Notes under the pieces: model-generated
What the model saw: the letters and a program-made list of their open reading frames with translations, nothing else
Databases searched by the model: none
What the model was told of the DNA's origin: nothing
Source of the DNA: Spirochaetia bacterium
GTDB lineage: Bacteria; Spirochaetota; Spirochaetia; CADAEX01
Length of the DNA: 64,000 nt
Assembly (NCBI GenBank): GCA_963662795.1
Contig: OY759746.1
Location: 1,760,001-1,824,000 of the forward strand
Direction: 5' to 3'
Program-made: the position numbers and the translations under genes
Part shown: positions 1 through 64,000 of the stretch, in pieces
How positions within the stretch are numbered: the stretch's first letter is position 1
How the letters are laid out: each line of letters starts with the position of its first letter

Positions 1-432
1 GCGAGGGTGAGGGATACCGGGAAGTGGAAGATTTTTGCCCAGACTTCAGCTGACTCCATGGTAAGTACAGTGCCTGTTAAAACCTGGAAGGAGCTGTATC
101 TGCAGGAACTCAGGTGGAGCACAGGCGCCATCCATGCCCCTGATATTGCTTCCAGGGTCGGCTACGGGTTTATCATGTATCAGCTTCTGATCGGTATAAT
201 CCTGTTTATACCGGCTTTTTTTAATCCCTTTTTCTTCCCTGTCTTTTTTTGCGGAATCGTTTCCATGCTTTCTGTTTCACTGACTTACGGGCTTCATCTG
301 AAGCCGGGTCTTTCATTCTGGAAGACACTGCCTCTCTCTCTGGTGATTGCACAGTTTCTTTTCCCCATAGTCACTGCAAGGGCTTCCTTCCGGCCGTCAG
401 TTATATGGAAGGGCAATAAACTTGATACATGA
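1..432 (+). CDS. Glycosyltransferase family 2, C-terminal part (5' end outside the window); HpnI/ceramide-glucosyltransferase-like
   Basis: Frame is open from base 1. It has a QxxRW motif (QELRW), several TM segments and a C-terminal VIWKG. Confidence 0.7.
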   Translation, partial: ARVRDTGKWKIFAQTSADSMVSTVPVKTWKELYLQELRWSTGAIHAPDIASRVGYGFIMYQLLIGIILFIPAFFNPFFFPVFFCGIVSMLSVSLTYGLHLKPGLSFWKTLPLSLVIAQFLFPIVTARASFRPSVIWKGNKLDT

Positions 433-514
433 TTTATGCTTGATCAGAGGCGATGGGTAAGCAGCGCCGGAGCGACTTACTGATTCTATGAAAAGAATAC
501 TTAAACGGCATAAG

Positions 515-1081
515 TTACATAATCCAGGTGTCATGCCTGGTGGATGATACGGAACAGGCCCCGGCGTCGAGGGCTGTCATTATATCTTCCCTGTCTGTAA
601 TAAGGCCCCCGGCTATAACCGGCATGTGTGTGGAAGCTGCAAAAAGCTTTATGACTTTAGGCATAAGACCGGGGAGGATTTCAATTGCATCCGGTTTGCA
701 TTCCTTTATAGCCTTGAAGCCCGAGTCGATTGAAAGTGAGTCGAGGATGAAAAAACGCTGTATAACAAATATTTTTCTTTCCTTTGCAGATTTTACAAGG
801 CTTGTCTTGGTGGTTATTATTCCGTCTGTCTGTGTCTGATCCGCAAGATAATCAAGCGCGTAAACTGATCTTGCAAGCCCTTCCACAAGATCAAAGTGGA
901 TAAATGCAATTTTGCCTGAATCCTTGACTTTCCCTACCAGTCTTGAAATGTTGGTGATTGTCGAGGTAAGTATGAAAATAATTTCGTTGTCGGTCCTAAG
1001 TGCATCGTCAAGGTCTTTTTCATCCTTGACCGCAGGAATTATAGGATTGCTGCGGAAAGCTGCTACAATATCTGGAATCAT
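515..1081 (-). CDS. glpP: Glycerol-3-phosphate-responsive antiterminator GlpP
   Basis: 188 aa with IIPAVK, HFDLVEGL, DGIITTK, IQRFFILDS, PDAIEILPG, PVIAGGLI and AGACSVSS, all typical of GlpP. Confidence 0.95.
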   Translation of the reverse strand: MIPDIVAAFRSNPIIPAVKDEKDLDDALRTDNEIIFILTSTITNISRLVGKVKDSGKIAFIHFDLVEGLARSVYALDYLADQTQTDGIITTKTSLVKSAKERKIFVIQRFFILDSLSIDSGFKAIKECKPDAIEILPGLMPKVIKLFAASTHMPVIAGGLITDREDIMTALDAGACSVSSTRHDTWIM

Positions 1082-1146
1082 ATTGGTTAATTATTTATCA
1101 GCCTGAATACTTTGTCAAACCCTAACCCCTTTAAATAATTAAATAT

Positions 1147-1176
1147 TTGACATTCTTATATTTTAGGGATTATACT
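1147..1176 (+). promoter_or_regulatory. Sigma70-type promoter of the ABC transporter operon
   Basis: TTGACA (1147-1152), 18 bp spacer, TATACT (1171-1176). Confidence 0.7.
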
Positions 1177-1189
1177 AATGTCAGTACAA

Positions 1190-1257
1190 GATGGCGGAGT
1201 AACAGAGAGCCGGGAAAATGAGGCACAAAGTGTTGTCTTGTTTTGCCGTTTTTTTTT
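1190..1257 (+). promoter_or_regulatory. Leader attenuator, copy 1 (putative GlpP target)
   Basis: GGCGGAG..GAGAGCCG (1205-1212), then stem CGGGAAAATGAGGCA/TGTCTTGTTTTGCCG and T9 (1249-1257), lying between the promoter and the first gene. Confidence 0.75.
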
Positions 1258-1401
1258 GCCCTGATGTCTCTGGATAGACATGACTCTGTCTTGATACTTT
1301 TTTGGCTTTTATATCTTAAATAATAAATTATCACCCTTTCGATACGGGAAAAATTAATTATTAAGATGTATAATTGAATATGATTTCCAGAGGAGGAAAC
1401 A

Positions 1402-2490
1402 ATGAAAAAGTTATTATTGGTTTTTTTATGCCTTGCAGTACTTGCATCAGGCGTCTTTGCCGGCGGTAAGAAAGAAGCGGCGAAAGAAGAGAACAAGGTC
1501 CTAAGGCTCATATCCTGGACAGGATATGCTCCCGCAGACCAGATTGCGAAATTTAAAGAAGAAACAGGCATTACTGTTGAGGTTACTTTCAGCAGCAACG
1601 AAGAGATGATATCAAAGCTCAGGGCGACAAGAGGCGGCGGATTTGATCTTGCCCAGCCTTCACAGGACAGGATTTCAGCGATGGTTGAAGAATTCGGTAT
1701 ATATCAGCCTATCGATTATTCAAAGGTTAACACAGCTCAGCTTGACCCTAGCATGCTTGCAGCGACAAAAAAATATACAGAAGTTAACGGCAAATCATAT
1801 GCAGTTCCCCATGTGTTCGGAACATCAGGTCTTATTGTAAACAAGGCAAAAGCTCCTGACGTAAAAGACTACAAAGATCTTCTTGATCCCAAATATACAG
1901 GAAGAACTGCCTACAGAATGAAGAGACCGACAATCCTTGCTATGGGATTCTCACTTGGTTATGATCCCTTTGCTCTCTACAGCGACAAGGCTGCTTACCA
2001 GAAATATCTTGATGAAATAGGCGATGTTCTTATCAAGGCAAAACCGGTTGTAAGAAACTACTGGGAAAACGGAGATGCGCTTCTTGAATCAATGAGATCA
2101 GGCGAAGTATGGGCAGCAATGGGCTGGGAACAGCAGGCCTGGAAGCTTTATAAGGAAAACAAGGACATCGATTATGTTGCGCCGGCGAGCGGATCAATGG
2201 CATGGGTTGACACATTCGCAATTCCCGCAAAATCAGAAAATGTTGAAGGCGCCTACAAGTGGATCAACTTCGTACTTAAACCTGAAAATGCCGCAGCTTT
2301 CACAAATGTGGAAAATTACGGAACATCATCAAAAGACGCTGTGAAATTCCTGAATCCAGAAGCAGCTGCCAACTTCTCAAGGTGCTTTACACCGGAAGTT
2401 ATGGCAAAAATGAACTGGTATCCGACAGTTCCAGCCGGTCTTGAAGAGATGGAAGGAAAGACAATGGACAAGATCAAGGCTTCCAAGTAA
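1402..2490 (+). CDS. ABC transporter substrate-binding protein, PotD/PotF family
   Basis: SD GAGGAGG, signal peptide VFAGGKKE, motifs SWTGY, FKEETGITV, SNEEMISKL, AWVDTFAIP and AYKWINF. Confidence 0.9.
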   Translation: MKKLLLVFLCLAVLASGVFAGGKKEAAKEENKVLRLISWTGYAPADQIAKFKEETGITVEVTFSSNEEMISKLRATRGGGFDLAQPSQDRISAMVEEFGIYQPIDYSKVNTAQLDPSMLAATKKYTEVNGKSYAVPHVFGTSGLIVNKAKAPDVKDYKDLLDPKYTGRTAYRMKRPTILAMGFSLGYDPFALYSDKAAYQKYLDEIGDVLIKAKPVVRNYWENGDALLESMRSGEVWAAMGWEQQAWKLYKENKDIDYVAPASGSMAWVDTFAIPAKSENVEGAYKWINFVLKPENAAAFTNVENYGTSSKDAVKFLNPEAAANFSRCFTPEVMAKMNWYPTVPAGLEEMEGKTMDKIKASK

Positions 2491-2516
2491 GAATTGGTCC
2501 TGAAATAATTGTAAAA

Positions 2517-2607
2517 TGCCGGCGGTTTCTGTATCGAAGCGGAGTTTTGGAACCGCGTTTCAGGGTTTCACCCTGAAGGGGCGAGTTTAAGATACACCCC
2601 GCCGGTA
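2517..2607 (+). other. Multi-branched intergenic RNA/DNA structure after the binding-protein gene
   Basis: TGCCGGCGG/CCGCCGGTA and TGTATC/GATACA close two internal hairpins (GCGG/CCGC and TTCAGGG/CCCTGAA). Confidence 0.55.
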
Positions 2608-2616
2608 TCACTTTTT

Positions 2617-2682
2617 CGGCAAAGAGACATGAGAGCCGGAAGATAAGGTATTTGTTAAATGACCTTGTTTGCCGGTTTTTTT
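2617..2682 (+). promoter_or_regulatory. Internal attenuator, copy 2 (putative GlpP target)
   Basis: GGCAAAGAG..GAGAGCCG (2631-2638), stem GCCGGAAGATAAGGTATTT/AAATGACCTTGTTTGCCGGT and a T tract. Clearly homologous to copy 1. Confidence 0.75.
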
Positions 2683-2868
2683 ATGCCGGCAGTTGCAGAT
2701 CCTTCGGTGATAAGTATATAAACCTGACGCGGTATTGGTATTTTGATCTTTAAAACCTTCATGACAGGGTTTATAATATTTATTGAGGAAAGCAATTGTG
2801 ATACATCTGCGGCTCGTCCGGGCAAAAGATTCATGTTGATAAAAAATTTATTATAGAGGTATTGAAAG

Positions 2869-3975
2869 ATGCAGATTGATTTATCGGTTAAGGAACTTAC
2901 CAGGAAATTCGGCGAATTTACAGCTGTCGACAGGGTATCTTTCAATGTTGAAAGCGGCAAATTCTTTTCAATACTCGGCCCTTCCGGCTGCGGTAAAACA
3001 ACCCTGCTTAGAATGATAGCAGGTTTCTATGAACCCACCAGTGGTGCCATAGAAATCCGGGGCGATGACATGGCAGGGGTTGAGCCCAACAGGCGACCGG
3101 TTAATCTGGTTTTTCAGCACCTGGCGCTTTTTCCCATGATGGATGTCAAGGAAAATATTGCATTCGGACTCAAGAGACGGGGAGAGAAAGGGCCGGCTGT
3201 TTACAAAAAAGTTAACGACCTGCTGGAAAGAGTAGGTCTTCCGGAACAGGCTAACAAGAAAATCAGCCAGCTTTCAGGGGGGCAGAAACAGAGGGTCGCA
3301 ATAGCAAGATGCCTTATACTTGAACCTGCCGTCCTCCTTCTTGACGAGCCGCTCGGCGCGCTTGATCTCAAACTAAGGGAGCATATGAAGGTTGAGCTCA
3401 AGAAGCTGCAGGTACAGGTCGGAACAACGTTTGTGTATATCACGCATGACCAGTCTGAGGCGATGGTTATGAGCGATTATGTAGCTGTCATGAATTCAGG
3501 CCACTTTGAACAGCTTGATACACCCCAGACCCTGTACAACAATCCCCAGTCCTCCTTTGTCGCCCAGTTTGTCGGTGACAATAATCAGTTTATAGGAATA
3601 CTTCACCGTGATGAGAACGGCTCCCATTATGTAGTAACAGATGATAAGAGAAAATATCTTGTAAGGGAATGCGACTTATCCGACGGGGAAAGGGTTGAAA
3701 TGTATATAAGGCCTGAGGCGGTCATAATTAAACCTGATGCGGGAAAAGCCAATTTCAATACTGTTAAAGTTCTTGTAAAAGCGATACTTTTCGACGGAGC
3801 CAACAGCCGTCTGCTTGTTGTGCTGGATGGGAGTGATAAAGAGCTTATAGTTTCCCTGCCCCAGAACAGGCAGTTTGACTATATCAAATCGGGCGATTCC
3901 ATTGAAATCGGCTGGGACATCAAATCTGCTGTCTGTTTCAGGGAATCAGGAGTTAAAGCTTATGCTGAACTCTAA
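2869..3975 (+). CDS. ABC transporter ATP-binding protein, PotA family
   Basis: Walker A GPSGCGKTT, LSGGQKQRVA, LLLDEPLGALD, and a C-terminal TOBE-like region. Confidence 0.93.
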   Translation: MQIDLSVKELTRKFGEFTAVDRVSFNVESGKFFSILGPSGCGKTTLLRMIAGFYEPTSGAIEIRGDDMAGVEPNRRPVNLVFQHLALFPMMDVKENIAFGLKRRGEKGPAVYKKVNDLLERVGLPEQANKKISQLSGGQKQRVAIARCLILEPAVLLLDEPLGALDLKLREHMKVELKKLQVQVGTTFVYITHDQSEAMVMSDYVAVMNSGHFEQLDTPQTLYNNPQSSFVAQFVGDNNQFIGILHRDENGSHYVVTDDKRKYLVRECDLSDGERVEMYIRPEAVIIKPDAGKANFNTVKVLVKAILFDGANSRLLVVLDGSDKELIVSLPQNRQFDYIKSGDSIEIGWDIKSAVCFRESGVKAYAEL

Positions 3976-4819
3976 ACATAATAAAATCAGATGGGGTTTC
4001 TGGATTTTCTTTATACCGGTTTTTCTCTGGCTCTTTCTCCTCATTATCCTTCCCCATATCGAGCTTTTAAGGATGTCTTTTTTTGAAAGAAAATCCGGGT
4101 TTACCATTGCAAACTATGCAGCCTTTTTTACAGAGCCTATCTACTGGCTTACGTTTGTAAGAACAGCCTTGTATTCGATAATAGTAACATTTATTGTTCT
4201 TGTTGTGGCGCTGCCTGTTTCTTTCTATGTTACAAAGGTTTCAGGATTCAAGGTGCAGGGTTTTCTTATGGTGCTCCTCCTCCTGCCGTTCTGGGTAAGC
4301 GAACTGATCAGGGTTTACGGCTGGATGATACTGCTCCGGGAAAGCGGGGTAATCAACAAGATTCTTGTGGGAATGGGTTTTTGGGACCAGCCTGTCGAGA
4401 TGCTCTACAATGATGCTGTTATGATAATGGGGCTTGTATATACCTCAATACTTTTTATGGTTATCCCAATAATAGGCGTTATGGAAAGCCTTGATGATTC
4501 CTATATAGAAGCAGCCTATGATCTCGGCGCCAAAAAGATGGTAATCTGGCAGAAGATCATTATCCCTCACTGCATGCCGGGTATAATGTCGGGATCAATT
4601 GTTGTTTTCATGCTTGTTCTTGGAAGTTATCTGACTCCAAACCTTATGGGAGGCAAGAATTCCCTCTGGTTTACCCAGCAGATATATAATCAGTTTATAA
4701 CATATTTCAACTGGAATCAGGGCGCCGCTTTCGGCTTTCTCCTTCTCCTGATGTCTTCGGGAATTATATGGGTAGCTCTCCGGCTTACGGGGCAGCAGCT
4801 TAGCGAGGTGGTAAAATGA
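3962..4819 (+). CDS. ABC transporter permease, PotB family (start moved to ATG 3962)
   Basis: SD AGGAG at about 3948, LPFWVSELIRVYGW, EAA loop EAAYDLGA, multiple TM segments. Confidence 0.9.
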   Translation: MLNSKHNKIRWGFWIFFIPVFLWLFLLIILPHIELLRMSFFERKSGFTIANYAAFFTEPIYWLTFVRTALYSIIVTFIVLVVALPVSFYVTKVSGFKVQGFLMVLLLLPFWVSELIRVYGWMILLRESGVINKILVGMGFWDQPVEMLYNDAVMIMGLVYTSILFMVIPIIGVMESLDDSYIEAAYDLGAKKMVIWQKIIIPHCMPGIMSGSIVVFMLVLGSYLTPNLMGGKNSLWFTQQIYNQFITYFNWNQGAAFGFLLLLMSSGIIWVALRLTGQQLSEVVK

Positions 4820-5670
4820 TAAGATCACTTCCCAGATCAACCGCATATAAAACAACCTATTCCCTGTTTATTTTCCTCTATTTTTTGTTTCTTTTCGCCC
4901 CTCTGCTTGTTACCTGTATACTTGCGTTTAACGATTCAATGTTCCCTTCCCTGCCCTGGAACGGGTTTACGCTTGACTGGTTTACAGGGGCCGGACCTGA
5001 AAAAATAGGTATTTTTAATGATAAAATAAACCTCCGCAGTATCGGAGTATCTTTCAGGGTCGCTGTTGCTGTTTCGGCACTTTCGACCGTAGTCGGCACC
5101 TGTGCCGCATTCCTGTTTGAGCAGGAGAATTTCAGATTCAAAAACCTCTTCTATTTTCTTATGCTTGCTCCCCTTGTAATACCGGGCGTTATACTGGGTA
5201 TATCTATCCTGTTGTTTTCAAATCTTGCAGGTATATTTTTTGAAGAAAAACTGGGTATGGATGTTAAATTGTTCAGCCCCGGTACATGGCTTGTTATTAT
5301 GGGGCAGTTTTCTTTTATCACGACTTTTGTCGCGCTTGTCGTCGGGGCCAGACTCAAGAAATTTGACAAAACCCTTGAAGAGGCGGCATACAACCTGGGC
5401 GCAAACAGGTTTGAGGTTATCTGGTTCATTACATTGAAATTTTTACGCCCTTCAATAATCGGAGGAGCGGCAGTAGCGTTTCTGATGTCGTTTGAAAATT
5501 TTAATACAACCCTTTTTCTTGTAGGTTCTGAAGCAACCCTGCCCATCAATCTGTATCTGCAGGTAAGGGACGGCTCAACGCCTGTAATTAACGCAATATC
5601 CTTTCTACTGATACTTTCTACTTCCATATTTGCAGTTGCCAATCTCTATTTTTCAAAGAAGGAGGAATAG
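4816..5670 (+). CDS. ABC transporter permease, PotC family
   Basis: ATGA overlap with the upstream gene, GFTLDWF, EEAAYNLGA, TLPI..Y and TPVINAIS. Confidence 0.9.
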   Translation: MIRSLPRSTAYKTTYSLFIFLYFLFLFAPLLVTCILAFNDSMFPSLPWNGFTLDWFTGAGPEKIGIFNDKINLRSIGVSFRVAVAVSALSTVVGTCAAFLFEQENFRFKNLFYFLMLAPLVIPGVILGISILLFSNLAGIFFEEKLGMDVKLFSPGTWLVIMGQFSFITTFVALVVGARLKKFDKTLEEAAYNLGANRFEVIWFITLKFLRPSIIGGAAVAFLMSFENFNTTLFLVGSEATLPINLYLQVRDGSTPVINAISFLLILSTSIFAVANLYFSKKEE

Positions 5671-5686
5671 AAAGGGACGGGAGATA

Positions 5687-5715
5687 TTGTTTATACTTAA
5701 GCTTGAAAATATAAT
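5687..5715 (+). promoter_or_regulatory. Internal sigma70-type promoter upstream of the DHH/kinase genes
   Basis: TTGTTT (5687-5692), 17 bp spacer, TATAAT (5710-5715). Confidence 0.6.
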
Positions 5716-5720
5716 AGTAA

Positions 5721-5785
5721 AGGCAGGATTTAAGAGAGCCGTGGTCCGTAAGGTGTTAAAATATACCGGGGATCCCGGCTTTTTT
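5721..5785 (+). promoter_or_regulatory. Leader attenuator, copy 3 (putative GlpP target)
   Basis: GGCAGGA..GAGAGCCG (5734-5741), stem GCCGTGGTCC..GGTGT/ATACC..GGATCCCGGC and T6. Confidence 0.7.
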
Positions 5786-5900
5786 ACGGAATAAGAGGAA
5801 TTGAGGACAGAAAGATAAGGCCGGATAACTGAAAACCGGTAAATCATCCGGAAAAGCTGTGCTGACCGGATCAATGGAGAAATGATAAAGGGGTGGAGCG

Positions 5901-7154
5901 ATGGATTTAAGTGACGCGATGGAAAAATATCTGAAAGACATCAGGGGCGGAATTGAAAAAATGAAAAGCTACGGATCAAAAGAGCTTATCCTTCTGCATC
6001 ATAACGATTCTGACGGACTTACATCCGGGTCGATTCTGCTTAGGGCTTTCAAGCGCGCAGGTTTCAGTGTGAGCCGGTTTTCACTTGAAAAACCGTATCC
6101 TGCCGTTCTTGAAAAACTGTTTGATGAAAACAGCGGGAAGATCGTTGTCTTTGCGGATTTTGCCGGAAAGATTGCCCCTATAATTGCAGAAATCAACAGG
6201 GGGAGAAATCTTGTTCTTCTGCTCGATCACCACAGGGCAGAGCCGTCACCTGATGAATCTGTTCTTAATCTTGACCCGGACCTTTACGGCCTGAGGGGCG
6301 ACAGGGACATATCCGCATCGGTCGTCTGCTATTATTTTGCGGTGGAACTTGATAAGGCAAACCGCGACCTTGTTCATATCGCAGCTTTCGGCGGAATCGC
6401 AGATTTCTACTATCTTGACAGGAAGGTCCACTCATACAACAGGCTCTGCTTTGAGGAAGCTGTGAAATCTGGCCTTATGAGAAGCGATAACGCCGGAGGA
6501 GAGGAGAGGTTTTATATCACTCTGGGAGAAATGGAATTGGATGTTGTTGATTTTTATCCTCTTCTTGATATCGCAGGGGGTGTAGGTTTTTATAACGGCG
6601 GGCCTGAACTTGGTATTTCCATTCTGCTTGAAGGACTTACTCTCGGTAAACTTGAAAAAATTGAAAAGCTTAAAAAAATCAAGGACTCTCTTTTCGCGCA
6701 GGAACTTGAAACCCTTAAAAAGGGTGGGCTGCACGATACCGGCAATATCCAGTGGTTCGATACAAAAGAAAAGTTCTCTCCTATGGGAGTAAAAATGATC
6801 GGAGTTTTTTGCGAAGAGATAGCGGAACTTGATTTTCTTGACCACGGGAAATATCTCGCAGGTTTTCAGATAATACCTGATACAGTTCCCGGATTCGGTA
6901 CTGTAAAGATGGGACAGACAAAGATTTCTATGAGAAGTTCATCAGAACTCTCTAAAAAAATAATTGATAAGAAAATGCCCGGAATGAGTGATTTTCTTCC
7001 TGAAGCGACAAATAATCTGGGCGGATTCGCGGATGCCTGCCACAGCATAGCAGCTGCGACTACGATCAACGCAGGACGGGAAAGCGAGCTTATGGATGAA
7101 ACACAGAAAGTTCTGGAATCAAAAATGAAGAAAAATGGAGGATTAAATGGGTAA
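5901..7154 (+). CDS. DHH family phosphoesterase
   Basis: HHNDSDGLTSG (motif I), VFAD (motif II), LLDHH (motif III) and GGIAD (motif IV). Confidence 0.85.
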   Translation: MDLSDAMEKYLKDIRGGIEKMKSYGSKELILLHHNDSDGLTSGSILLRAFKRAGFSVSRFSLEKPYPAVLEKLFDENSGKIVVFADFAGKIAPIIAEINRGRNLVLLLDHHRAEPSPDESVLNLDPDLYGLRGDRDISASVVCYYFAVELDKANRDLVHIAAFGGIADFYYLDRKVHSYNRLCFEEAVKSGLMRSDNAGGEERFYITLGEMELDVVDFYPLLDIAGGVGFYNGGPELGISILLEGLTLGKLEKIEKLKKIKDSLFAQELETLKKGGLHDTGNIQWFDTKEKFSPMGVKMIGVFCEEIAELDFLDHGKYLAGFQIIPDTVPGFGTVKMGQTKISMRSSSELSKKIIDKKMPGMSDFLPEATNNLGGFADACHSIAAATTINAGRESELMDETQKVLESKMKKNGGLNG

Positions 7155-8124
7155 GGGGACTGCTTTTGGAAAATCTATTCTTATTGGCGATCAGTTTGTT
7201 TTAAACGGGGTGCCTGCAATACTATCCGCGCTGCCGTATCAGACAGAAACAATTGTTGAAAGGACGCCTGGTCTCGGCGGAAGGGGTTTTACCGTTGTTG
7301 ACAACAGGGTTGAGGTTCCGGGATACAAAAAGAAAAAAGAGGAAGCCTGCTACAGATCGTATGAGCAGATGATAAAGGTGATGGGACTTGATCTTAAAAA
7401 GAACCCGATAAAAATTACTGTCGGAGGCGACCTGCTTGCCGGGAGCGGTGTAGGGGCGAGCGCCGCGATAAGCGTTTCATTTGCCCGTGCGTGCAACAGG
7501 GAATTCAATCTGGGCCTTGATGCGATTGAGGAGAACTATATAGGCTGGGAGGGTGAGCATGCCTACCACGGTATTCCGAGCGGTGTAGACAATACAGCAT
7601 CATCCTTCGGCGGACTCATGATGTACATGATCCGGGACGGGAAAAAAATGTATGAAAGAATTGTCCCGGCCAAACCTCTTTATATTGTTCTTGCCAACAG
7701 CGGTGTCACATATAACACTGCCCTTCTTGATGAGCATGTTGAGGGGATGATTAAAAACAATCCCGAACTTTTCTACACTACAATGAGTAAAATTACATCC
7801 CAGGTGTATGAAATGAAAAAGGCGATTGAATCAGGCGATCTTGCATCAGCCGGTAAAATCATGACAGAAAACCACAGGCTGCTGATTGATATGGATTTAA
7901 GCCAGGAAAGGCTGATTGAGCTTTGCGGAAGGTCCATAGAGATGGGCGCTTACGGCGCAAAGCTTACCGGCGGCGGGAAGGGAGGCTACATGGTCGCGCT
8001 TGTGAAAGATGCGGATATGCAGAAAAAGATAGCATCGAAATTCGAGTCTGAAGGCGTTCCTGTCATAACTGCCCAGCTTGGAATCAATGCCGCGGATAAC
8101 GTTAAGTTCAGGATCCTTAAATAA
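7147..8124 (+). CDS. GHMP kinase, mevalonate-kinase-like
   Basis: GKSILIGDQFV, ATP loop AGSGVGASAA, HGIPSGVDNTASSFGG and GAKLTGGGKGG. Confidence 0.85.
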   Translation: MGKGTAFGKSILIGDQFVLNGVPAILSALPYQTETIVERTPGLGGRGFTVVDNRVEVPGYKKKKEEACYRSYEQMIKVMGLDLKKNPIKITVGGDLLAGSGVGASAAISVSFARACNREFNLGLDAIEENYIGWEGEHAYHGIPSGVDNTASSFGGLMMYMIRDGKKMYERIVPAKPLYIVLANSGVTYNTALLDEHVEGMIKNNPELFYTTMSKITSQVYEMKKAIESGDLASAGKIMTENHRLLIDMDLSQERLIELCGRSIEMGAYGAKLTGGGKGGYMVALVKDADMQKKIASKFESEGVPVITAQLGINAADNVKFRILK

Positions 8125-8148
8125 AACTTACTCGCTGTTAAAGCGGGG

Positions 8149-8196
8149 AGGGCAGCCGGAACCGGAAAATACCGGAAGACGGGCTGCCCTTTTTTT
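8149..8196 (+). terminator. Rho-independent terminator ending the ABC/DHH/kinase unit
   Basis: AGGGCAGCC/GGCTGCCCT stem followed by a T run. Confidence 0.7.
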
Positions 8197-9001
8197 ATTT
8201 TCTTTTGGCAAGAATTATCTGAGAAGCCTCATAAAAACCTTCCGCGTCATTCTTTTCTGTGACATACACGGGATAGTGCTTCATGATGGGAAGAAATTTT
8301 TTGATGTTTGCGACTGCAATTGTATGTTTGAGAGCTTTAAACATAGGCTCATCATTCTGGGAGTCTCCCGCGAAAATTATTTTATCCTGAAGCGCTTCAA
8401 GCTCCTTCCCTGTAAAATCCTTAAGAAGCATCCTGAAGCATGTAAGCTTGTCATAATCTCCGTACCAGCAATTTATGTGGATACTTGATATTTTATAAAC
8501 TGCTTTCTCTTCATCAAGAATACTGCAGATTTTATCCATTTCATTTTTATTCAGCGGCGGGACATCTTCGCAGAAATCAATTGCAAGGTCGGCAATCCTG
8601 AAATCCTGATCCGACGCAATACCTGCGTTCGGCACTTCCTTCAGAACCCTCTCTTTTATTTTATTGAGTCTGTCCCTGCCCTGTCTTCTATCCTCATCGC
8701 TCTGGAGATATTTTCTTATTACTTTTCTCTGCTGCGGATCATAGGAAAAATAAAAGGCGCCGTTTTCACCTACAACCCCCGCAACCGGCCACATCCTTGC
8801 GATGTGATCGCACCATCCGGCAGGACGCCCTGTTACAGGCACTATTTTTATACCTGCATCATGAAGTTTCCAGATTGCCTCAAAGGTTGATGAGGGAAGT
8901 TTCCCCCCGGTAGTGATTGTGTCATCAATATCCGTAAAAAGGTAAAGGAGGTTTTTGCAAAGGTCCTCCGGAATTTCGTTTACATGCGTTATGGGTTTCA
9001 T
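8195..9001 (-). CDS. HAD-IIB family hydrolase (start moved to ATG 9001)
   Basis: FTDIDDT, VTGRPAGW, GENGA and GDSQNDEPMF; SD GGAGAGG before MKPITH. Confidence 0.88.
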   Translation of the reverse strand: MKPITHVNEIPEDLCKNLLYLFTDIDDTITTGGKLPSSTFEAIWKLHDAGIKIVPVTGRPAGWCDHIARMWPVAGVVGENGAFYFSYDPQQRKVIRKYLQSDEDRRQGRDRLNKIKERVLKEVPNAGIASDQDFRIADLAIDFCEDVPPLNKNEMDKICSILDEEKAVYKISSIHINCWYGDYDKLTCFRMLLKDFTGKELEALQDKIIFAGDSQNDEPMFKALKHTIAVANIKKFLPIMKHYPVYVTEKNDAEGFYEASQIILAKRK

Positions 9002-9090
9002 TATCCTCTCCGTTGAGAGAATATTATTTATTGAAGGATTCATCAATAGAGGGTTTGACACGGGATATTATAATTTTGTATTGTGAATTT

Positions 9091-9789
9091 ATGATAATAG
9101 CACACAGGGGGGCAAGCGCGTATGCCCCGGACAATACAATAGCCGCGATAAACAAGGCATTTGAACTAGGAGCAGACGGCATAGAAATAGATGTTCAGAT
9201 GAGCCGTGATGGTGAACTTTTTATTTTTCATGACTGGAACCTTGAAAAAGTAACAGGTGATAAAGCCTTGATTACATCAAAAAGCTCGGCGGAAATAAAA
9301 AATATTGATGCAGGAAGCTGGTTCTCTCCGGAATTCGCCGGCGAGAAAATACCAAAGCTGGATGAGGTGCTGGATATAGTGCCTAAGGGTAAGCTGGTTA
9401 ATATTGAGATAAAGAAAACTGTTTTAGACACAAGACCGGTTGAAGAAAAGGTTGTAAGGCTGGTAAGTGATAAGGGGATGACCGGGAATGTCATTATTTC
9501 ATCTTTTAATCATAGAACCATTTCAATCGTTGAGAAGATCGACGCCGAAATAAAGACAGCCCTTATCATGGCATCACAGCTGGTAAATCCGATGAAGTAT
9601 CTAAGTAATTTCAGATGCTACAGTTTCCATCCGGTTTTATATTATGCAGATGAGCAGCTTGTAAAAGAGCTCCATGCAAATAACATTAAAATATATCCCT
9701 GGGTGGTAAACGATGCTTTTTATGCAAAAGCGCTTACCGGCGCCGGCTGCGACGGGATAATTACCAATTATCCGGATCTTAAATTTTAA
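9091..9789 (+). CDS. Glycerophosphodiester phosphodiesterase, cytoplasmic UgpQ-like (start moved to ATG 9091)
   Basis: IIAHRGAS, GIEIDV, IFHD, NIEIK, IISSF, WVVND and DGIITNYP; no signal peptide. Confidence 0.92.
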   Translation: MIIAHRGASAYAPDNTIAAINKAFELGADGIEIDVQMSRDGELFIFHDWNLEKVTGDKALITSKSSAEIKNIDAGSWFSPEFAGEKIPKLDEVLDIVPKGKLVNIEIKKTVLDTRPVEEKVVRLVSDKGMTGNVIISSFNHRTISIVEKIDAEIKTALIMASQLVNPMKYLSNFRCYSFHPVLYYADEQLVKELHANNIKIYPWVVNDAFYAKALTGAGCDGIITNYPDLKF

Positions 9790-9822
9790 GGCAAGTCGTA
9801 CCTTCCTCAGGCGACGGGATTA

Positions 9823-10743
9823 TTACCAATTATCCCGACCTTCGTTTCCAAGGAAAATTTTAACCTCTTCAAGTGACGGAATAGAAGTAATTCCCCCTCT
9901 CTTCTGTACAGAGAGGGCGGAAGCGGCGGCTGAAAAAACTATTGCTTTTTCAAGGCTATAGCCCTGTACAAGACACCACGCAAAGGCCCCGTGATAGATA
10001 TCGCCGGCCCCTGTTGTGTCTACCGCCTTAACCCTGAATGCATCAAGGCGGGTAACTTCTCCCTCTTTTTCAAATACCATCCCGTCCTCACCCATGGTAA
10101 TTACTATTGTATTTTTATTTAAACCTTTAAGCGCATTAAATGCCCTGTTATAGCCGGAACTTTCCTTTATGTTTTTTATACCGGAGACAGAACATGCGAA
10201 CCTCTCGGAACATACCAGATAATCAACCTTTGCGGCGAGGCACTCTGTTTCTTTTCTGAGAGAGCCTGCATCAAGAATAGTTTTTGCATCAGGAAATATT
10301 TCCATGGACTTAAGCGCTGTTTCAAGTTCATATCCGTCAAAGAGAAGGACAGACGGGTTATATTTTTTAAGCCCCTCTGCGGTCTGACCGCCTGTCTGTT
10401 CAAGGGTGTTCCTGTTTACAAGTGTTCTGCTTCCATTTTCAAGATTTACAATTATTATTGAAAGAGGCGTTTTAATCCCTTTCCTTTTTATCATACTGCT
10501 GCAGTCAACCCCTGATTCTGTAAGTTCATTTTCAATCAGCTGCCCGTAAATATCATCGCCTGTAACTCCAATGAATGAGGAGTCAAGTCCCCACTTTGAC
10601 AGAAGGCATGATGCGTTTGCAGCAGGGCCTCCTGTGCATTCGTTGAAATCCTGCGTCATGTACTTGAAGTTTTCCTCAGGGTATTTCTCAAAGTAAGCTG
10701 TGATATCATAAGAAGTGTTTCCGATGCAGAGTACCTGATCCAT
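9823..10743 (-). CDS. PfkB family carbohydrate kinase
   Basis: GGPAANA, GVTGDDIYG and the PfkB signature VDTTGAGDIYHGAF. Confidence 0.9.
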   Translation of the reverse strand: MDQVLCIGNTSYDITAYFEKYPEENFKYMTQDFNECTGGPAANASCLLSKWGLDSSFIGVTGDDIYGQLIENELTESGVDCSSMIKRKGIKTPLSIIIVNLENGSRTLVNRNTLEQTGGQTAEGLKKYNPSVLLFDGYELETALKSMEIFPDAKTILDAGSLRKETECLAAKVDYLVCSERFACSVSGIKNIKESSGYNRAFNALKGLNKNTIVITMGEDGMVFEKEGEVTRLDAFRVKAVDTTGAGDIYHGAFAWCLVQGYSLEKAIVFSAAASALSVQKRGGITSIPSLEEVKIFLGNEGRDNW

Positions 10744-10745
10744 AT

Positions 10746-11753
10746 TTAACCTGCCTGAAAAAAAATCGGGACAAGAAACGGGACCGCGAGTGACAGAATC
10801 GCGCCGCTTGAAATGGAAAGAGGAACTATACTGTCTCCGCAGCTCTTTTCAATAAGAGGCAGCGTTACATCCATGCTTGTCGCCCCGGCAACCCCTATCG
10901 CGATATTCGGGTACCTTGTGCGGGCAATAAAGGGAATTGTAACAAGCGCTATACTTTCCCTCATGAGGTTTATCAGAAACCCTGCCGATCCAAGCACAGG
11001 GTCTCCCATATCTGTAATGATGACCCCGGACAGCGAGTACCAGCCGAAGCCTGATACAAGCGCAAGTGCCTTGCCAGGCGTTATCATAAGCAGCGGGGCG
11101 GCGGCAAGTCCCCCGAGCAGGGAACCGATTATAGTCCCGAGCGGCAGCAGCGCGGTTTCAGGGTGGGCAAGGGTATCCTTAAGGCTTACATTGTTCTTTA
11201 CAAGCTGGGCGCCGATTAAAAACAGGAGAAGATACAAAAGCCATGTAGTAAGGTTTGAACCTGTAAATGCCGGATAAATCTTTATAAGCCAGCCTGATGC
11301 GAAGCCCGCAATTACATACGATACAAGCTTAAGGGGCTCTTTCAGGTGGTGGAAAAATCCTTCATCACCGGCACTGAAATTGTTTATGCTGACGCTTCCG
11401 GCGGCAGCAGACGCTCTGGCGCTGTTTATGCCGGACTTTACTTCATAAGGTTTAAATGACTGTGTATTTCCCCGGAAATAATCCCTGACTGAAAATATTA
11501 TGAAAAGTACTATAACAGTTCCCGCAACCGAAGCTACTGCAAAGGAAATGGAAACAATGCCAATGGTTTTAAGCGCTTTGCCTATTTCCTCGTTTCTTCC
11601 TATTCTGAACCCCATGAAGAAAAGGAGAAGGAAAAGCGAAATGTTTATCAGGGTATTGAACACCCTGCCCTCTGGGAGAATTCTGATTTTTGCTGCAGCC
11701 ATGCCTGCGAACAAAAACACGAGTATTATTCCAATTGAGATAAATGCAGACAT
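10746..11753 (-). CDS. Lysine exporter LysO (YbjE/DUF340) family membrane protein
   Basis: GFGWYSLSG, NLMRE and GATSMDVTLPLI motifs with many TM segments. Confidence 0.85.
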   Translation of the reverse strand: MSAFISIGIILVFLFAGMAAAKIRILPEGRVFNTLINISLFLLLFFMGFRIGRNEEIGKALKTIGIVSISFAVASVAGTVIVLFIIFSVRDYFRGNTQSFKPYEVKSGINSARASAAAGSVSINNFSAGDEGFFHHLKEPLKLVSYVIAGFASGWLIKIYPAFTGSNLTTWLLYLLLFLIGAQLVKNNVSLKDTLAHPETALLPLGTIIGSLLGGLAAAPLLMITPGKALALVSGFGWYSLSGVIITDMGDPVLGSAGFLINLMRESIALVTIPFIARTRYPNIAIGVAGATSMDVTLPLIEKSCGDSIVPLSISSGAILSLAVPFLVPIFFQAG

Positions 11754-11906
11754 GGCTAAAAACTAACATAATCCCCCTATTAGTTCAATTAGCCGCGTTA
11801 TTTATGCTTCTTATAATCTAAAAACTTGACTATTATCAATCGTATATGTAAAAATAATAAATATGTTTATGCCTATATGGCAAACATAAAATAAGGAGTA
11901 TTACAG

Positions 11907-12665
11907 ATGAAAAAGATTTTACTTGTACTGCTTGCGGCAGTTCTGGTTTTCGGAATTGCTTCATGTTCAAAGAAAGAGCAGAAAGCAGGAGAAAAAAAGG
12001 TTATAACAATTGCATCAGACGCGACATGGCCACCGATGGAGTATGTAGACGAAAATAAAAATATTGTCGGATTTGATGTTGATCTGATGAATGCCGCGGC
12101 TGAAGCAGGCGGATATGAAGTAGTAATTAAAAATACCGCATGGGACGGAATTTTTGCCGGCCTTGCCAACGGCGAATATGACGCTGTCTGCTCATCAGTT
12201 ACAATTACTGAAGAGAGAAAAGGGACAATGGATTTTTCAGTACCCTATGTTAACGCAGGGCAGGTACTTGTCGTTGAAGCAGGGAATGACACGGATAAAG
12301 TTCTCGCTGACATGAAAGGCAAGGAAGCAGGTGCACAGATCGGTACAACCGGAGCTATTGAGATCCAGAATACCGAAGGCGTTGTTCTCAAAACTTACGA
12401 CGAAATAGGGCTTGCAATTGCTGACCTTGCCAACGGAAGAATAGCAGGTGTTGTTGCTGACGCCCCCATTGCAGCTGACTTCGTACTTCAGAATGATGAA
12501 TACAAGAGCAAACTCAAAATAGTAGGAGTTCCTTTTACAGATGAATACTACGGCGTGGCTGTAAAAAAAGGAAATCAGGAAATTCTTGATCTGGTAAACG
12601 CGGGACTTAAAAAAGTCATAGACTCCGGAAAAGCAAAAGAGCTTGAAGACAAGTGGCTCAGATAA
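11907..12665 (+). CDS. Polar/basic amino acid ABC transporter substrate-binding lipoprotein
   Basis: Lipobox IASC, DATWPPME, GFDVDL, WDGIFAGL and GAQIGTTG. Confidence 0.92.
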   Translation: MKKILLVLLAAVLVFGIASCSKKEQKAGEKKVITIASDATWPPMEYVDENKNIVGFDVDLMNAAAEAGGYEVVIKNTAWDGIFAGLANGEYDAVCSSVTITEERKGTMDFSVPYVNAGQVLVVEAGNDTDKVLADMKGKEAGAQIGTTGAIEIQNTEGVVLKTYDEIGLAIADLANGRIAGVVADAPIAADFVLQNDEYKSKLKIVGVPFTDEYYGVAVKKGNQEILDLVNAGLKKVIDSGKAKELEDKWLR

Positions 12666-13438
12666 AAACGCCCCGTTTTGAAGTTACAGATGGTACGCTG
12701 ATCCCGGATAAAGGCGAGAAATCCATATTTTCAGCCTGGAAACTCGCCTTTTTCGGGGCTATATCACTGCTTATCATTCTCCCTGTTGTCAAACCGGACC
12801 CATATTTTCAGATTATTAAATTCCTGCCGGACGGGATTATTGCGACTTTTCAGGTAACAATACTTTCGATTGTCCTTTCGTTTTTTATAGGACTGATAAC
12901 AGGCCTGGGACGGATTTCAAGAATAACGTTTTTCAACCGGATTGCAACAGTTTATGTCGAGGTGATAAGGGGGATTCCGCTTCTTGTCCAGCTTTTTTAT
13001 ATCTATTACGCGCTTGGCAAAATTGTTCAGGTTCCCCGCCTTGCCTCAGCTGTAATTGCCATGGCTGTGTGTTACGGGGCCTACATGGGAGAGATATTCA
13101 GGGCAGGTATACTTGCCATCCCGAGGGGACAGATGGAGGCAGCCCTTGCACTTGGACTTTCCAGGGGACAGGCTTTATGGAAGGTAATTCTTCCTCAGAC
13201 AATCAAGGTTATCCTGCCGCCGATCGGCAACGAGTTTATAGCGCTGCTTAAGGATTCCTCCCTTGTTTCGATCCTTGCGGTATCTGATTTACTCAGGCGT
13301 GGCAGGGAATATGCATCAACGTCATTCATGTATTTTGAAAGCTACACAATAGTAGCTCTTGTGTACCTGATTATTACCCTGTTCCTGTCAAGGCTTGTGG
13401 CAATAATGGAAGAAAGGCTGGTGAGACGTGAAAAGTAA
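12653..13438 (+). CDS. Polar amino acid ABC transporter permease
   Basis: [24 protein letters not shown] and [12 protein letters not shown]; GTG start is uncertain. Confidence 0.9.
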
Positions 13439-14171
13439 CAACAAACCAAGAGTAAGAATTGAAAATGCGTCAAAAAATTTTGATAAAGTAACAGCGCTGA
13501 AAAACGTAAGCCTCGAAGTTAAAACCGGAGAAGTTGTCCTTATTATCGGCCCTTCCGGAAGCGGTAAAAGCACCTTGTTAAGGAGTGTAAACAGGCTTGA
13601 AAACCTTACTTCGGGAGATATCTGGGTTGATGACGATCTTTTGACTCATAACAAATCAGATATACGGAAGATTCGGGAAGAGGTTGGAATGGTTTTTCAG
13701 AGTTTCAATCTGTTTTCCCACCTTACTGCGCTTGAAAATGTAACGCTCGCGCCGCTGACAGTTAAAAAGACACCAAAAGAAGCTGCTGCAGCAAACGGGA
13801 GAGAGCTCCTTAAAAGGGTAGGCCTTTCCGATAAGGAAAACAACTATCCTGACCAGCTTTCAGGAGGACAGCAGCAGCGGGTTGCGATTGCAAGGGCTCT
13901 TGCAATGAACCCCAAGGTGATGCTGTTTGACGAACCTACAAGCGCCCTTGATCCCGAAATGATAAAGGAAGTTCTTGATGTTATGCTTCAGCTTGCAAAA
14001 GACGGAATGACAATGCTTGTTGTTTCCCACGAGATGGGTTTTGCAAGAGCGGCAGCTGATAAAGTTGTTTTTATGGACGGCGGAGAGATTATTGAAACAG
14101 GCACCCCCGATGATATTTTTGACAGGCCGAAGGAAGAGAGAACAAAAAAATTCCTCAAGCATATATTGTAA
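13428..14171 (+). CDS. Polar amino acid ABC transporter ATP-binding protein, GlnQ family
   Basis: [33 protein letters not shown] and [11 protein letters not shown]. Confidence 0.93.
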
Positions 14172-14193
14172 CAGTATTTAATAAAATAACCGG

Positions 14194-14227
14194 AAAAAGC
14201 CGCAGACTGTCAATCTGCGGCTTTTTT
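14194..14227 (+). terminator. Rho-independent terminator
   Basis: AAAAAGCCGCAGA/TCTGCGGCTTTTTT inverted repeat. Confidence 0.85.
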
Positions 14228-14381
14228 GTAAATACATCAGAAAACGGCTGTTATAATCACAATAATGTCAAAAAATGCGTATTATTATACTTTATTTATC
14301 AATAATTGCGTGTTATAATGATTTAAATATCAAAATAGATGCGAAATATTGATAAGGACTAATGGGAGACAGGAGGGAATC

Positions 14382-15722
14382 ATGAATAAACCGCAGATGT
14401 CAGTTTATTTTCAGGCCAGGAAACCTTCGGCAATAAGGATGTCACAGATTGAATTTGCCAAACGTAAAGATAAGGTAAAAGAGATAAATACCGCAATAGG
14501 GAATGTAACCCTGCCGACGCATCCCGCAATGCAGAAGAGGATGTTTAATCTTGATGCCAAGGACTCGCCTTTTAAAGACGGAGTTGTCAAGTATACGGCT
14601 ACGGTAGGAATGAAAGAAACCAATGATGCGTTTTTGAATGTCATTGCTTCAGCTGGTTTTAAGACAGAAGGGCTTTATTCTCAGATAACAGACGGCGGAA
14701 GCCAGGCTATGGAAATCATCATACTGGGAATCTGCGGCCCCGCCGGGACTGATGAAAAACCGATTCTGCTTATTGACCCCGCCTATACAAATTATCTTTC
14801 CATGAAAGACAGGGTTGGAAGAAAAAGCGTTTCAGTTAAAAGAAAGCTTGAGAAAAATGGTAAATTCACACTTCCGGATATGAAAGAAATGGAAGAGGTA
14901 ATCGAAAAAAATAAACCCGGTGTTATGATAGTAATTCCATACGATAACCCGACAGGGCATTTCTACGACAAGGCGGCTATGGTTTCTCTCGCAAAACTCT
15001 GCGTGAAATACAACATGTGGATGGTAAGTGATGAGGCATACAGGGAGCTACTTTACAGCGGTGATAAAGTAAGCAGTATCTGGGGTATCACTGATAAGGA
15101 TGTTCCCGGAATTGAGGGGAGAAGAATCAGTATAGAAACAACTTCCAAGGTATGGAACTGCTGCGGGCTGAGGGTCGGAGCTCTTATTACTGATAATGAG
15201 GAATTTCATGCAAAGGCTGTAGCCGAAAACACTGCAAACCTGTGTTCAAGCGCTATAGGTCAGTATATTTTCGGGGCAATTGCGCACGAGTCGCATGAAG
15301 ATCTTAACAAATGGTACAGGAAAATCAGCAGTTATTACAAACCGATGCTTGCTGATTTCTGCAGCGAGCTTAAATCAAGGCTTCCGGGTGTAATTGTTTC
15401 AAGCCCCGATTCCTCGATTTATTCAGTCATAGATGTAAGGGATATAGCTCCTGCCGGTTTCAAATCCATGGATTTTGTCCTTTACTGCGCAAAAGAGGGT
15501 AAGGTTGAACTGGATGGTGAATATTACACGCTTCTTGTTGCGCCCATGTCGGGGTTCTACAGCGTTGAAAAGGGGGAGAAAAATCCGGGCGACACACAGA
15601 TGAGGGTTGCATATGTTCCTGCAAAGGAAGATATGCAAAAAGCACCGGTACTTTTCGAGAAGCTGTTTAAAGCTTACACCGCATCGATGAGAGAACCTGC
15701 ATTGGCTTCCGCTAAAAACTGA
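14382..15722 (+). CDS. PLP-dependent aminotransferase class I/II (start moved to ATG 14382)
   Basis: SD AGGAGG, PYDNPTG, SDEAYREL and TTSKVWNCCGLRVG (PLP lysine). Confidence 0.85.
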   Translation: MNKPQMSVYFQARKPSAIRMSQIEFAKRKDKVKEINTAIGNVTLPTHPAMQKRMFNLDAKDSPFKDGVVKYTATVGMKETNDAFLNVIASAGFKTEGLYSQITDGGSQAMEIIILGICGPAGTDEKPILLIDPAYTNYLSMKDRVGRKSVSVKRKLEKNGKFTLPDMKEMEEVIEKNKPGVMIVIPYDNPTGHFYDKAAMVSLAKLCVKYNMWMVSDEAYRELLYSGDKVSSIWGITDKDVPGIEGRRISIETTSKVWNCCGLRVGALITDNEEFHAKAVAENTANLCSSAIGQYIFGAIAHESHEDLNKWYRKISSYYKPMLADFCSELKSRLPGVIVSSPDSSIYSVIDVRDIAPAGFKSMDFVLYCAKEGKVELDGEYYTLLVAPMSGFYSVEKGEKNPGDTQMRVAYVPAKEDMQKAPVLFEKLFKAYTASMREPALASAKN

Positions 15723-15824
15723 TCCGGGATAACTGTGAAACGCAGGATTCAATTTTATTGTTTCGTGCGTCTGTCAGGGTAACCCCGGACTATTGATAAG
15801 AGGCTGCTGTTACGGCAGCCTTTA

Positions 15825-17603
15825 TTATTTTTCAGCTTCTTCCAGTTTAAATTCAATATGCAGTTCTTTCATCTGTATCCCGGAAAGTTCGGATGGTGAT
15901 GAGTCAAGGGGGGAAAGGCCTGCCGTATTTTTGGGGAATGCAATTACCTCCCTGATGGAAGGCTCTCTGCACATCAGCATTACAAGCCTGTCAAGACCGG
16001 GAGCAATGCCGCCGTGCGGTGGCGGGCCGAACCTGAATGAGTCAAGAAGAAAGCCGAACTTGCCGGTGGCCTCTTCTTCCGAGAAACCTACGATACTGAA
16101 TATTTTTTTCTGTATGACCGGATCATGCACCCTGATTGAACCGGAGGCTATCTCATAGCCGTTAAGGACAAGATCGTAAAGATCTCCTTTTACAGGGCCG
16201 GGATCCTTTTCCATGGTATCAAGATACTGCGCCTGAGGCATTGAAAACATGTGATGGGCAGGGTCCCATTTATTTTCGTCCTCATTCCATTCAAATAAGG
16301 GGAAGTCGACAATCCAGACAAATTCGAACCTGTCCCTGTCGATAAGCCCCAGGTCGGAAGCGAGACGCGTCCTTACAGCACCAAGAGAAGTACAGGCTGT
16401 TTTCCAGTTGTCGGCTGCAAAAAGCAGGAGGTCGCCGGGCTGCGCATCAGCTCTTTCCATAATTGTGCTTTCCATATCTTTAAAGAATTTGGAAATGCCT
16501 CCGTCAATGCCGGATTCTGTAACCTTCATCCAGGCAAGGCCTTTGGCTTTATATATTTTTGCCGTCTCTTCAAGATCTGTTATCTGCTTTCTGGAATATC
16601 CTGCGCATCCCTTTGCGTTAAGGAATTTGACAAATCCGCCGTTTTCAGCAGCTGCCCTGAATACAGAGAATTCAGAATCCTTAACCAGGTCTGTCATGTC
16701 TCCCATCTGAAGGTCAAAACGGAGGTCCGGTTTGTCAGTGCCGTACAGATCCATAGCCTGATGATATGTAAGCCGTCTGAAGGTCTGCGGAAGTTTTACA
16801 GCGAGTGTTTTTTCAAAGACATGGTTCATCATCCCTTCCGTAAGCGAAAGGATATCCTCCCTGTCGACAAAGCTCATTTCTATATCAATCTGGGTAAATT
16901 CAGGCTGCCTGTCGCCCCGTGCATCTTCATCCCTGTAGCATCTGGCTATCTGAAAATATTTATCAAATCCTGACACCATCAGAAGCTGCTTGTAAATCTG
17001 CGGCGACTGCGGCAGCGCGAATGCTTTCCCCGGATAAAGCCTGGACGGGACAATAAAATCGCGGGCCCCTTCCGGTGTAGTTTTGATAAATGTCGGGGTT
17101 TCTATTTCGTAAAAATTTCTGGAATTAAGATATTCCCTTACAGCGAAAGCTGTTTTGTGCCTTATCGTGATATTCCTCTGCATCCTCTCTGTCCGGAGGT
17201 CAAGGTATCTGTATTTGAGGCGCAGTTCTTCCCTGGCTTCTGCCTCTCCGTCTACCATAAAGGGGAGGGTGTCGCAGGTTGAGTGAATTATTATATCGTC
17301 TGCCGATATTTCAATTTCACCTGTACTCATATCCTTATTGATCATATTATCAGGCCTTTTTCTTACAGTGCCTGATACTGAAATACAGTATTCGAATTTA
17401 AGCCGTGAAGCTGTTTCTTTCAGTTCTGAAGGTGCATTCTCGTCGATAACAATCTGGGTTATTCCATAGCGGTCCCTGAGATCCAGGAAATGTATCCCGC
17501 CGTGATTTCTGTTTTTGTAGACCCATCCGCTTAATAATACTTTAGCTGAACCGGCGGAAGCATTGAGCTCTCCGCATGTGTGTGTGCGTTTTAAAAATTT
17601 CAT
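15825..17603 (-). CDS. aspS: Aspartate--tRNA ligase (start moved to ATG 17603)
   Basis: RTHTCGEL, DLRDRYG, RLKYRYLDLR, ALPQSPQ, YFQIARCYRDED, RQPEFTQID and PPHGGIAPGLDR. Confidence 0.97.
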   Translation of the reverse strand: MKFLKRTHTCGELNASAGSAKVLLSGWVYKNRNHGGIHFLDLRDRYGITQIVIDENAPSELKETASRLKFEYCISVSGTVRKRPDNMINKDMSTGEIEISADDIIIHSTCDTLPFMVDGEAEAREELRLKYRYLDLRTERMQRNITIRHKTAFAVREYLNSRNFYEIETPTFIKTTPEGARDFIVPSRLYPGKAFALPQSPQIYKQLLMVSGFDKYFQIARCYRDEDARGDRQPEFTQIDIEMSFVDREDILSLTEGMMNHVFEKTLAVKLPQTFRRLTYHQAMDLYGTDKPDLRFDLQMGDMTDLVKDSEFSVFRAAAENGGFVKFLNAKGCAGYSRKQITDLEETAKIYKAKGLAWMKVTESGIDGGISKFFKDMESTIMERADAQPGDLLLFAADNWKTACTSLGAVRTRLASDLGLIDRDRFEFVWIVDFPLFEWNEDENKWDPAHHMFSMPQAQYLDTMEKDPGPVKGDLYDLVLNGYEIASGSIRVHDPVIQKKIFSIVGFSEEEATGKFGFLLDSFRFGPPPHGGIAPGLDRLVMLMCREPSIREVIAFPKNTAGLSPLDSSPSELSGIQMKELHIEFKLEEAEK

Positions 17604-17610
17604 GGGAATT

Positions 17611-17639
17611 AATCTATCATTAGAAAACAACATGTTCAA
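17611..17639 (-). promoter_or_regulatory. aspS promoter, apparently giving a leaderless mRNA
   Basis: Minus strand: TTGAAC, 17 bp, TGa-TAGATT, 7 nt, ATG; no SD. Confidence 0.65.
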
Positions 17640-17720
17640 GCTGTTGTAATGATTGGATTTTAGCGGTATTTTTTATATATAAATTCAAAAAAGTAAAATT
17701 AAAACATGGAGATAAGCTGC

Positions 17721-18479
17721 ATGAATAAGCACAGTAATCCGCCAAAGTATGTAAAGATAATAAACTGGCTTGAAGAGCAGATTAAAGAGGGAGCAATAAC
17801 TGTTGGAGGCCGCCTGCCTACCGAAGAGAGCATAGCGGAAAAATTCGGATTCAACAGGATGACTGTAAGACAGGCTATAGATGATTTTGTAGTACGTAAA
17901 ATGGTTACAAGAAGACGCGGCCACGGCTCAACCCTTGTCAGAAATACCCCTGTGGAGTATATATGGCAGTTCAATAATATCCTGAGTTTTACGGAATCAA
18001 TGGAAAACAGCGGAATCAGTGCCCGTACGGAAAGTAACAGGATCGAAGTAATTGAAACGCCTCAAAAAACAGCAAAACTCCTTAAACTCACCTCCGGCAG
18101 CAGGGTTCTTCATACGCTGAGAACAAAATACGCGGAAAACGAACCGGTCTGCATTGAAAGCAGTTATCTGCCGTACGACAGATTCAGCAGGCTGACAGAT
18201 ATGGAAATCACCGGTTCCCTTTACAGAACGCTTGTGGAAGAGTTTGACACACATCTTGTAAAGTCAATCCAGTATTTAAGTTCAGTTATTTCCGGAAAGG
18301 ATGAGATGAAAATATTCGGCTTTGTTAAGCCTCAGCCGTGTCTGATGGTTGAAAGTCTTTCTTTTGATTCAGGCGGCAGTCCTGTTGAAGTCCTTTATTC
18401 ATGCTTCAGGGGAGACAGATACAGATTCAGGATTGAATCAGGGGAATACCAGTACCAAAAAAAACAGGACAGAATATAG
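17721..18479 (+). CDS. GntR family regulator, HutC/UTRA subfamily (alternative start 17706)
   Basis: PKY..I, RLPTE, NRMTVRQAI and RRRGHGS winged HTH, followed by a UTRA domain ending FRGDRY. Confidence 0.9.
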   Translation: MNKHSNPPKYVKIINWLEEQIKEGAITVGGRLPTEESIAEKFGFNRMTVRQAIDDFVVRKMVTRRRGHGSTLVRNTPVEYIWQFNNILSFTESMENSGISARTESNRIEVIETPQKTAKLLKLTSGSRVLHTLRTKYAENEPVCIESSYLPYDRFSRLTDMEITGSLYRTLVEEFDTHLVKSIQYLSSVISGKDEMKIFGFVKPQPCLMVESLSFDSGGSPVEVLYSCFRGDRYRFRIESGEYQYQKKQDRI

Positions 18480-18511
18480 TATCCTGTCCTGCCGTAATAA
18501 TAATAAAGTTA

Positions 18512-18817
18512 TTATTTCAAATAACCTGTGTAGTAAACCTTTGCCTGTCCAAGCGGTTCCATTGCTGCTGTATACATTTTCTTTTCCATATACTGCATAC
18601 CAAGAAACTGGATGCTTTCCGCTCTTCCCCAGTTGCTATTTTTTTTATCAAGACCAGCTGCAAGACATTTTGCCTGCAGATCCTGTACTTCTGCGTAAAG
18701 AGCTTTTGCTTCGGCTTCTTTCGGATCAGCAGCCGCTGCAGGTGCGCTTGATGCACATGCAACAAACATCATTCCAACAATGGCTACAAGAACAACAAGA
18801 AATAACTTTCTTTTCAT
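18512..18817 (-). CDS. Small hypothetical lipoprotein (101 aa)
   Basis: SD GAGGAGG, signal peptide with lipobox FVAC, Ala-rich linker and a helical C-terminus. Confidence 0.75.
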   Translation of the reverse strand: MKRKLFLVVLVAIVGMMFVACASSAPAAAADPKEAEAKALYAEVQDLQAKCLAAGLDKKNSNWGRAESIQFLGMQYMEKKMYTAAMEPLGQAKVYYTGYLK

Positions 18818-19029
18818 AATTCCTCCTCTTAACAATTGAAAAGCTATCAATTTGATAAACACAACCAAACTGATTATGTATGTCAATTAACAGTAAATTA
18901 ACGCCTTTTGTAAATTATTACTTGAAATCATTTTTTTTGCAAGTAAAAATTTCTCTCAAATGTTAAAGAAATAAAATAATCTAATAGTAATCATAAGATT
19001 TGCTATTAGATGTCCAGCTATTATAAGTC

Positions 19030-20181
19030 TCAGTACTTAACCGGGACTGAAACACCTATTGATTTAAGCGCATCTTCAAGTACTTTGAAGGCGTCTTTTA
19101 TATCTGCCGGTGTCAATGCGCCCAGGTTGCAAACCCTGAATGTTTCGAGATCAGCAATTTTTCCGGGATATATTGTTACTCCATGTTCAAAAAGATAATC
19201 GTGTATTTTTTTGAAATCGAATTTCGGATCTTTTGGATACATAATTGAAACAACAAGACCGGTCTGTTTTTCAACAGGAAGGATATCCCTGAAACCGAGT
19301 TTTGTCATCTCTTCCCTTATGACTTTGAATCCGTCCATAAACCTTTTATATTTTGCCTGTTCCCCTTCGGCGAAATGTTCCTTGATTCCCTGCTGCAGCG
19401 AATAGATAATCTGTACAGGGGGTGTAAAGTGCAGCTGTTTGTTCTTTTCAAAGAAATCATACTGTCTCCAGAGATTTGTATAGTATGAACGCGCCTTGTA
19501 GTTCTTTGTCTTTTCAATTTCTGATCTTTTTCCAATGAGGAAAGAAACTCCGGTAAAAGCATTCATCCCTTTCTGTGAAGATGCCATACAGAAGTCGATG
19601 TTGTCATCATAAACATTCATCGGGATAATTCCGTAGGTTGATGTTGTGTCAGTTACAAAAACAGCATTGTATTTATGGGCAAGCGCTCCCCCTTCCCTGA
19701 TCGGGTTGCAAAGGCCTGTTCCTGTTTCCTGGTGTACCATGTAAACCAATGCGACATCCGGGTTTTCTTTAAGCGCTTTTTCAACAACAGCCATGTCGGG
19801 AAGATCCGTAACATCAAATTTGACATCGACAACCGGGATTCTGCAGTAATTACATACGTCAACCGCCCTCTGGCTGTAAGCTCCGTTGTTTACAACAAGA
19901 ACTTTTTTTCCGTCCGGCACGAGTGAACTGATGGCGACATCTATGTTGATTGTTCCTGAACCGGCATAAATAACTGCTGCATATTCGTTTGTTTTACCAT
20001 GCACAACCTTTACAAGGTCTTCGGAAATTTCCCTGACAATTTTTGCGAAAGCTTCTTCCCTGTGGCAGATGTCATCCTGAATAAGAGCGGCTTTTACAGA
20101 TTCTGTTGTAGTTGAAGGACCTGGATTTAAAAGAATAGGTCTTTTTACTGTTTTGCAAATCTTTTGTTCCTTAAGTACCAT
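19030..20181 (-). CDS. phnW: 2-aminoethylphosphonate aminotransferase family (class V PLP enzyme)
   Basis: LLNPGPSTT, GSGT, NNGAYSQR, VHQETGTGLCNP, SSQKG, FTPPVQ and IYPGK. Confidence 0.8.
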   Translation of the reverse strand: MVLKEQKICKTVKRPILLNPGPSTTTESVKAALIQDDICHREEAFAKIVREISEDLVKVVHGKTNEYAAVIYAGSGTINIDVAISSLVPDGKKVLVVNNGAYSQRAVDVCNYCRIPVVDVKFDVTDLPDMAVVEKALKENPDVALVYMVHQETGTGLCNPIREGGALAHKYNAVFVTDTTSTYGIIPMNVYDDNIDFCMASSQKGMNAFTGVSFLIGKRSEIEKTKNYKARSYYTNLWRQYDFFEKNKQLHFTPPVQIIYSLQQGIKEHFAEGEQAKYKRFMDGFKVIREEMTKLGFRDILPVEKQTGLVVSIMYPKDPKFDFKKIHDYLFEHGVTIYPGKIADLETFRVCNLGALTPADIKDAFKVLEDALKSIGVSVPVKY

Positions 20182-20533
20182 TACATTCTCCTTCGTTTAA
20201 TGATAACAATAAAATGATAGCAATAATAAATTGAATAACTGTATTCTAACATTAGCAGGATAATAGTCAATCCCGGCTATGCTGATATTTAATATAAATT
20301 TATCTAAAAATGATTTATCATGAAATATTGTTATGATCGTCATAACCTGCCGGCTGTTAATAATAAAAAAAATCAAAAGAGAGACTGCCTGTACTGAAAA
20401 AAGGGGCAAATATTGTTTAATTTAACCGATTTAGGGCTCTCGGCAAAATAAAACTGCGAGAAATGCATGTATTATATAAAATGGAGATATTAAATATATT
20501 AAAAATCAATTAAAAAATAGTTAAAAATAGTTC

Positions 20534-20564
20534 TTGACAAAACATGGTAATAGCGCGTTAAAAT
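20534..20564 (+). promoter_or_regulatory. Promoter of the TAXI-TRAP unit (19 bp spacer)
   Basis: TTGACA (20534-20539), 19 bp, TAAAAT (20559-20564); the region is duplicated near 24298. Confidence 0.55.
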
Positions 20565-20632
20565 AGTAATACTCACGGGTTAATGATATAGCTATCAGAT
20601 GTGTATTAAAAACACTCTGGCGGGGGTTAATT

Positions 20633-21622
20633 TTGCATAAGGTAATTATGCCGGCAGTGTGCCTGTTTTTATTTATAATTCAATACGGTCTGCCGGAAGG
20701 GCAAAATGAAGCTTCCATGTCTTCAGGCTATAATGCTGTAATGGGTTCTTCCGGATTTGAAAGCAGCTGGTATCCGACAGCCTCCAGAATTTCCGGGGTG
20801 TGCATGAAATACAGCGATACAATAATTGCTGTTCAGTCATCGGGGGGTGGAATAGAAAACATAAACCTGATGCGAAGCGGTAAATATGATTTGGGGATTA
20901 CGGAAGCCAATGTCATGGTTTACGGATATAAGGGAATAAAATATTTTGACGGTAAACCGTACCGCAGGATGAGGTTTGTTACAAATCTCTACCCTGTAGT
21001 TTTTCAGATGGTAGTGCAGAAAAACAGCGGTATAAACAGTGTTTACGATATGAAAGGGAAGACTTTTTCGCCGGTTAAAATTGATAATACGGATATTGGG
21101 GAAGAAAGCGCATGGAAGGAAATATTTGAAGCAGCTTTCAATATCAGCGAAAAAGAAATTATATGGCATCCACTTTCTGATGAAGAAAGGGGGATGGCTT
21201 TCAAGGCGCTGATTGTTGATGCAGTCGGTTTTGAAACATCCTGCCCTTCCGGATCTGTCCTTGAGACATCGGCCAGGATGCCTGTAAAGATTCTTTCTGT
21301 CGGCGGAATGGAGAGGAAGAATCTTGTCAATAAATACGGCTGGTATAAGCCCTGGACAATTCCTGCCGGAACATATGCAGGGCAGAAGACAGATGTTGAA
21401 ACTGTCGCAGTTGACGGTGTAATAATTTCAGATGACGGAGTAAGTGAAAAGGTTGTGTATGATTTGTTAAGGACCCTTTATGGAGAAGGCCTTGATTTAA
21501 TCAGATCTGTCCATGAAATGTCATCGTACATTAATCTTGATAATGCGCTTTCGGGGAAAGGGTCTGTACCTCTTCACCCGGGAGCTGAAAAGTATTACAG
21601 GGAAAAAGGGTTAATAAATTAA
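20633..21622 (+). CDS. TAXI family TRAP transporter solute-binding protein (divergent)
   Basis: Signal peptide, WYP, GGIENINL, LYP..FQMVV, TIPAGTY.GQ and VPLHPGAEKYYREKG; TTG start. Confidence 0.88.
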   Translation: MHKVIMPAVCLFLFIIQYGLPEGQNEASMSSGYNAVMGSSGFESSWYPTASRISGVCMKYSDTIIAVQSSGGGIENINLMRSGKYDLGITEANVMVYGYKGIKYFDGKPYRRMRFVTNLYPVVFQMVVQKNSGINSVYDMKGKTFSPVKIDNTDIGEESAWKEIFEAAFNISEKEIIWHPLSDEERGMAFKALIVDAVGFETSCPSGSVLETSARMPVKILSVGGMERKNLVNKYGWYKPWTIPAGTYAGQKTDVETVAVDGVIISDDGVSEKVVYDLLRTLYGEGLDLIRSVHEMSSYINLDNALSGKGSVPLHPGAEKYYREKGLIN

Positions 21623-21625
21623 CCG

Positions 21626-21715
21626 TGAAGTTTGATACTTCAGATTTTTGGTCGTCGGGTTTGGGTCTTGTGGTTTCCAGTCGTCGGGTTTGAGTCTACA
21701 GGTATTAAAACTTCA
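21626..21715. repeat. Two 18-bp direct repeats enclosed by an inverted repeat
   Basis: GTCGTCGGGTTTG(G/A)GTCT at 21651 and 21680, flanked by TGAAGTTTGATAC and GTATTAAAACTTCA. Confidence 0.65.
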
Positions 21716-21880
21716 AATTACAGATATATGATTGAAAAACGGTTTTTATTTCAATCAGGTTTTAGTAATAAATGTTCATGGAGGTATCAAATTACCCTTT
21801 TGTGGGCAGTTATTTATTCAGGGTCTTAATTCTTTGGTTCAAGGAAATAAATATTTTTGAAAAAGAAGGATAATTAACTA

Positions 21881-24103
21881 ATGAGCGACGAATTATTAAA
21901 TCTTAACACAGCTGGGATGTCGGAAGAGGAAAAGCTGGAAGCTCTTGAAATTGCGGAAAGAGCTAAAAAGATTGAAAAGGAAACTTCCGGACACAGGGAT
22001 ACCGGTGCACTTGGACTCAAGATAATTGCAGCAATTGCAATTGGTATGAGTCTCTTTCATCTTTACACCGGGGCATTTGGGCTTCTTATTGCCTTAAGGC
22101 AGAGGGCAATTCACCTTTTGTTTGCCATTATTATCTGTTTGCTGAAATTTTCAGCAAACAAGAATCAGGGGGCGGATAAGGAACCATGGGTACCTTACGT
22201 TCTTTTGGGAATTGGTATCTGGACTTCTGTTTTTCTTTATCTGCAGAGTATTGGCGCCCTTACCAATGTTATTGCAATAGTTTCATTTATTGTGATTTTC
22301 GGGCTGCTCTTTTATGCAAGGATGCTAACCCTTAAAAAGAGAATTAAAATCGGAAAGGCATATGAGTCTTTGCCAATGTGGTATGATTACATCTTTATGG
22401 CATTTGCGATAATAGGATGTTCCTATATTGCGATCTATGTTGACAAGATAATGGAAAGAGCCGGTATTGTAATGCTTGTTGACCAGATTGTAGGATTTTT
22501 CCTGATCCTGACTGTTCTTGAAGCTACGAGAAGGTCTATCGGACATACACTTATGATTATAGGTGTACTTATGCTTATTTACAGCAGGTTCGGATTCCTC
22601 TTTCCCGGAGTTTTCTGGCATCCCGGGTTCCAGGTTTCAATGATCATAAGGCATTTTATCCTTACTGACTCAGGACTCTGGTCAACACCTCTTGGAGTAT
22701 CATCAACATTTATTTCGATGTTCCTCCTGTTTGGCGCTGCACTTCATGCATCAGGGCTTGCGGAAATTCTCCTTAAAATAGCAAGAGGTATTTTCGGAAC
22801 CATGGTCGGCGGCCCTGCAAAGATGGCAGTTGTCGCAAGCAGCCTTTTCGCAATGATAAGCGGTTCTTCAACTTCCAATGTTGCAACAACCGGTATTGTT
22901 ACAATACCGCTGATGAAAAAAACAGGTATTCCTGCGCATCTCGCCGGCGCCACAGAAGCCGCGGCATCAATGGGCGGACAGATTACTCCTCCTGTAATGG
23001 GCGCAGTTGCGTTTATTATGGCAGAGTTTTTGGGAGTCAGCTACGTTGTTGTTATGGCAGCGGCGGCCCTTCCAGCTGCGCTTTACTATTCTGCTGTATA
23101 TTCAATGATACATTTTGAATCACACAGGATAGGCGCTATTGGACTTAAGAGAAGCGAAATTCCGCCATGGAAAAAAGATGCGCTTTACGGCAGCTATCTT
23201 TTTCTCCCTGTAATTGTTCTTGTATATATGCTTATTGACGGTTACACACCGATGAGGGCAGGGTTTACATCATTTATACTCGCGATCGGATTATCCATGA
23301 TAAAGAAAGATACAAGGCTTGACTTTAAAAAGTTCGGTCATGTTCTTGCTTCAGCAGCGCAGACATTAACTGTTGTTGCAATCCCTTCAGCTGTAGCCGG
23401 TTTTGTTGTAGGTACCGCGACCCTTACCGGGCTTGCGCCAAGAGTATCCGCAGCGCTTGCAATCCTCGCGAAGGACAGTCTCCTGCTTACCCTGATTATT
23501 ACACAGGTAATGTGTCTTATCCTCGGCATGGGTGTGCCGACAGTTGCGAACTATATTCTTATGACAATTCTTACCGTTCCTATAATGCTCAGGGCAGGGG
23601 TTGAGCCGATGGCTGCGCACCTTTTTGCTTTCCACTTTGGAATTATGTCTGAGCTTACACCTCCGGTAGCAATTACATCCTATACGGCATCGGCGATCGC
23701 GGGAGCCAAGTTCTGGCCCACTGCGTTTGCGGCAGTCCGCCTCGCGGCTGTTGCCTATATCGTTCCATACCTCTTTGTATTCAACACCAACCTCCTCCTT
23801 GGACAGCATCCGTTTACATTCATGACTATTGTAACTATTATCACAGCTATTGCAGGTGCGGTCATGTTCGGAGCGACAATGGCAGGATATCTTAAGCGGA
23901 AAATGTACCTGATAGAAAGGGTTATACTTGCGATGGGTGCAATTCTTATGATCCGCCCAAAGCTGGTGCCGACCCTTACCGGTATCGGTATAATTATCCT
24001 GGTATTTGCAGCACAGTTTATTTATAAGAAAAATCCTAAAAACTATGTTGTACCTGAATCTGTTAAAGCAAGAATGGCAGAAAAAGAAGCTGCAAAAAAG
24101 TAA
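21881..24103 (+). CDS. TRAP transporter fused permease (4TM/12TM, TAXI-associated), copy 1
   Basis: LEATRRSIG, GGPAKMAVVAS, ISGSSTSNVATTG, ASMGGQITPPVMG, LGMGVPT and LTPPVA. Confidence 0.93.
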   Translation: MSDELLNLNTAGMSEEEKLEALEIAERAKKIEKETSGHRDTGALGLKIIAAIAIGMSLFHLYTGAFGLLIALRQRAIHLLFAIIICLLKFSANKNQGADKEPWVPYVLLGIGIWTSVFLYLQSIGALTNVIAIVSFIVIFGLLFYARMLTLKKRIKIGKAYESLPMWYDYIFMAFAIIGCSYIAIYVDKIMERAGIVMLVDQIVGFFLILTVLEATRRSIGHTLMIIGVLMLIYSRFGFLFPGVFWHPGFQVSMIIRHFILTDSGLWSTPLGVSSTFISMFLLFGAALHASGLAEILLKIARGIFGTMVGGPAKMAVVASSLFAMISGSSTSNVATTGIVTIPLMKKTGIPAHLAGATEAAASMGGQITPPVMGAVAFIMAEFLGVSYVVVMAAAALPAALYYSAVYSMIHFESHRIGAIGLKRSEIPPWKKDALYGSYLFLPVIVLVYMLIDGYTPMRAGFTSFILAIGLSMIKKDTRLDFKKFGHVLASAAQTLTVVAIPSAVAGFVVGTATLTGLAPRVSAALAILAKDSLLLTLIITQVMCLILGMGVPTVANYILMTILTVPIMLRAGVEPMAAHLFAFHFGIMSELTPPVAITSYTASAIAGAKFWPTAFAAVRLAAVAYIVPYLFVFNTNLLLGQHPFTFMTIVTIITAIAGAVMFGATMAGYLKRKMYLIERVILAMGAILMIRPKLVPTLTGIGIIILVFAAQFIYKKNPKNYVVPESVKARMAEKEAAKK

Positions 24104-24127
24104 ACCGGATTTTTTTGACTCACAATT

Positions 24128-24154
24128 AAAGGGCCGCTTAGCGGCCCTTTTTTT
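24128..24154 (+). terminator. Rho-independent terminator
   Basis: AAAGGGCCGC-TTA-GCGGCCCTTTTTTT. Confidence 0.88.
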
Positions 24155-24297
24155 GCCTTTTGTATTTTACAGTCATTGATTTAAGTATTTAATCTTATTC
24201 CGGAATCAGCATCCTGTAGCGGGATGATGGATATATTGTGTTTAATGGATATATTAGATATATTAAAAAATAATTAAATTTACGTTAAAAATAAGAC

Positions 24298-24328
24298 TTG
24301 ACAAAACAGGCAGACAGGACGCTATTAT
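24298..24328 (+). promoter_or_regulatory. Duplicated TAXI-TRAP promoter (19 bp spacer)
   Basis: TTGACA (24298-24303), 19 bp, TATTAT; the upstream AT-rich block aligns with 20476-20545. Confidence 0.55.
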
Positions 24329-24407
24329 GTAGATATCCAGGGAGAACTGCGGTAATAATTTCTTTTTAAATTGTGACATGGGTTAATTCATTATGTTCCT
24401 TTGCCTG

Positions 24408-24482
24408 ATGTCACAGGGAATTGAATTTTATTCTGAGTTTCAGGGAAAAGGTCCTGTGCCGTTTACCCCTAAACTCATATAG
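24408..24482 (+). pseudogene. Relic of a second TAXI solute-binding protein gene (C-terminal fragment)
   Basis: Translates to MSQGIEFYSEFQGKGPVPFTP, colinear with MSSYINLDNALSGKGSVPLHP of the intact TAXI gene (21518-21580). Confidence 0.6.
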
Positions 24483-24658
24483 TTTTTATGAATAAGGAAA
24501 AAAAGAGCCGGGGTTATAATACCTTACTGTCTTAATAATATAATTTTAAATAATTCAAATCAGGAAAAATATCTCATATCCGGAAAAGTTTACTTATGAA
24601 AAAAGTATTCTTTGGTTCAAAGAATAAAAATAAATGCCAATAAAAAGGAAAGGAAATA

Positions 24659-26860
24659 ATGAGTGACGATTTGTTGAATGTCCTTGACCTGTCAAAAATG
24701 ACAGAACAGGAAAAAAAAGAAGCTCTTGAAATTGAAGCAAGGGCCAAAGAGCTTGAAAGAAAAACTTCCGGGCACAGGGATTTTGATGTACTTGCCGCAA
24801 AAATCCTTGTAGCTGTTGCAGCACTGTACGGGGTATTCCATCTTTATACGGTTTTTGTACCTTACACCGCATTGAAGCAGCGTTCCATCCACCTTGCATT
24901 CGCAATTGTAATTTGCTTAATGAAATTTGCGGCAAACAAGAACCAGGGATCGGCAAAAGAGCCGTATCTGCCTTATGCTTTTCTGGGGATTGGATTCTGG
25001 ACATCTTTTTTCCTCACAATGGATAAACTGAAAATGAATTCCACATTGATCGCAGTAGTCTCATTTTTTGTGATTTTCGGTCTGCTGTTTTATTCCAGAT
25101 ATCTTACCCTCATCTGGAGGAAAAAAACAGGAAAAGCCTATGAAACAACAGTAATCTGGTATGACTATGTGTTTATGGCATTCGGTATTATGGGTTGTGC
25201 CTATATTGCAATTTTTTCTGATAATATAATGGAGAGGGCAGGTATAGTAACACTTTTTGACCAGATAGCAGGATTCATGCTTATTATTGTGGTTCTTGAA
25301 ACTACAAGAAGATCAATTGGACATACCCTAATGATTATAGGAATCCTGATGCTTGTCTACAGCCGGTTCGGGTTTCTTTTTCCGGGAGTTTTCTGGCATC
25401 CCGGTTTTCAGGTTTCAATGATCATAAGGCACTTTATTCTCACCGATGCCGGACTCTGGTCTACTCCTCTCGGCGTATCAGCCAGTTATATTGCCCTGTT
25501 TCTTCTCCTCGGTTCCGCACTGCATGTCTCAGGACTTGCTGAAGTCCTTCTGACAATCGCAAAAGGGGTATTCGGGCATATGGTCGGAGGACCCGCAAAA
25601 ATGGCTGTTGTTGCAAGCAGCATGTTTGCCACAATCAGCGGTTCATCAACTTCAAATGTAGCGACAACAGGTATTGTAACAATACCGCTTATGAAAAGGA
25701 CAGGTATTCCGGCTCATCTTGCAGGAGCGACAGAAGCCGCCGCTTCAATGGGCGGACAGATTACACCTCCTGTTATGGGCGCTGTGGCATTTATAATGGC
25801 AGAGTTTCTCGGTGTAAGCTATCTGGAAGTTGCCACCGCGGCAGCTCTTCCTGCCCTTCTTTACTACACTTCAGTATTTTCAATGATTCATTTTGAATCG
25901 CACAGGATAGGGGCAATAGGGCTTAAAAAGAGCGAGATTCCTCCCTGGAAAAGGGAAGCTGTAATGAGAGGGTATCTGTTTCTCCCTGTTGTTTCTCTTG
26001 TTTATATGCTGATAGACGGATATACACCGATGATGGCATCTTTCTGGTCTTTTATACTCTGTCTTATTCTTGCCATGTTCAGAAAAGAAACAAGAATTAC
26101 TCCTAAAAAATTCATAACAGTTCTAAGCAACGCAGGCCAGACACTTACCGTTGTCGCGATTCCTTCAGCAATTGCAGGCTTTGTTGTAGGGACTGCGACA
26201 CTTACAGGCCTTACCCCGAGAATATCGGCATTCCTTGCTGTCCTGGCACAGGATAACCTTCTTCTCACACTTCTCATTACAATGGTAATGTGTCTTATCC
26301 TCGGCATGGGTGTCCCGACAGTTGCCAACTACATCCTTATGACAATACTTACTGTTCCGATAATGATCCGGGCAGGGGTTGAACCTATGGCAGCACACCT
26401 TTTCTGCTTCCACTTCGGAATAATGTCAGAGCTGACGCCACCGGTTGCGATTACATCCTACACAGCTTCGGCGATTGCAGGGGCGAAATTCTGGCCTACA
26501 GCATTTGCCGCGGTACGGCTTGCTGCTGTAGCATATATTGTTCCTTTTATTTTTGTATACAACACAAAACTGCTCCTCGGTCAGCATCCATTTGAATTGA
26601 TGACAATTGTAACGATAATTACAGCAATATTCGGCTCAGTAATATTCGGCTCAGTAATGGCCGGATACATGAAGAGGAAACTGTATCTTGTTGAAAGGGT
26701 TGTCCTTGCCCTGGGCGCCGTACTAATGATAAGGCCGAAACTTGGCCCGACTCTTCTTGGTATAGCGGTATTCGGAGGAGTTTTTGCTTTCCAGTTTATT
26801 TTCAGTAAACAGCCAAAAAGTTATGTTGTTCCGGAAACAATGAAAAAACGGGTTTCGTAA
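24659..26860 (+). CDS. TRAP transporter fused permease (4TM/12TM), copy 2
   Basis: Same motifs as copy 1, with long identical stretches such as FGFLFPGVFWHPGFQVSMIIRHFILTD. Confidence 0.93.
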   Translation: MSDDLLNVLDLSKMTEQEKKEALEIEARAKELERKTSGHRDFDVLAAKILVAVAALYGVFHLYTVFVPYTALKQRSIHLAFAIVICLMKFAANKNQGSAKEPYLPYAFLGIGFWTSFFLTMDKLKMNSTLIAVVSFFVIFGLLFYSRYLTLIWRKKTGKAYETTVIWYDYVFMAFGIMGCAYIAIFSDNIMERAGIVTLFDQIAGFMLIIVVLETTRRSIGHTLMIIGILMLVYSRFGFLFPGVFWHPGFQVSMIIRHFILTDAGLWSTPLGVSASYIALFLLLGSALHVSGLAEVLLTIAKGVFGHMVGGPAKMAVVASSMFATISGSSTSNVATTGIVTIPLMKRTGIPAHLAGATEAAASMGGQITPPVMGAVAFIMAEFLGVSYLEVATAAALPALLYYTSVFSMIHFESHRIGAIGLKKSEIPPWKREAVMRGYLFLPVVSLVYMLIDGYTPMMASFWSFILCLILAMFRKETRITPKKFITVLSNAGQTLTVVAIPSAIAGFVVGTATLTGLTPRISAFLAVLAQDNLLLTLLITMVMCLILGMGVPTVANYILMTILTVPIMIRAGVEPMAAHLFCFHFGIMSELTPPVAITSYTASAIAGAKFWPTAFAAVRLAAVAYIVPFIFVYNTKLLLGQHPFELMTIVTIITAIFGSVIFGSVMAGYMKRKLYLVERVVLALGAVLMIRPKLGPTLLGIAVFGGVFAFQFIFSKQPKSYVVPETMKKRVS

Positions 26861-26891
26861 TATCCTGTAACTAAAAAAAGGCTGAATCCTG

Positions 26892-26945
26892 TGAACTGAC
26901 CCCCATGAAGCAGAACTTTATGGGGGTATTTTTATGGGGAAAAAT
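26892..26945 (+). mobile_element. Possible IS3-family (IS150-group-like) left-end relic forming a terminator-like hairpin
   Basis: Starts TGAACTGACCCCC, forms the hairpin ACCCCCATGAAG/CTTTATGGGGGT, then ATTTTTATGGGGAAAAA. No transposase. Resemblance to IS ends is from memory. Confidence 0.4.
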
Positions 26946-27000
26946 CAGAAGGGGTAGAGCCTTTTTATCAGCCTGCATAAACAATGTATAAATGAAATTT

Positions 27001-27294
27001 TTACGGTTTAAACCCCGGTATTTTGATTTCCACGTCACTTTTTACATAAGTCTGGCAGGCAAGGCGCTGGTTTGCACCTGCTTTTATTGCATCAAGACGG
27101 CCTTTTTCTTTTTCAGATACGGCAGAGAGGTTTTCCATTCCTGAAATAATTGTAATCCTGCATGTTCCGCACACGGCTTTCCCTCCGCAGAGGTGGTTTA
27201 TCCTTATCCCTTCCCTTAAAAGTATGTTCAGTATTGATACTGAAGGGGATGCATTAATAGATTGTCCGGAATTTGCGATTTTTATTACCGGCAT
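27001..27294 (-). CDS. 2Fe-2S ferredoxin
   Basis: CGGKAVCGTC and RLACQ. Confidence 0.9.
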   Translation of the reverse strand: MPVIKIANSGQSINASPSVSILNILLREGIRINHLCGGKAVCGTCRITIISGMENLSAVSEKEKGRLDAIKAGANQRLACQTYVKSDVEIKIPGFKP

Positions 27295-28055
27295 AGGCTG
27301 TTTTTGACGTATTGCACACCGTTTTTAAATATTTCAAGACCCGAGCCATCCGTTATATTGCCGGATGCCCACCCGGGGTGGTTTTCCCTGCAGAGGAACG
27401 CTTCAGGGTGAGGCATAAGGCCCAGGATCCTGCCTGTCCTGTCTGTAAGGCCTGCGATATTGTTTACCGAACCGTTGGGGTTTCTGTCAAGATATCTTAC
27501 AGCTGCGAGATTTTCTCTTTCAATTTTATCAAGGACCTCTTCCGTTGCAGTAATAAAACGCCCTTCCCCGTGCCTGATGGGAACGTCCATTTCATCAAGC
27601 CCTTTCGTCCAGACGCAGGGTGAATTGCCGTTGAAAGAGACTGTAAGCCAGCTGTTTTCAAAAAGGCCGGTATTGTTATGGATTAGTGATACATCAGGGC
27701 TCCAGTCCCCTTCAAAATCAGGCAGCACTCCCATTTTTACAAGTACCTGGAAGCCGTTGCAGATACCGATTATAAGTTTTCCTCCATCAATAAAGGATTT
27801 CAGTTCACTCATCAGATGTTTTTTAAAAAGATGGGCAAATACAAGCCCGGAACCTATGTGGTCTCCGAAAGAAAAACCGCCGGGAAACGCCAGTATATGA
27901 AAATCTTTCAGACGGGAGGGGTTTTCTATCAAATCCTGAATATGAATTCTTTCTGCCTCTGACCCCGCAAGGATGAACGCTCTTTCAAGTTCCCTGTCCG
28001 CGTTTATGCCGTATCCTGTAATTACTGCAGTTTTTACTGTTTCCGCATTGCTCAT
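27285..28055 (-). CDS. purQ: Phosphoribosylformylglycinamidine synthase glutaminase subunit
   Basis: PGGFSFGD, GICNGFQ, HGEGRF, NPNGS and GLMPHPE. Confidence 0.95.
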   Translation of the reverse strand: MSNAETVKTAVITGYGINADRELERAFILAGSEAERIHIQDLIENPSRLKDFHILAFPGGFSFGDHIGSGLVFAHLFKKHLMSELKSFIDGGKLIIGICNGFQVLVKMGVLPDFEGDWSPDVSLIHNNTGLFENSWLTVSFNGNSPCVWTKGLDEMDVPIRHGEGRFITATEEVLDKIERENLAAVRYLDRNPNGSVNNIAGLTDRTGRILGLMPHPEAFLCRENHPGWASGNITDGSGLEIFKNGVQYVKNSLCR

Positions 28056-31039
28056 TCGAAATCCTCTCTTTTCCAGGCTGCAGATATTTCACTTATCGTT
28101 ATGTCTACAGCATAACTTCCGTTCCTCTTTATTCTTAAGGAAGGGGTCTTTGTTGTTGTTCCGATCCTCTGCACAGGGAAATCCTTCATTATTGAATCAA
28201 ACCTGTCTGTCTCGTTTCTCCCGATTCCCGCAATAAACCTTGAAGGAGTTTCGCAGAACAGGATGCGCCCTGTTTCCATTTTATAAGTTGTCCCCGGGAG
28301 TATGTCGAGTGAAATATCAGCCCCGAGTCTTCCACCGAGGCATGATTCCGCAATTGCGACGGCAAGACCGCCGTCAGAGATATCGTGGCACGACTTTACA
28401 AGTCCGTTTGAAATTGCCTCATGAAGTTTTTTATAAAGCTTTACCGCTTTTTCAGTGTCTGCAGCCGGCGCGCCTCCGAGGTTTTTTCCATATAATTTTT
28501 CAAAATATGTTCCGCCAAGTTCACCATGAGTATTTCCTATAATATATACCGCATCACCTTCTTCCTTGAAATCGGTAGTAACTGCTTTTTCTATATTGTC
28601 TATGATTCCTATCAATGAAATAAGGAGGGTCGGCCTGACTGATACCTTTTTCCCGCCGATTACAGCATCGTTTTTCATTGAATCCTTGCCTGAAATAAGC
28701 GGAAGGTCATAATCCATGCTTGCCTTGTAAAGTCCTTTACAGGCCCTTACGAGCTGGGCAAGTTTATATGCTCCGTCAGGGGCTGCCTCCGATTCTACAG
28801 GATCGGGCCAGCAGAAATTATCAAGTATTGCCGCATGATCCGGATTGCCGCCCGATGCGATATGAGCCCTGTATGCTTCGTCTACTGCGCAGAGCGCCAT
28901 ATTGTATGTATCCCTGTCTCCATAGCGGGGGCATATCCCGTGTGTTACTGTAATTCCCCTGTTTGAATCAAATACAGGTTTTAATACAGCGCTGTCTGAA
29001 GGAGCGTCCGAGTCTCTCCCCGTGAACGGTTTTACAATTGATATACCGCCGACCTCATGATCATACTGCCTTACCAGCGGTTCTTTTGACGCAATATTGG
29101 GCTCATTAAGGAGTTTTTTCAGCATACCGGTGAAATCATGTTCATCAATTACTGAACTTTCCGCAGGAGGCCTTATCCACACTGCTTTAAGCTTCATTTC
29201 AGGAAGCCCCCTGTGCAGAAAATCCATTGAGAGCAGGCCTGCCTTTTTATCCCCGTATCTGATATCGATAAATCCTGTTGAGGTAAACTCGCCGACTACA
29301 GATGTCTCTACACCCCGTCTTTCGGCAAGGGCTGTGAATGCTTCAAGTTTCTCCGGTTTTACCGCAATGCTCATTCTTTCCTGGGATTCAGATACAAGTA
29401 TTTCCCAGGGCGCAAGTCCTGAATATTTTAACGGGCATTTGTGAAGATCGATCCTGATGCCGCCTGAATACTCAGCCATCTCTCCAAGTGAAGAGGAAAG
29501 GCCTCCCGCCCCGTTGTCCGTTATACCGTAATAAAGCCCCGCATCCCGTGCCTCCAGGAGAAAATCGCACATCTTTTTCTGGGTGATGGGATCGCCTATC
29601 TGGACAGCGGATGAGGGAGATTCCTCGTCAAGCGCTTTTGAGGAGAAGGTCGCTCCGTGGATCCCGTCTTTGCCAATCCTCCCCCCTGCCATTACGGCAA
29701 GATCTCCGGGATTTATATGTTTTATCCAGCTTCCTTCGCCGTTTATTTCCCTTGGGAGAATCCCCCCTGTGCCGCAGAACACGAGCGGTTTGCCCGTAAA
29801 GCTTTCATCAAAGAGGAATGCCCCTGCCACAGTTGGAATGCCGGACTGGTTTCCGCCGTCAATTATTCCGTGATGGACCCCTTTCATAACTGTTTTCGGG
29901 TGCAGGAGCCCTTCCGGTATGTCTTCCTCCGGAGTATCGGGCTCCCCGAAGCAGAGAACATTTGTATTGAAGAAAGGGCGGGCCCCTTTTCCTGTCCCCA
30001 TGATATCCCTGTTTACCCCTACAATTCCTGTTATGGAACCGCCGTAAGGGTCGAGGGCGGACGGGGAGTTATGGGTTTCAACCTTGAAACAGACAAGGTT
30101 TTCATCGTCAAAATCAATTACACCGGAATTATCGTGGAAAACTGATTTAAGGAAACCTTTTTTTTTCGATATTTCTTCCGTAGATTTTTTAATGCAGCCT
30201 GAAAAAAGCGACCTGATTGTTTCTTCAGTTCCTGTTTCTGTATCCTTATATTCAATAGTAGCGTTGAAAATCTTATGCTTGCAGTGTTCGCTCCATGTCT
30301 GGGCAATCATCTCAAGCTCGACATCTGTCGGGTCGCTGCCAAGTCCCGCTTCTTTCCTGAGTTTTATTGTACTGCTGTCTGCAAAATAGTTTCTTACCGA
30401 TTCCATCTCTTCTGTTGAAAGGGCAAGCAGCCTTTCTTTCGAAATTTTATCAAGAGCACTCTTTTCCAGTGATGCAAGATGGATTTTCTCAACTGATACA
30501 GGACTCTCCGCAACCTTGTGGGGGTATATTGAAGGAAGAGGATTTTTCTTAAGGGCAGAGATTCCTCCCTCCCTGAACTCTTCCTGCTGGACAAGCGGAT
30601 TGTAAAATATTTTTTTTAATTTTTCCTGGAGTTCTTTTTCAAGCGGAGGGGAATATACAAGATACTGAACCGCACTCTGAAAGACAGCTCCCGATTCCTT
30701 TGAGATAGTACTGCCAAGCGCTGTCTCTATTGTGTTTTTTGCGGTAATGGCAACAGGATTTGTAACTCCCGGCCTGTAGGTAATTTCAACAAGATAGTTC
30801 CAGCCTGAAAGTTCTTCGGATTCTGCGGCGCATCTGTCTGTCAGTGCTTTCTGAGCGACAGGGTCTGAAAATAATTCTTCAGAAAGGGATGATGTAAGCC
30901 GGTCGATTCCTTCTGCAATATAAACATCAATTATTGAAATGTTTTCTATGGACAGGGAAACAGACTGTCTTACCTGTTTTAAAAGCCTTTTGGCCCTCCC
31001 GTCAAGCTGCGGGTTTTTATAAAATACTTCTGTTCTCAT
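28052..31039 (-). CDS. purL: Phosphoribosylformylglycinamidine synthase PurL with an N-terminal PurS-like extension (start moved to ATG 31039)
   Basis: QTWSEHCKHKIF, KVETHNSPS, GIHGA, DNGAGG, SESQERM, RQYDHEV, ISGKDS and SCHDISDGG; N-terminal RPGVTNPVA. Confidence 0.95.
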   Translation of the reverse strand: MRTEVFYKNPQLDGRAKRLLKQVRQSVSLSIENISIIDVYIAEGIDRLTSSLSEELFSDPVAQKALTDRCAAESEELSGWNYLVEITYRPGVTNPVAITAKNTIETALGSTISKESGAVFQSAVQYLVYSPPLEKELQEKLKKIFYNPLVQQEEFREGGISALKKNPLPSIYPHKVAESPVSVEKIHLASLEKSALDKISKERLLALSTEEMESVRNYFADSSTIKLRKEAGLGSDPTDVELEMIAQTWSEHCKHKIFNATIEYKDTETGTEETIRSLFSGCIKKSTEEISKKKGFLKSVFHDNSGVIDFDDENLVCFKVETHNSPSALDPYGGSITGIVGVNRDIMGTGKGARPFFNTNVLCFGEPDTPEEDIPEGLLHPKTVMKGVHHGIIDGGNQSGIPTVAGAFLFDESFTGKPLVFCGTGGILPREINGEGSWIKHINPGDLAVMAGGRIGKDGIHGATFSSKALDEESPSSAVQIGDPITQKKMCDFLLEARDAGLYYGITDNGAGGLSSSLGEMAEYSGGIRIDLHKCPLKYSGLAPWEILVSESQERMSIAVKPEKLEAFTALAERRGVETSVVGEFTSTGFIDIRYGDKKAGLLSMDFLHRGLPEMKLKAVWIRPPAESSVIDEHDFTGMLKKLLNEPNIASKEPLVRQYDHEVGGISIVKPFTGRDSDAPSDSAVLKPVFDSNRGITVTHGICPRYGDRDTYNMALCAVDEAYRAHIASGGNPDHAAILDNFCWPDPVESEAAPDGAYKLAQLVRACKGLYKASMDYDLPLISGKDSMKNDAVIGGKKVSVRPTLLISLIGIIDNIEKAVTTDFKEEGDAVYIIGNTHGELGGTYFEKLYGKNLGGAPAADTEKAVKLYKKLHEAISNGLVKSCHDISDGGLAVAIAESCLGGRLGADISLDILPGTTYKMETGRILFCETPSRFIAGIGRNETDRFDSIMKDFPVQRIGTTTKTPSLRIKRNGSYAVDITISEISAAWKREDFE

Positions 31040-31178
31040 GATTGGGGGTAATTTATCAGATATGCTTTTCATACTCAATATTTACTGCCCGCTTAGAAGT
31101 AAATTAAGGCAAAGAGATGTAATAATGGGCGGTTGAGGGTGATGATTTTTCCATTTTCCTCCGCATATAAATAAAACA

Positions 31179-31378
31179 GCCGTTTTTTAAGCGGCTGCAT
31201 ACAGAAGGGGCATGTTAACTGATACTGTCAGAACTTTAGAGTGGAGAAATAATCTTCTACTGTTTCAGCCCTTCTTCGCCGCCGTTTTTTAAGCGGCTGC
31301 ATACAGAAGGGGCATGTTAACTGATACTGTCAGAACTTTAGAGTGGAGAAATAATCTTCTGCTGTTTCAGCCCTTCTT
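31179..31378. repeat. Tandem 98-bp direct repeat containing the lysA 3' end
   Basis: 31179-31276 matches 31281-31378 with one mismatch (A31259/G31361); the copies are separated by CGCC. Confidence 0.95.
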
Positions 31379-32574
31379 ATCAGTTTTGCGGAGCCGTCTG
31401 CTTCCAGAAGCAGCTCTGCCGACCTCAGTTTGCCGTTATAGTTGAATCCCATGGCATAACCGTGGGCTCCTGTATCGTGGATCACTATGGTGTTGCCCGG
31501 TTTTGTTTCAGGCATTTCCCTGTTAATCGCGAATTTATCATTATTCTCGCAGAGCGAACCTGTTACATCATATGTGTGATCACTCTTTCCTTCCGGATTG
31601 TTCATGTTTGTGATGTGGTGGTATGCGCCGTAAAGGGCGGGCCTCATCAGGTTTGCCATACAGGCATCAAGGCCTATATAGTTCTTGTATGTATTTTTTG
31701 TGTGGATTGCCTTTGTAACAAGATATCCGTAGGGGCCGGTTACCACCCTTCCGCATTCCATTACAATCCTGAGTGGATCGAGGGAGTTTTCCCTGATTTT
31801 CTTTTCGTAGGCCTTTTTTATCCCCTCAGATACATATTCAAGATCAACAGCCTTCTGTTCCGGCTTGTAAGGAATACCTATTCCGCCGCCGAGGTTTACA
31901 AACTCGAATTTTATTCCAAGCTTTTTTGAAATCTCTACAACAAGGTCGAAAAGAATTTCAGCTGTTTCAATAAAATAATCAGGATTCAGTTCGTTTGACG
32001 CAACCATGGTATGAAGACCGAACCTCTTTGCCCCCTTTTCTTTCATCAGCCTGTACCCTTCGATAAGCTGCTCCCTTGTAAATCCGTATTTTGCTTCTTC
32101 CGGGTTTCCGATAATCTTGTTCCCTTCCTTGAGAGGACCCGGGTTGTATCTGAGGCATGCAAGCTCAGGAATTCCTGCATGTTTTTCAAGAAACGGGATA
32201 TGGGTTATATCATCAAGGTTTATGACAGCGCCCAGCTCTTTCGCTTTTATATATTCGGCTGCAGGTGTATCGTTTGAAGTAAAGACTATGTCTTCTCCCT
32301 TGATTCCTGCCATATCGGAAAGGAGCAGCTCGGGAAGCGAAGAGCAGTCCGCGCCCATCCCCTCTTCTTTGAGAATTTTAAGGATTGCCGGATTGGGAAG
32401 GGCTTTTACCGCAAAGTAATTTTTGAATCCTCCCGGGACCCAGGAAAAGGCCTTGTAGAACCTTCTTGCGTTTTCTCTTATGGCTTTTTCATCATATATA
32501 TGAAAAGGTGTGGGATGCTTTTCAATGATTTTTTCGATTTGCTGCATTGTAAATGGTAATTTTTTTGATGACAT
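31330..32574 (-). CDS. lysA: Diaminopimelate decarboxylase
   Basis: TPFHIYDE, YFAVKALPN, NLGGGIG, ECGR, RPALYGAYH, GSLCENND, DTGAHG and MGFNYN. Confidence 0.95.
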   Translation of the reverse strand: MSSKKLPFTMQQIEKIIEKHPTPFHIYDEKAIRENARRFYKAFSWVPGGFKNYFAVKALPNPAILKILKEEGMGADCSSLPELLLSDMAGIKGEDIVFTSNDTPAAEYIKAKELGAVINLDDITHIPFLEKHAGIPELACLRYNPGPLKEGNKIIGNPEEAKYGFTREQLIEGYRLMKEKGAKRFGLHTMVASNELNPDYFIETAEILFDLVVEISKKLGIKFEFVNLGGGIGIPYKPEQKAVDLEYVSEGIKKAYEKKIRENSLDPLRIVMECGRVVTGPYGYLVTKAIHTKNTYKNYIGLDACMANLMRPALYGAYHHITNMNNPEGKSDHTYDVTGSLCENNDKFAINREMPETKPGNTIVIHDTGAHGYAMGFNYNGKLRSAELLLEADGSAKLIRRAETAEDYFSTLKF

Positions 32575-32791
32575 TACTAACCTCAGTTTGTGTATTTTGT
32601 TATAATATAACTATGACAACTATCTCCCGGGCTGTTATTTTGCGTTTTTTCCTTAGCTTTGCACTTTTTTAAAGACGGGCGATGTTACATAGGTATAATT
32701 TACAATATATAAAAAGTTGTTTCAATATTCAAAGAAATAAAACCGACCGGCCGGTATGCCGGAATTTTTAATAAGAGATGCCGGGGGGGGT

Positions 32792-34621
32792 GTGAAAACT
32801 GGAATTTTTTCTTTTTTAAGGATTTTTGATATTTTAAGAAAAATTATTATAAATCTGCTGTTCTGGGGCCTTATAATCGCAGCTGTTGTTTTCTATGTGA
32901 AAAACAACTATATACCGGAAATAGAAGACGGAACTACCCTCGTAATCCGGCCCCAGGGCATGGTTGTCGATTATTTTCCATCAGGCGCCGGCAGTTTTTT
33001 GTCTGATCTCTCTGAGGACGAAACACTCATCCCGTTGAGAAAAATACTCACAGTTCTAGAGGCGGCTTCTTCCGATGAAAAAATATCTTCTGTTTTTATT
33101 GACCTCAGGTACTTTGGCGGAGGGGGCCTGAGCAAGCTTCAGGAGATAGCATCGGCCGTGAAAAAGGTGAAAGAAGCTGGAAAAACTGTAATTGCCTTTT
33201 CAGATAAATATTCCCAGGGAAGTTATTATATCGCATCCCATGCAGGAAAGGCTGTTATTGATCCTCTGGGAGAGTTGATGTTTACAGGCATTGACAGTTT
33301 CACGAATTATTACGGCAAAGGGATGCAAAAATTCAGAATCAGGGTAAATGTCTTTAAGACAGGAGATTATAAAAGCGCTGTTGAGCCTTTTACCTCGGAA
33401 GGGATGAGCCGCTTTTCAAGAGAAGCTTCTTCCGAATATCTGAATGACCTCTGGGGGGAATATCTTTCAGGTATTGCAAAAGAGAGAAATAAAACAGTAA
33501 AACAGCTTGAAAATTATGCAGCAGGCTATGCTTCAATTTTATCCCGGTACAGCAGCAGCTCTGCGGAGGCCGCAAAGGGAAACGGCCTGGTTGATGAGAT
33601 TGCGGTTTGCGATGAGGCGGAAAAGCTTGCGGGGGAAGGCCCTTCAATAGACTGGGAAGAATATTACAAACTTGCGGAAAACAGGGTGGTTCCGGGAGAA
33701 AAGACAATTGCGGTAGTAACTGCTTCAGGAGATATTACAAAAGGCCGTCATCCCCCCGGGGGAATAGGCTCCAGTACCTACACTGATATTTTTGAAAGAA
33801 TAAGTGAGGACGGGAAAATATCGGCAGTTGTCCTTCGTATTGATTCAGGCGGCGGGGGAGTCGGCGCATCGGAAGATATAAGAAGGGCGCTGCAGAAAGT
33901 GAGGGACAGCGGGAAGCCGGTTGTTGTTTCAATGAGTTCTGTTGCCGCATCCGGCGCTTACTGGATTTCTACAGCCTCAGACGCAATCCTCTGCATGCCG
34001 ACAACGCTTACAGGTTCTATCGGAGTATTCGCGATGCTGCCTGATTTCAGCGAATTTCTTGAGAAATATCCCGGTGTGACAACAGACGGATACGGAACAA
34101 CACCCTATTCACATCTTTACCGCCCGGATATGAGCATGACTGAAGATATGAAAAAGGTGCTGCAGCTGAGTGTGGAAAAAGATTATTCATATTTTCTCTC
34201 TCTGGTTTCAGCTTCAAGAGGGATTACCGTTTCAGAAGCAGGAAGAGCTGCAGGCGGAAGGGTGTGGAGCGGAAAGGATGCAGCCGGAAAAAAACTTGTT
34301 GACAGGATGGGGGGCCTCTCCGATGCCGTCTCTCTTGCCGCTGAAAAGTGCGGATGCGGGGAAAAGGATTATTCGGTAAAATACTATGAGGCTGATGATA
34401 ACTGGCGTATTTCCATCATGAACAGATTTTCTTCCCTTTCAAAGAGTTCCGCGGCAGGAAACAGCAGCGATTCATCTCTGTTTGATTCACTTCTTAAGAC
34501 TGCAGCTAAAATACTTTTACTCATCCCTGAACCCGGATATTCCGGCAATAACAGTTCTGAGGATTTTTATAATGGTGAGGTTCAGGCGCTTTATACAGGG
34601 GATGAATATATAGTGATGTAG
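32792..34621 (+). CDS. sppA: Signal peptide peptidase SppA, 67K type (start probably GTG 32792; alternative 32756)
   Basis: N-terminal TM, YYIASHA, GDYKSAVEPF, LRIDSGGG, VAASGAYWI, TGSIGVF and GRVWSG. Confidence 0.92.
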   Translation: MKTGIFSFLRIFDILRKIIINLLFWGLIIAAVVFYVKNNYIPEIEDGTTLVIRPQGMVVDYFPSGAGSFLSDLSEDETLIPLRKILTVLEAASSDEKISSVFIDLRYFGGGGLSKLQEIASAVKKVKEAGKTVIAFSDKYSQGSYYIASHAGKAVIDPLGELMFTGIDSFTNYYGKGMQKFRIRVNVFKTGDYKSAVEPFTSEGMSRFSREASSEYLNDLWGEYLSGIAKERNKTVKQLENYAAGYASILSRYSSSSAEAAKGNGLVDEIAVCDEAEKLAGEGPSIDWEEYYKLAENRVVPGEKTIAVVTASGDITKGRHPPGGIGSSTYTDIFERISEDGKISAVVLRIDSGGGGVGASEDIRRALQKVRDSGKPVVVSMSSVAASGAYWISTASDAILCMPTTLTGSIGVFAMLPDFSEFLEKYPGVTTDGYGTTPYSHLYRPDMSMTEDMKKVLQLSVEKDYSYFLSLVSASRGITVSEAGRAAGGRVWSGKDAAGKKLVDRMGGLSDAVSLAAEKCGCGEKDYSVKYYEADDNWRISIMNRFSSLSKSSAAGNSSDSSLFDSLLKTAAKILLLIPEPGYSGNNSSEDFYNGEVQALYTGDEYIVM

Positions 34622-34767
34622 TCCTTCCCTGATGAGAAGTATGCAAAGTTATTGATAAAAAAAAGTATTGCAGTTATAATTTTTCAATTATTTCAATCTA
34701 TTATAAGCATATTTTATTCAGCATTTATCAGCAGTGCTTCAGATATTATCTGCTAACGGGGGTTTGT

Positions 34768-35958
34768 ATGGCAGTATCACAGCGGGTTATTAAATCTATG
34801 GAAAATTCTTCCTGGATCAGAAAAATGTTTGAAACAGGGGGGATACTGAAAGCAAAATACGGAGACGATAATGTCTTTGATTTCAGCATAGGAAATCCCA
34901 ATGTTGAACCGCCTGAGGATTTTATAATCAAGCTTTCAGAATACGCAAATCTGAAAAAAACTGGGATGCACGCGTATATGCCCAATGCAGGATACCCCGA
35001 TGTAAGGGAAAAAATTGCCTCATGGGTAACATCAACGGAGGGGATTGAGATACACTCTGATAATATTGTGATGACCTGCGGTGCGGCAGGGGCGATGAAT
35101 GTTGTTTTAAAAACAATACTTAATCCCGGTGACAACATTATAGTATCAGCTCCGTATTTTGCAGAATATGAAGCATATATTGAAAACCACGGCGGCGAGG
35201 TAAACCGGGTACAGAGCGGCGAAAAATTCAACCTCTCTGTGGAAAATATTGAAAAAGCCATTAATGACAGGACCCAGGGGATAATAATAAACTCTCCCAA
35301 CAATCCTTCAGGCAGGGTATACAGCGAAGATACAATAAAAAGTCTTGCTTCCATGCTTGAGAGAAAAAGCAGGGAAAGGGGCCGGGCAATATACCTTCTG
35401 AGTGATGAACCCTATAAGAAAATTGTTTATGACGGAATTAAAGTCCCGTCAGTAATCAAAAATTACAGCCACAGCATAATCATGACTTCCTATTCAAAAG
35501 ACCTCTCAATCCCGGGCGAAAGGATCGGATGGCTTGCCGTAAATCCGGCAGCCGAGGATTTACATAATCTTCTGGGCGGAATAATTATGTGCAACAGGAT
35601 TCTCGGATATGTCAACGCGCCTGCAATAATGCAGAAGGTGGTTGCGGACCTCCAGGGCAGAAGCGTGGATATGAGTTTTTATAAAACAAAAAGAGACAGG
35701 CTGTGCGAGATTCTTGGAAACGCAGGTTATGAATTTATAAAGCCGGAAGGAACATTCTACCTTTTTCCCAAAGCGCCGGGGGGAGACGATCTGAAGGCTG
35801 TCAGTGCGCTTCAGGAAGAGAGGATTCTTACTGTTCCCGGGAGGGGTTTCGGAACTCCGGGGTATTTCAGGATTGCCTACTGTGTTTCAGACAGGGTTAT
35901 TGAAAGATCGGCGGAAGGTTTTGAAAAAACTTACAGGGCACTCAAAAATTCCTTATAA
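34768..35958 (+). CDS. Aspartate/aromatic aminotransferase, class I PLP enzyme
   Basis: SWIRKMFE, DFSIGNP, INSPNNPSG, SDEPY and SYSKDLSIPGERIG. Confidence 0.9.
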   Translation: MAVSQRVIKSMENSSWIRKMFETGGILKAKYGDDNVFDFSIGNPNVEPPEDFIIKLSEYANLKKTGMHAYMPNAGYPDVREKIASWVTSTEGIEIHSDNIVMTCGAAGAMNVVLKTILNPGDNIIVSAPYFAEYEAYIENHGGEVNRVQSGEKFNLSVENIEKAINDRTQGIIINSPNNPSGRVYSEDTIKSLASMLERKSRERGRAIYLLSDEPYKKIVYDGIKVPSVIKNYSHSIIMTSYSKDLSIPGERIGWLAVNPAAEDLHNLLGGIIMCNRILGYVNAPAIMQKVVADLQGRSVDMSFYKTKRDRLCEILGNAGYEFIKPEGTFYLFPKAPGGDDLKAVSALQEERILTVPGRGFGTPGYFRIAYCVSDRVIERSAEGFEKTYRALKNSL

Positions 35959-36085
35959 GGATTATTGAAATTCGCGCCTGCAGATTAAACCGGCGGTAAC
36001 GGCATAAGGATAACTTCTTGATTCATAACTGCCGGTTCAATAAATCATGAAAAGTGAAGATTCATTTATAGAAAGGAGCTTAATA

Positions 36086-37693
36086 ATGGCAGAAAAAGTA
36101 CTGCTTGGTGATGAGGCTGTAGCACTCGGAGCCATTCATTCCGGGCTTTCAAACGCATACGGATATCCCGGAACTCCATCATCGGAAATTATGGAATACC
36201 TTTTAAAGTATTCCATAAAGACAAAAAAAATACACGCATCATGGTGCAGCAATGAAAAAACCGCATATGAGGATGCTCTCGGCGTATCACTTGCAGGTAA
36301 AAGATCGATAGTAACGATGAAGCATGTGGGCTTGAATGTTGCCGCAGATCCTTTTATAAATTCAGCGCTTCTTAAAATCAACGGCGGCCTTGTAATTGTT
36401 GTCGCCGATGATCCGGGAATGCACTCCTCCCAGGATGAACAGGACAGCAGATTTTTCGCCGATTTCGCGAAAGTACCGTGCTTTGAACCTGTTAACCAGC
36501 AGGAAGCTTACGAAATGACAGGAGAGGCATTCGAGGTTTCGGAAAAATACCATGTTCCGGTTATGATAAGGCTTGTAACGAGGCTTGCCCATTCACGGGC
36601 AGTTGTTGTCACTGGCGAGGAAAAAGAACAGAACAGGATAAAAAAGGCTGAGGATAAAAATACATGGATGCTTCTTCCCGCCCTTGCGAGAAAACAGTGG
36701 GTGACCCTTCTCGGCAAATTTGAGGAGTTTAAAAAAGATTCGGAAAACTCTTCACGCAACCCTCTTTACATAAATCCTGATTTTAAAAAATACGGTGTTA
36801 TCACTACCGGACTCGGCAAAAACTATTATCTTGAAAATATGCCGGAGCTGTCCGATAAACCTTCACATCTTCATGTCGGAGTATATCCTTTGCCTGAAGA
36901 CAAGATAAAAAAGCTCGCGCAGCATGCTGAAAAAATAATTGTTATTGAGGAAGGGTATCCGTTCCTCGAGAGCAGATTACGGGGCATATTAAAACAGCAT
37001 GTTGGAATTGAAGGCAAACTGGACGGGAAAGTTCCCCCGACAGGTGAGCTTAACCCGGACAATGTAAGGCCTGCTCTCGGACTTCCCGTGAGAAAAGCTC
37101 TTGCGGAAGCTGAGCAGCTCCCCGGCCGCCCGCCGCAGCTTTGTCAGGGCTGTCCGCATATTGATTCGTACAACGCAATAAAGGGCGCGCTTGCCTCTTA
37201 CAGCGAAAGCGTGGTTACCTCTGATATCGGCTGCTATGCACTCGGGGCGCTTCCCCCCTATTCTGCGATCGAGACAATAATCTGCATGGGCGCTTCTGTA
37301 GGTACGGCAAAAGGGGCGGCGGAAGCGGGGCTTAAACCTGCTGTCGCGGTTATAGGCGACAGCACATTCTATCATTCGGGAATGACCGCCCTTGTTGACG
37401 CTGTTGCCGCAAACACTTCCATGACGCTTGTAATACTTGACAACTGTACTGTCGCCATGACAGGGGGACAGGAAACAATTGTTCCCACATCAAGGCTTGA
37501 ATCAGTTGTTACTGGACTTGGGGTTGATCCCGCCCATATCAAGACTATTGTGCCTCTAAAAAAGAACCATGAGGAAAATGTGGAAATATTAAGGAAAGAG
37601 ATAGCCTTTGAAGGGCTGTCTGTTATTCTCTCTGTCAGGGAATGTATCGAAGAGACCAAGAGAAGGCTCAAGAAAGGGAAGGGTAATAAATGA
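36086..37693 (+). CDS. iorA: Indolepyruvate:ferredoxin oxidoreductase alpha subunit (start moved to ATG 36086)
   Basis: GYPGTPSSEI, NEK, MKHVGLNVAADP, DDPGMHSSQ, RPPQLCQGCPH, DIGCY and the TPP motif GDSTF..N. Confidence 0.93.
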   Translation: MAEKVLLGDEAVALGAIHSGLSNAYGYPGTPSSEIMEYLLKYSIKTKKIHASWCSNEKTAYEDALGVSLAGKRSIVTMKHVGLNVAADPFINSALLKINGGLVIVVADDPGMHSSQDEQDSRFFADFAKVPCFEPVNQQEAYEMTGEAFEVSEKYHVPVMIRLVTRLAHSRAVVVTGEEKEQNRIKKAEDKNTWMLLPALARKQWVTLLGKFEEFKKDSENSSRNPLYINPDFKKYGVITTGLGKNYYLENMPELSDKPSHLHVGVYPLPEDKIKKLAQHAEKIIVIEEGYPFLESRLRGILKQHVGIEGKLDGKVPPTGELNPDNVRPALGLPVRKALAEAEQLPGRPPQLCQGCPHIDSYNAIKGALASYSESVVTSDIGCYALGALPPYSAIETIICMGASVGTAKGAAEAGLKPAVAVIGDSTFYHSGMTALVDAVAANTSMTLVILDNCTVAMTGGQETIVPTSRLESVVTGLGVDPAHIKTIVPLKKNHEENVEILRKEIAFEGLSVILSVRECIEETKRRLKKGKGNK

Positions 37694-38253
37694 AATTTGA
37701 CATAATTCTTGCAGGTGTAGGCGGGCAGGGCGTTTTATCGCTGGCCGCGATTATAGCGACAGGGGCAATGAAAGATAATCTTAAAGTAAGGCAGTCTGAG
37801 GTGCACGGAATGGCTCAGCGGGGAGGCGCGGTTCTCTCTCACCTTCGTATATCAGACAGTGAAATAGCAAGCGACCTTGTGGCAAAAGGGACTGCATCTC
37901 TTATCATAAGCATGGAGCCTCTTGAGGTTTTAAGGTACGTTGATTATCTTTCGCCTGACGGCAGTGTTGTTACGGCATCAGAGCCGTTTGTCAATATACC
38001 GGATTATCCTGATATTGAAGCGATTTACGGTAAAATAAAAAAAATGAAAAACCATAAAATAGTCGAGTCGCTTGAGCTTGCAAAAAAAGCCGGAACTTCC
38101 CGGGCAGCAAACATGGTAATTATCGGCGCAGCCTCTTCCGTCCTTCCGGTTTCTGCCGGGTCCCTCAAGGCTGCGATTGAGGAACTTTTTTCATCCAAAG
38201 GGAAGGATGTTGTTGATACCAATATAAAAGCATTTACACTCGGGGCTGAATAA
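37690..38253 (+). CDS. iorB: Indolepyruvate:ferredoxin oxidoreductase beta subunit
   Basis: GVGGQGV, SEVHGMAQRGG and EPLE. Confidence 0.93.
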   Translation: MKFDIILAGVGGQGVLSLAAIIATGAMKDNLKVRQSEVHGMAQRGGAVLSHLRISDSEIASDLVAKGTASLIISMEPLEVLRYVDYLSPDGSVVTASEPFVNIPDYPDIEAIYGKIKKMKNHKIVESLELAKKAGTSRAANMVIIGAASSVLPVSAGSLKAAIEELFSSKGKDVVDTNIKAFTLGAE

Positions 38254-39576
38254 ATGGAGAAGAAAATGAATATCAGATACTGGAACCGCGAACTCGAGAC
38301 AATAGACAGAAGCAGTCTTGAAAAATATCAGCTTGAGAATTTAAGGGAAACTGTCTCATGGGCCCTTAAGACCCCGTTTTATAAAAAGCGCCTCGGGGAA
38401 GTGGGGATCAACTTTTCCGATGACATAAAAAAGCTTTCTGATATTAAAAAAATACCTTTTACAACAAAGGACGATCTGCGCTCCTCCTATCCCTACGGAC
38501 TTCTTGCACTGCCCAAAGAGGAAGTTGTAAGGCTTCATGCCTCAAGCGGCACGACCGGAACGCCAACCGTTATCTACCACAGCCAGAGGGATCTTGACAG
38601 ATGGACCGGGCTTGTATCAAGGTCGGTTACGATGATCGGTTGCGGCAAAGGGGACGTGTTCCAGAACATGATGACATACGGTCTGTTTACAGGGGGAATA
38701 GGGCTGCATTACGGGGCTGAGAAAGCCGGGCTTCTTGTTATCCCTGTAAGCTCGGGAAACACGAAGCGGCAGTTTAAATTCATGAAAGATTTTCAGACAA
38801 CCTTTGTTCACGCGACTCCGAGCTATATGCTTCATCTCTATTCAAAACTTGAAGAGGAAGGCTATAAACTGTCGGATTTTAATCTTAAAAAATCTATGGG
38901 CGGCGCCGAACCGCATTCGGAGGATATGAGAAAAAAAATTGAATCCCTTTTCAATATAGATATGTACAACAACTACGGCTTAAGTGAGATGAACGGTCCG
39001 TGTGTTGCGACCGAATGCGTTTACAAGGATGATATGCATGTCTGGGAAGATTCATTTTATCTTGAGATGATAAACCCGGACACTCTTGAAGAATCCGGAG
39101 AAGGGGAGAGCGGAGAACTTGTTATTTCAACACTGAGAAGACAGGCTACCCCGCTTTTAAGGTACAGGACTAGAGACCTTTCTGTCATAAATCCCGAACC
39201 CTGCAGATGCGGCAGAACACACCGGAGGATCTCCCGTATCAAGGGGAGGACCGATGATATGCTTATAATTAACGGTGTAAATGTATTCCCTTCCCAGATC
39301 GAGGAAATTATAATGAAGATGCCGGAAATAGGAACAAACTATCTGATTGCCATTGAAAAATCCGGGGCTCTTGACAAACTGACTGTAAAAACTGAAGTAG
39401 GTCCAAACATATTCAGCGATGATGCGCGTGATTTGAATGCCCTCAGACACAGAATCAAGGATAACATCAAGGCTGCCATATCAATTTCTCCCAATGTCGA
39501 GCTTCATGAACCCGGAATTCTCCCTGTTCATGAGGGAAAGGCCAAAAGAGTGATTGATGACAGAAAAAATAATTAA
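38254..39576 (+). CDS. paaK: Phenylacetate--CoA ligase family
   Basis: PFTTKDDLR, HASSGTTG, YGLFTGG, YGLSEM, RYRTRD, GRTDDMLIINGVNVFPSQIE and GKAKRVID. Confidence 0.92.
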   Translation: MEKKMNIRYWNRELETIDRSSLEKYQLENLRETVSWALKTPFYKKRLGEVGINFSDDIKKLSDIKKIPFTTKDDLRSSYPYGLLALPKEEVVRLHASSGTTGTPTVIYHSQRDLDRWTGLVSRSVTMIGCGKGDVFQNMMTYGLFTGGIGLHYGAEKAGLLVIPVSSGNTKRQFKFMKDFQTTFVHATPSYMLHLYSKLEEEGYKLSDFNLKKSMGGAEPHSEDMRKKIESLFNIDMYNNYGLSEMNGPCVATECVYKDDMHVWEDSFYLEMINPDTLEESGEGESGELVISTLRRQATPLLRYRTRDLSVINPEPCRCGRTHRRISRIKGRTDDMLIINGVNVFPSQIEEIIMKMPEIGTNYLIAIEKSGALDKLTVKTEVGPNIFSDDARDLNALRHRIKDNIKAAISISPNVELHEPGILPVHEGKAKRVIDDRKNN

Positions 39577-39616
39577 TATAAACTGATTTTTTAACCGAAG
39601 TTAATTCAGGAACACC

Positions 39617-41077
39617 ATGAAGCCAGACAGTGCCAGAACAATTCTTCTTAAAGAATGTACAACTTTTGATAAAAACGGTTTTGATACTGACATTAATCTA
39701 TATGTTTCTCTTATCGGGGATAAAAAATACCGGCAGGCCGCCTGGGTGTATGAAAAGCGCCTGATTCCGCGGTATCCGGATGAGTATACACGGATAAGGA
39801 TAATCAGGTACTACAGAAAAAATGATCCTCGTTTTGCTGAAATATATGCGGATGCTGTCCGTGAAATCCTGGAAAGGATAATAAGCTCTGTAAAAAAACT
39901 TGTCTCCCATCTGTCTGCCCTGTTCGAAGGGCAGAACAGCGACCCGGTGGATCTGCTCAAAAAAATAGAAATTGCCCTTCGTATTATACCCCGTGGAAAA
40001 GACGAGGGGATTGCATTTCTCGAGAAACTGGAAACCTATACAGTGCTTCTTGATTATATGACTGAAAAGTTCAGTGCAGCTTCAGATATCCTGAAACGCT
40101 ATTTCGATAACACGCTGTTTGTAAAGGTCGAGATAAAAAAAGAAAAGAATCTGACAGCCGGTACAGCCTCAGATTCTTCTTCAGCAGGCCGCACAGAGGC
40201 CCGGCAGCTGCGGAAAAAGATAACAATAGATCTTGATAAAATAGAATTTTCAGAATCGGAACTGGCGTTGATATGCATTGACAGCCGCGTCAAAAACAGA
40301 TCGTACCAGGTGCTTTCATACTGCCGGCTTTACTGGAGACATATCTTTAATCAGGATTTTGAGAAAAAGATTTTTCTGTATTCAAAAAAATACAGCACAA
40401 TCCATTACCGGATTTTTCAGATAATAAAAAACTGCCGCGTAAAAAGGATCGGCGACGATGTAATTCTGCTTGAGATTTACAGCCTGCTTTCAAACGGATA
40501 TCAGTACAGCCTTAAAGAAGACATGATGATGCAGGCCCTTTGGCGAAAAATAAAACCGGCGGACGCTTCGCAGATCAGGACAGGGAAATCAGTCCGGGAA
40601 GCTGAAAAATCTTCACCGGAAAAATTACCTGAAAAAAACAGAAGCGGTAAAAATGAAAAAAAGAAAATTCCTTCCGCTAAAAATAAAAAGCATCTGCGGC
40701 TGATAGAAAGAATGAATTACGGCCAGCGGCCTGACGCAGCAATTATGTCCCTTAAGGAAAAACTTGACCTGCTTAGCTCAGCCGATTCATTTAACGCGCA
40801 TGAGGAATTTAAAGCCCTTCTTCCAAAATATATCGAGCGGTATCTCCTTCGGCACAGGAAAAAAGATTCAGGCAGGGATCCCTATATTCTTAAAGGGGCG
40901 CTTTACGTTATTTCCAATTATATAGCTGATAATTATTCTGATGGATCAGCAACCGGCGAATGGAAAAACAGTATTGCCAAAACAGAAGTTACCAATATGG
41001 GTTTTATTGTTCCGGAAATTACCACAATAATCACCATGTGCCTTGAAGAGGTAAGAATGAGGCGGGCTGTAGCGTAA
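39617..41077 (+). CDS. Hypothetical protein (486 aa, soluble, basic)
   Basis: Long ORF with SD AGGA; no motif recognised. Confidence 0.75.
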   Translation: MKPDSARTILLKECTTFDKNGFDTDINLYVSLIGDKKYRQAAWVYEKRLIPRYPDEYTRIRIIRYYRKNDPRFAEIYADAVREILERIISSVKKLVSHLSALFEGQNSDPVDLLKKIEIALRIIPRGKDEGIAFLEKLETYTVLLDYMTEKFSAASDILKRYFDNTLFVKVEIKKEKNLTAGTASDSSSAGRTEARQLRKKITIDLDKIEFSESELALICIDSRVKNRSYQVLSYCRLYWRHIFNQDFEKKIFLYSKKYSTIHYRIFQIIKNCRVKRIGDDVILLEIYSLLSNGYQYSLKEDMMMQALWRKIKPADASQIRTGKSVREAEKSSPEKLPEKNRSGKNEKKKIPSAKNKKHLRLIERMNYGQRPDAAIMSLKEKLDLLSSADSFNAHEEFKALLPKYIERYLLRHRKKDSGRDPYILKGALYVISNYIADNYSDGSATGEWKNSIAKTEVTNMGFIVPEITTIITMCLEEVRMRRAVA

Positions 41078-41198
41078 AGAAAGCCCCCTTCCAGATTAAC
41101 AGAAGAGGGCGGGGGGGAGGTATTGAAGGACCTCAGCTAACGCCTGAGCCCTTCGGCAGATTTAAAACCTTCCGGTCTGTTTATCTGCTGTAATTGCA

Positions 41199-42707
41199 TT
41201 ATTTCAGGAGACCTATCATAACAGAACTTCCCTGTCTGTTAATCTGGAAAATCTTCCTGTTTGATCCCTGTTTGTTGAGAACTGAATAAAAAGACCCGAT
41301 ATCCGTAACAGGTATTTCGTTTATTTCCTCGATTATGTCTCCGGGTTTTATTCCGGCTATTGCTGCGGATGAATCTTCAATTACTGAAACTATTACCACG
41401 CCCTTGACAGATGCCTCAGCTTTGATTTCCTTTCTTATGTCATCAGTCAGTGTCGTTACAATAAGTCCCGGCCAAAGGTCCCTGTTCTTCTGTATTTCAG
41501 TTTCATCGGCCCTCTTTTCAATTTTGACATTGACTGTCATCATTTTTTTATCTCTTATAAGCCTGAAAATAGAGGTTGTTCCAGGGGAAAGTCTTCCAAC
41601 AATCTGTGTAAGATGGGATGAGCTGTCGATGCTTACGTTATCAACTTCTGTAATATAGTCGCCGGGCATGAGGCCTGATTTGTCAGCCGGAGATTTTTTG
41701 AAAAGGTTAAATACAATGGCGCCTTTTTTATCACCGAGTCCCAGGTTTTTTCTTAACTCTTCAGATGACGGATCGTTAAGGTCGCCGATGCTTACCCCCA
41801 GCCATCCGTAGACAACCCGGCCTGTCGAAATAAAATCTTCTATTGCTTTTTTCGAGTTGTTTATAGGAATTGCAAAACCTACTCCGACACTTCCTCCTGA
41901 TTGGGAAGCTATCCAGGTATTGATGCCTACTATTTCACCTTTCATGTTGACAAGAGCGCCTCCTGAATTGCCGGGGTTTATTGATGCGTCTGTCTGAATA
42001 TAATCAGTAAACCCTGAAATCTGGGAATTATCCATGCTTTTTCTCCCCAGTGCGCTTACAATACCCATTGTGACAGTTGACTCAAATCCGAATGGGTTTC
42101 CTACCGCGAGGACAATATCTCCGACAAAAAGATCGTCAGAGTTTCCGAGGACCGCAACAGGAACTTTTTCCGATGTTTCAAACATTACAAGCGCAAGGTC
42201 AGTGCGGGGATCGTTTCCGATGATTTTAGCATCGTATTCCCTTCCGTCGTTAAGCTTTACCTTGATTTCGTTGGCGTTCCCGGCAACGTGATTGTTGGTG
42301 AGAACATAAATCTTTTTTCCGTCCTGTTTGACAATGACGCCTGACCCCAGGCCCGGCTGCCTGTATTCCCTTTTCTGTCCCTGCGGGTTCTGCTGTCCCG
42401 GCTGGTTCGGCTGGTTTCTGAAGAAGAAATCAAAAGGATTTGAGAAATTCGGGATAGTCTGCTCTACTACTTCTACCGTGTTTATTTCTACAACAACAGG
42501 AAGCACCTTTTGGGCCACACCGTTAAATGAATAAAAAACCTGTTCCGCTGAATCAGGAACTGTTCTTTCTTCCGTTTGGGACATTGTGCTCTGGACAGTA
42601 CCTGCAGTTTCTTTTGATGGCGAAGAAAAGATGCATTGTGAAAACAATAGCAGCAGTAATACAGTGAAAAGGATTATAATCCCTTTGGTTTTTCTATTTT
42701 GTATCAT
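41199..42707 (-). CDS. degP: HtrA/DegP (Do family) serine protease with two PDZ domains
   Basis: GLGSGV, LTNNHV, TDLAL, IQTDASINPGNSGG, GWLGV and two PDZ-like repeats. Confidence 0.93.
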   Translation of the reverse strand: MIQNRKTKGIIILFTVLLLLLFSQCIFSSPSKETAGTVQSTMSQTEERTVPDSAEQVFYSFNGVAQKVLPVVVEINTVEVVEQTIPNFSNPFDFFFRNQPNQPGQQNPQGQKREYRQPGLGSGVIVKQDGKKIYVLTNNHVAGNANEIKVKLNDGREYDAKIIGNDPRTDLALVMFETSEKVPVAVLGNSDDLFVGDIVLAVGNPFGFESTVTMGIVSALGRKSMDNSQISGFTDYIQTDASINPGNSGGALVNMKGEIVGINTWIASQSGGSVGVGFAIPINNSKKAIEDFISTGRVVYGWLGVSIGDLNDPSSEELRKNLGLGDKKGAIVFNLFKKSPADKSGLMPGDYITEVDNVSIDSSSHLTQIVGRLSPGTTSIFRLIRDKKMMTVNVKIEKRADETEIQKNRDLWPGLIVTTLTDDIRKEIKAEASVKGVVIVSVIEDSSAAIAGIKPGDIIEEINEIPVTDIGSFYSVLNKQGSNRKIFQINRQGSSVMIGLLK

Positions 42708-42932
42708 GATAAAACTCCTTTAACTGGTATTTTTAATTTCAATTGATTTTCCTTTTGCTAAAAATATACAAACACTGAAGAAAGTAGTCTAATGAATATT
42801 TAGTTACAATTTTAAACAAAATGTTATAACTGGGTTTATAAAGTATTTATGGATTTCCGGCTCTTAAAAAGTTATTTTATGATGTAAATTATGATAATGT
42901 CATTATACATTAAAAAATCAGGAGCAATAGCG

Positions 42933-44273
42933 TTGTATAAAATGATCAGCATTAAAAATATATTTTTAATGGGTTTAATATTTCCGCTTATGATGTTTCA
43001 GGCAGGAAGGCTGAACGCGCAGGCGCAGATCAGGGTAATAAGTGTGGAAAAAGCGGTAGAGATGGCACTTGATGAGAATCTCTCTCTTAAAGCAGAGAAA
43101 TACTCCCTTTCTGAAAAAAAGCGAAGCAGGGATACAAGATGGAATGCTCTTGCCCCGGATTTCAGCCTTTCTTCAGCTTTGGCCAAAAAAAATGAAAAAC
43201 CGGTATTAGGGGATTATCACTGGGATTTATCCTGGCAGTTTTCAGCCCAGCTTGCCCTCTCAGCATCTCTTGCAGACGGAATCAGGTATCTGTCCCGGAA
43301 TTATGAGGCAGGTTTGATCAGCTATGAGGATGCTAAAAACCAGCTGAAAAGGGATGTGAAAAAATCATTTTACTCGCTTCTTGTCCTTGAAGAGAGCCTT
43401 AAGCTTCTTGAGAATAATATAAAAACTGCAGAAAAAAGTTACCGTCAGGCAGATATAAATTATAATAACGGACTTGTTTCCGAACTTGATAAGCTTCAGG
43501 CACAGGTAACGCTTGAGAGCCTCCGCCCCGATTATGTTGAGGCTTTAAATAACTATAACATGAGTATCCTTAATTTCAAGGAGATGATAGGGCTTGAAAA
43601 TGAAGATGAAATAAAACTTGAGGGAGTTATTGAACCGGGGCATTATGTTATAGATACAAATGAGCTTATTTTTACTTCCCTCACAGAGAGGTTTGATATT
43701 CAGGAGCTGGTTTATCAGATCAAACTTCTTGAAACTGATCTCTCTTCATCAAGGAACAGCCGTTTTCCGGCGCTGGTTCTGGGATATACGAAAAATATGC
43801 TTTTCGCCGACGATCCGCTGAAAGACAGAATAATCGGTTCGCCGGAAGAAAGCTGGACAGATGCAGGAGCTTTTTCAATATCGCTGTCGCTTGATATTGA
43901 CAGCCTAATTCCGGGGCTTTCAAAAGATACGGAAATAAAAAATAAAAAGGACAGAATCCGCCAGGCGGAATCAAGGCTTTCACAGGCGCTAAGAAAAGCT
44001 GATATAGATATAAGGACAATTGTAATGAATATCGGAAAGTCTGTAAAAAAAATAGAATCACTTGAATATAATGAAAAGCTTGCCAAACGGAGTTACGAAC
44101 TTTCTTCAGAAGGGTATAACGCCGGAACAGTCGAGCTCCTTAAACTTGAAAACTCAATGAACCAGCTTCAGGCCGCGAGGCTGAAGCTGGCTGAAGAACG
44201 CTATAATTACCAGGCCGCTCTTCTTGATCTTGAATATGCTGTTAATAAATCGCTGGAGGATTTGAATGGATAA
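42933..44273 (+). CDS. TolC family outer membrane efflux protein (start probably TTG 42933)
   Basis: Signal peptide, AVEMALDEN, two OEP repeats (YNNGLVSELD, YNAGTVELL); SD AGGAG at 42920. Confidence 0.85.
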   Translation: MYKMISIKNIFLMGLIFPLMMFQAGRLNAQAQIRVISVEKAVEMALDENLSLKAEKYSLSEKKRSRDTRWNALAPDFSLSSALAKKNEKPVLGDYHWDLSWQFSAQLALSASLADGIRYLSRNYEAGLISYEDAKNQLKRDVKKSFYSLLVLEESLKLLENNIKTAEKSYRQADINYNNGLVSELDKLQAQVTLESLRPDYVEALNNYNMSILNFKEMIGLENEDEIKLEGVIEPGHYVIDTNELIFTSLTERFDIQELVYQIKLLETDLSSSRNSRFPALVLGYTKNMLFADDPLKDRIIGSPEESWTDAGAFSISLSLDIDSLIPGLSKDTEIKNKKDRIRQAESRLSQALRKADIDIRTIVMNIGKSVKKIESLEYNEKLAKRSYELSSEGYNAGTVELLKLENSMNQLQAARLKLAEERYNYQAALLDLEYAVNKSLEDLNG

Positions 44274-45192
44274 AAAAACAAAAATAAAAATTGCTGTAAC
44301 TGCATCTGTTATAATTCTTGTACTTGCGGCATTAGCAGTTTTTAACAGAATAGGTCAGGATAAAAAAACGGCAGGGAATAAACCGGGCTCACCTGAGGCG
44401 GCAGTATTTACTGTAGAGACATCTATTGCAGGCAGAGGCGACATAACAGACTACATAAGAATAAACGGCGATGTTAAGGCTGTGCGCAGCATTGATATAT
44501 ATCCGGATACAGCCGGAAAACTCAAGGTACTTAATGTTTCAATCGGAAGTTATGTTAAAAACAATCAGGTTATAGCTGAGATCGACCCTTCAAAACCGGG
44601 TCTTTCATATGCCTTCAGCCCTGTCAGATCAACCATAAACGGTACAGTAACGGCAATTTCCTATGAAGCCGGGGCAACCGTATCTGTTTCAACGCCTGTT
44701 GCGACAATAGGAGACCTTTCCATGCTGCAGATTGAAGCAGAAATTGCGGAACCGGATATTGCCAAAATAAAAATGGGCACAAAAGGTGAAGTGCTGTTTG
44801 CGGCATGGCCGGAAAAAAAATATGAGGCCCATATAGTCGAAATAAGCCCTGTTGTAAACAGCATAACAAGAACCATGGGAATAAAGCTTGAGTTTGATAA
44901 AAATTATCCTGAAATCAAGGCAGGGATGTTTGCATCTGTAAAACTGCTTACCGAAACGAGGAAAAATGTCATTTTTATCCCTTCTGAAACAATTGTAACG
45001 AGAGGGGGATATAAAAATGTGTTTTCAGCATCGGGAGGAAAGGCTGTAATGAACAGGGTTGAAACTGGAATTACTGTTGACGGCTTTACAGAGATATTGT
45101 CAGGAATTTCAGAAGGGGAGGAAATTATTACAAGAGGGCAGAACCTCCTTGATGACGGTGTCGACATAAACATCCTGGGCAGGAGCAGCTGA
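44266..45192 (+). CDS. RND efflux periplasmic adaptor (membrane fusion protein)
   Basis: N-terminal TM, lipoyl half-motifs, ISPVVNSITRT, GMFASV and GEEIITRGQ. Confidence 0.9.
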   Translation: MDKKTKIKIAVTASVIILVLAALAVFNRIGQDKKTAGNKPGSPEAAVFTVETSIAGRGDITDYIRINGDVKAVRSIDIYPDTAGKLKVLNVSIGSYVKNNQVIAEIDPSKPGLSYAFSPVRSTINGTVTAISYEAGATVSVSTPVATIGDLSMLQIEAEIAEPDIAKIKMGTKGEVLFAAWPEKKYEAHIVEISPVVNSITRTMGIKLEFDKNYPEIKAGMFASVKLLTETRKNVIFIPSETIVTRGGYKNVFSASGGKAVMNRVETGITVDGFTEILSGISEGEEIITRGQNLLDDGVDINILGRSS

Positions 45193-45194
45193 TT

Positions 45195-48100
45195 ATGACA
45201 CTCTCCAAACTTGCCGTCTCAAGACCAGTTACAATAATTGTTATTTTTTCACTTGTAGTAGGACTCGGCCTTTTTCTTCTTCCGGGAATTCCGATAGATC
45301 TTTACCCCAATTTCAATCCGCCGGTTCTTGTTGTAATTACCACCTATTCAGGCGCCGGTCCTGAAGATATAGAAAAAAATGTCACAAGAATCCTTGAGGG
45401 CAACCTTTCCAATGTGGCGGATCTAAAAGAGATTACCTCTACTTCCTCGGAAGGGAGCAGCCTGATCCTGCTTGAGTTTGACTGGAGCAAGGATATGACA
45501 GAGGCGGCCAACGATATAAGGGACAGGCTTGAATTCGCCAAATCATTCATGCCGGATGACGCGGAAACCCCGGTCCTCTACAAATTTGACCCTTCAATGA
45601 TACCTATCCTTTTTCTTACGGTTGAGGGATCAAGAAGCCCTGAAGAGCTAAAGAGTATCGCTGAAGATATTATCCAGCCGAGGATTGAACAGGTACAGGG
45701 CGTCGCCCTTACAAGGGTTAACGGCGGCCGCGATAAAATAATAAGGGCAGCAGTTTCAAAAAACAGGCTGGAAGCCTATTCCCTTACAATTTCAGAGATT
45801 GCAAAGGCGATTTCTTCCCAGAACATTGATGTAGGGGGAGGCAGTGTTTCTTCGGGTTCCTATAATTTCATTGTAAGGAGCAAAGGGGAATTTAAAAAAA
45901 TTGAAGAAATTGAAAACACTGTTGTTGCATACAGGTCCGCATCTTCCGGAGCTTCTCCATCCGCGATAAAACTGAAAGATATTGCTGATGTATCGTACAG
46001 CCTTGAGGATGAAACCCAGGCTGTATTTATAAACGGTAAACCTGGTATTTATGTAATAGTGCAGAAACAGAGCGGGGCGAATTCTGTTAAAACAGCTGAA
46101 AACGTACTTGAAAAAATGAAGGAACTCAACAGGGAACTTCCGAAAGGAGTTAAGCTGAGCATCCTCAGGGACACTACTACAATTATCAAGGATTCAATCA
46201 GCCAGGTAAGCCGTTCCGCTCTCACGGGAGCTCTTTTCGCAATGGCAGTTCTCCTCTTTTTTCTCCGTACTGTTAAAAGTACGCTTGTCATAGGGGTATC
46301 AATCCCGATTTCGTTATTGATTACATTGATGGGTATGTATTTTTCCGGGATAACAATAAATATTCTTTCTCTTGCCGGGCTCACGCTGGGTGTCGGAATG
46401 ATTGTGGATTCATCCATTGTAATCCTTGAAAATATTTATAGATACCGCGAGAAGGGGGCACAGCTTAAAGTTTCGGCAATACTCGGAAGCGAAGAAATGA
46501 AAGGCGCGATCACAGCCTCTACCCTGACAACAATATGTGTTTTTATTCCGGTAGTCATGTTCAGGTCAGATCTTGGTTTTCTTGGAATAATGTTCAGCGA
46601 TCTTTCATTTACTGTCGTTGTTGCCCTTGTAGCCTCGCTTATAGTCGCTCTTGTCCTGGTCCCTGTTCTTTCCAGCAGATATTTAAAGATTTACACCAAA
46701 AAACAGAAACCGGTAAAAAATCCTCTTCTTGCATCAATAGACAGGGCATCGGAAAATTTCTTCCTGAGCCTTGAAAAAATATACAGGAAAGTCCTCAATA
46801 TTGTCCTTAAAAGGCGTAAAACCACAATCGGCGTTGTAACAGGAATATTCATTCTTTCCATTGCGATGCTGCCTCTTGCCGGGCTTGAATTATCGCCAAT
46901 GGCAAGTGATGACGAGGTTACACTTTCTGTGGAACTTCCGGTCGGCAGTAATCTTGAGACAACAAAAGAGATAATTAACCGTCTCGAAAAAATTGCAGTA
47001 TCGGAAATCAGCGGGTATGAAGAGATCATAAAAACATCAGGGTCAGCCTCGGGATTTTTTTCCGCCGCAGATTCATACAAAGGGGAATTATATATCAGTC
47101 TTCCCCCTTTCAAAAACAGGAAAGACAGTTCCGATGATGTAAAAAGAAAACTGCGCGCCCATTTTTCAGAATTCCCCGGTGTTGTTTTCAGGTTTACAGC
47201 CGGCAGGCAGGGCCCGAGTAACCCTGATCCTATTGACATTCTCATTAAATCAGATGACCTCGAACTTGCCACCGCTACGGCGGAAGCCATAAAGGCCCTG
47301 ATTGAAAAAAACGTTCCTGAAGCAAAAGAACCTGATACAGACATAAAGGACAGCCTTCCGGAGGTGGAGATCAGATTTGACAGGGAAAAAATGTATGAAC
47401 TTGGGCTGTCGGCTGCTGCAGTTGGAAACGAAGTTAAAGCGGCTGTTAACGGAATAAGGCCGACAAAATACAGGGCCGGAGATGAAGAGCTTGATGTGCT
47501 TGTAATACTCAGGGAATCCGACCGCAGGGAGCTTCCTGACCTTAAAACAATCTATGTTACAAGTACAAGAGGCGAATATATTTCGGTTTCAAGTTTTGCC
47601 ACCCTTGAGACAGGGACAGGCCCTGTGGATATAAAGAGGGTTGACCAGACCCGTGTTATTCATGTCAAGGCAGGTGTAGAAAAAGGGGCAAAGCTTAATG
47701 TTGTTGAAAAGAAAATTGAAGAGCTTATCCGCACCAACATAATCCCGGATGATGCAGTTGCCATAGAGTATTCAGGTGATTACGGAGACCTGATGGATTA
47801 CGGGAAAAAATTCCTTGCAATCATGATTCTTGCCCTTTTCCTTGTTTACGGTGTAATGGCAAGCCAGTTCGAGTCGTTCAAAGACCCGTTCATAATGTTT
47901 CTTACAGTACCTCTTATGCTGATAGGGGTTGTTCTTATTCACCTGATTGTCGCAAAACCGTTCAGTCTTTTTACCGCTGTCGGGGTCGTAATGCTGGCAG
48001 GTATTGTAGTCAATAACGGTATTGTTCTTGTCGACTACACAAACCTTCTTGTAAACAGGGGGTACACCCTGTTTACAGCGTGCGTTGAAGCCGGCGTGAG

Positions 48101-48308
48101 CAGGTTAAGGCCGATCCTGATGACAACGCTTACAACAATACTCGGGATGGTCCCGCTTGCTTTTTTCCCGGGCGAAGGATCCGAGCTGGTGCAGCCCATA
48201 GGACAGACAGTAATCGGGGGGCTGGCTACAAGCACAATTATTACCCTGGTGTTCATTCCTGTGATGTATTTTGTTTTCAATAAAAAACGGATGGAGGGAC
48301 GGCTGTGA
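45195..48308 (+). CDS. RND efflux permease (AcrB/MdtB/SwrC-like)
   Basis: GAGPEDIE, GMIVDSSIVILENI, ASTLTT, SQFES, GIVVNNGIVLVD and RLRPILMTT. Confidence 0.95.
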   Translation: MTLSKLAVSRPVTIIVIFSLVVGLGLFLLPGIPIDLYPNFNPPVLVVITTYSGAGPEDIEKNVTRILEGNLSNVADLKEITSTSSEGSSLILLEFDWSKDMTEAANDIRDRLEFAKSFMPDDAETPVLYKFDPSMIPILFLTVEGSRSPEELKSIAEDIIQPRIEQVQGVALTRVNGGRDKIIRAAVSKNRLEAYSLTISEIAKAISSQNIDVGGGSVSSGSYNFIVRSKGEFKKIEEIENTVVAYRSASSGASPSAIKLKDIADVSYSLEDETQAVFINGKPGIYVIVQKQSGANSVKTAENVLEKMKELNRELPKGVKLSILRDTTTIIKDSISQVSRSALTGALFAMAVLLFFLRTVKSTLVIGVSIPISLLITLMGMYFSGITINILSLAGLTLGVGMIVDSSIVILENIYRYREKGAQLKVSAILGSEEMKGAITASTLTTICVFIPVVMFRSDLGFLGIMFSDLSFTVVVALVASLIVALVLVPVLSSRYLKIYTKKQKPVKNPLLASIDRASENFFLSLEKIYRKVLNIVLKRRKTTIGVVTGIFILSIAMLPLAGLELSPMASDDEVTLSVELPVGSNLETTKEIINRLEKIAVSEISGYEEIIKTSGSASGFFSAADSYKGELYISLPPFKNRKDSSDDVKRKLRAHFSEFPGVVFRFTAGRQGPSNPDPIDILIKSDDLELATATAEAIKALIEKNVPEAKEPDTDIKDSLPEVEIRFDREKMYELGLSAAAVGNEVKAAVNGIRPTKYRAGDEELDVLVILRESDRRELPDLKTIYVTSTRGEYISVSSFATLETGTGPVDIKRVDQTRVIHVKAGVEKGAKLNVVEKKIEELIRTNIIPDDAVAIEYSGDYGDLMDYGKKFLAIMILALFLVYGVMASQFESFKDPFIMFLTVPLMLIGVVLIHLIVAKPFSLFTAVGVVMLAGIVVNNGIVLVDYTNLLVNRGYTLFTACVEAGVSRLRPILMTTLTTILGMVPLAFFPGEGSELVQPIGQTVIGGLATSTIITLVFIPVMYFVFNKKRMEGRL

Positions 48309-48589
48309 AAAGAATTGAGATAATCGCAAACCATTCGGTTGAGGATTACATAATGGAAATACTTGAAAAGTCGGGTATTACAGCCTACACGAAGATTCCT
48401 GTTGTACATGGAAAGGGAAATACGAATCCCAAAATGGGTACAAGCGTATGGCCGGAAGATAATTTTATGCTCATAATATATACTGATGAGGGGGAAGCCG
48501 GAAAACTTAAAAGCCTCATCATGGACTTAAAGCAGAAATTTACCGATGAGGGGATTAAGTATTTTGAAGTCGGGTGCCTGCCCGGATAA
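48305..48589 (+). CDS. PII-like (GlnB-fold) transporter-associated small protein
   Basis: 94 aa; MKRIEII and AYTKIPVVHGKG resemble the PII T-loop start. GTGA overlap with the RND stop codon. Confidence 0.75.
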   Translation: MKRIEIIANHSVEDYIMEILEKSGITAYTKIPVVHGKGNTNPKMGTSVWPEDNFMLIIYTDEGEAGKLKSLIMDLKQKFTDEGIKYFEVGCLPG

Positions 48590-48613
48590 TAAGGTGTCAT
48601 AAAGGTGTTATAG

Positions 48614-49315
48614 ATGAAAGCTTCAGTTTTGATTATTGAAGATGAGCATGATATTGCTGAACTCATAAAACTTTATCTTGAGAATGAGGGATTCTGCGTG
48701 CTTCATTCCGACACGGCGGAGAGGGGCCTTGAAATAGCCAGAAACGGTAAAATTGATATTGTCGTGCTTGATATAAATCTTCCCGGAATGGACGGTTTTG
48801 AATTCCTTCAGGCACTGAGAAAAGAGTATTCCATTCCTGTCGTTATTGTTTCCGCCAGGGAGGATGACGCAGATATGATACTTGGACTCGGGATAGGCGC
48901 TGATGACTATGTTACAAAGCCGTTTTCCCCCAAAGTCCTGGCTGCCCGGGTACGGGCCAATTTAAGGCGTTATATGCTCTCTGATGAGGGAGAAAAATCA
49001 GGCAGAAACATTATAAGACTCTCAGAATACACTGTCGAAAGGGATGCCTACCTTTTGAAAAAGGGAAATACCCGTATTCCCATTTCTCCCCGGGAGTTCG
49101 AAGTGCTTGTTTATCTTCTTGAAAATCCCGGAGAGCCCAGGACACCGGAAGAAATATACAGCGCGGTATGGGGTAATAATTTCGGCGACCTTACTACTGT
49201 TGCCGTGCATATACAGCGGCTTAGAAAAAAACTTGAAAAAGACCCTTCCAGGCCGCAGCTGATAGAGACGGTCCACAGTCTTGGATATAAGATCAGAAAG
49301 GAATTAATCTCTTGA
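48614..49315 (+). CDS. OmpR family response regulator
   Basis: IIEDE, LDINLPGMDG, GADDYVTKPF and VAVHIQRLRKKLE. Confidence 0.95.
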   Translation: MKASVLIIEDEHDIAELIKLYLENEGFCVLHSDTAERGLEIARNGKIDIVVLDINLPGMDGFEFLQALRKEYSIPVVIVSAREDDADMILGLGIGADDYVTKPFSPKVLAARVRANLRRYMLSDEGEKSGRNIIRLSEYTVERDAYLLKKGNTRIPISPREFEVLVYLLENPGEPRTPEEIYSAVWGNNFGDLTTVAVHIQRLRKKLEKDPSRPQLIETVHSLGYKIRKELIS

Positions 49316-50661
49316 CATTACGGACAAAGACTTTCGCAGCAATAACAGGTTTTGCGATTATCCCGCTGGTTTTTTCATTCTCGGTATATCTGATCAACCA
49401 TCATATAAATCTGGACAATTCCGCGATTGAACAGAGATTTATAATTTCCAAATGGATTGAAATGGAATTCTATCCCTCGGTTTACAGGATGAGGACGGAA
49501 GACCTGAAAATTCCGGAAGGGATAGAGCTTTGCCTTATCAACGAGAGAGGATTTGTAACATATTCGAATATCTCCCTGATACCCCCGGGATCTTATTTCA
49601 GTATAATTTTTCCGAAATTCTATGAAAGTATTAAAGGGAGAGACAGTAAATCCATAAATGAAAGTTTTATTATTGACGGGAAAAAATGGCATTTTTTTCT
49701 TATATACAGCCTGATTCCCCCCGTGCTGGAAAAGGAGAAGTTTTATGTCCTGATAAAAACACTTCAATTCACATTCTTTATTATTGCTGCCGGTACCATC
49801 CTGGGATCTTTATTTATCGGTTCAATATTAAAATCCGTAAACAGACTTGAGTCGGCAGTAAAAAAAATTGCTGACGGGAACCTTGATTTTCAGCTCGAAG
49901 TAAAAGGCAACGATGAATTCGCCGCGCTATCGGCCTCTTTTGAAAAGATGAGGGAGACACTCAGGGATGACCATGCAAGAAAGTCCAGATTCCTGATGGC
50001 GGTATCCCATGATCTTAAGACACCCCTTACAAGTATAAAGGGATATCTTGAGGCAATAAGCGACGGAATGGCTTCCGATGCTGAAACCCAGAAAAAATAT
50101 CTTGGAATAATTTCCGAAAAGGCCAGTGCGCTTGAAAAAAGGATCTCCGATCTTATCGATTTTGCCGGTATGGAAACGGGCGAGTGGCAGCTGAAAAGAA
50201 AAACGATTCCCCTTAAAGCATTTCTTGATTCCCTGAGTATAATTTACAGGGAAGACTGCGAGATACTGGGCAGGAAATTTATATATGAAAATACAATCCC
50301 TGAAGAATATGAAATATCGTGCGATCCTGTACTTTTTGAAAGGGCCCTTGAAAACCATTTTACAAATGCGCTGCGCTATACGTTTGACGGAGCGGTAATA
50401 AGCCTGCGCTGTTCAATGGAAAAGGATAAGCCTGTGATAGAAATAGCGGATAACGGTAAAGGCATTGATGAAAAAGATATGAAATATATTTTTGAACCCT
50501 TTTACCGGGGGAGCAGCTCAAGAAGGGAACCTGGAATGGGGCTCGGACTTTCCACATCCAAATCCATATTTCAGAGTCACGGATGGGAGGTCAGCGTCGC
50601 CGCCTCAACAGGGGAAGGGGCAACCGGAACTGTTTTCAGAATATCACTCAAAGACATGTAA
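49312..50661 (+). CDS. HAMP-domain sensor histidine kinase
   Basis: Two TM segments, HAMP, SHDLKTPLTSI, NALRY, DNGKGI and GMGLGL. Confidence 0.93.
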   Translation: MTLRTKTFAAITGFAIIPLVFSFSVYLINHHINLDNSAIEQRFIISKWIEMEFYPSVYRMRTEDLKIPEGIELCLINERGFVTYSNISLIPPGSYFSIIFPKFYESIKGRDSKSINESFIIDGKKWHFFLIYSLIPPVLEKEKFYVLIKTLQFTFFIIAAGTILGSLFIGSILKSVNRLESAVKKIADGNLDFQLEVKGNDEFAALSASFEKMRETLRDDHARKSRFLMAVSHDLKTPLTSIKGYLEAISDGMASDAETQKKYLGIISEKASALEKRISDLIDFAGMETGEWQLKRKTIPLKAFLDSLSIIYREDCEILGRKFIYENTIPEEYEISCDPVLFERALENHFTNALRYTFDGAVISLRCSMEKDKPVIEIADNGKGIDEKDMKYIFEPFYRGSSSRREPGMGLGLSTSKSIFQSHGWEVSVAASTGEGATGTVFRISLKDM

Positions 50662-50716
50662 AAAAACCGTACCACTTGTAATGATACGGTTTTATCCTGC
50701 GCTTTTTATTATCCTG

Positions 50717-52699
50717 TCACAGCTTTATGGGAAGGGATTTGAGTTTCAGGTCAAGCTCTTTTTTCTGAGCATTAATCTCCTTCTCAAGTGAGCCGATCTT
50801 TTTGGTAAGCTCTTCTATCTGCCTGTCCGCCTCTTCCTGAATCCCGGCTTTTTCCTTTAATACCGCCGCAAGTTCTTCTGCAGCATAGGATTTTACATCT
50901 GCTGCGATTTTTTCCGGCGATACAGCCTTTGCAATCAGATTGTCAAGAGAACTTTTTATCTTAAGCGAAAAGTCGCCTCCGCCTGAAGAATATACCGCCT
51001 CAAAATCCATCCTGTTTTCCTTTTCAATAATACCTGAAATTATTTTACCTGTCTGCGAGGTTGTATTCATCCTGAAATTATCTAGTGAAATACCTGCCGT
51101 CCCGTTAAAATTCTTATCCGCGGAAACAGCTGCCGCTGCTGATATATCCATATCCGCGCTCAGTTTGTCTATCCCCGCGGGAGAGAGAAAGGAGAGGTTT
51201 GATAATTTACCGCCTGTTACGGCAATTTTAATACCTGAAAAATCTTCCGTCGATTTTCTTCCGTCAAAAAAACCTTCAGCTTCGGTCCTGATATTATCAA
51301 TGCCTGACTTGATCATAAAAACAAGAGGTTTTCCCGCAAGCTCCTGATTGTTTGTGATATCCTTTATCTCAAGAGAATGCCTGTTGCCGCCGGTAAAAAA
51401 CGAACCGGAAACCTTCCTGATATGCAGTGAAGGGGAGCCGTAAACCGTATATCTTATGTCCCGGCCCCTCTTTGCTTCAGATGCAGGAGGAGCATCTTCA
51501 GCTTTCTTTTTATCTCCCGACTCTTTGATCTTTAAAAATATTTCATACGCATTACCGTATTTTTTCATGAACGGGTCAAGCTTTTCCTCTACAAGCGGCC
51601 GGGCAAATGAGGAGACAGAGAAAGACCCTTTTCCAGGGAACAGGGAGATGATATATTCAATATCATTTGAAACAGCTTTTTCTATGTTCTTTTTCCCGTC
51701 CGCAGCTGTTTTTTTGAGTTTGTCGGCTTCTTTGCGGGATGAGGCAACATTGCCTGAAATTGATGATACTCTTGAAGAAGCTGATTTAATCCTGTCTGCA
51801 ATTTTTTTGGCACCGGCTAAATCAAGCTTTGAGGAAAGTCTGGCAGATGTAATTTCATTTACATCTTTTTCCAGCTGTTTGATATCGCTTTCAGTTTTAT
51901 CAATCCCGGCCCTGATATTTTCAGCACCGCTTTTAAGGTCATCAGCAGTTTTTTCCGCAGTCAGGGGAGCTGAAAGCTTATCTGTATTTTCCCTGATTAC
52001 TTTTTTTACAGTATCCCTGTCCGGAATCAGGTTGTCCGGCAGCTTTCCAGCCGCTAAAACTGTTTCCTTTAATTTATCGGAAGAGGCAGGCCCGGAATCA
52101 GCTTTTTCCTTTTTTGCAGCTCCTGCGAGGGCTTTTGCCCTTACCGCCCTTTTCTCTCCTATGGCAAAATCCTCAAGTTTTATTTCTTCTGCAGCGAATT
52201 TGCCTTTAAGCACTTCAGACATGTCAAGGTCTATTACCGCTTCCCCTGTCTGAAACAGATTTCTGTCAGGGTCATCCCTGTCCGCAACCTGCATGGATTT
52301 ATATCTGATCAATCCTGTGAAAAGGCTTAAGCGGAGGCCCGTTACTTCAGACTCTGCCTTGAATATTTTTTCAAGCCCCTTTTCCATCCCTTTTTCCGCA
52401 AGAGGATTCTGGAAAAATACTGTAAAAACAGTAAAGGAAATTACCAGCGCGGCAAGAGACCCGATTTTACCGATCCCAAGTGCTCCGGAATTCTTTTTGA
52501 TTCCTGAGATCAGTTTGTTAAGCTTTTTTACGGTATCTGCGTTATCAGGTTCTGTAAGAACATACAAGTCCCCTTTTTTTTCGTAGACAGAAAGGATCAG
52601 TTCCCTTTCATCCTTAAGAAAGATCTTCCCGAGAATCTTTTTTTCAAATTTCTTTACTGCATAACTTTTCTTAAAAAATTTTTTAAGTCCGGCCGCCAT
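50717..52699 (-). CDS. TIGR03545-like protein (membrane anchor, AsmA-like N-terminal region, coiled coils)
   Basis: TM at about residues 80-97, QVADRDDPDRNLF, long coiled coils and RGRDI; paired with a TIGR03546-like gene. Confidence 0.7.
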   Translation of the reverse strand: MAAGLKKFFKKSYAVKKFEKKILGKIFLKDERELILSVYEKKGDLYVLTEPDNADTVKKLNKLISGIKKNSGALGIGKIGSLAALVISFTVFTVFFQNPLAEKGMEKGLEKIFKAESEVTGLRLSLFTGLIRYKSMQVADRDDPDRNLFQTGEAVIDLDMSEVLKGKFAAEEIKLEDFAIGEKRAVRAKALAGAAKKEKADSGPASSDKLKETVLAAGKLPDNLIPDRDTVKKVIRENTDKLSAPLTAEKTADDLKSGAENIRAGIDKTESDIKQLEKDVNEITSARLSSKLDLAGAKKIADRIKSASSRVSSISGNVASSRKEADKLKKTAADGKKNIEKAVSNDIEYIISLFPGKGSFSVSSFARPLVEEKLDPFMKKYGNAYEIFLKIKESGDKKKAEDAPPASEAKRGRDIRYTVYGSPSLHIRKVSGSFFTGGNRHSLEIKDITNNQELAGKPLVFMIKSGIDNIRTEAEGFFDGRKSTEDFSGIKIAVTGGKLSNLSFLSPAGIDKLSADMDISAAAAVSADKNFNGTAGISLDNFRMNTTSQTGKIISGIIEKENRMDFEAVYSSGGGDFSLKIKSSLDNLIAKAVSPEKIAADVKSYAAEELAAVLKEKAGIQEEADRQIEELTKKIGSLEKEINAQKKELDLKLKSLPIKL

Positions 52700-52703
52700 A
52701 TCA

Positions 52704-53243
52704 TTACCCCCTGAAGTTCCGCAGTTTGTTTGCTTTTGTAACGAGCATTACAGTTTTTGATACTATTGGCAGTGCCGCGATTTTTCTGACAATATTGCTT
52801 GATAAAAATCTGTCTCTAAGTTTTGTCCTGTAAAGCGCAATCAGCTTCCTGCACCCTATCCAGAGAGGGACAAAAAGAACTGCCATTACAATGATGCTTC
52901 CGGTAACTGCTGTATTGTTGAAATCCGTATAGGGAATGAGCGGAGTGTTGTACAGTTTTGTAAAAAGATTCTCAAGAGTGCCGGCCGTAAGTATTTTGTA
53001 CCCGACAGCATCGAAGAGAGGATCGGCAAAAGATGCCAGCGGCTTTATAAGCGCAATCACAATCATTTCCACCCCGAAATTTATTTTCAGGAAGAATGTA
53101 AGGCCGAGCAGGACAAACCATGTAAGATTTCCTGCCGGAATCATTGCAAGCGTTATGCCGAGCGCCATGGCTGCTGCAATTTCTCCGGGCCTGTTATTGG
53201 CATTCAATGCCGCAAAACTGTTAATAATCCATTTTAAAAACAT
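52704..53243 (-). CDS. TIGR03546 (DUF2062-like) family membrane protein (start moved to ATG 53243)
   Basis: LNAN..PGEIA, DPLFDAVGY.IL, LYNTP..PYTDFNNT and YR; SD AAGGAGG. Confidence 0.8.
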   Translation of the reverse strand: MFLKWIINSFAALNANNRPGEIAAAMALGITLAMIPAGNLTWFVLLGLTFFLKINFGVEMIVIALIKPLASFADPLFDAVGYKILTAGTLENLFTKLYNTPLIPYTDFNNTAVTGSIIVMAVLFVPLWIGCRKLIALYRTKLRDRFLSSNIVRKIAALPIVSKTVMLVTKANKLRNFRG

Positions 53244-53265
53244 AAAACCCTCCTTCATGGAACAC

Positions 53266-53340
53266 TATCTTCAGGATATTATCTACAGGATATTATCCAC
53301 AGGATAGTATCCACAGGATAGTATCTGCGGGAAATTATCT
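53266..53340. repeat. 14-bp tandem repeat, about 5 units, containing DnaA-box-like 9-mers
   Basis: TATCTTCAGGATAT, TATCTACAGGATAT, TATCCACAGGATAG twice, TATCTGCGGGAAAT; perfect TTATCCACA at 53293-53301. Confidence 0.9.
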
Positions 53341-54126
53341 TATTCCCAACAGCTCTTTTACAGTCTCAATTTTTTCACCAAGTTCCTTTTTCCGTAAATT
53401 ATAAACATTCTCACCCGGGCCGTATATTCCGGTATCAACCTTAAGTTTTTTTTCTTCCTCAAGGAGGTTCCCGTAATAAGCAGTCCAGTCATCTTCCTCA
53501 TGGAGCGATTTTACAGGGATGATTTTGGCAGCAGGTTTCCAGGGCTTTCCAAGCTTTCTCCTCGCCATGAGCAGTATTATTATCTCTTCTGCCGAAAGGT
53601 CTCCAAAGAGTTTTTTTTCGTCAGACAGTTCTTCATCGCCGTATATTTTTTTATAGAAAGATAAAAATGCTTTTTCGCAGTCAGCGTATTTTTCCTGCCT
53701 GAAATAAAGCCTTGAAAGGTACGGCAGGTTAAATTCAATCATGTAGTCCTGTACATCTTCCCGTTTCAGGATATCGAGCGCTTTATCAAAATCCCCTTCC
53801 TCAATGAGACACCATGCCTCCGCCGCTCCAACGCCCGGGTGGTCTGTGAGGGTGAATCCCGAAGAAACAGCATCAAACAGTTTTTTCATGTCCCACGGGG
53901 CAGAATAATTTTTGAATAAATCAACATAGAGCTGCCAGACTGAAGGTTCTTCCCTGATTCCCTTTAAAATAACGTCGTCTGCAAGGTCGTAGTGTTTTCT
54001 TGCCCTGAGATACCCTGCCGATATTATTTTCCGCTCCCATTTAGCCTTTTTAAGATTGGGGTAAATTCTTGCGAGAAATATGATTGCAGCGACAAATCCT
54101 CCAATCATCAGATATTTTAAAATCAT
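53335..54126 (-). CDS. Membrane-anchored TPR-like hypothetical protein
   Basis: N-terminal TM, helical repeats (GDFDKALDIL, RLYFRQEKYADC); SD AAGGAG. Confidence 0.7.
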   Translation of the reverse strand: MILKYLMIGGFVAAIIFLARIYPNLKKAKWERKIISAGYLRARKHYDLADDVILKGIREEPSVWQLYVDLFKNYSAPWDMKKLFDAVSSGFTLTDHPGVGAAEAWCLIEEGDFDKALDILKREDVQDYMIEFNLPYLSRLYFRQEKYADCEKAFLSFYKKIYGDEELSDEKKLFGDLSAEEIIILLMARRKLGKPWKPAAKIIPVKSLHEEDDWTAYYGNLLEEEKKLKVDTGIYGPGENVYNLRKKELGEKIETVKELLGIR

Positions 54127-54370
54127 TATGTACTCCTTGGTGCAGGGCGGCTTCTGCCGGGCAGGCCGCCTTTAGTTAATTATAGTATTAAAATTATTAT
54201 TTTAAAAGATTAAGGCAGGGGCGGCCTTTCCTTCCTCAGCCCTCAGCCATCAGCTATAAGTTATCACCCCTCTGCCCCGGTGCAGTAGCTCCATAAAATA
54301 TTCTTCCGCGGTAAGTCCTTCCGCAGTATCCGTTGGTAATAAATCCCTCCATAAGTACAGCAGCAGCCGG

Positions 54371-54994
54371 CTATTGAGCCGTCCATGGATTGTGTTTTAT
54401 TTCATCCTCTATAGAGGTTTCCGGGCCGTGTCCCGGATACACAACAGTAACTCCCGGAAGGGTGTAAAGTTTACTGCGGATCGAATCAAGCAGCTGTTTC
54501 CGGCTTCCTCCGGGCAGGTCTGTCCTTCCTATGCTTCTGAAAAAAAGTACATCTCCGCAAAAGAGGGATGCTGATTCCTTATGGTACAGGGAAATGTGCC
54601 CCTGTGTATGCCCGGGAGTGTGCAATACCTTAAGGTTTACGCTGCCGAAAGAAATGATTTCTGTCTGTGATGCGTCAATGGAGGGATCAGGCGAAATATC
54701 ACAGTCAAGCCCGAACATGGCAGCGTCGCCGCCTGTTTTTATACGGTCATATTCAAGTCTGTGGGCAGCGACCGGTACCTTGTTGCATGAGAAAAATTTA
54801 TTCCCGCCGATGTGGTCGAAGTGGCCGTGCGTGTTGATAATAACAGAAAGCTCATATTTTTCCCTGGAAATAAGCTCCGCTATTTCTGTGCTTCTGTCTC
54901 CCGGGTCTATTAATGCGGCTTTTTTTGTATCGGTGCAGACAAGAAGATAGCAGTTTGCCTGAACCGGGCCCAGCGTATATTTTTTAATAATCAA
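54371..54994 (-). CDS. MBL-fold metallo-hydrolase (YcbL/glyoxalase II-like)
   Basis: NCY, IDPG, THGHFDHIGG, HTPGHT, GD.LF..SIGRTD and YPGHG. Confidence 0.92.
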   Translation of the reverse strand: MIIKKYTLGPVQANCYLLVCTDTKKAALIDPGDRSTEIAELISREKYELSVIINTHGHFDHIGGNKFFSCNKVPVAAHRLEYDRIKTGGDAAMFGLDCDISPDPSIDASQTEIISFGSVNLKVLHTPGHTQGHISLYHKESASLFCGDVLFFRSIGRTDLPGGSRKQLLDSIRSKLYTLPGVTVVYPGHGPETSIEDEIKHNPWTAQ

Positions 54995-55149
54995 GAGTCA
55001 CTCCCTGACAGTTTTACTTCCGGAATAATGGCTGGAAGTAATTACCGTCAGGAACTAAAATAACAATAATTTATCAAATATTCCATGACTGTAAGTGGTT
55101 TTAAAAATATTTGTATGGTATATCTGAATTCCGCAGCCGGAGGATAAAA

Positions 55150-56125
55150 ATGGAAAATGAAAATAAAGTAAGCAGGGAACAGGGCGATATAAACCAGGGA
55201 AAGAGCAGAATAAAATACTGGAAAAGGAATTTTGACGGTGAAGCTGAAAAATGGTTTAAAGAGGACAGGAAATATTTTCTCCATCAGGCCTTATCCACTC
55301 CCGTGCTTAATATTTTAAGCAAGACAGACGGTATCCACATATATGATATGACGGGAAAAAATATATAGACATGCACGGCAACGGAGTCCATAACGCAGGC
55401 TTCAGTAATCCTGAGGTAATTGAGGCTGTAAAAAAACAGCTTGATGAAAAACTCTGCTTTACCCCGAGACGGTTTTCAAATGTTCCGGCCATAAAATTCG
55501 CTAAAAAGCTCGCAGAAATTACCCCCGAGGGACTTGAAAAATCCCTCTTCTGTCCCGGGGGGGCGGAAGCGATAGAGACGGCAATAACCCTTGCCAAACA
55601 GGTTACAGGTAATTTCAGGACATACTTGTCCTTGGAAAATCGTTCGGGGGAGGCCTCCTTCCCTTTGCCGGCATTGTTGTAAAACCCGAATATGACATAT
55701 TACCCGGCAGATCGATCGGACACTATACCCATGAGAAAAACCCCCTGTGCAGCGCGGCAGGGCTTGCAGAAATTGAGTATCTTGAAAAGCATTCTCTTGT
55801 TGAGAATGCGGCTGAAATAGGCAGGTATACAATGGAGAGGTTTGAAAGCCTTAAAGAAAGACATCCCATGATAGGCAATATCGCCGGTATCGGCTGCCAC
55901 ATCGGCATCGACCTTGTTAAAAACCGCCTCACAAAAGAAAGGGCAGTGGATGAGGCTGAAGCAGTAATGTACAAATGCATGGAAAAGGGGCTTGCGTTCA
56001 AGATTATTGAAAGCAACATAATTACGCTCAGGCCTTCACTGCTGATTACAAAGGATGAGATGGAGTGGTGCATCAGGACAATGGAAGAGGCAATAGGTGA
56101 GGTTGAAAAGGGCAGTTACTACTGA
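55150..56125 (+). pseudogene. pbfA: Class III PLP enzyme pseudogene resembling (R)-1-hydroxy-2-aminoethylphosphonate ammonia-lyase
   Basis: Three frames give GDIN..FLHQALSTP, DMHGNGVH..FTPRRF..PGG and DILVLGKSFGGG..GHYTHEKNP. There is a 1-nt deletion in A6 (55356-55361) and a large internal deletion at about 55618. Confidence 0.75.
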
Positions 56126-56166
56126 GCAATTCATTATTCTGACGAACTTATTTTCTCAGGTGCTGA

Positions 56167-56202
56167 CATTTGTTGACATGTAAACAAATGAGGTACTATG
56201 AT
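56167..56202 (+). promoter_or_regulatory. Promoter of the nucleoside ABC operon with an overlapping 24-bp palindromic operator
   Basis: CATTTGTTGACATGTAAACAAATG (56167-56190) contains TTGACA; TATGAT at 56197-56202. Confidence 0.7.
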
Positions 56203-56254
56203 TGAGTGTTGTCCGGATCCCCCCCTCATGAGGGAAATGAAAAAAAGAGGCATA

Positions 56255-57815
56255 ATGGAAGAAGCATTTGAAACCGGCCCCCCTATTCTTGAAACGAGAT
56301 GCATAACGAAACAGTTCCCCAGGGTCCTTGCCAACGATGAAATCAGTATCCGCCTTCATAAGGGAGAGATCCTGTCCATTCTGGGCGAAAACGGTGCGGG
56401 AAAATCCACGCTGATGAATATCCTTTACGGACTTTACAGGCCGACCTCCGGAGAGATAATCCTTAAAGGAAAGGAAAGTGCCTTTTCCTCCCCGCGCGAT
56501 GCCATCAGGGCAGGGCTCGGGATGGTTCATCAGCACTTTATGCTTGTCGAGACGCTCACGGTAACGGAAAACATAATTCTGGGTTCAGAACCTTCAAAAG
56601 GGGGTGTAATAGATTATCAGCTTGCGAAAAAACAGGTGCTTGAAATCTCTGATCTTTACGGGCTTCATGTGGACCCTGATGAAAAAATTGAAAACCTTTC
56701 CGCCGGTCTTCAGCAGAGGGTCGAGATTTTAAAGGCCCTTTACAGGCATGCGGAAATTCTGATCCTTGATGAGCCGACCGCGGTGCTCACCCCCCAGGAG
56801 GTTGAAGAGCTTTTCAGGGTCATAAGGGCGCTCAGGGACAAGGGTGTCTCTATCATAATCATTACCCACAAACTCGAAGAGGTTATGGCTATCTCAGAGA
56901 GGGTTTATATATTAAGGCGGGGGAAACTGGCAGGAGAAGGCGATATTAAAGACCTTACATAAGGAAGAGCTGGCAAACATGATGGTCGGCCGGGATGTTA
57001 TTCTCCGTGTTGATAAAAAGGGAAGCCGAAAAAAGAAAGAGGCTGTCTTTTCCATTGAAAATCTTTCTGTCCTTAAAAAAGGGGGAACCGCTCTCCTTGA
57101 CAGCATGACACTTGATGTTTCGCCCGGTGAAATTGTCGGTATGGCAGGTGTTGACGGAAACGGACAGAGTGAACTTTCACAGGCTGTCATGGGACTTGTT
57201 AAAATTGATAAAGGTTCAATCAGGTTAAACGGAAAGGAGATCAGCACCCTTTCCACAAGGGAAAGGATAAAAGAGGGTATTTCATTTGTCCCTTCAGACA
57301 GACAGCGGGACGGCCTTGTTCTTGAAATGAGCGTAAGTGATAATATAATAATCGGCAGGCACGACAGAAAACCGTTTGTCAGGAGTGCCGGGCGGATTAA
57401 CCACAGGGAAATCAGAAGATATGCCGAAAAGCTTGCAGGCGATTTTGACATCAGAACTCCATCCGTGTCAGTCAGCGCCGGAGCCCTTTCCGGCGGCAAC
57501 CAGCAGAAGGTGATCCTCGCCAGGGAGTTTTCAAAGTCTCCTGTTTTCCTTCTCCTTAATCAGCCTACAAGGGGGCTCGATGTAGGCGCTATAGAATATA
57601 TCCATTCGCGGATAATGGAGATGAAGGAGAAGGGGGCCGCAATCCTTCTTGTTTCGCTTGAGCTTGAAGAAATTTTTGCTCTTTCGGACCGGATCCTTGT
57701 AATCTACGAAGGGCAGATTGTCAGGGAGCTGAAAACAGATGAAACTACTGATTATGAGGTAGGGCTTTATATGACAGGCGGAAGGAAGAAAGGGTCTTTA
57801 AATGACGGGAAATAA
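56255..57815 (+). pseudogene. Nucleoside/sugar ABC (CUT2, NupA-like) dual-domain ATPase split by a +1 frameshift
   Basis: The N-half (GENGAGKST, QQRVEILKAL, LDEPT) stops at 56962; the C-half (MMVGR, GVDGNGQSEL, LSGGNQQK) runs 56979-57815. Removing 1 nt near 56960 restores TKEELANMMVGR. Confidence 0.75.
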
Positions 57816-59067
57816 AGCGGGCACTGAAGTGAGAAGAGAAAGAAAACACCTCAAAAAAGCTCTTGATGTAATTTCTGTTCTGCTGCTTGCCTCAGGCGCC
57901 GTATATTATCTAGGAGGCAGTTTTTCAGGCCTTGCGGCCATCTCATCCGGTGCCGCGCTGTATCTGTTTAATATCTACTATTTCGAAGGTCGGATGAGGG
58001 CTTTATCCGCAGTTAAAAAATATCTCTCAAGGCTTACTGTCCCGGTAATAGGTATTGCATCTGCGGTTTTATCCGGCGCAGTAATAATGCTTCTGACCGG
58101 ATATGATCCGCTCCAGTCATACACGGCCCTCTTCTACGGCGGGTTTGTAAAGAACTGGTATGTCGCGGTGCTTAACGCAACTCCCCTTATTTTTACGGGA
58201 CTTTCCATTGCCTTTGCTTTCAAAGCGGGGTTATTTAATATCGGCGCCGAGGGGCAGTACTATATCGGGGCCATGGCAGGAGCCTGGCTCGGGTTTACGC
58301 TTGAGCTGCCGCCTCTTCTTGCAATCATTCTTGTCTATACCGGCGGCAGTTTTCTGGCATCGCTCTGGAACTTCATTCCCGCTCTTCTCAAGGTGAAAAC
58401 CGGGGCGCATGAGGTAATTACCACAATGATGTTTGCCCACATCGCAAGATACCTTTCTCCCATATTTATAAGATCTTTCGGCGGCGACCCGGCAACCTCA
58501 AATCATCCCTATGTTACCTGGGACATCCCTGAGAGCAGCTGGCTCCTTTCTTTCCGCTCTTTTATTCCTGATGCCAACTACCGGCTTCATACAGGAATCA
58601 TCATTGCAGTTGCCGCAGCTTTTTTTGTCAGCTATGTGCTTGAGAACACGAAAACAGGATTTGAGATAAAGGCTGTCGGTTTTAATAAAGAGGCGGCAAG
58701 GGTGCAGGGGATATCTGTCGGGAAAAACATATTTATCGCGATGATGTTTGCAGGGGCCCTCGCAGGTATGGCAGGCATTACCCAGGTACTGGGCCTTGAC
58801 CACAAACTGTTCGATAATCTTCAGGCCGGCTACGGCTGGAACGGAATTTCCGTCGCGCTGCTTGCCTCAAATAATCCGGTAGGTGTTATCTTTACTTCGC
58901 TGCTGTGGGGTGCCCTTGATGCCGGGGGGCAGTATATGGCCAGGACTACAAAGACTCCGAATTCAATAGTCGAGATAATAAAGGGGATAATGCTGTTTCT
59001 GATTGTCGCGAAATATATCTATATTTACGCATCCCGGCTGATTAAAAGGAAAAAAGGGGGGAGGTAA
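57802..59067 (+). CDS. Nucleoside ABC transporter permease (NupB-like)
   Basis: ATPLIFTGL, GLFNIGAEGQ, HEVITTMM and GYGWNGISVALL. Confidence 0.9.
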   Translation: MTGNKAGTEVRRERKHLKKALDVISVLLLASGAVYYLGGSFSGLAAISSGAALYLFNIYYFEGRMRALSAVKKYLSRLTVPVIGIASAVLSGAVIMLLTGYDPLQSYTALFYGGFVKNWYVAVLNATPLIFTGLSIAFAFKAGLFNIGAEGQYYIGAMAGAWLGFTLELPPLLAIILVYTGGSFLASLWNFIPALLKVKTGAHEVITTMMFAHIARYLSPIFIRSFGGDPATSNHPYVTWDIPESSWLLSFRSFIPDANYRLHTGIIIAVAAAFFVSYVLENTKTGFEIKAVGFNKEAARVQGISVGKNIFIAMMFAGALAGMAGITQVLGLDHKLFDNLQAGYGWNGISVALLASNNPVGVIFTSLLWGALDAGGQYMARTTKTPNSIVEIIKGIMLFLIVAKYIYIYASRLIKRKKGGR

Positions 59068-60029
59068 TGTCTGACATGTCATTTCTGCTGTTTTTAAATA
59101 CCGACCTCCTTGTCGCGACAGTGAGGCTTTCAACCCCCATTACGCTTGCGGCGCTCGGCGCGACAGTATGCGAGAGGGCCGGTGTTGTAAACATCGCAAT
59201 GGAAGGGATTATGATAATCGGGGCCTTCTTCGCTGCAGTTACCGCCTTTTACACAGGCAATCCGTGGCTCGGGCTTGCCTCAGGTGTAATCGCGGGAGGC
59301 ATCTACAGCCTGATCCACGCGGCAGCGGCAATCAGTCTCCATCTTGACCATGTTGTATCCGGCGCTGTCCTTAACATTCTTGCATTCGGGATTACCAGGT
59401 ATCTTATGGTCCTTTTTTTCGGCCATCCGGGGACTTCGGACGCAATCCCCTCTTTTCTTGGGGATTATCAGTTTGCAGTTCCCCTGCTTTCAAAAATACC
59501 GGTGCTGGGCCCTGTTTTCTTCAATCAGACACCGATAATCTATATATCTTTCGTTCTTGTAATATTTCTCGCCTGGTTTCTGAAATACACCAGGACAGGC
59601 CTTCATATCCGGGCCGCAGGGGAGCATCCACTTGCGCTTGAGACTATCGGCGTCTCTGTCTGTAAAATAAAATATCTGGCTGTCTTTATTTCAGGGCTTG
59701 CTTCAGGGCTTGCGGGAGCTTATCTTTCCATTGAGAACAATGTATCATTCACCGAAGGGATGACAAACGGTAAAGGGTTTATAGCCCTTGCCGCGATGAT
59801 ATCAGGAGGATGGAGCGCGGCCGGCTCGTTTCTTTCCGCCCTTTTTTTCGGTTTTGCGGACGCCCTTCAGATCCGTTTTCAGGTGTTCAGGATATTCCAT
59901 GTGCCTGAGGAGCTTTTTATTATATTCCCCTATGCCGCGACAATAATAGCTGTAGCCGGATTTGTAAGAAGATCAAGACCGCCCAGGGCAGACGGTGTTG
60001 ATTTTATAATAGAGAAAGAAAATGAGTAA
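59067..60029 (+). CDS. Nucleoside ABC transporter permease (NupC-like)
   Basis: ERAGVVNIAMEG, GLHIRAAGEHP, GKGFIALAA and PY. Confidence 0.9.
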   Translation: MSDMSFLLFLNTDLLVATVRLSTPITLAALGATVCERAGVVNIAMEGIMIIGAFFAAVTAFYTGNPWLGLASGVIAGGIYSLIHAAAAISLHLDHVVSGAVLNILAFGITRYLMVLFFGHPGTSDAIPSFLGDYQFAVPLLSKIPVLGPVFFNQTPIIYISFVLVIFLAWFLKYTRTGLHIRAAGEHPLALETIGVSVCKIKYLAVFISGLASGLAGAYLSIENNVSFTEGMTNGKGFIALAAMISGGWSAAGSFLSALFFGFADALQIRFQVFRIFHVPEELFIIFPYAATIIAVAGFVRRSRPPRADGVDFIIEKENE

Positions 60030-60044
60030 TCAAAGGAGATTTTT

Positions 60045-61097
60045 ATGAAAAAAGGGATAAGACTTGCTGTTCTTATATTAGCTGCGGCAATGATGCTGTC
60101 AGTTGCTTCCTGCAAAAAGGAAGAGAAAAAAGCAGAAGAGAAAAAGCTTTTTGCTTCAATGGCAACTGACGTCGGCGGGCTTGGAGATAAATCGTTCAAT
60201 GACGGAGCAAATCAGGGGCTGGAGCTTGTAAAGGAAAAACTCATGGCCGATGTCAAGGTTGTTGAATCCAAACAGCAGACAGACTATGTTCCAAACCTGA
60301 TCGGTCTTGCCGAAGACGGTTCCGATATTGTCTTTGCCGTCGGGTTCCTGATGGAACAGGCGGTAAAGGAAGCTGCTAAAAACAACCCGGACACAAAATT
60401 CGCGGGAATTGATATCTCGGCAGGAGACGGCGACCCTTCAAACTTTATGGGAATACTCTACAAGGAGCACGAATCAGGCTATCTTGCAGGAGTTGCCGCC
60501 GGCATGATGACAAAGGAATACGCATCTGTTTCCCCTAAATTCAATGACAAAAATGTCGTCGGCGTAGTCCTCGGGATGTTTATCCCTCCTGTTGAAAAAT
60601 TCGAGGTCGGTTTTATCCAGGGAGTAAAGGCTGTCAACCCTGACTGTAAAGTCCTGTCTGTAACAACCGGTTCCTTTGTAGATCAGGCCAAGGGAAAGGA
60701 AGCGGCCCTCGCGATGATAGAGCAGGGCGCAGACATTGTTTTCCAGGTCGCGGGTCTTACAGGCCTTGGAGTTATCCAGGCATGCAAGGAAAAAGGAGTT
60801 GCGGCAATCGGTGTTGATGTTGACCAGAGCGGCGTTGCGCCCGACACAGTGCTTACATCCGCAGTGAAGCAGATTCCCCGGACTGTATATCTTGCGGTAG
60901 AGGCTGTCAAGAATAATACATTTACCGGCGGTACAAAAGTTTACGGAATAGAAGATGACGCTACCGGCATTTCACCCTTCCATGAATTTGAAAGTATTGT
61001 GCCGCAGGCTGTCAAGGATAAGGTTGCACAGGTTACGGCAGACATGAAGGCCGGGAAAATAAAGATCGAAACTACAAGGGCCGCGCTCGGCATGTAG
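60045..61097 (+). CDS. BMP family nucleoside-binding lipoprotein (PnrA/TmpC-like)
   Basis: Lipobox VASC, TDVGGLGDKSFN, GYLAG, GADIVF.VAG, IGVDVDQ and TSAVK. Confidence 0.92.
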   Translation: MKKGIRLAVLILAAAMMLSVASCKKEEKKAEEKKLFASMATDVGGLGDKSFNDGANQGLELVKEKLMADVKVVESKQQTDYVPNLIGLAEDGSDIVFAVGFLMEQAVKEAAKNNPDTKFAGIDISAGDGDPSNFMGILYKEHESGYLAGVAAGMMTKEYASVSPKFNDKNVVGVVLGMFIPPVEKFEVGFIQGVKAVNPDCKVLSVTTGSFVDQAKGKEAALAMIEQGADIVFQVAGLTGLGVIQACKEKGVAAIGVDVDQSGVAPDTVLTSAVKQIPRTVYLAVEAVKNNTFTGGTKVYGIEDDATGISPFHEFESIVPQAVKDKVAQVTADMKAGKIKIETTRAALGM

Positions 61098-61169
61098 ATT
61101 ATCCGGGGCGCCCCTGTTTTTCCGCTTATGTGCGAAAGACGCGGGCGTCTTTTTTTTACTCCACCCCCC

Positions 61170-61907
61170 TCACAGCTTTATGAGTTTTTTTACCGCAGCG
61201 TCTGCCGCAAGCAGGCCGAATATGGCGGTGATTACAGGATAGCTTCCCAGAATATTTCTCTCTCTCCCCCTGACAAAATCCTCCTTTTCCTCTTCACTTC
61301 CCGGCGGGCGGAGCGCGCTTTTCATCGGGACTTCGTCCGAATACACGCATGTTATGCCTTTTTCGATTCCCCTGCGGCGCAGATATTTGCGCAGGTTCCG
61401 TGCCAGCGGGCAGACATCTGTTTCAGAGATATCTGCTGTTTTGATCCGGGAAGGGTCTGTCCTGAGCGCCGCCCCCATTGAGGATATGATATCTGTGCTG
61501 TTTTCAACTGCCCAGGCGAGAAGCTCAATCTTGGGGCCGAGCGAATCTATCGCATCGATAATAATATCAGGCCTTTCCCGGAAAATTTCAGGAAAAGTAT
61601 CCCTGTGCGCGAAAACCTTAAGCGCGTCAACAGTGCATGAAGGGTTTATGCCGCATATCCTTTCCTTTATGACATCAACCTTTGCTCTTCCGACAGTTGA
61701 GTCGAGGGCGCCGATGTGCCTGTTTATGTTTGTAACTGCTATCACGTCAAAATCGGCAAGCGTTATATGTCCAATTCCGCACCTCGCGAGCGCCTCTGCG
61801 GCGAACCCTCCGACTGCGCCGAGCCCGACAACAGCGGCGTGTCTGCCTGCAAGATGCGATAATTTATCTTCTCCAATGAGCTGTGTAAGCCTTGAAAACC
61901 TCTCCAT
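61170..61907 (-). CDS. tcdA: tRNA threonylcarbamoyladenosine dehydratase (ThiF family)
   Basis: GLGAVGG, DFD....NINR, DAIDS, SSMGA, CPLAR..RK and VYSDE. Confidence 0.88.
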   Translation of the reverse strand: MERFSRLTQLIGEDKLSHLAGRHAAVVGLGAVGGFAAEALARCGIGHITLADFDVIAVTNINRHIGALDSTVGRAKVDVIKERICGINPSCTVDALKVFAHRDTFPEIFRERPDIIIDAIDSLGPKIELLAWAVENSTDIISSMGAALRTDPSRIKTADISETDVCPLARNLRKYLRRRGIEKGITCVYSDEVPMKSALRPPGSEEEKEDFVRGRERNILGSYPVITAIFGLLAADAAVKKLIKL

Positions 61908-62772
61908 TTTCTTCTGTCACTCCGCATAATTCCGTTATATCAATATCAAGAAGCTTTGCCGTCTTTTCATAAACCGAAAGAAGCTCACCCCGGTATATAT
62001 CAGGTTCTGCCGCATCAGCATCTCCGGCATGCCATGTGCGGTCGGTTTCAAGCAGCAGAAACCTTTTGTCAATTTTAAGTATACAGTCTGATGCCCTTTC
62101 AGAGAAGAAGCCGCCCCTGCCGTGCGAAAAAAGTGTTCCGAATGAAATATATCCCCCGAGCGATATAATTTTTCCCATTGTCTCTGCCGAGCCGCTGTAG
62201 GCATGGACTATAAAGGGAGCTCTTATCCTCTCCCTTACACTTTCCAGAACCGAAAGAAGCGCGCCCCATTCCCGAACGCAGTGTATTGTAAAAGGCTTTT
62301 CAACTCTTAAGGCTGTCTCAAGCGCTCTTCTGAAAACATACTGCTGCTTTTCCCTTTCCCCGCCCCCAAGACGCAGCCTGTCAAGCCCGATCTCCCCGAT
62401 AAAAGCCCCCGTCTTAAGCGCAGTCTGCTCAAGCGCGGCAAGACGCTCATCATCAGCCTCATTAAAATCCCAGGGGTGAATCCCGATAAAAGGGATGACT
62501 GACGCGCCGCTTTTCCCTTCACGGTGTATCCCCTCCTCCAGTGAAAAAAGGGCCCCGCTCTCCCAGAGATCCCTTTCCCTTATATTGTTGAAAATCATTC
62601 CCGGCCGGATTTCCGGCTCATCCTCAGCTGGTATCCGCCTTAAGCTTTCCTCCCTGCCCGCCTCAGTTCTCCTGCCCTGTTTATCCTCACAGGAAAACCC
62701 GTCAAGCAGAGTCTTCATGCTTTTACCTGAGTCATATCCGTAAAGATGGCAGTGAAAATCGCTTAATACCAT
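61864..62772 (-). CDS. tatD: TatD family hydrolase (start moved to ATG 62772)
   Basis: DFHCHL, GIHPW, IGEIGLD, IHCVR, HAYSGS and LLETD. Confidence 0.88.
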   Translation of the reverse strand: MVLSDFHCHLYGYDSGKSMKTLLDGFSCEDKQGRRTEAGREESLRRIPAEDEPEIRPGMIFNNIRERDLWESGALFSLEEGIHREGKSGASVIPFIGIHPWDFNEADDERLAALEQTALKTGAFIGEIGLDRLRLGGGEREKQQYVFRRALETALRVEKPFTIHCVREWGALLSVLESVRERIRAPFIVHAYSGSAETMGKIISLGGYISFGTLFSHGRGGFFSERASDCILKIDKRFLLLETDRTWHAGDADAAEPDIYRGELLSVYEKTAKLLDIDITELCGVTEENGEVFKAYTAHWRR

Positions 62773-62898
62773 ATCCTGATTGTACAATAAAAAAGCGGTT
62801 TTCCGCATATAAAATTCTTCATTACTGCGCAGGTAATATATAGTTCATTCTTCATCTGCGGCATGCCTGAAATCCGGCTTCCAGAATCTCATTTTTTC

Positions 62899-62927
62899 TT
62901 GACAATTGCTTTATGCCGCTATAGGAT
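62899..62927 (+). promoter_or_regulatory. Sigma70-type promoter
   Basis: TTGACA (62899-62904), 17 bp, TAGGAT (62922-62927). Confidence 0.65.
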
Positions 62928-63026
62928 TCACATCAGCAGCAGCTGTCCCTTTTTGAGAAAGGGTTTTTTATCTCCGGCGTGATTATTGCTGCTTTTGATC
63001 ATGCAGAACATAAGGATTTGCCTCCA

Positions 63027-64000
63027 ATGTCAATCATAAGTGCTGTTTTGTATCCCCTTTCCATCCCTTTCAGAATGACCTTTTCACATGCCGAAGCGAG
63101 CCGTTCAGTCTGCGATTCATATATTCTTGAGTTAAGCGACGGGAAGAACAGCGGTTTCGGAGAGCTGATCCTGCGCAGCTATGTAAATGACCCGGGCGGT
63201 ATTTTCGATTCAAAACCAAAAATATCAAAGCGGATTTCTGAAATGATAGAGGAATTAACAGACGGAAATACCGGATTCATCACTCCTGATGAATTGAAAA
63301 ACAAAGTTCTTGACAGCCGCTGGAAGAATCATGAGCTTCCGCTCCTCGCTGCCGTTGAGGGGGCTCTTCTGGATATTCTCTGCCGCCGGAATAATGCCGA
63401 CATTTACAATCTTCTCGGGCAGCCACCCAAAAGGATGGAACTTGTCTATGGAGGGGTTCTTCCGATTCTTTCAGATGAGGCAATGACGGGGATTATTGCC
63501 GCTTATCATCAAATTGCCATTCCCTATATGAGGGTGAAGCTGTCAAAGGACTTAAGCTATAACAGGCATGTCTTAAAAACAGTGCGGGAGAGTTTCGGCG
63601 GTGATTTTGATATCAGGGTGGATGTAAACTGCGCGTGGGATATCAGGACAACCCTGGATCACATAGAACTGCTTAAATCTTGCGGAGTGAAGCTCGTAGA
63701 GGAGCCTGTCGGCGCTGACCATGAAAAAATGGTAAATCTTGCCGGCCGTACCAGGGGAAGCGGTGTTACTTATGTCGCGGATGAATCTGCAGTCTCTTTT
63801 GATGATATTGCCGGCATCGCCGCAGATAAGACTTTTTCCATGCTTAATCTCAGGCTGGCTAAAAACGGCGGCCTTTTACGTGTTCTTGAGCTGTCCCTGA
63901 GGGCAGAGAAGGCAGGCCTTAAGTATCAGCTTGGCTCCCACGTGGGTGAGACCGGAATTCTTTCGGTAACCGGGCGTATTGCGGCATCCCTCATGAAAAA
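63027..64000 (+). CDS. Enolase superfamily (MLE/dipeptide epimerase-like) protein, 3' end outside the window; absent from the ORF track
   Basis: Manual translation gives MSIISAVLYPLSIPFRMTFSHA, GFGE, MRVKL, RVDVNCAW, VEEP, ADES, NLRLAKNGG and GSHVGET with no stop before the window end. Confidence 0.88.
   Translation, partial: MSIISAVLYPLSIPFRMTFSHAEASRSVCDSYILELSDGKNSGFGELILRSYVNDPGGIFDSKPKISKRISEMIEELTDGNTGFITPDELKNKVLDSRWKNHELPLLAAVEGALLDILCRRNNADIYNLLGQPPKRMELVYGGVLPILSDEAMTGIIAAYHQIAIPYMRVKLSKDLSYNRHVLKTVRESFGGDFDIRVDVNCAWDIRTTLDHIELLKSCGVKLVEEPVGADHEKMVNLAGRTRGSGVTYVADESAVSFDDIAGIAADKTFSMLNLRLAKNGGLLRVLELSLRAEKAGLKYQLGSHVGETGILSVTGRIAASLMK

Follow-up and report, generated by a model that had tools for sequence, protein, structure and literature searches.

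Work on GlpP, a textbook antiterminator, has to our knowledge been confined almost entirely to Bacillus. The Spirochaetia locus described here shares with the B. subtilis GlpP regulon a full-length PF04309 regulator, targets in G3P uptake and oxidation, a nearby glycerophosphodiesterase gene, and the succession of promoter, leader and intrinsic terminator. Passages of two papers (PMC9604022, PMC10573289) describe such a layout for glpD, glpFK and glpTQ of B. subtilis, and the likeness claimed for the leaders is one of layout. Compared with the B. subtilis regulon, uptake here depends on ugpBAEC rather than glpT, and oxidation on a GlpA-like enzyme and a partner flavoprotein rather than GlpD. 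One terminator is located inside an operon, glpK lies outside the regulon, and neither glpF (MIP family) nor glpT was found in the whole genome. The additional candidate targets are a Pot-like ABC importer, a PhnS2-like ABC importer and a DHH-kinase gene pair. GlpP antitermination as a kind of regulation is known; these three candidate targets are without a Bacillus counterpart. We favor the view that the locus belongs to a GlpP antitermination regulon and serves to import and degrade an organophosphate of the glycerophosphodiester type.

The window, which is the whole 64,000-nucleotide stretch of DNA that was analysed, corresponds to genome positions 1760001-1824000. Gene calls and profile matches agree with the first-pass annotation that glpP is divergent from an operon of PotD/A/B/C-like, DHH and kinase genes, that the same terminator-type leader motif precedes each of its three units, and that HAD-IIB and GDPD genes follow next after the kinase gene (Table 1).

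Table 1. Features of the glpP locus, in window coordinates.
Feature	Position	Strand	Remark
GT2/GT21-type glycosyltransferase, 3´ end	1..432	+	381 aa, begins left of the window
glpP, G3P-responsive antiterminator, 188 aa	515..1081	-	PF04309 profile
Sigma-70-like promoter, TTGACA-18-TATACT	1147..1176	+	11/12 consensus matches, consensus match only; just 5´ of leader 1
Leader 1: GGC, spacer, GAGAGCCGG, hairpin, U9	1190..1265	+	R1 74.3 bits
PotD-family substrate-binding protein, signal peptide, altered ligand pocket	1402..2490	+	
Leader 2, intra-operon, before potA	2615..2692	+	R1 70.8 bits
ABC ATPase, PotA/PhnT2-like	2869..3975	+	Profile matches
ABC permease, PotB-like	3875..4819	+	Longest ORF given; real start probably further downstream
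ABC permease, PotC/PotI-like	4816..5670	+	Profile matches
Leader 3, before the DHH-kinase pair	5719..5795	+	R1 73.1 bits
DHH phosphoesterase, archaeal RecJ/Cdc45-like fold, catalytic motifs conserved	5901..7154	+	
GHMP kinase, mevalonate-kinase-like	7147..8124	+	8-nt overlap with the DHH gene
Strong hairpin and T-run, end of the DHH-kinase unit	8148..8196	.	-36.3 kcal/mol, z -4.89; between convergent kinase and HAD genes
HAD-IIB phosphatase	8195..9061	-	Profile matches
GDPD, cytoplasmic-type glycerophosphodiester phosphodiesterase	9013..9789	+	Likely ATG at 9091 by our reading

The single-copy glpP gene encodes a protein that matches PF04309 over the entire profile (1-173/173; 214.5 bits, cut-off 27; E 8.8e-64) and PDB 3kts with an E value of 7.5e-35. 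Proteins that bear the name GlpP in Ilyobacter, Clostridium and Alkaliphilus share 50-56% identity with it. The three leaders in the window have an invariant GGC and GAGAGCC, a hairpin and then 6-9 T; the leader consensus is GGC, 10-12 nt, GAGAGCCRG, hairpin and U-run. Leader 1 folds at -29.9 kcal/mol (z -2.65), leader 2 at -36.3 kcal/mol (z -5.16) and leader 3 at -29.7 kcal/mol (z -3.17). Directly upstream of leader 2, no promoter-like site was seen. In the whole 3.93 Mb genome the covariance model R1 has six matches at 70.8-79 bits, which match by construction because R1 was built from these same six copies; the informative results are the gap below them, with every other match in the genome at 25.1 bits or less, and the matches in other genomes. 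Each of the six sites is in sense orientation, with a start codon 12-177 nt downstream. The hairpin covaries: in an alignment fitted to the model (28 rows, one of them an antisense artefact), 87.9% of cells are paired versus 76.7% in shuffles, and the covariation score of 0.347 (0.164 in shuffles) was reached by none of 500 shuffles. Window positions 1-12000 gave no Rfam match to the leaders at E ≤ 1.

The remaining three R1 sites are located 5´ of ugpBAEC, a GlpA-like G3P dehydrogenase gene and a third ABC importer, which is PhnS2/Afu-like. The first site is followed by a gene that matches the UgpB equivalog with 546.7 bits (cut-off 411) and then by genes for UgpA and UgpC. The second is followed by genes for a DAO+BFD protein, with type-2 G3P oxidase/GlpA as its top match, and a Pyr_redox_2 protein, in this order. 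A full-length regulator, terminator leaders on six targets and G3P catabolic genes among these targets are thus all found in this genome. The first-pass annotation had seen no glpF, glpK, glpD or glpT in the window, which holds for those tested (FGGY kinases, for instance, give 10 matches genome-wide and none in the window); the leader-bearing GlpA/GlpD-type gene, however, starts just outside, about 0.9 kb left of the window. The notion of a GlpP regulon without classical glp genes was rejected, as the classical targets sit outside the window. In the whole-genome R1 scan, glpK carries no leader motif, and the GDPD and HAD-IIB genes have no copy upstream; the operon is therefore tied to G3P production only indirectly.

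The importer and the two enzymes might instead be read as an ordinary polyamine importer and unrelated DHH-kinase housekeeping (nanoRNA/pAp turnover, or mevalonate/hydroxy-acid salvage), with GlpP control as an accident of gene order. The best family matches of the ABC genes are PotD, PotA, PotB and PotC, and the solved structures that best match the binding protein are polyamine binders, as this alternative would have it. The ABC architecture and the binding-protein fold family are those of PotABCD/PotFGHI. The aromatic box, which we take to be formed in PotD by W34, Y37, W229, W255 and Y293, is kept at all five positions in the window's protein. Among the 14 members of its clade, the W255 position holds either W or F and 13 retain Y293; W34, Y37, W229, D257 and Y293 are each present in the window's protein and in at least most clade members. 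The acidic residues that presumably hold the polyamine nitrogens in PotD are E36, D168, E171 and D257, and here they correspond to Gly, Lys, Thr and Asp, so that D257 alone is kept (14/14 clade members); the Y85 position is Asp. Two of the three replaced contacts lie inside a conserved basic motif. PSQDR and YR.KRP are invariant in 14/14 clade members, three of which are from Desulfobacterota. The scores with PotD (140.1 bits, cut-off 582) and PotF (121.7 bits, cut-off 636) fall short by a wide margin, as with every equivalog cut-off. Because the scores are far below the cut-offs and the acidic contacts are replaced by conserved basic residues, a classical polyamine system appears unlikely, and this agrees with the earlier view that genes normally annotated as spermidine transport take up another compound here. 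The system also differs from Pot importers in its tie to phosphoesterase and kinase genes and in its candidate G3P control.

The DHH protein has the fold of archaeal RecJ/Cdc45 (GAN, RecJ2), with TM-scores of 0.71-0.78 at 17-20% identity, and pAp phosphatase and NrnA-type enzymes are among its fold matches. This is the fold of nucleases that act on nucleic acids, which is a point against an organophosphate reading. Its Pfam DHH score is 27.0 bits, just under the cut-off of 28.1, and that with the archaeal RecJ/GAN equivalog is 130.1 bits (cut-off 360). Across 70 sequences, conservation of the motifs HHNDxDG, FADFAG, DHH, GDRDISAS and GGFxDACH is 95% or higher. We take these to be the DHH/DHHA1 signature motifs (metal-binding Asp/His and a GGGH-like C-terminal motif), and the full set expected of a DHH/DHHA1 phosphoesterase is present. 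Unlike its archaeal counterparts, with which it shares these motifs, the protein is bacterial, translationally coupled to a small-molecule kinase, and encoded beside GDPD, HAD and importer genes; a replication/repair context is absent.

The kinase shares the GHMP fold and catalytic residues of Leishmania major mevalonate kinase (2hfs/2hfu), the closest solved structure. The match to 2hfs reaches 251 bits, which is close to a genuine mevalonate kinase and likewise speaks against an organophosphate reading, and the catalytic Lys and Asp equivalents and the ATP motifs are kept. With the mevalonate kinase model TIGR00549 the score is 152.2 bits, close to but below the cut-off of 163.05. The equivalents of His25, Val202 and Thr283, presumably the C3-methyl pocket of mevalonate kinase, are Gln (invariant), Asp (consensus) and Gly (invariant), and unlike mevalonate kinase the gene is always paired with the DHH gene. 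HMG-CoA reductase was not found in the genome, which has only four GHMP kinases (the present one, galactokinase, IspE and a pantoate-kinase-like protein) and no GHMP-type phosphomevalonate kinase or decarboxylase. IspH is present, and the genome uses the MEP route. The gene content thus supports the earlier proposal of an orphan GHMP kinase with no mevalonate pathway to serve.

Genus g2 has the ABC-DHH-kinase operon without glpP, the motif or an adjacent GDPD gene; the operon adjoins dapB and dapA and has no G3P-related neighbour, as a polyamine importer with unrelated housekeeping enzymes would allow. That alternative is nevertheless unlikely. Besides the missed cut-offs, the replaced contacts and the missing mevalonate pathway, Pot-like genes adjoin the DHH-kinase pair in a different order in three Desulfobacterota loci, as expected if the two are functionally linked, and GDPD, HAD and UgpB-like neighbours recur across phyla.

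The distribution of the motif bears on which factor reads the leader. Among 20 genomes of the family, glpP was found in five, all of which carry the motif, and it directly adjoins a site in each of them. Orthologous sites precede the same genes in G001, G005, G008 and G011. In G008, a second glpP copy lies beside another motif that is followed by a binding-protein paralogue and a GDPD gene, so that both copies adjoin a site. The motif occurs in one of the 15 family genomes in which glpP was not found, and the other 14 have neither. The leader could be read by a small riboswitch, another RNA-binding protein or as a lineage-specific terminator family, with glpP a mere neighbour. The exceptional genome, G002, fits such a reader, as it has two leaders with stable hairpins (the assembly is 95% complete, in 270 contigs); G041 has a glpP gene (31% identity) and no R1 match, and the absence of an Rfam family for the motif leaves no precedent that ties it to GlpP. 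Conversely, a typical aptamer is improbable since conservation outside the hairpin is limited to GGC and an A/G-rich spacer of about 12 nt, and every site is 5´ of genes for G3P or organophosphate uptake. Given these points and the co-occurrence with glpP, another reader has a low probability. The motif's presence in 5/5 glpP-positive genomes against 1/15 others makes the assignment of the six leader-bearing targets to a GlpP antitermination regulon well supported at the sequence level. Hints of transcripts come solely from contigs, a kind of data that shows neither the ends nor the amounts of RNA. This provides a defined RNA target motif and a putative six-site regulon in another phylum. The earlier claim of GlpP control over the locus stands in so far as the leader looks like a target of the adjacent GlpP, precedes G3P genes and co-occurs with glpP across relatives; from this we infer that GlpP binds the leaders and that G3P is the signal.

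In the GlpP model, short leader RNAs would be transcribed from sigma-70-type promoters, while the potA leader would be made by transcription reading through from the binding-protein gene. Every leader would stop at an intrinsic terminator whose 5´ arm is the invariant GAGAGCC(R)G, with the invariant GGC located 10-12 nt upstream of this arm. With G3P present, GlpP-G3P would bind the GGC...GAGAGCC element and block terminator formation, so that RNA polymerase reads through. Induction in the window would then extend to the lipoprotein-type binding protein, the ABC permease and ATPase, and the cytoplasmic DHH protein and GHMP kinase; elsewhere it would include ugpBAEC, the GlpA-like G3P dehydrogenase operon and the PhnS2/Afu-like importer. 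The cargo would most likely be a glycerophosphodiester-like organophosphate that is anionic and bears an amine. The GDPD and HAD-IIB enzymes encoded next door may take part in its breakdown, yielding G3P that would feed the dehydrogenase and reinforce induction. The phospholipid-headgroup-like cargo of the first-pass annotation is retained as a candidate class: a glycerophospho- or phospho-amine would fit the predicted pocket and the GDPD and UgpB-like associations.

The DHH-kinase pair is a conserved module that has so far been uncharacterised. The two genes are adjacent on the same strand in 75/80 loci from at least four phyla (Spirochaetota, Chloroflexota, Desulfobacterota and others), the five exceptions being at contig ends. 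Neighbours found by tblastn in the 80 loci include GDPD (18), HAD-IIB (16), Pot-like binding protein (13) and UgpB-like (8) genes, and HAD-IIB orthologues of 46-49% identity also flank the pair in Desulfobacterota loci. Kinase relatives occur in at least 544 genomes, in which the labels 'spermidine/putrescine transport', 'mevalonate kinase' and 'ssDNA exonuclease' are probably wrong. The pair gains a physiological handle in G3P and glycerophosphodiester metabolism, which could lead to its substrate. Tentatively, the two enzymes could form an unrecognised pathway for a non-nucleotide phosphodiester, joined in this lineage to a Pot-type importer under GlpP. The RecJ/Cdc45-fold DHH enzyme would cut a compound derived from lipid head groups or teichoic acids, such as a glycerophospho-amine or a short glycerol-phosphate chain, and the kinase would phosphorylate the released alcohol, with carbon and phosphorus ending as G3P. 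With importer and pathway wired to GlpP by the new RNA leader motif, G3P would thus be a feed-forward signal for scavenging membrane debris.

A biosynthetic module, in which a phosphorylated head group or compatible solute is made by the kinase, the DHH protein and HAD phosphatases, joined in some phyla by glycosyltransferases, is very improbable. In its favour, the pair has HAD-IIA genes as neighbours in 21/80 loci and GT2 genes in 13/80, the HAD-IIB protein weakly matches phosphatases of solute synthesis, and glpP and the glpA-like operon of the present genome are separated by a GT2/GT21 gene. Against it, the pair follows the same line as genes of binding-protein-dependent importers in Spirochaetota and Desulfobacterota, DeoR-type or GlpP-type catabolic regulators adjoin it, and neither a nucleotidyltransferase nor a synthase gene recurs consistently. 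The glycosyltransferase gene has no leader motif upstream, and its synteny is kept in genera g1 and g4.

The same terminator-bearing RNA motif precedes the binding-protein gene, potA and the DHH phosphoesterase gene (leaders 1 to 3), as the first-pass annotation had claimed. The genes named there were likewise all recovered by ORF mapping and profile searches, and the NCBIfam equivalog cut-offs are missed by every transport or enzyme gene among them. The glpP gene is single-copy in the genome; its product is 50–56% identical to GlpP-named proteins of Ilyobacter, Clostridium and Alkaliphilus and has 3kts, a solved structure of GlpP, among its matches (E 7.5e-35).

Features of the glpP region, with the best NCBIfam model (score and cut-off) where one was noted
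Feature	Position	Strand	Evidence or remark	Best NCBIfam model
glpP	515-1081	minus	PF04309, 214.5 bits, whole profile covered	
Leader 1	1190-1265		hairpin -29.9 kcal/mol	
PotD-family binding protein gene	1402-2490	plus	profile search	PotD, 140 bits vs cut-off 582
Leader 2	2615-2692		hairpin -36.3 kcal/mol	
PotA-, PotB-, PotC-like ABC genes	2869-5670	plus	profile search	
Leader 3	5719-5795		hairpin -29.7 kcal/mol	
DHH phosphoesterase gene	5901-7154	plus	profile search	archaeal RecJ, 130 bits vs cut-off 360
GHMP kinase gene	7147-8124	plus	8-nt overlap with DHH gene	mevalonate kinase, 152.2 bits vs cut-off 163.05
Hairpin and T-run	8148-8196		closes DHH-kinase unit; -36.3 kcal/mol, strong	
HAD-IIB hydrolase gene	8195-9061	minus	after closing hairpin	
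Glycerophosphodiester phosphodiesterase (GDPD) gene	9013-9789		ATG likely at 9091	

Each leader consists of an invariant GGC, 10–12 nt rich in A and G, an invariant GAGAGCC, a G or A followed by G, and a variable hairpin, after which C(C/T)GG leads into 6–9 T. No leader has a match in Rfam at E ≤ 1. A covariance model of the motif (R1), built from six leader copies, recovers these six at 70.8–79 bits over the 3.93 Mb genome; this is so by construction, and the informative results are the empty score gap below them and the matches in other genomes. The remaining matches score at most 25.1 bits, three of them being true sites read on the opposite strand and another three having E ≥ 3. All six copies lie on the sense strand with a start codon 12–177 nt downstream, and four carry a perfect TTGACA about 45–60 nt upstream of GGC. 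Across 28 aligned sites, which were fitted to the model and include one antisense artefact, hairpin pairing is 87.9% versus 76.7% in shuffles, and the covariation score of 0.347 (0.164 in shuffles) is matched by none of 500 shuffles. GGC and GAGAGCC vary at no site, an invariance that exceeds the needs of a terminator.

The other three copies lie outside the window. One precedes ugpBAEC (UgpB 546.7 bits, cut-off 411; UgpA 354, cut-off 335; UgpC 492, cut-off 432). Another is on the minus strand, about 0.9 kb beyond the left edge of the window, and precedes the gene of a 475-aa DAO+BFD protein whose best matches are type-2 glycerol-3-phosphate (G3P) oxidase and GlpA, followed by a Pyr_redox_2 flavoprotein. 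The last leads into a third ABC importer, whose PhnS2-like binding protein is accompanied by a fused permease and an ATPase. The earlier remark that the window has no glpF, glpK, glpD or glpT therefore does not mean that the genome lacks the classical kind of GlpP target, since ugpBAEC and the GlpA-like gene carry the leader. The genome also has glpK (722 bits) without a leader; a search of the whole genome recovered neither glpF nor glpT.

Control of these genes by GlpP is probable and well supported by comparison of relatives. Among 20 genomes of the family, glpP scores above the cut-off in five (the window's own genome, G000, and G001, G005, G008 and G011), each with four to six R1 matches (E ≤ 0.001), one of the five in G008 being a true site read on the opposite strand. 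The 14 family genomes other than these five and G002 have no R1 site, and 13 of them still carry the DHH gene. In relatives, R1 sites precede the orthologous binding-protein gene, potA, DHH, glpA, ugpB and the third binding-protein gene. G008 contains a second glpP copy (69% identity; L130, G008:C14:14000-32000, 5431-9052) in a small unit that runs from the leader motif through a PotD-like binding-protein paralogue (58% identity) and a GDPD-like gene to glpP. A pattern scan of metagenome contigs gave 120 stretches; R1 confirmed sites in three of the 80 listed, of which two belong to relatives that share the gene order and the third is marginal. The rest of the listed loci are unrelated terminators, and the motif gained no further taxa, a result that tells against the GlpP reading.

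Two genomes also tell against the GlpP reading, one by its retained leaders and the other by a glpP without the motif. G002, a sister species, has two weaker R1 sites, and glpP was neither found in the genome nor present in the syntenic gap (L040, G002:C1:1-19000, 12558-14168), an absence to be read against an assembly that is 95% complete in 270 contigs. Decay of the terminators in this genome is not seen at leaders 1 and 3, whose hairpins are stable (-26.9 and -28.0 kcal/mol); the terminator before potA is the sole one deleted. In G041, a member of another family, a Ugp-like ABC system stands next to a distant glpP (31% identity), but R1 finds no match.

The proposed switch for GlpP control follows the layout of B. 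subtilis, where two papers (PMC9604022, PMC10573289) describe three GlpP-dependent promoters whose 5´ UTRs each contain a terminator and a site for GlpP binding; the comparison is one of layout. GGC would pair with the GCC of the terminator 5´ arm to form a small stem-loop, and GlpP bound to G3P would hold this stem-loop, by which the terminator would be blocked. Literature searches turned up no account of such genes under GlpP control, of this regulon or of the DHH-kinase pair; a paper on Thermotoga says that it left the GlpP regulon of that organism unanalysed. GlpP-type regulation is known, and what is new is its variant here, coupled to a conserved pair of enzymes yet to be characterised.

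The stretch from the binding-protein stop codon to leader 2 (2500-2692) is GC-rich and structured. In the leader 2 fold, and in that leader only, CGCCGGUAU (2601-2608) pairs with AUGCCGGC just past the U-run and encloses the terminator hairpin. In X21, a metatranscriptome run with a relative at 90–95% likeness, one contig (1344-3260) extends from the binding-protein gene through leader 2 into potA, although contigs give no RNA ends or levels. One contig of X7, a sequencing run of unknown kind, ends at 2626, 5 nt short of the leader 2 GAGAGCC; contig ends are not RNA ends.

The DHH protein keeps all catalytic motifs across 70 relatives. The names given to DHH relatives are uninformative. Its AlphaFold model (pLDDT 92.7) is closest in fold to archaeal RecJ/Cdc45 nucleases, with TM-scores of 0.71–0.78 at 17–20% identity. 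A complex prediction for the DHH protein and the kinase scored 0.00, which is uninformative in either direction. The kinase family is large, with 3445 matches in a scored set of 8000 candidates; they bear the names 'mevalonate kinase' or 'hypothetical'. A scan for kinase relatives with one genome per species gave 544 stretches, the best 80 of which belong to Spirochaetota, Chloroflexota, Desulfobacterota and a small number of others. In 75 of these 80 loci, DHH adjoins the kinase on the same strand (DHH-kinase in 67, kinase-DHH in 8; median gap 17 nt), and in the five exceptions a contig end lies within about 900 nt of the kinase on one side. Within the same loci, tblastn found GDPD in 18, HAD-IIB in 16 and glpP in 4, as well as two kinds of binding protein, Pot-like in 13 and UgpB-like in 8; ORF clustering added HAD-IIA (21), a small GT2 (13) and DeoR regulators (9). 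In other spirochaetes, the DeoR regulator that neighbours the pair has haloarchaeal GlpR as its best match (170 bits, cut-off 300), which is uninformative on its effector. In three Desulfobacterota loci, the Pot-like genes (57–76% identity) follow the pair, and in the window they precede it; the same partners in differing order argue for a functional link. In genus g2, with genomes of 1.2–1.8 Mb, the operon is compact, lacks both leaders and glpP and is followed by dapB and dapA, so the DHH-kinase module is older than its probable GlpP control.

Among solved structures, the kinase comes closest to Leishmania major mevalonate kinase, at 251 bits by profile score against 113 for the runner-up. 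The catalytic Lys and Asp are kept, and Gln, Asp and Gly stand at the equivalents of His25, Val202 and Thr283, which we take to form the C3-methyl pocket of mevalonate kinase. The genome contains IspH and no HMG-CoA reductase, and its four GHMP kinases are the window's kinase, galactokinase, IspE and a pantoate-kinase-like protein, which leaves the kinase without a mevalonate pathway to serve.

Type I and type III pantothenate kinases are absent from the genome. The window's kinase was rejected as the missing enzyme, as genes for the pantoate-kinase-like protein (146 bits, under cut-off) and phosphopantothenate synthetase (337.7 bits, cut-off 227) adjoin coaBC elsewhere in the genome, together with panE. 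This cluster (L047, G000:C1:2914209-2917415; coaBC at G000:C1:2917805-2918374) lies outside the window and, judged from its genes, gives this spirochaete a CoA synthesis of the archaeal-type order.

The binding protein carries a signal peptide. Aligned with E. coli PotD, it keeps W34, T35, Y37, S83, W229, W255, D257 and Y293, and E36, Y85, D168 and E171 are replaced by G, D, K and T, respectively. PSQDR and YR.KRP are invariant in all 14 clade members, three of them Desulfobacterota. An aromatic box and one Asp beside an Arg/Lys cluster suggest a ligand that has an amine at one end and is anionic at the other. On three indirect lines, namely these pocket residues, the recurrent GDPD, UgpB-like and HAD neighbours and the G3P-linked control, we tentatively propose a glycerophospho-type compound with an amine as the substrate, a possibility rather short of even.

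The final 62 nt of the GDPD gene, stop codon included, are tandemly repeated (9749-9810 and 9811-9872, 74% identity), and the second copy overlaps a convergent PfkB kinase ORF at its 3´ end. Contigs from two sequencing runs show the same arrangement. The minus strand at 9823-11753 encodes this PfkB-family sugar kinase and a LysO-type exporter, convergent to GDPD, and the position of the two genes beside GDPD is kept in genera g1 and g4.
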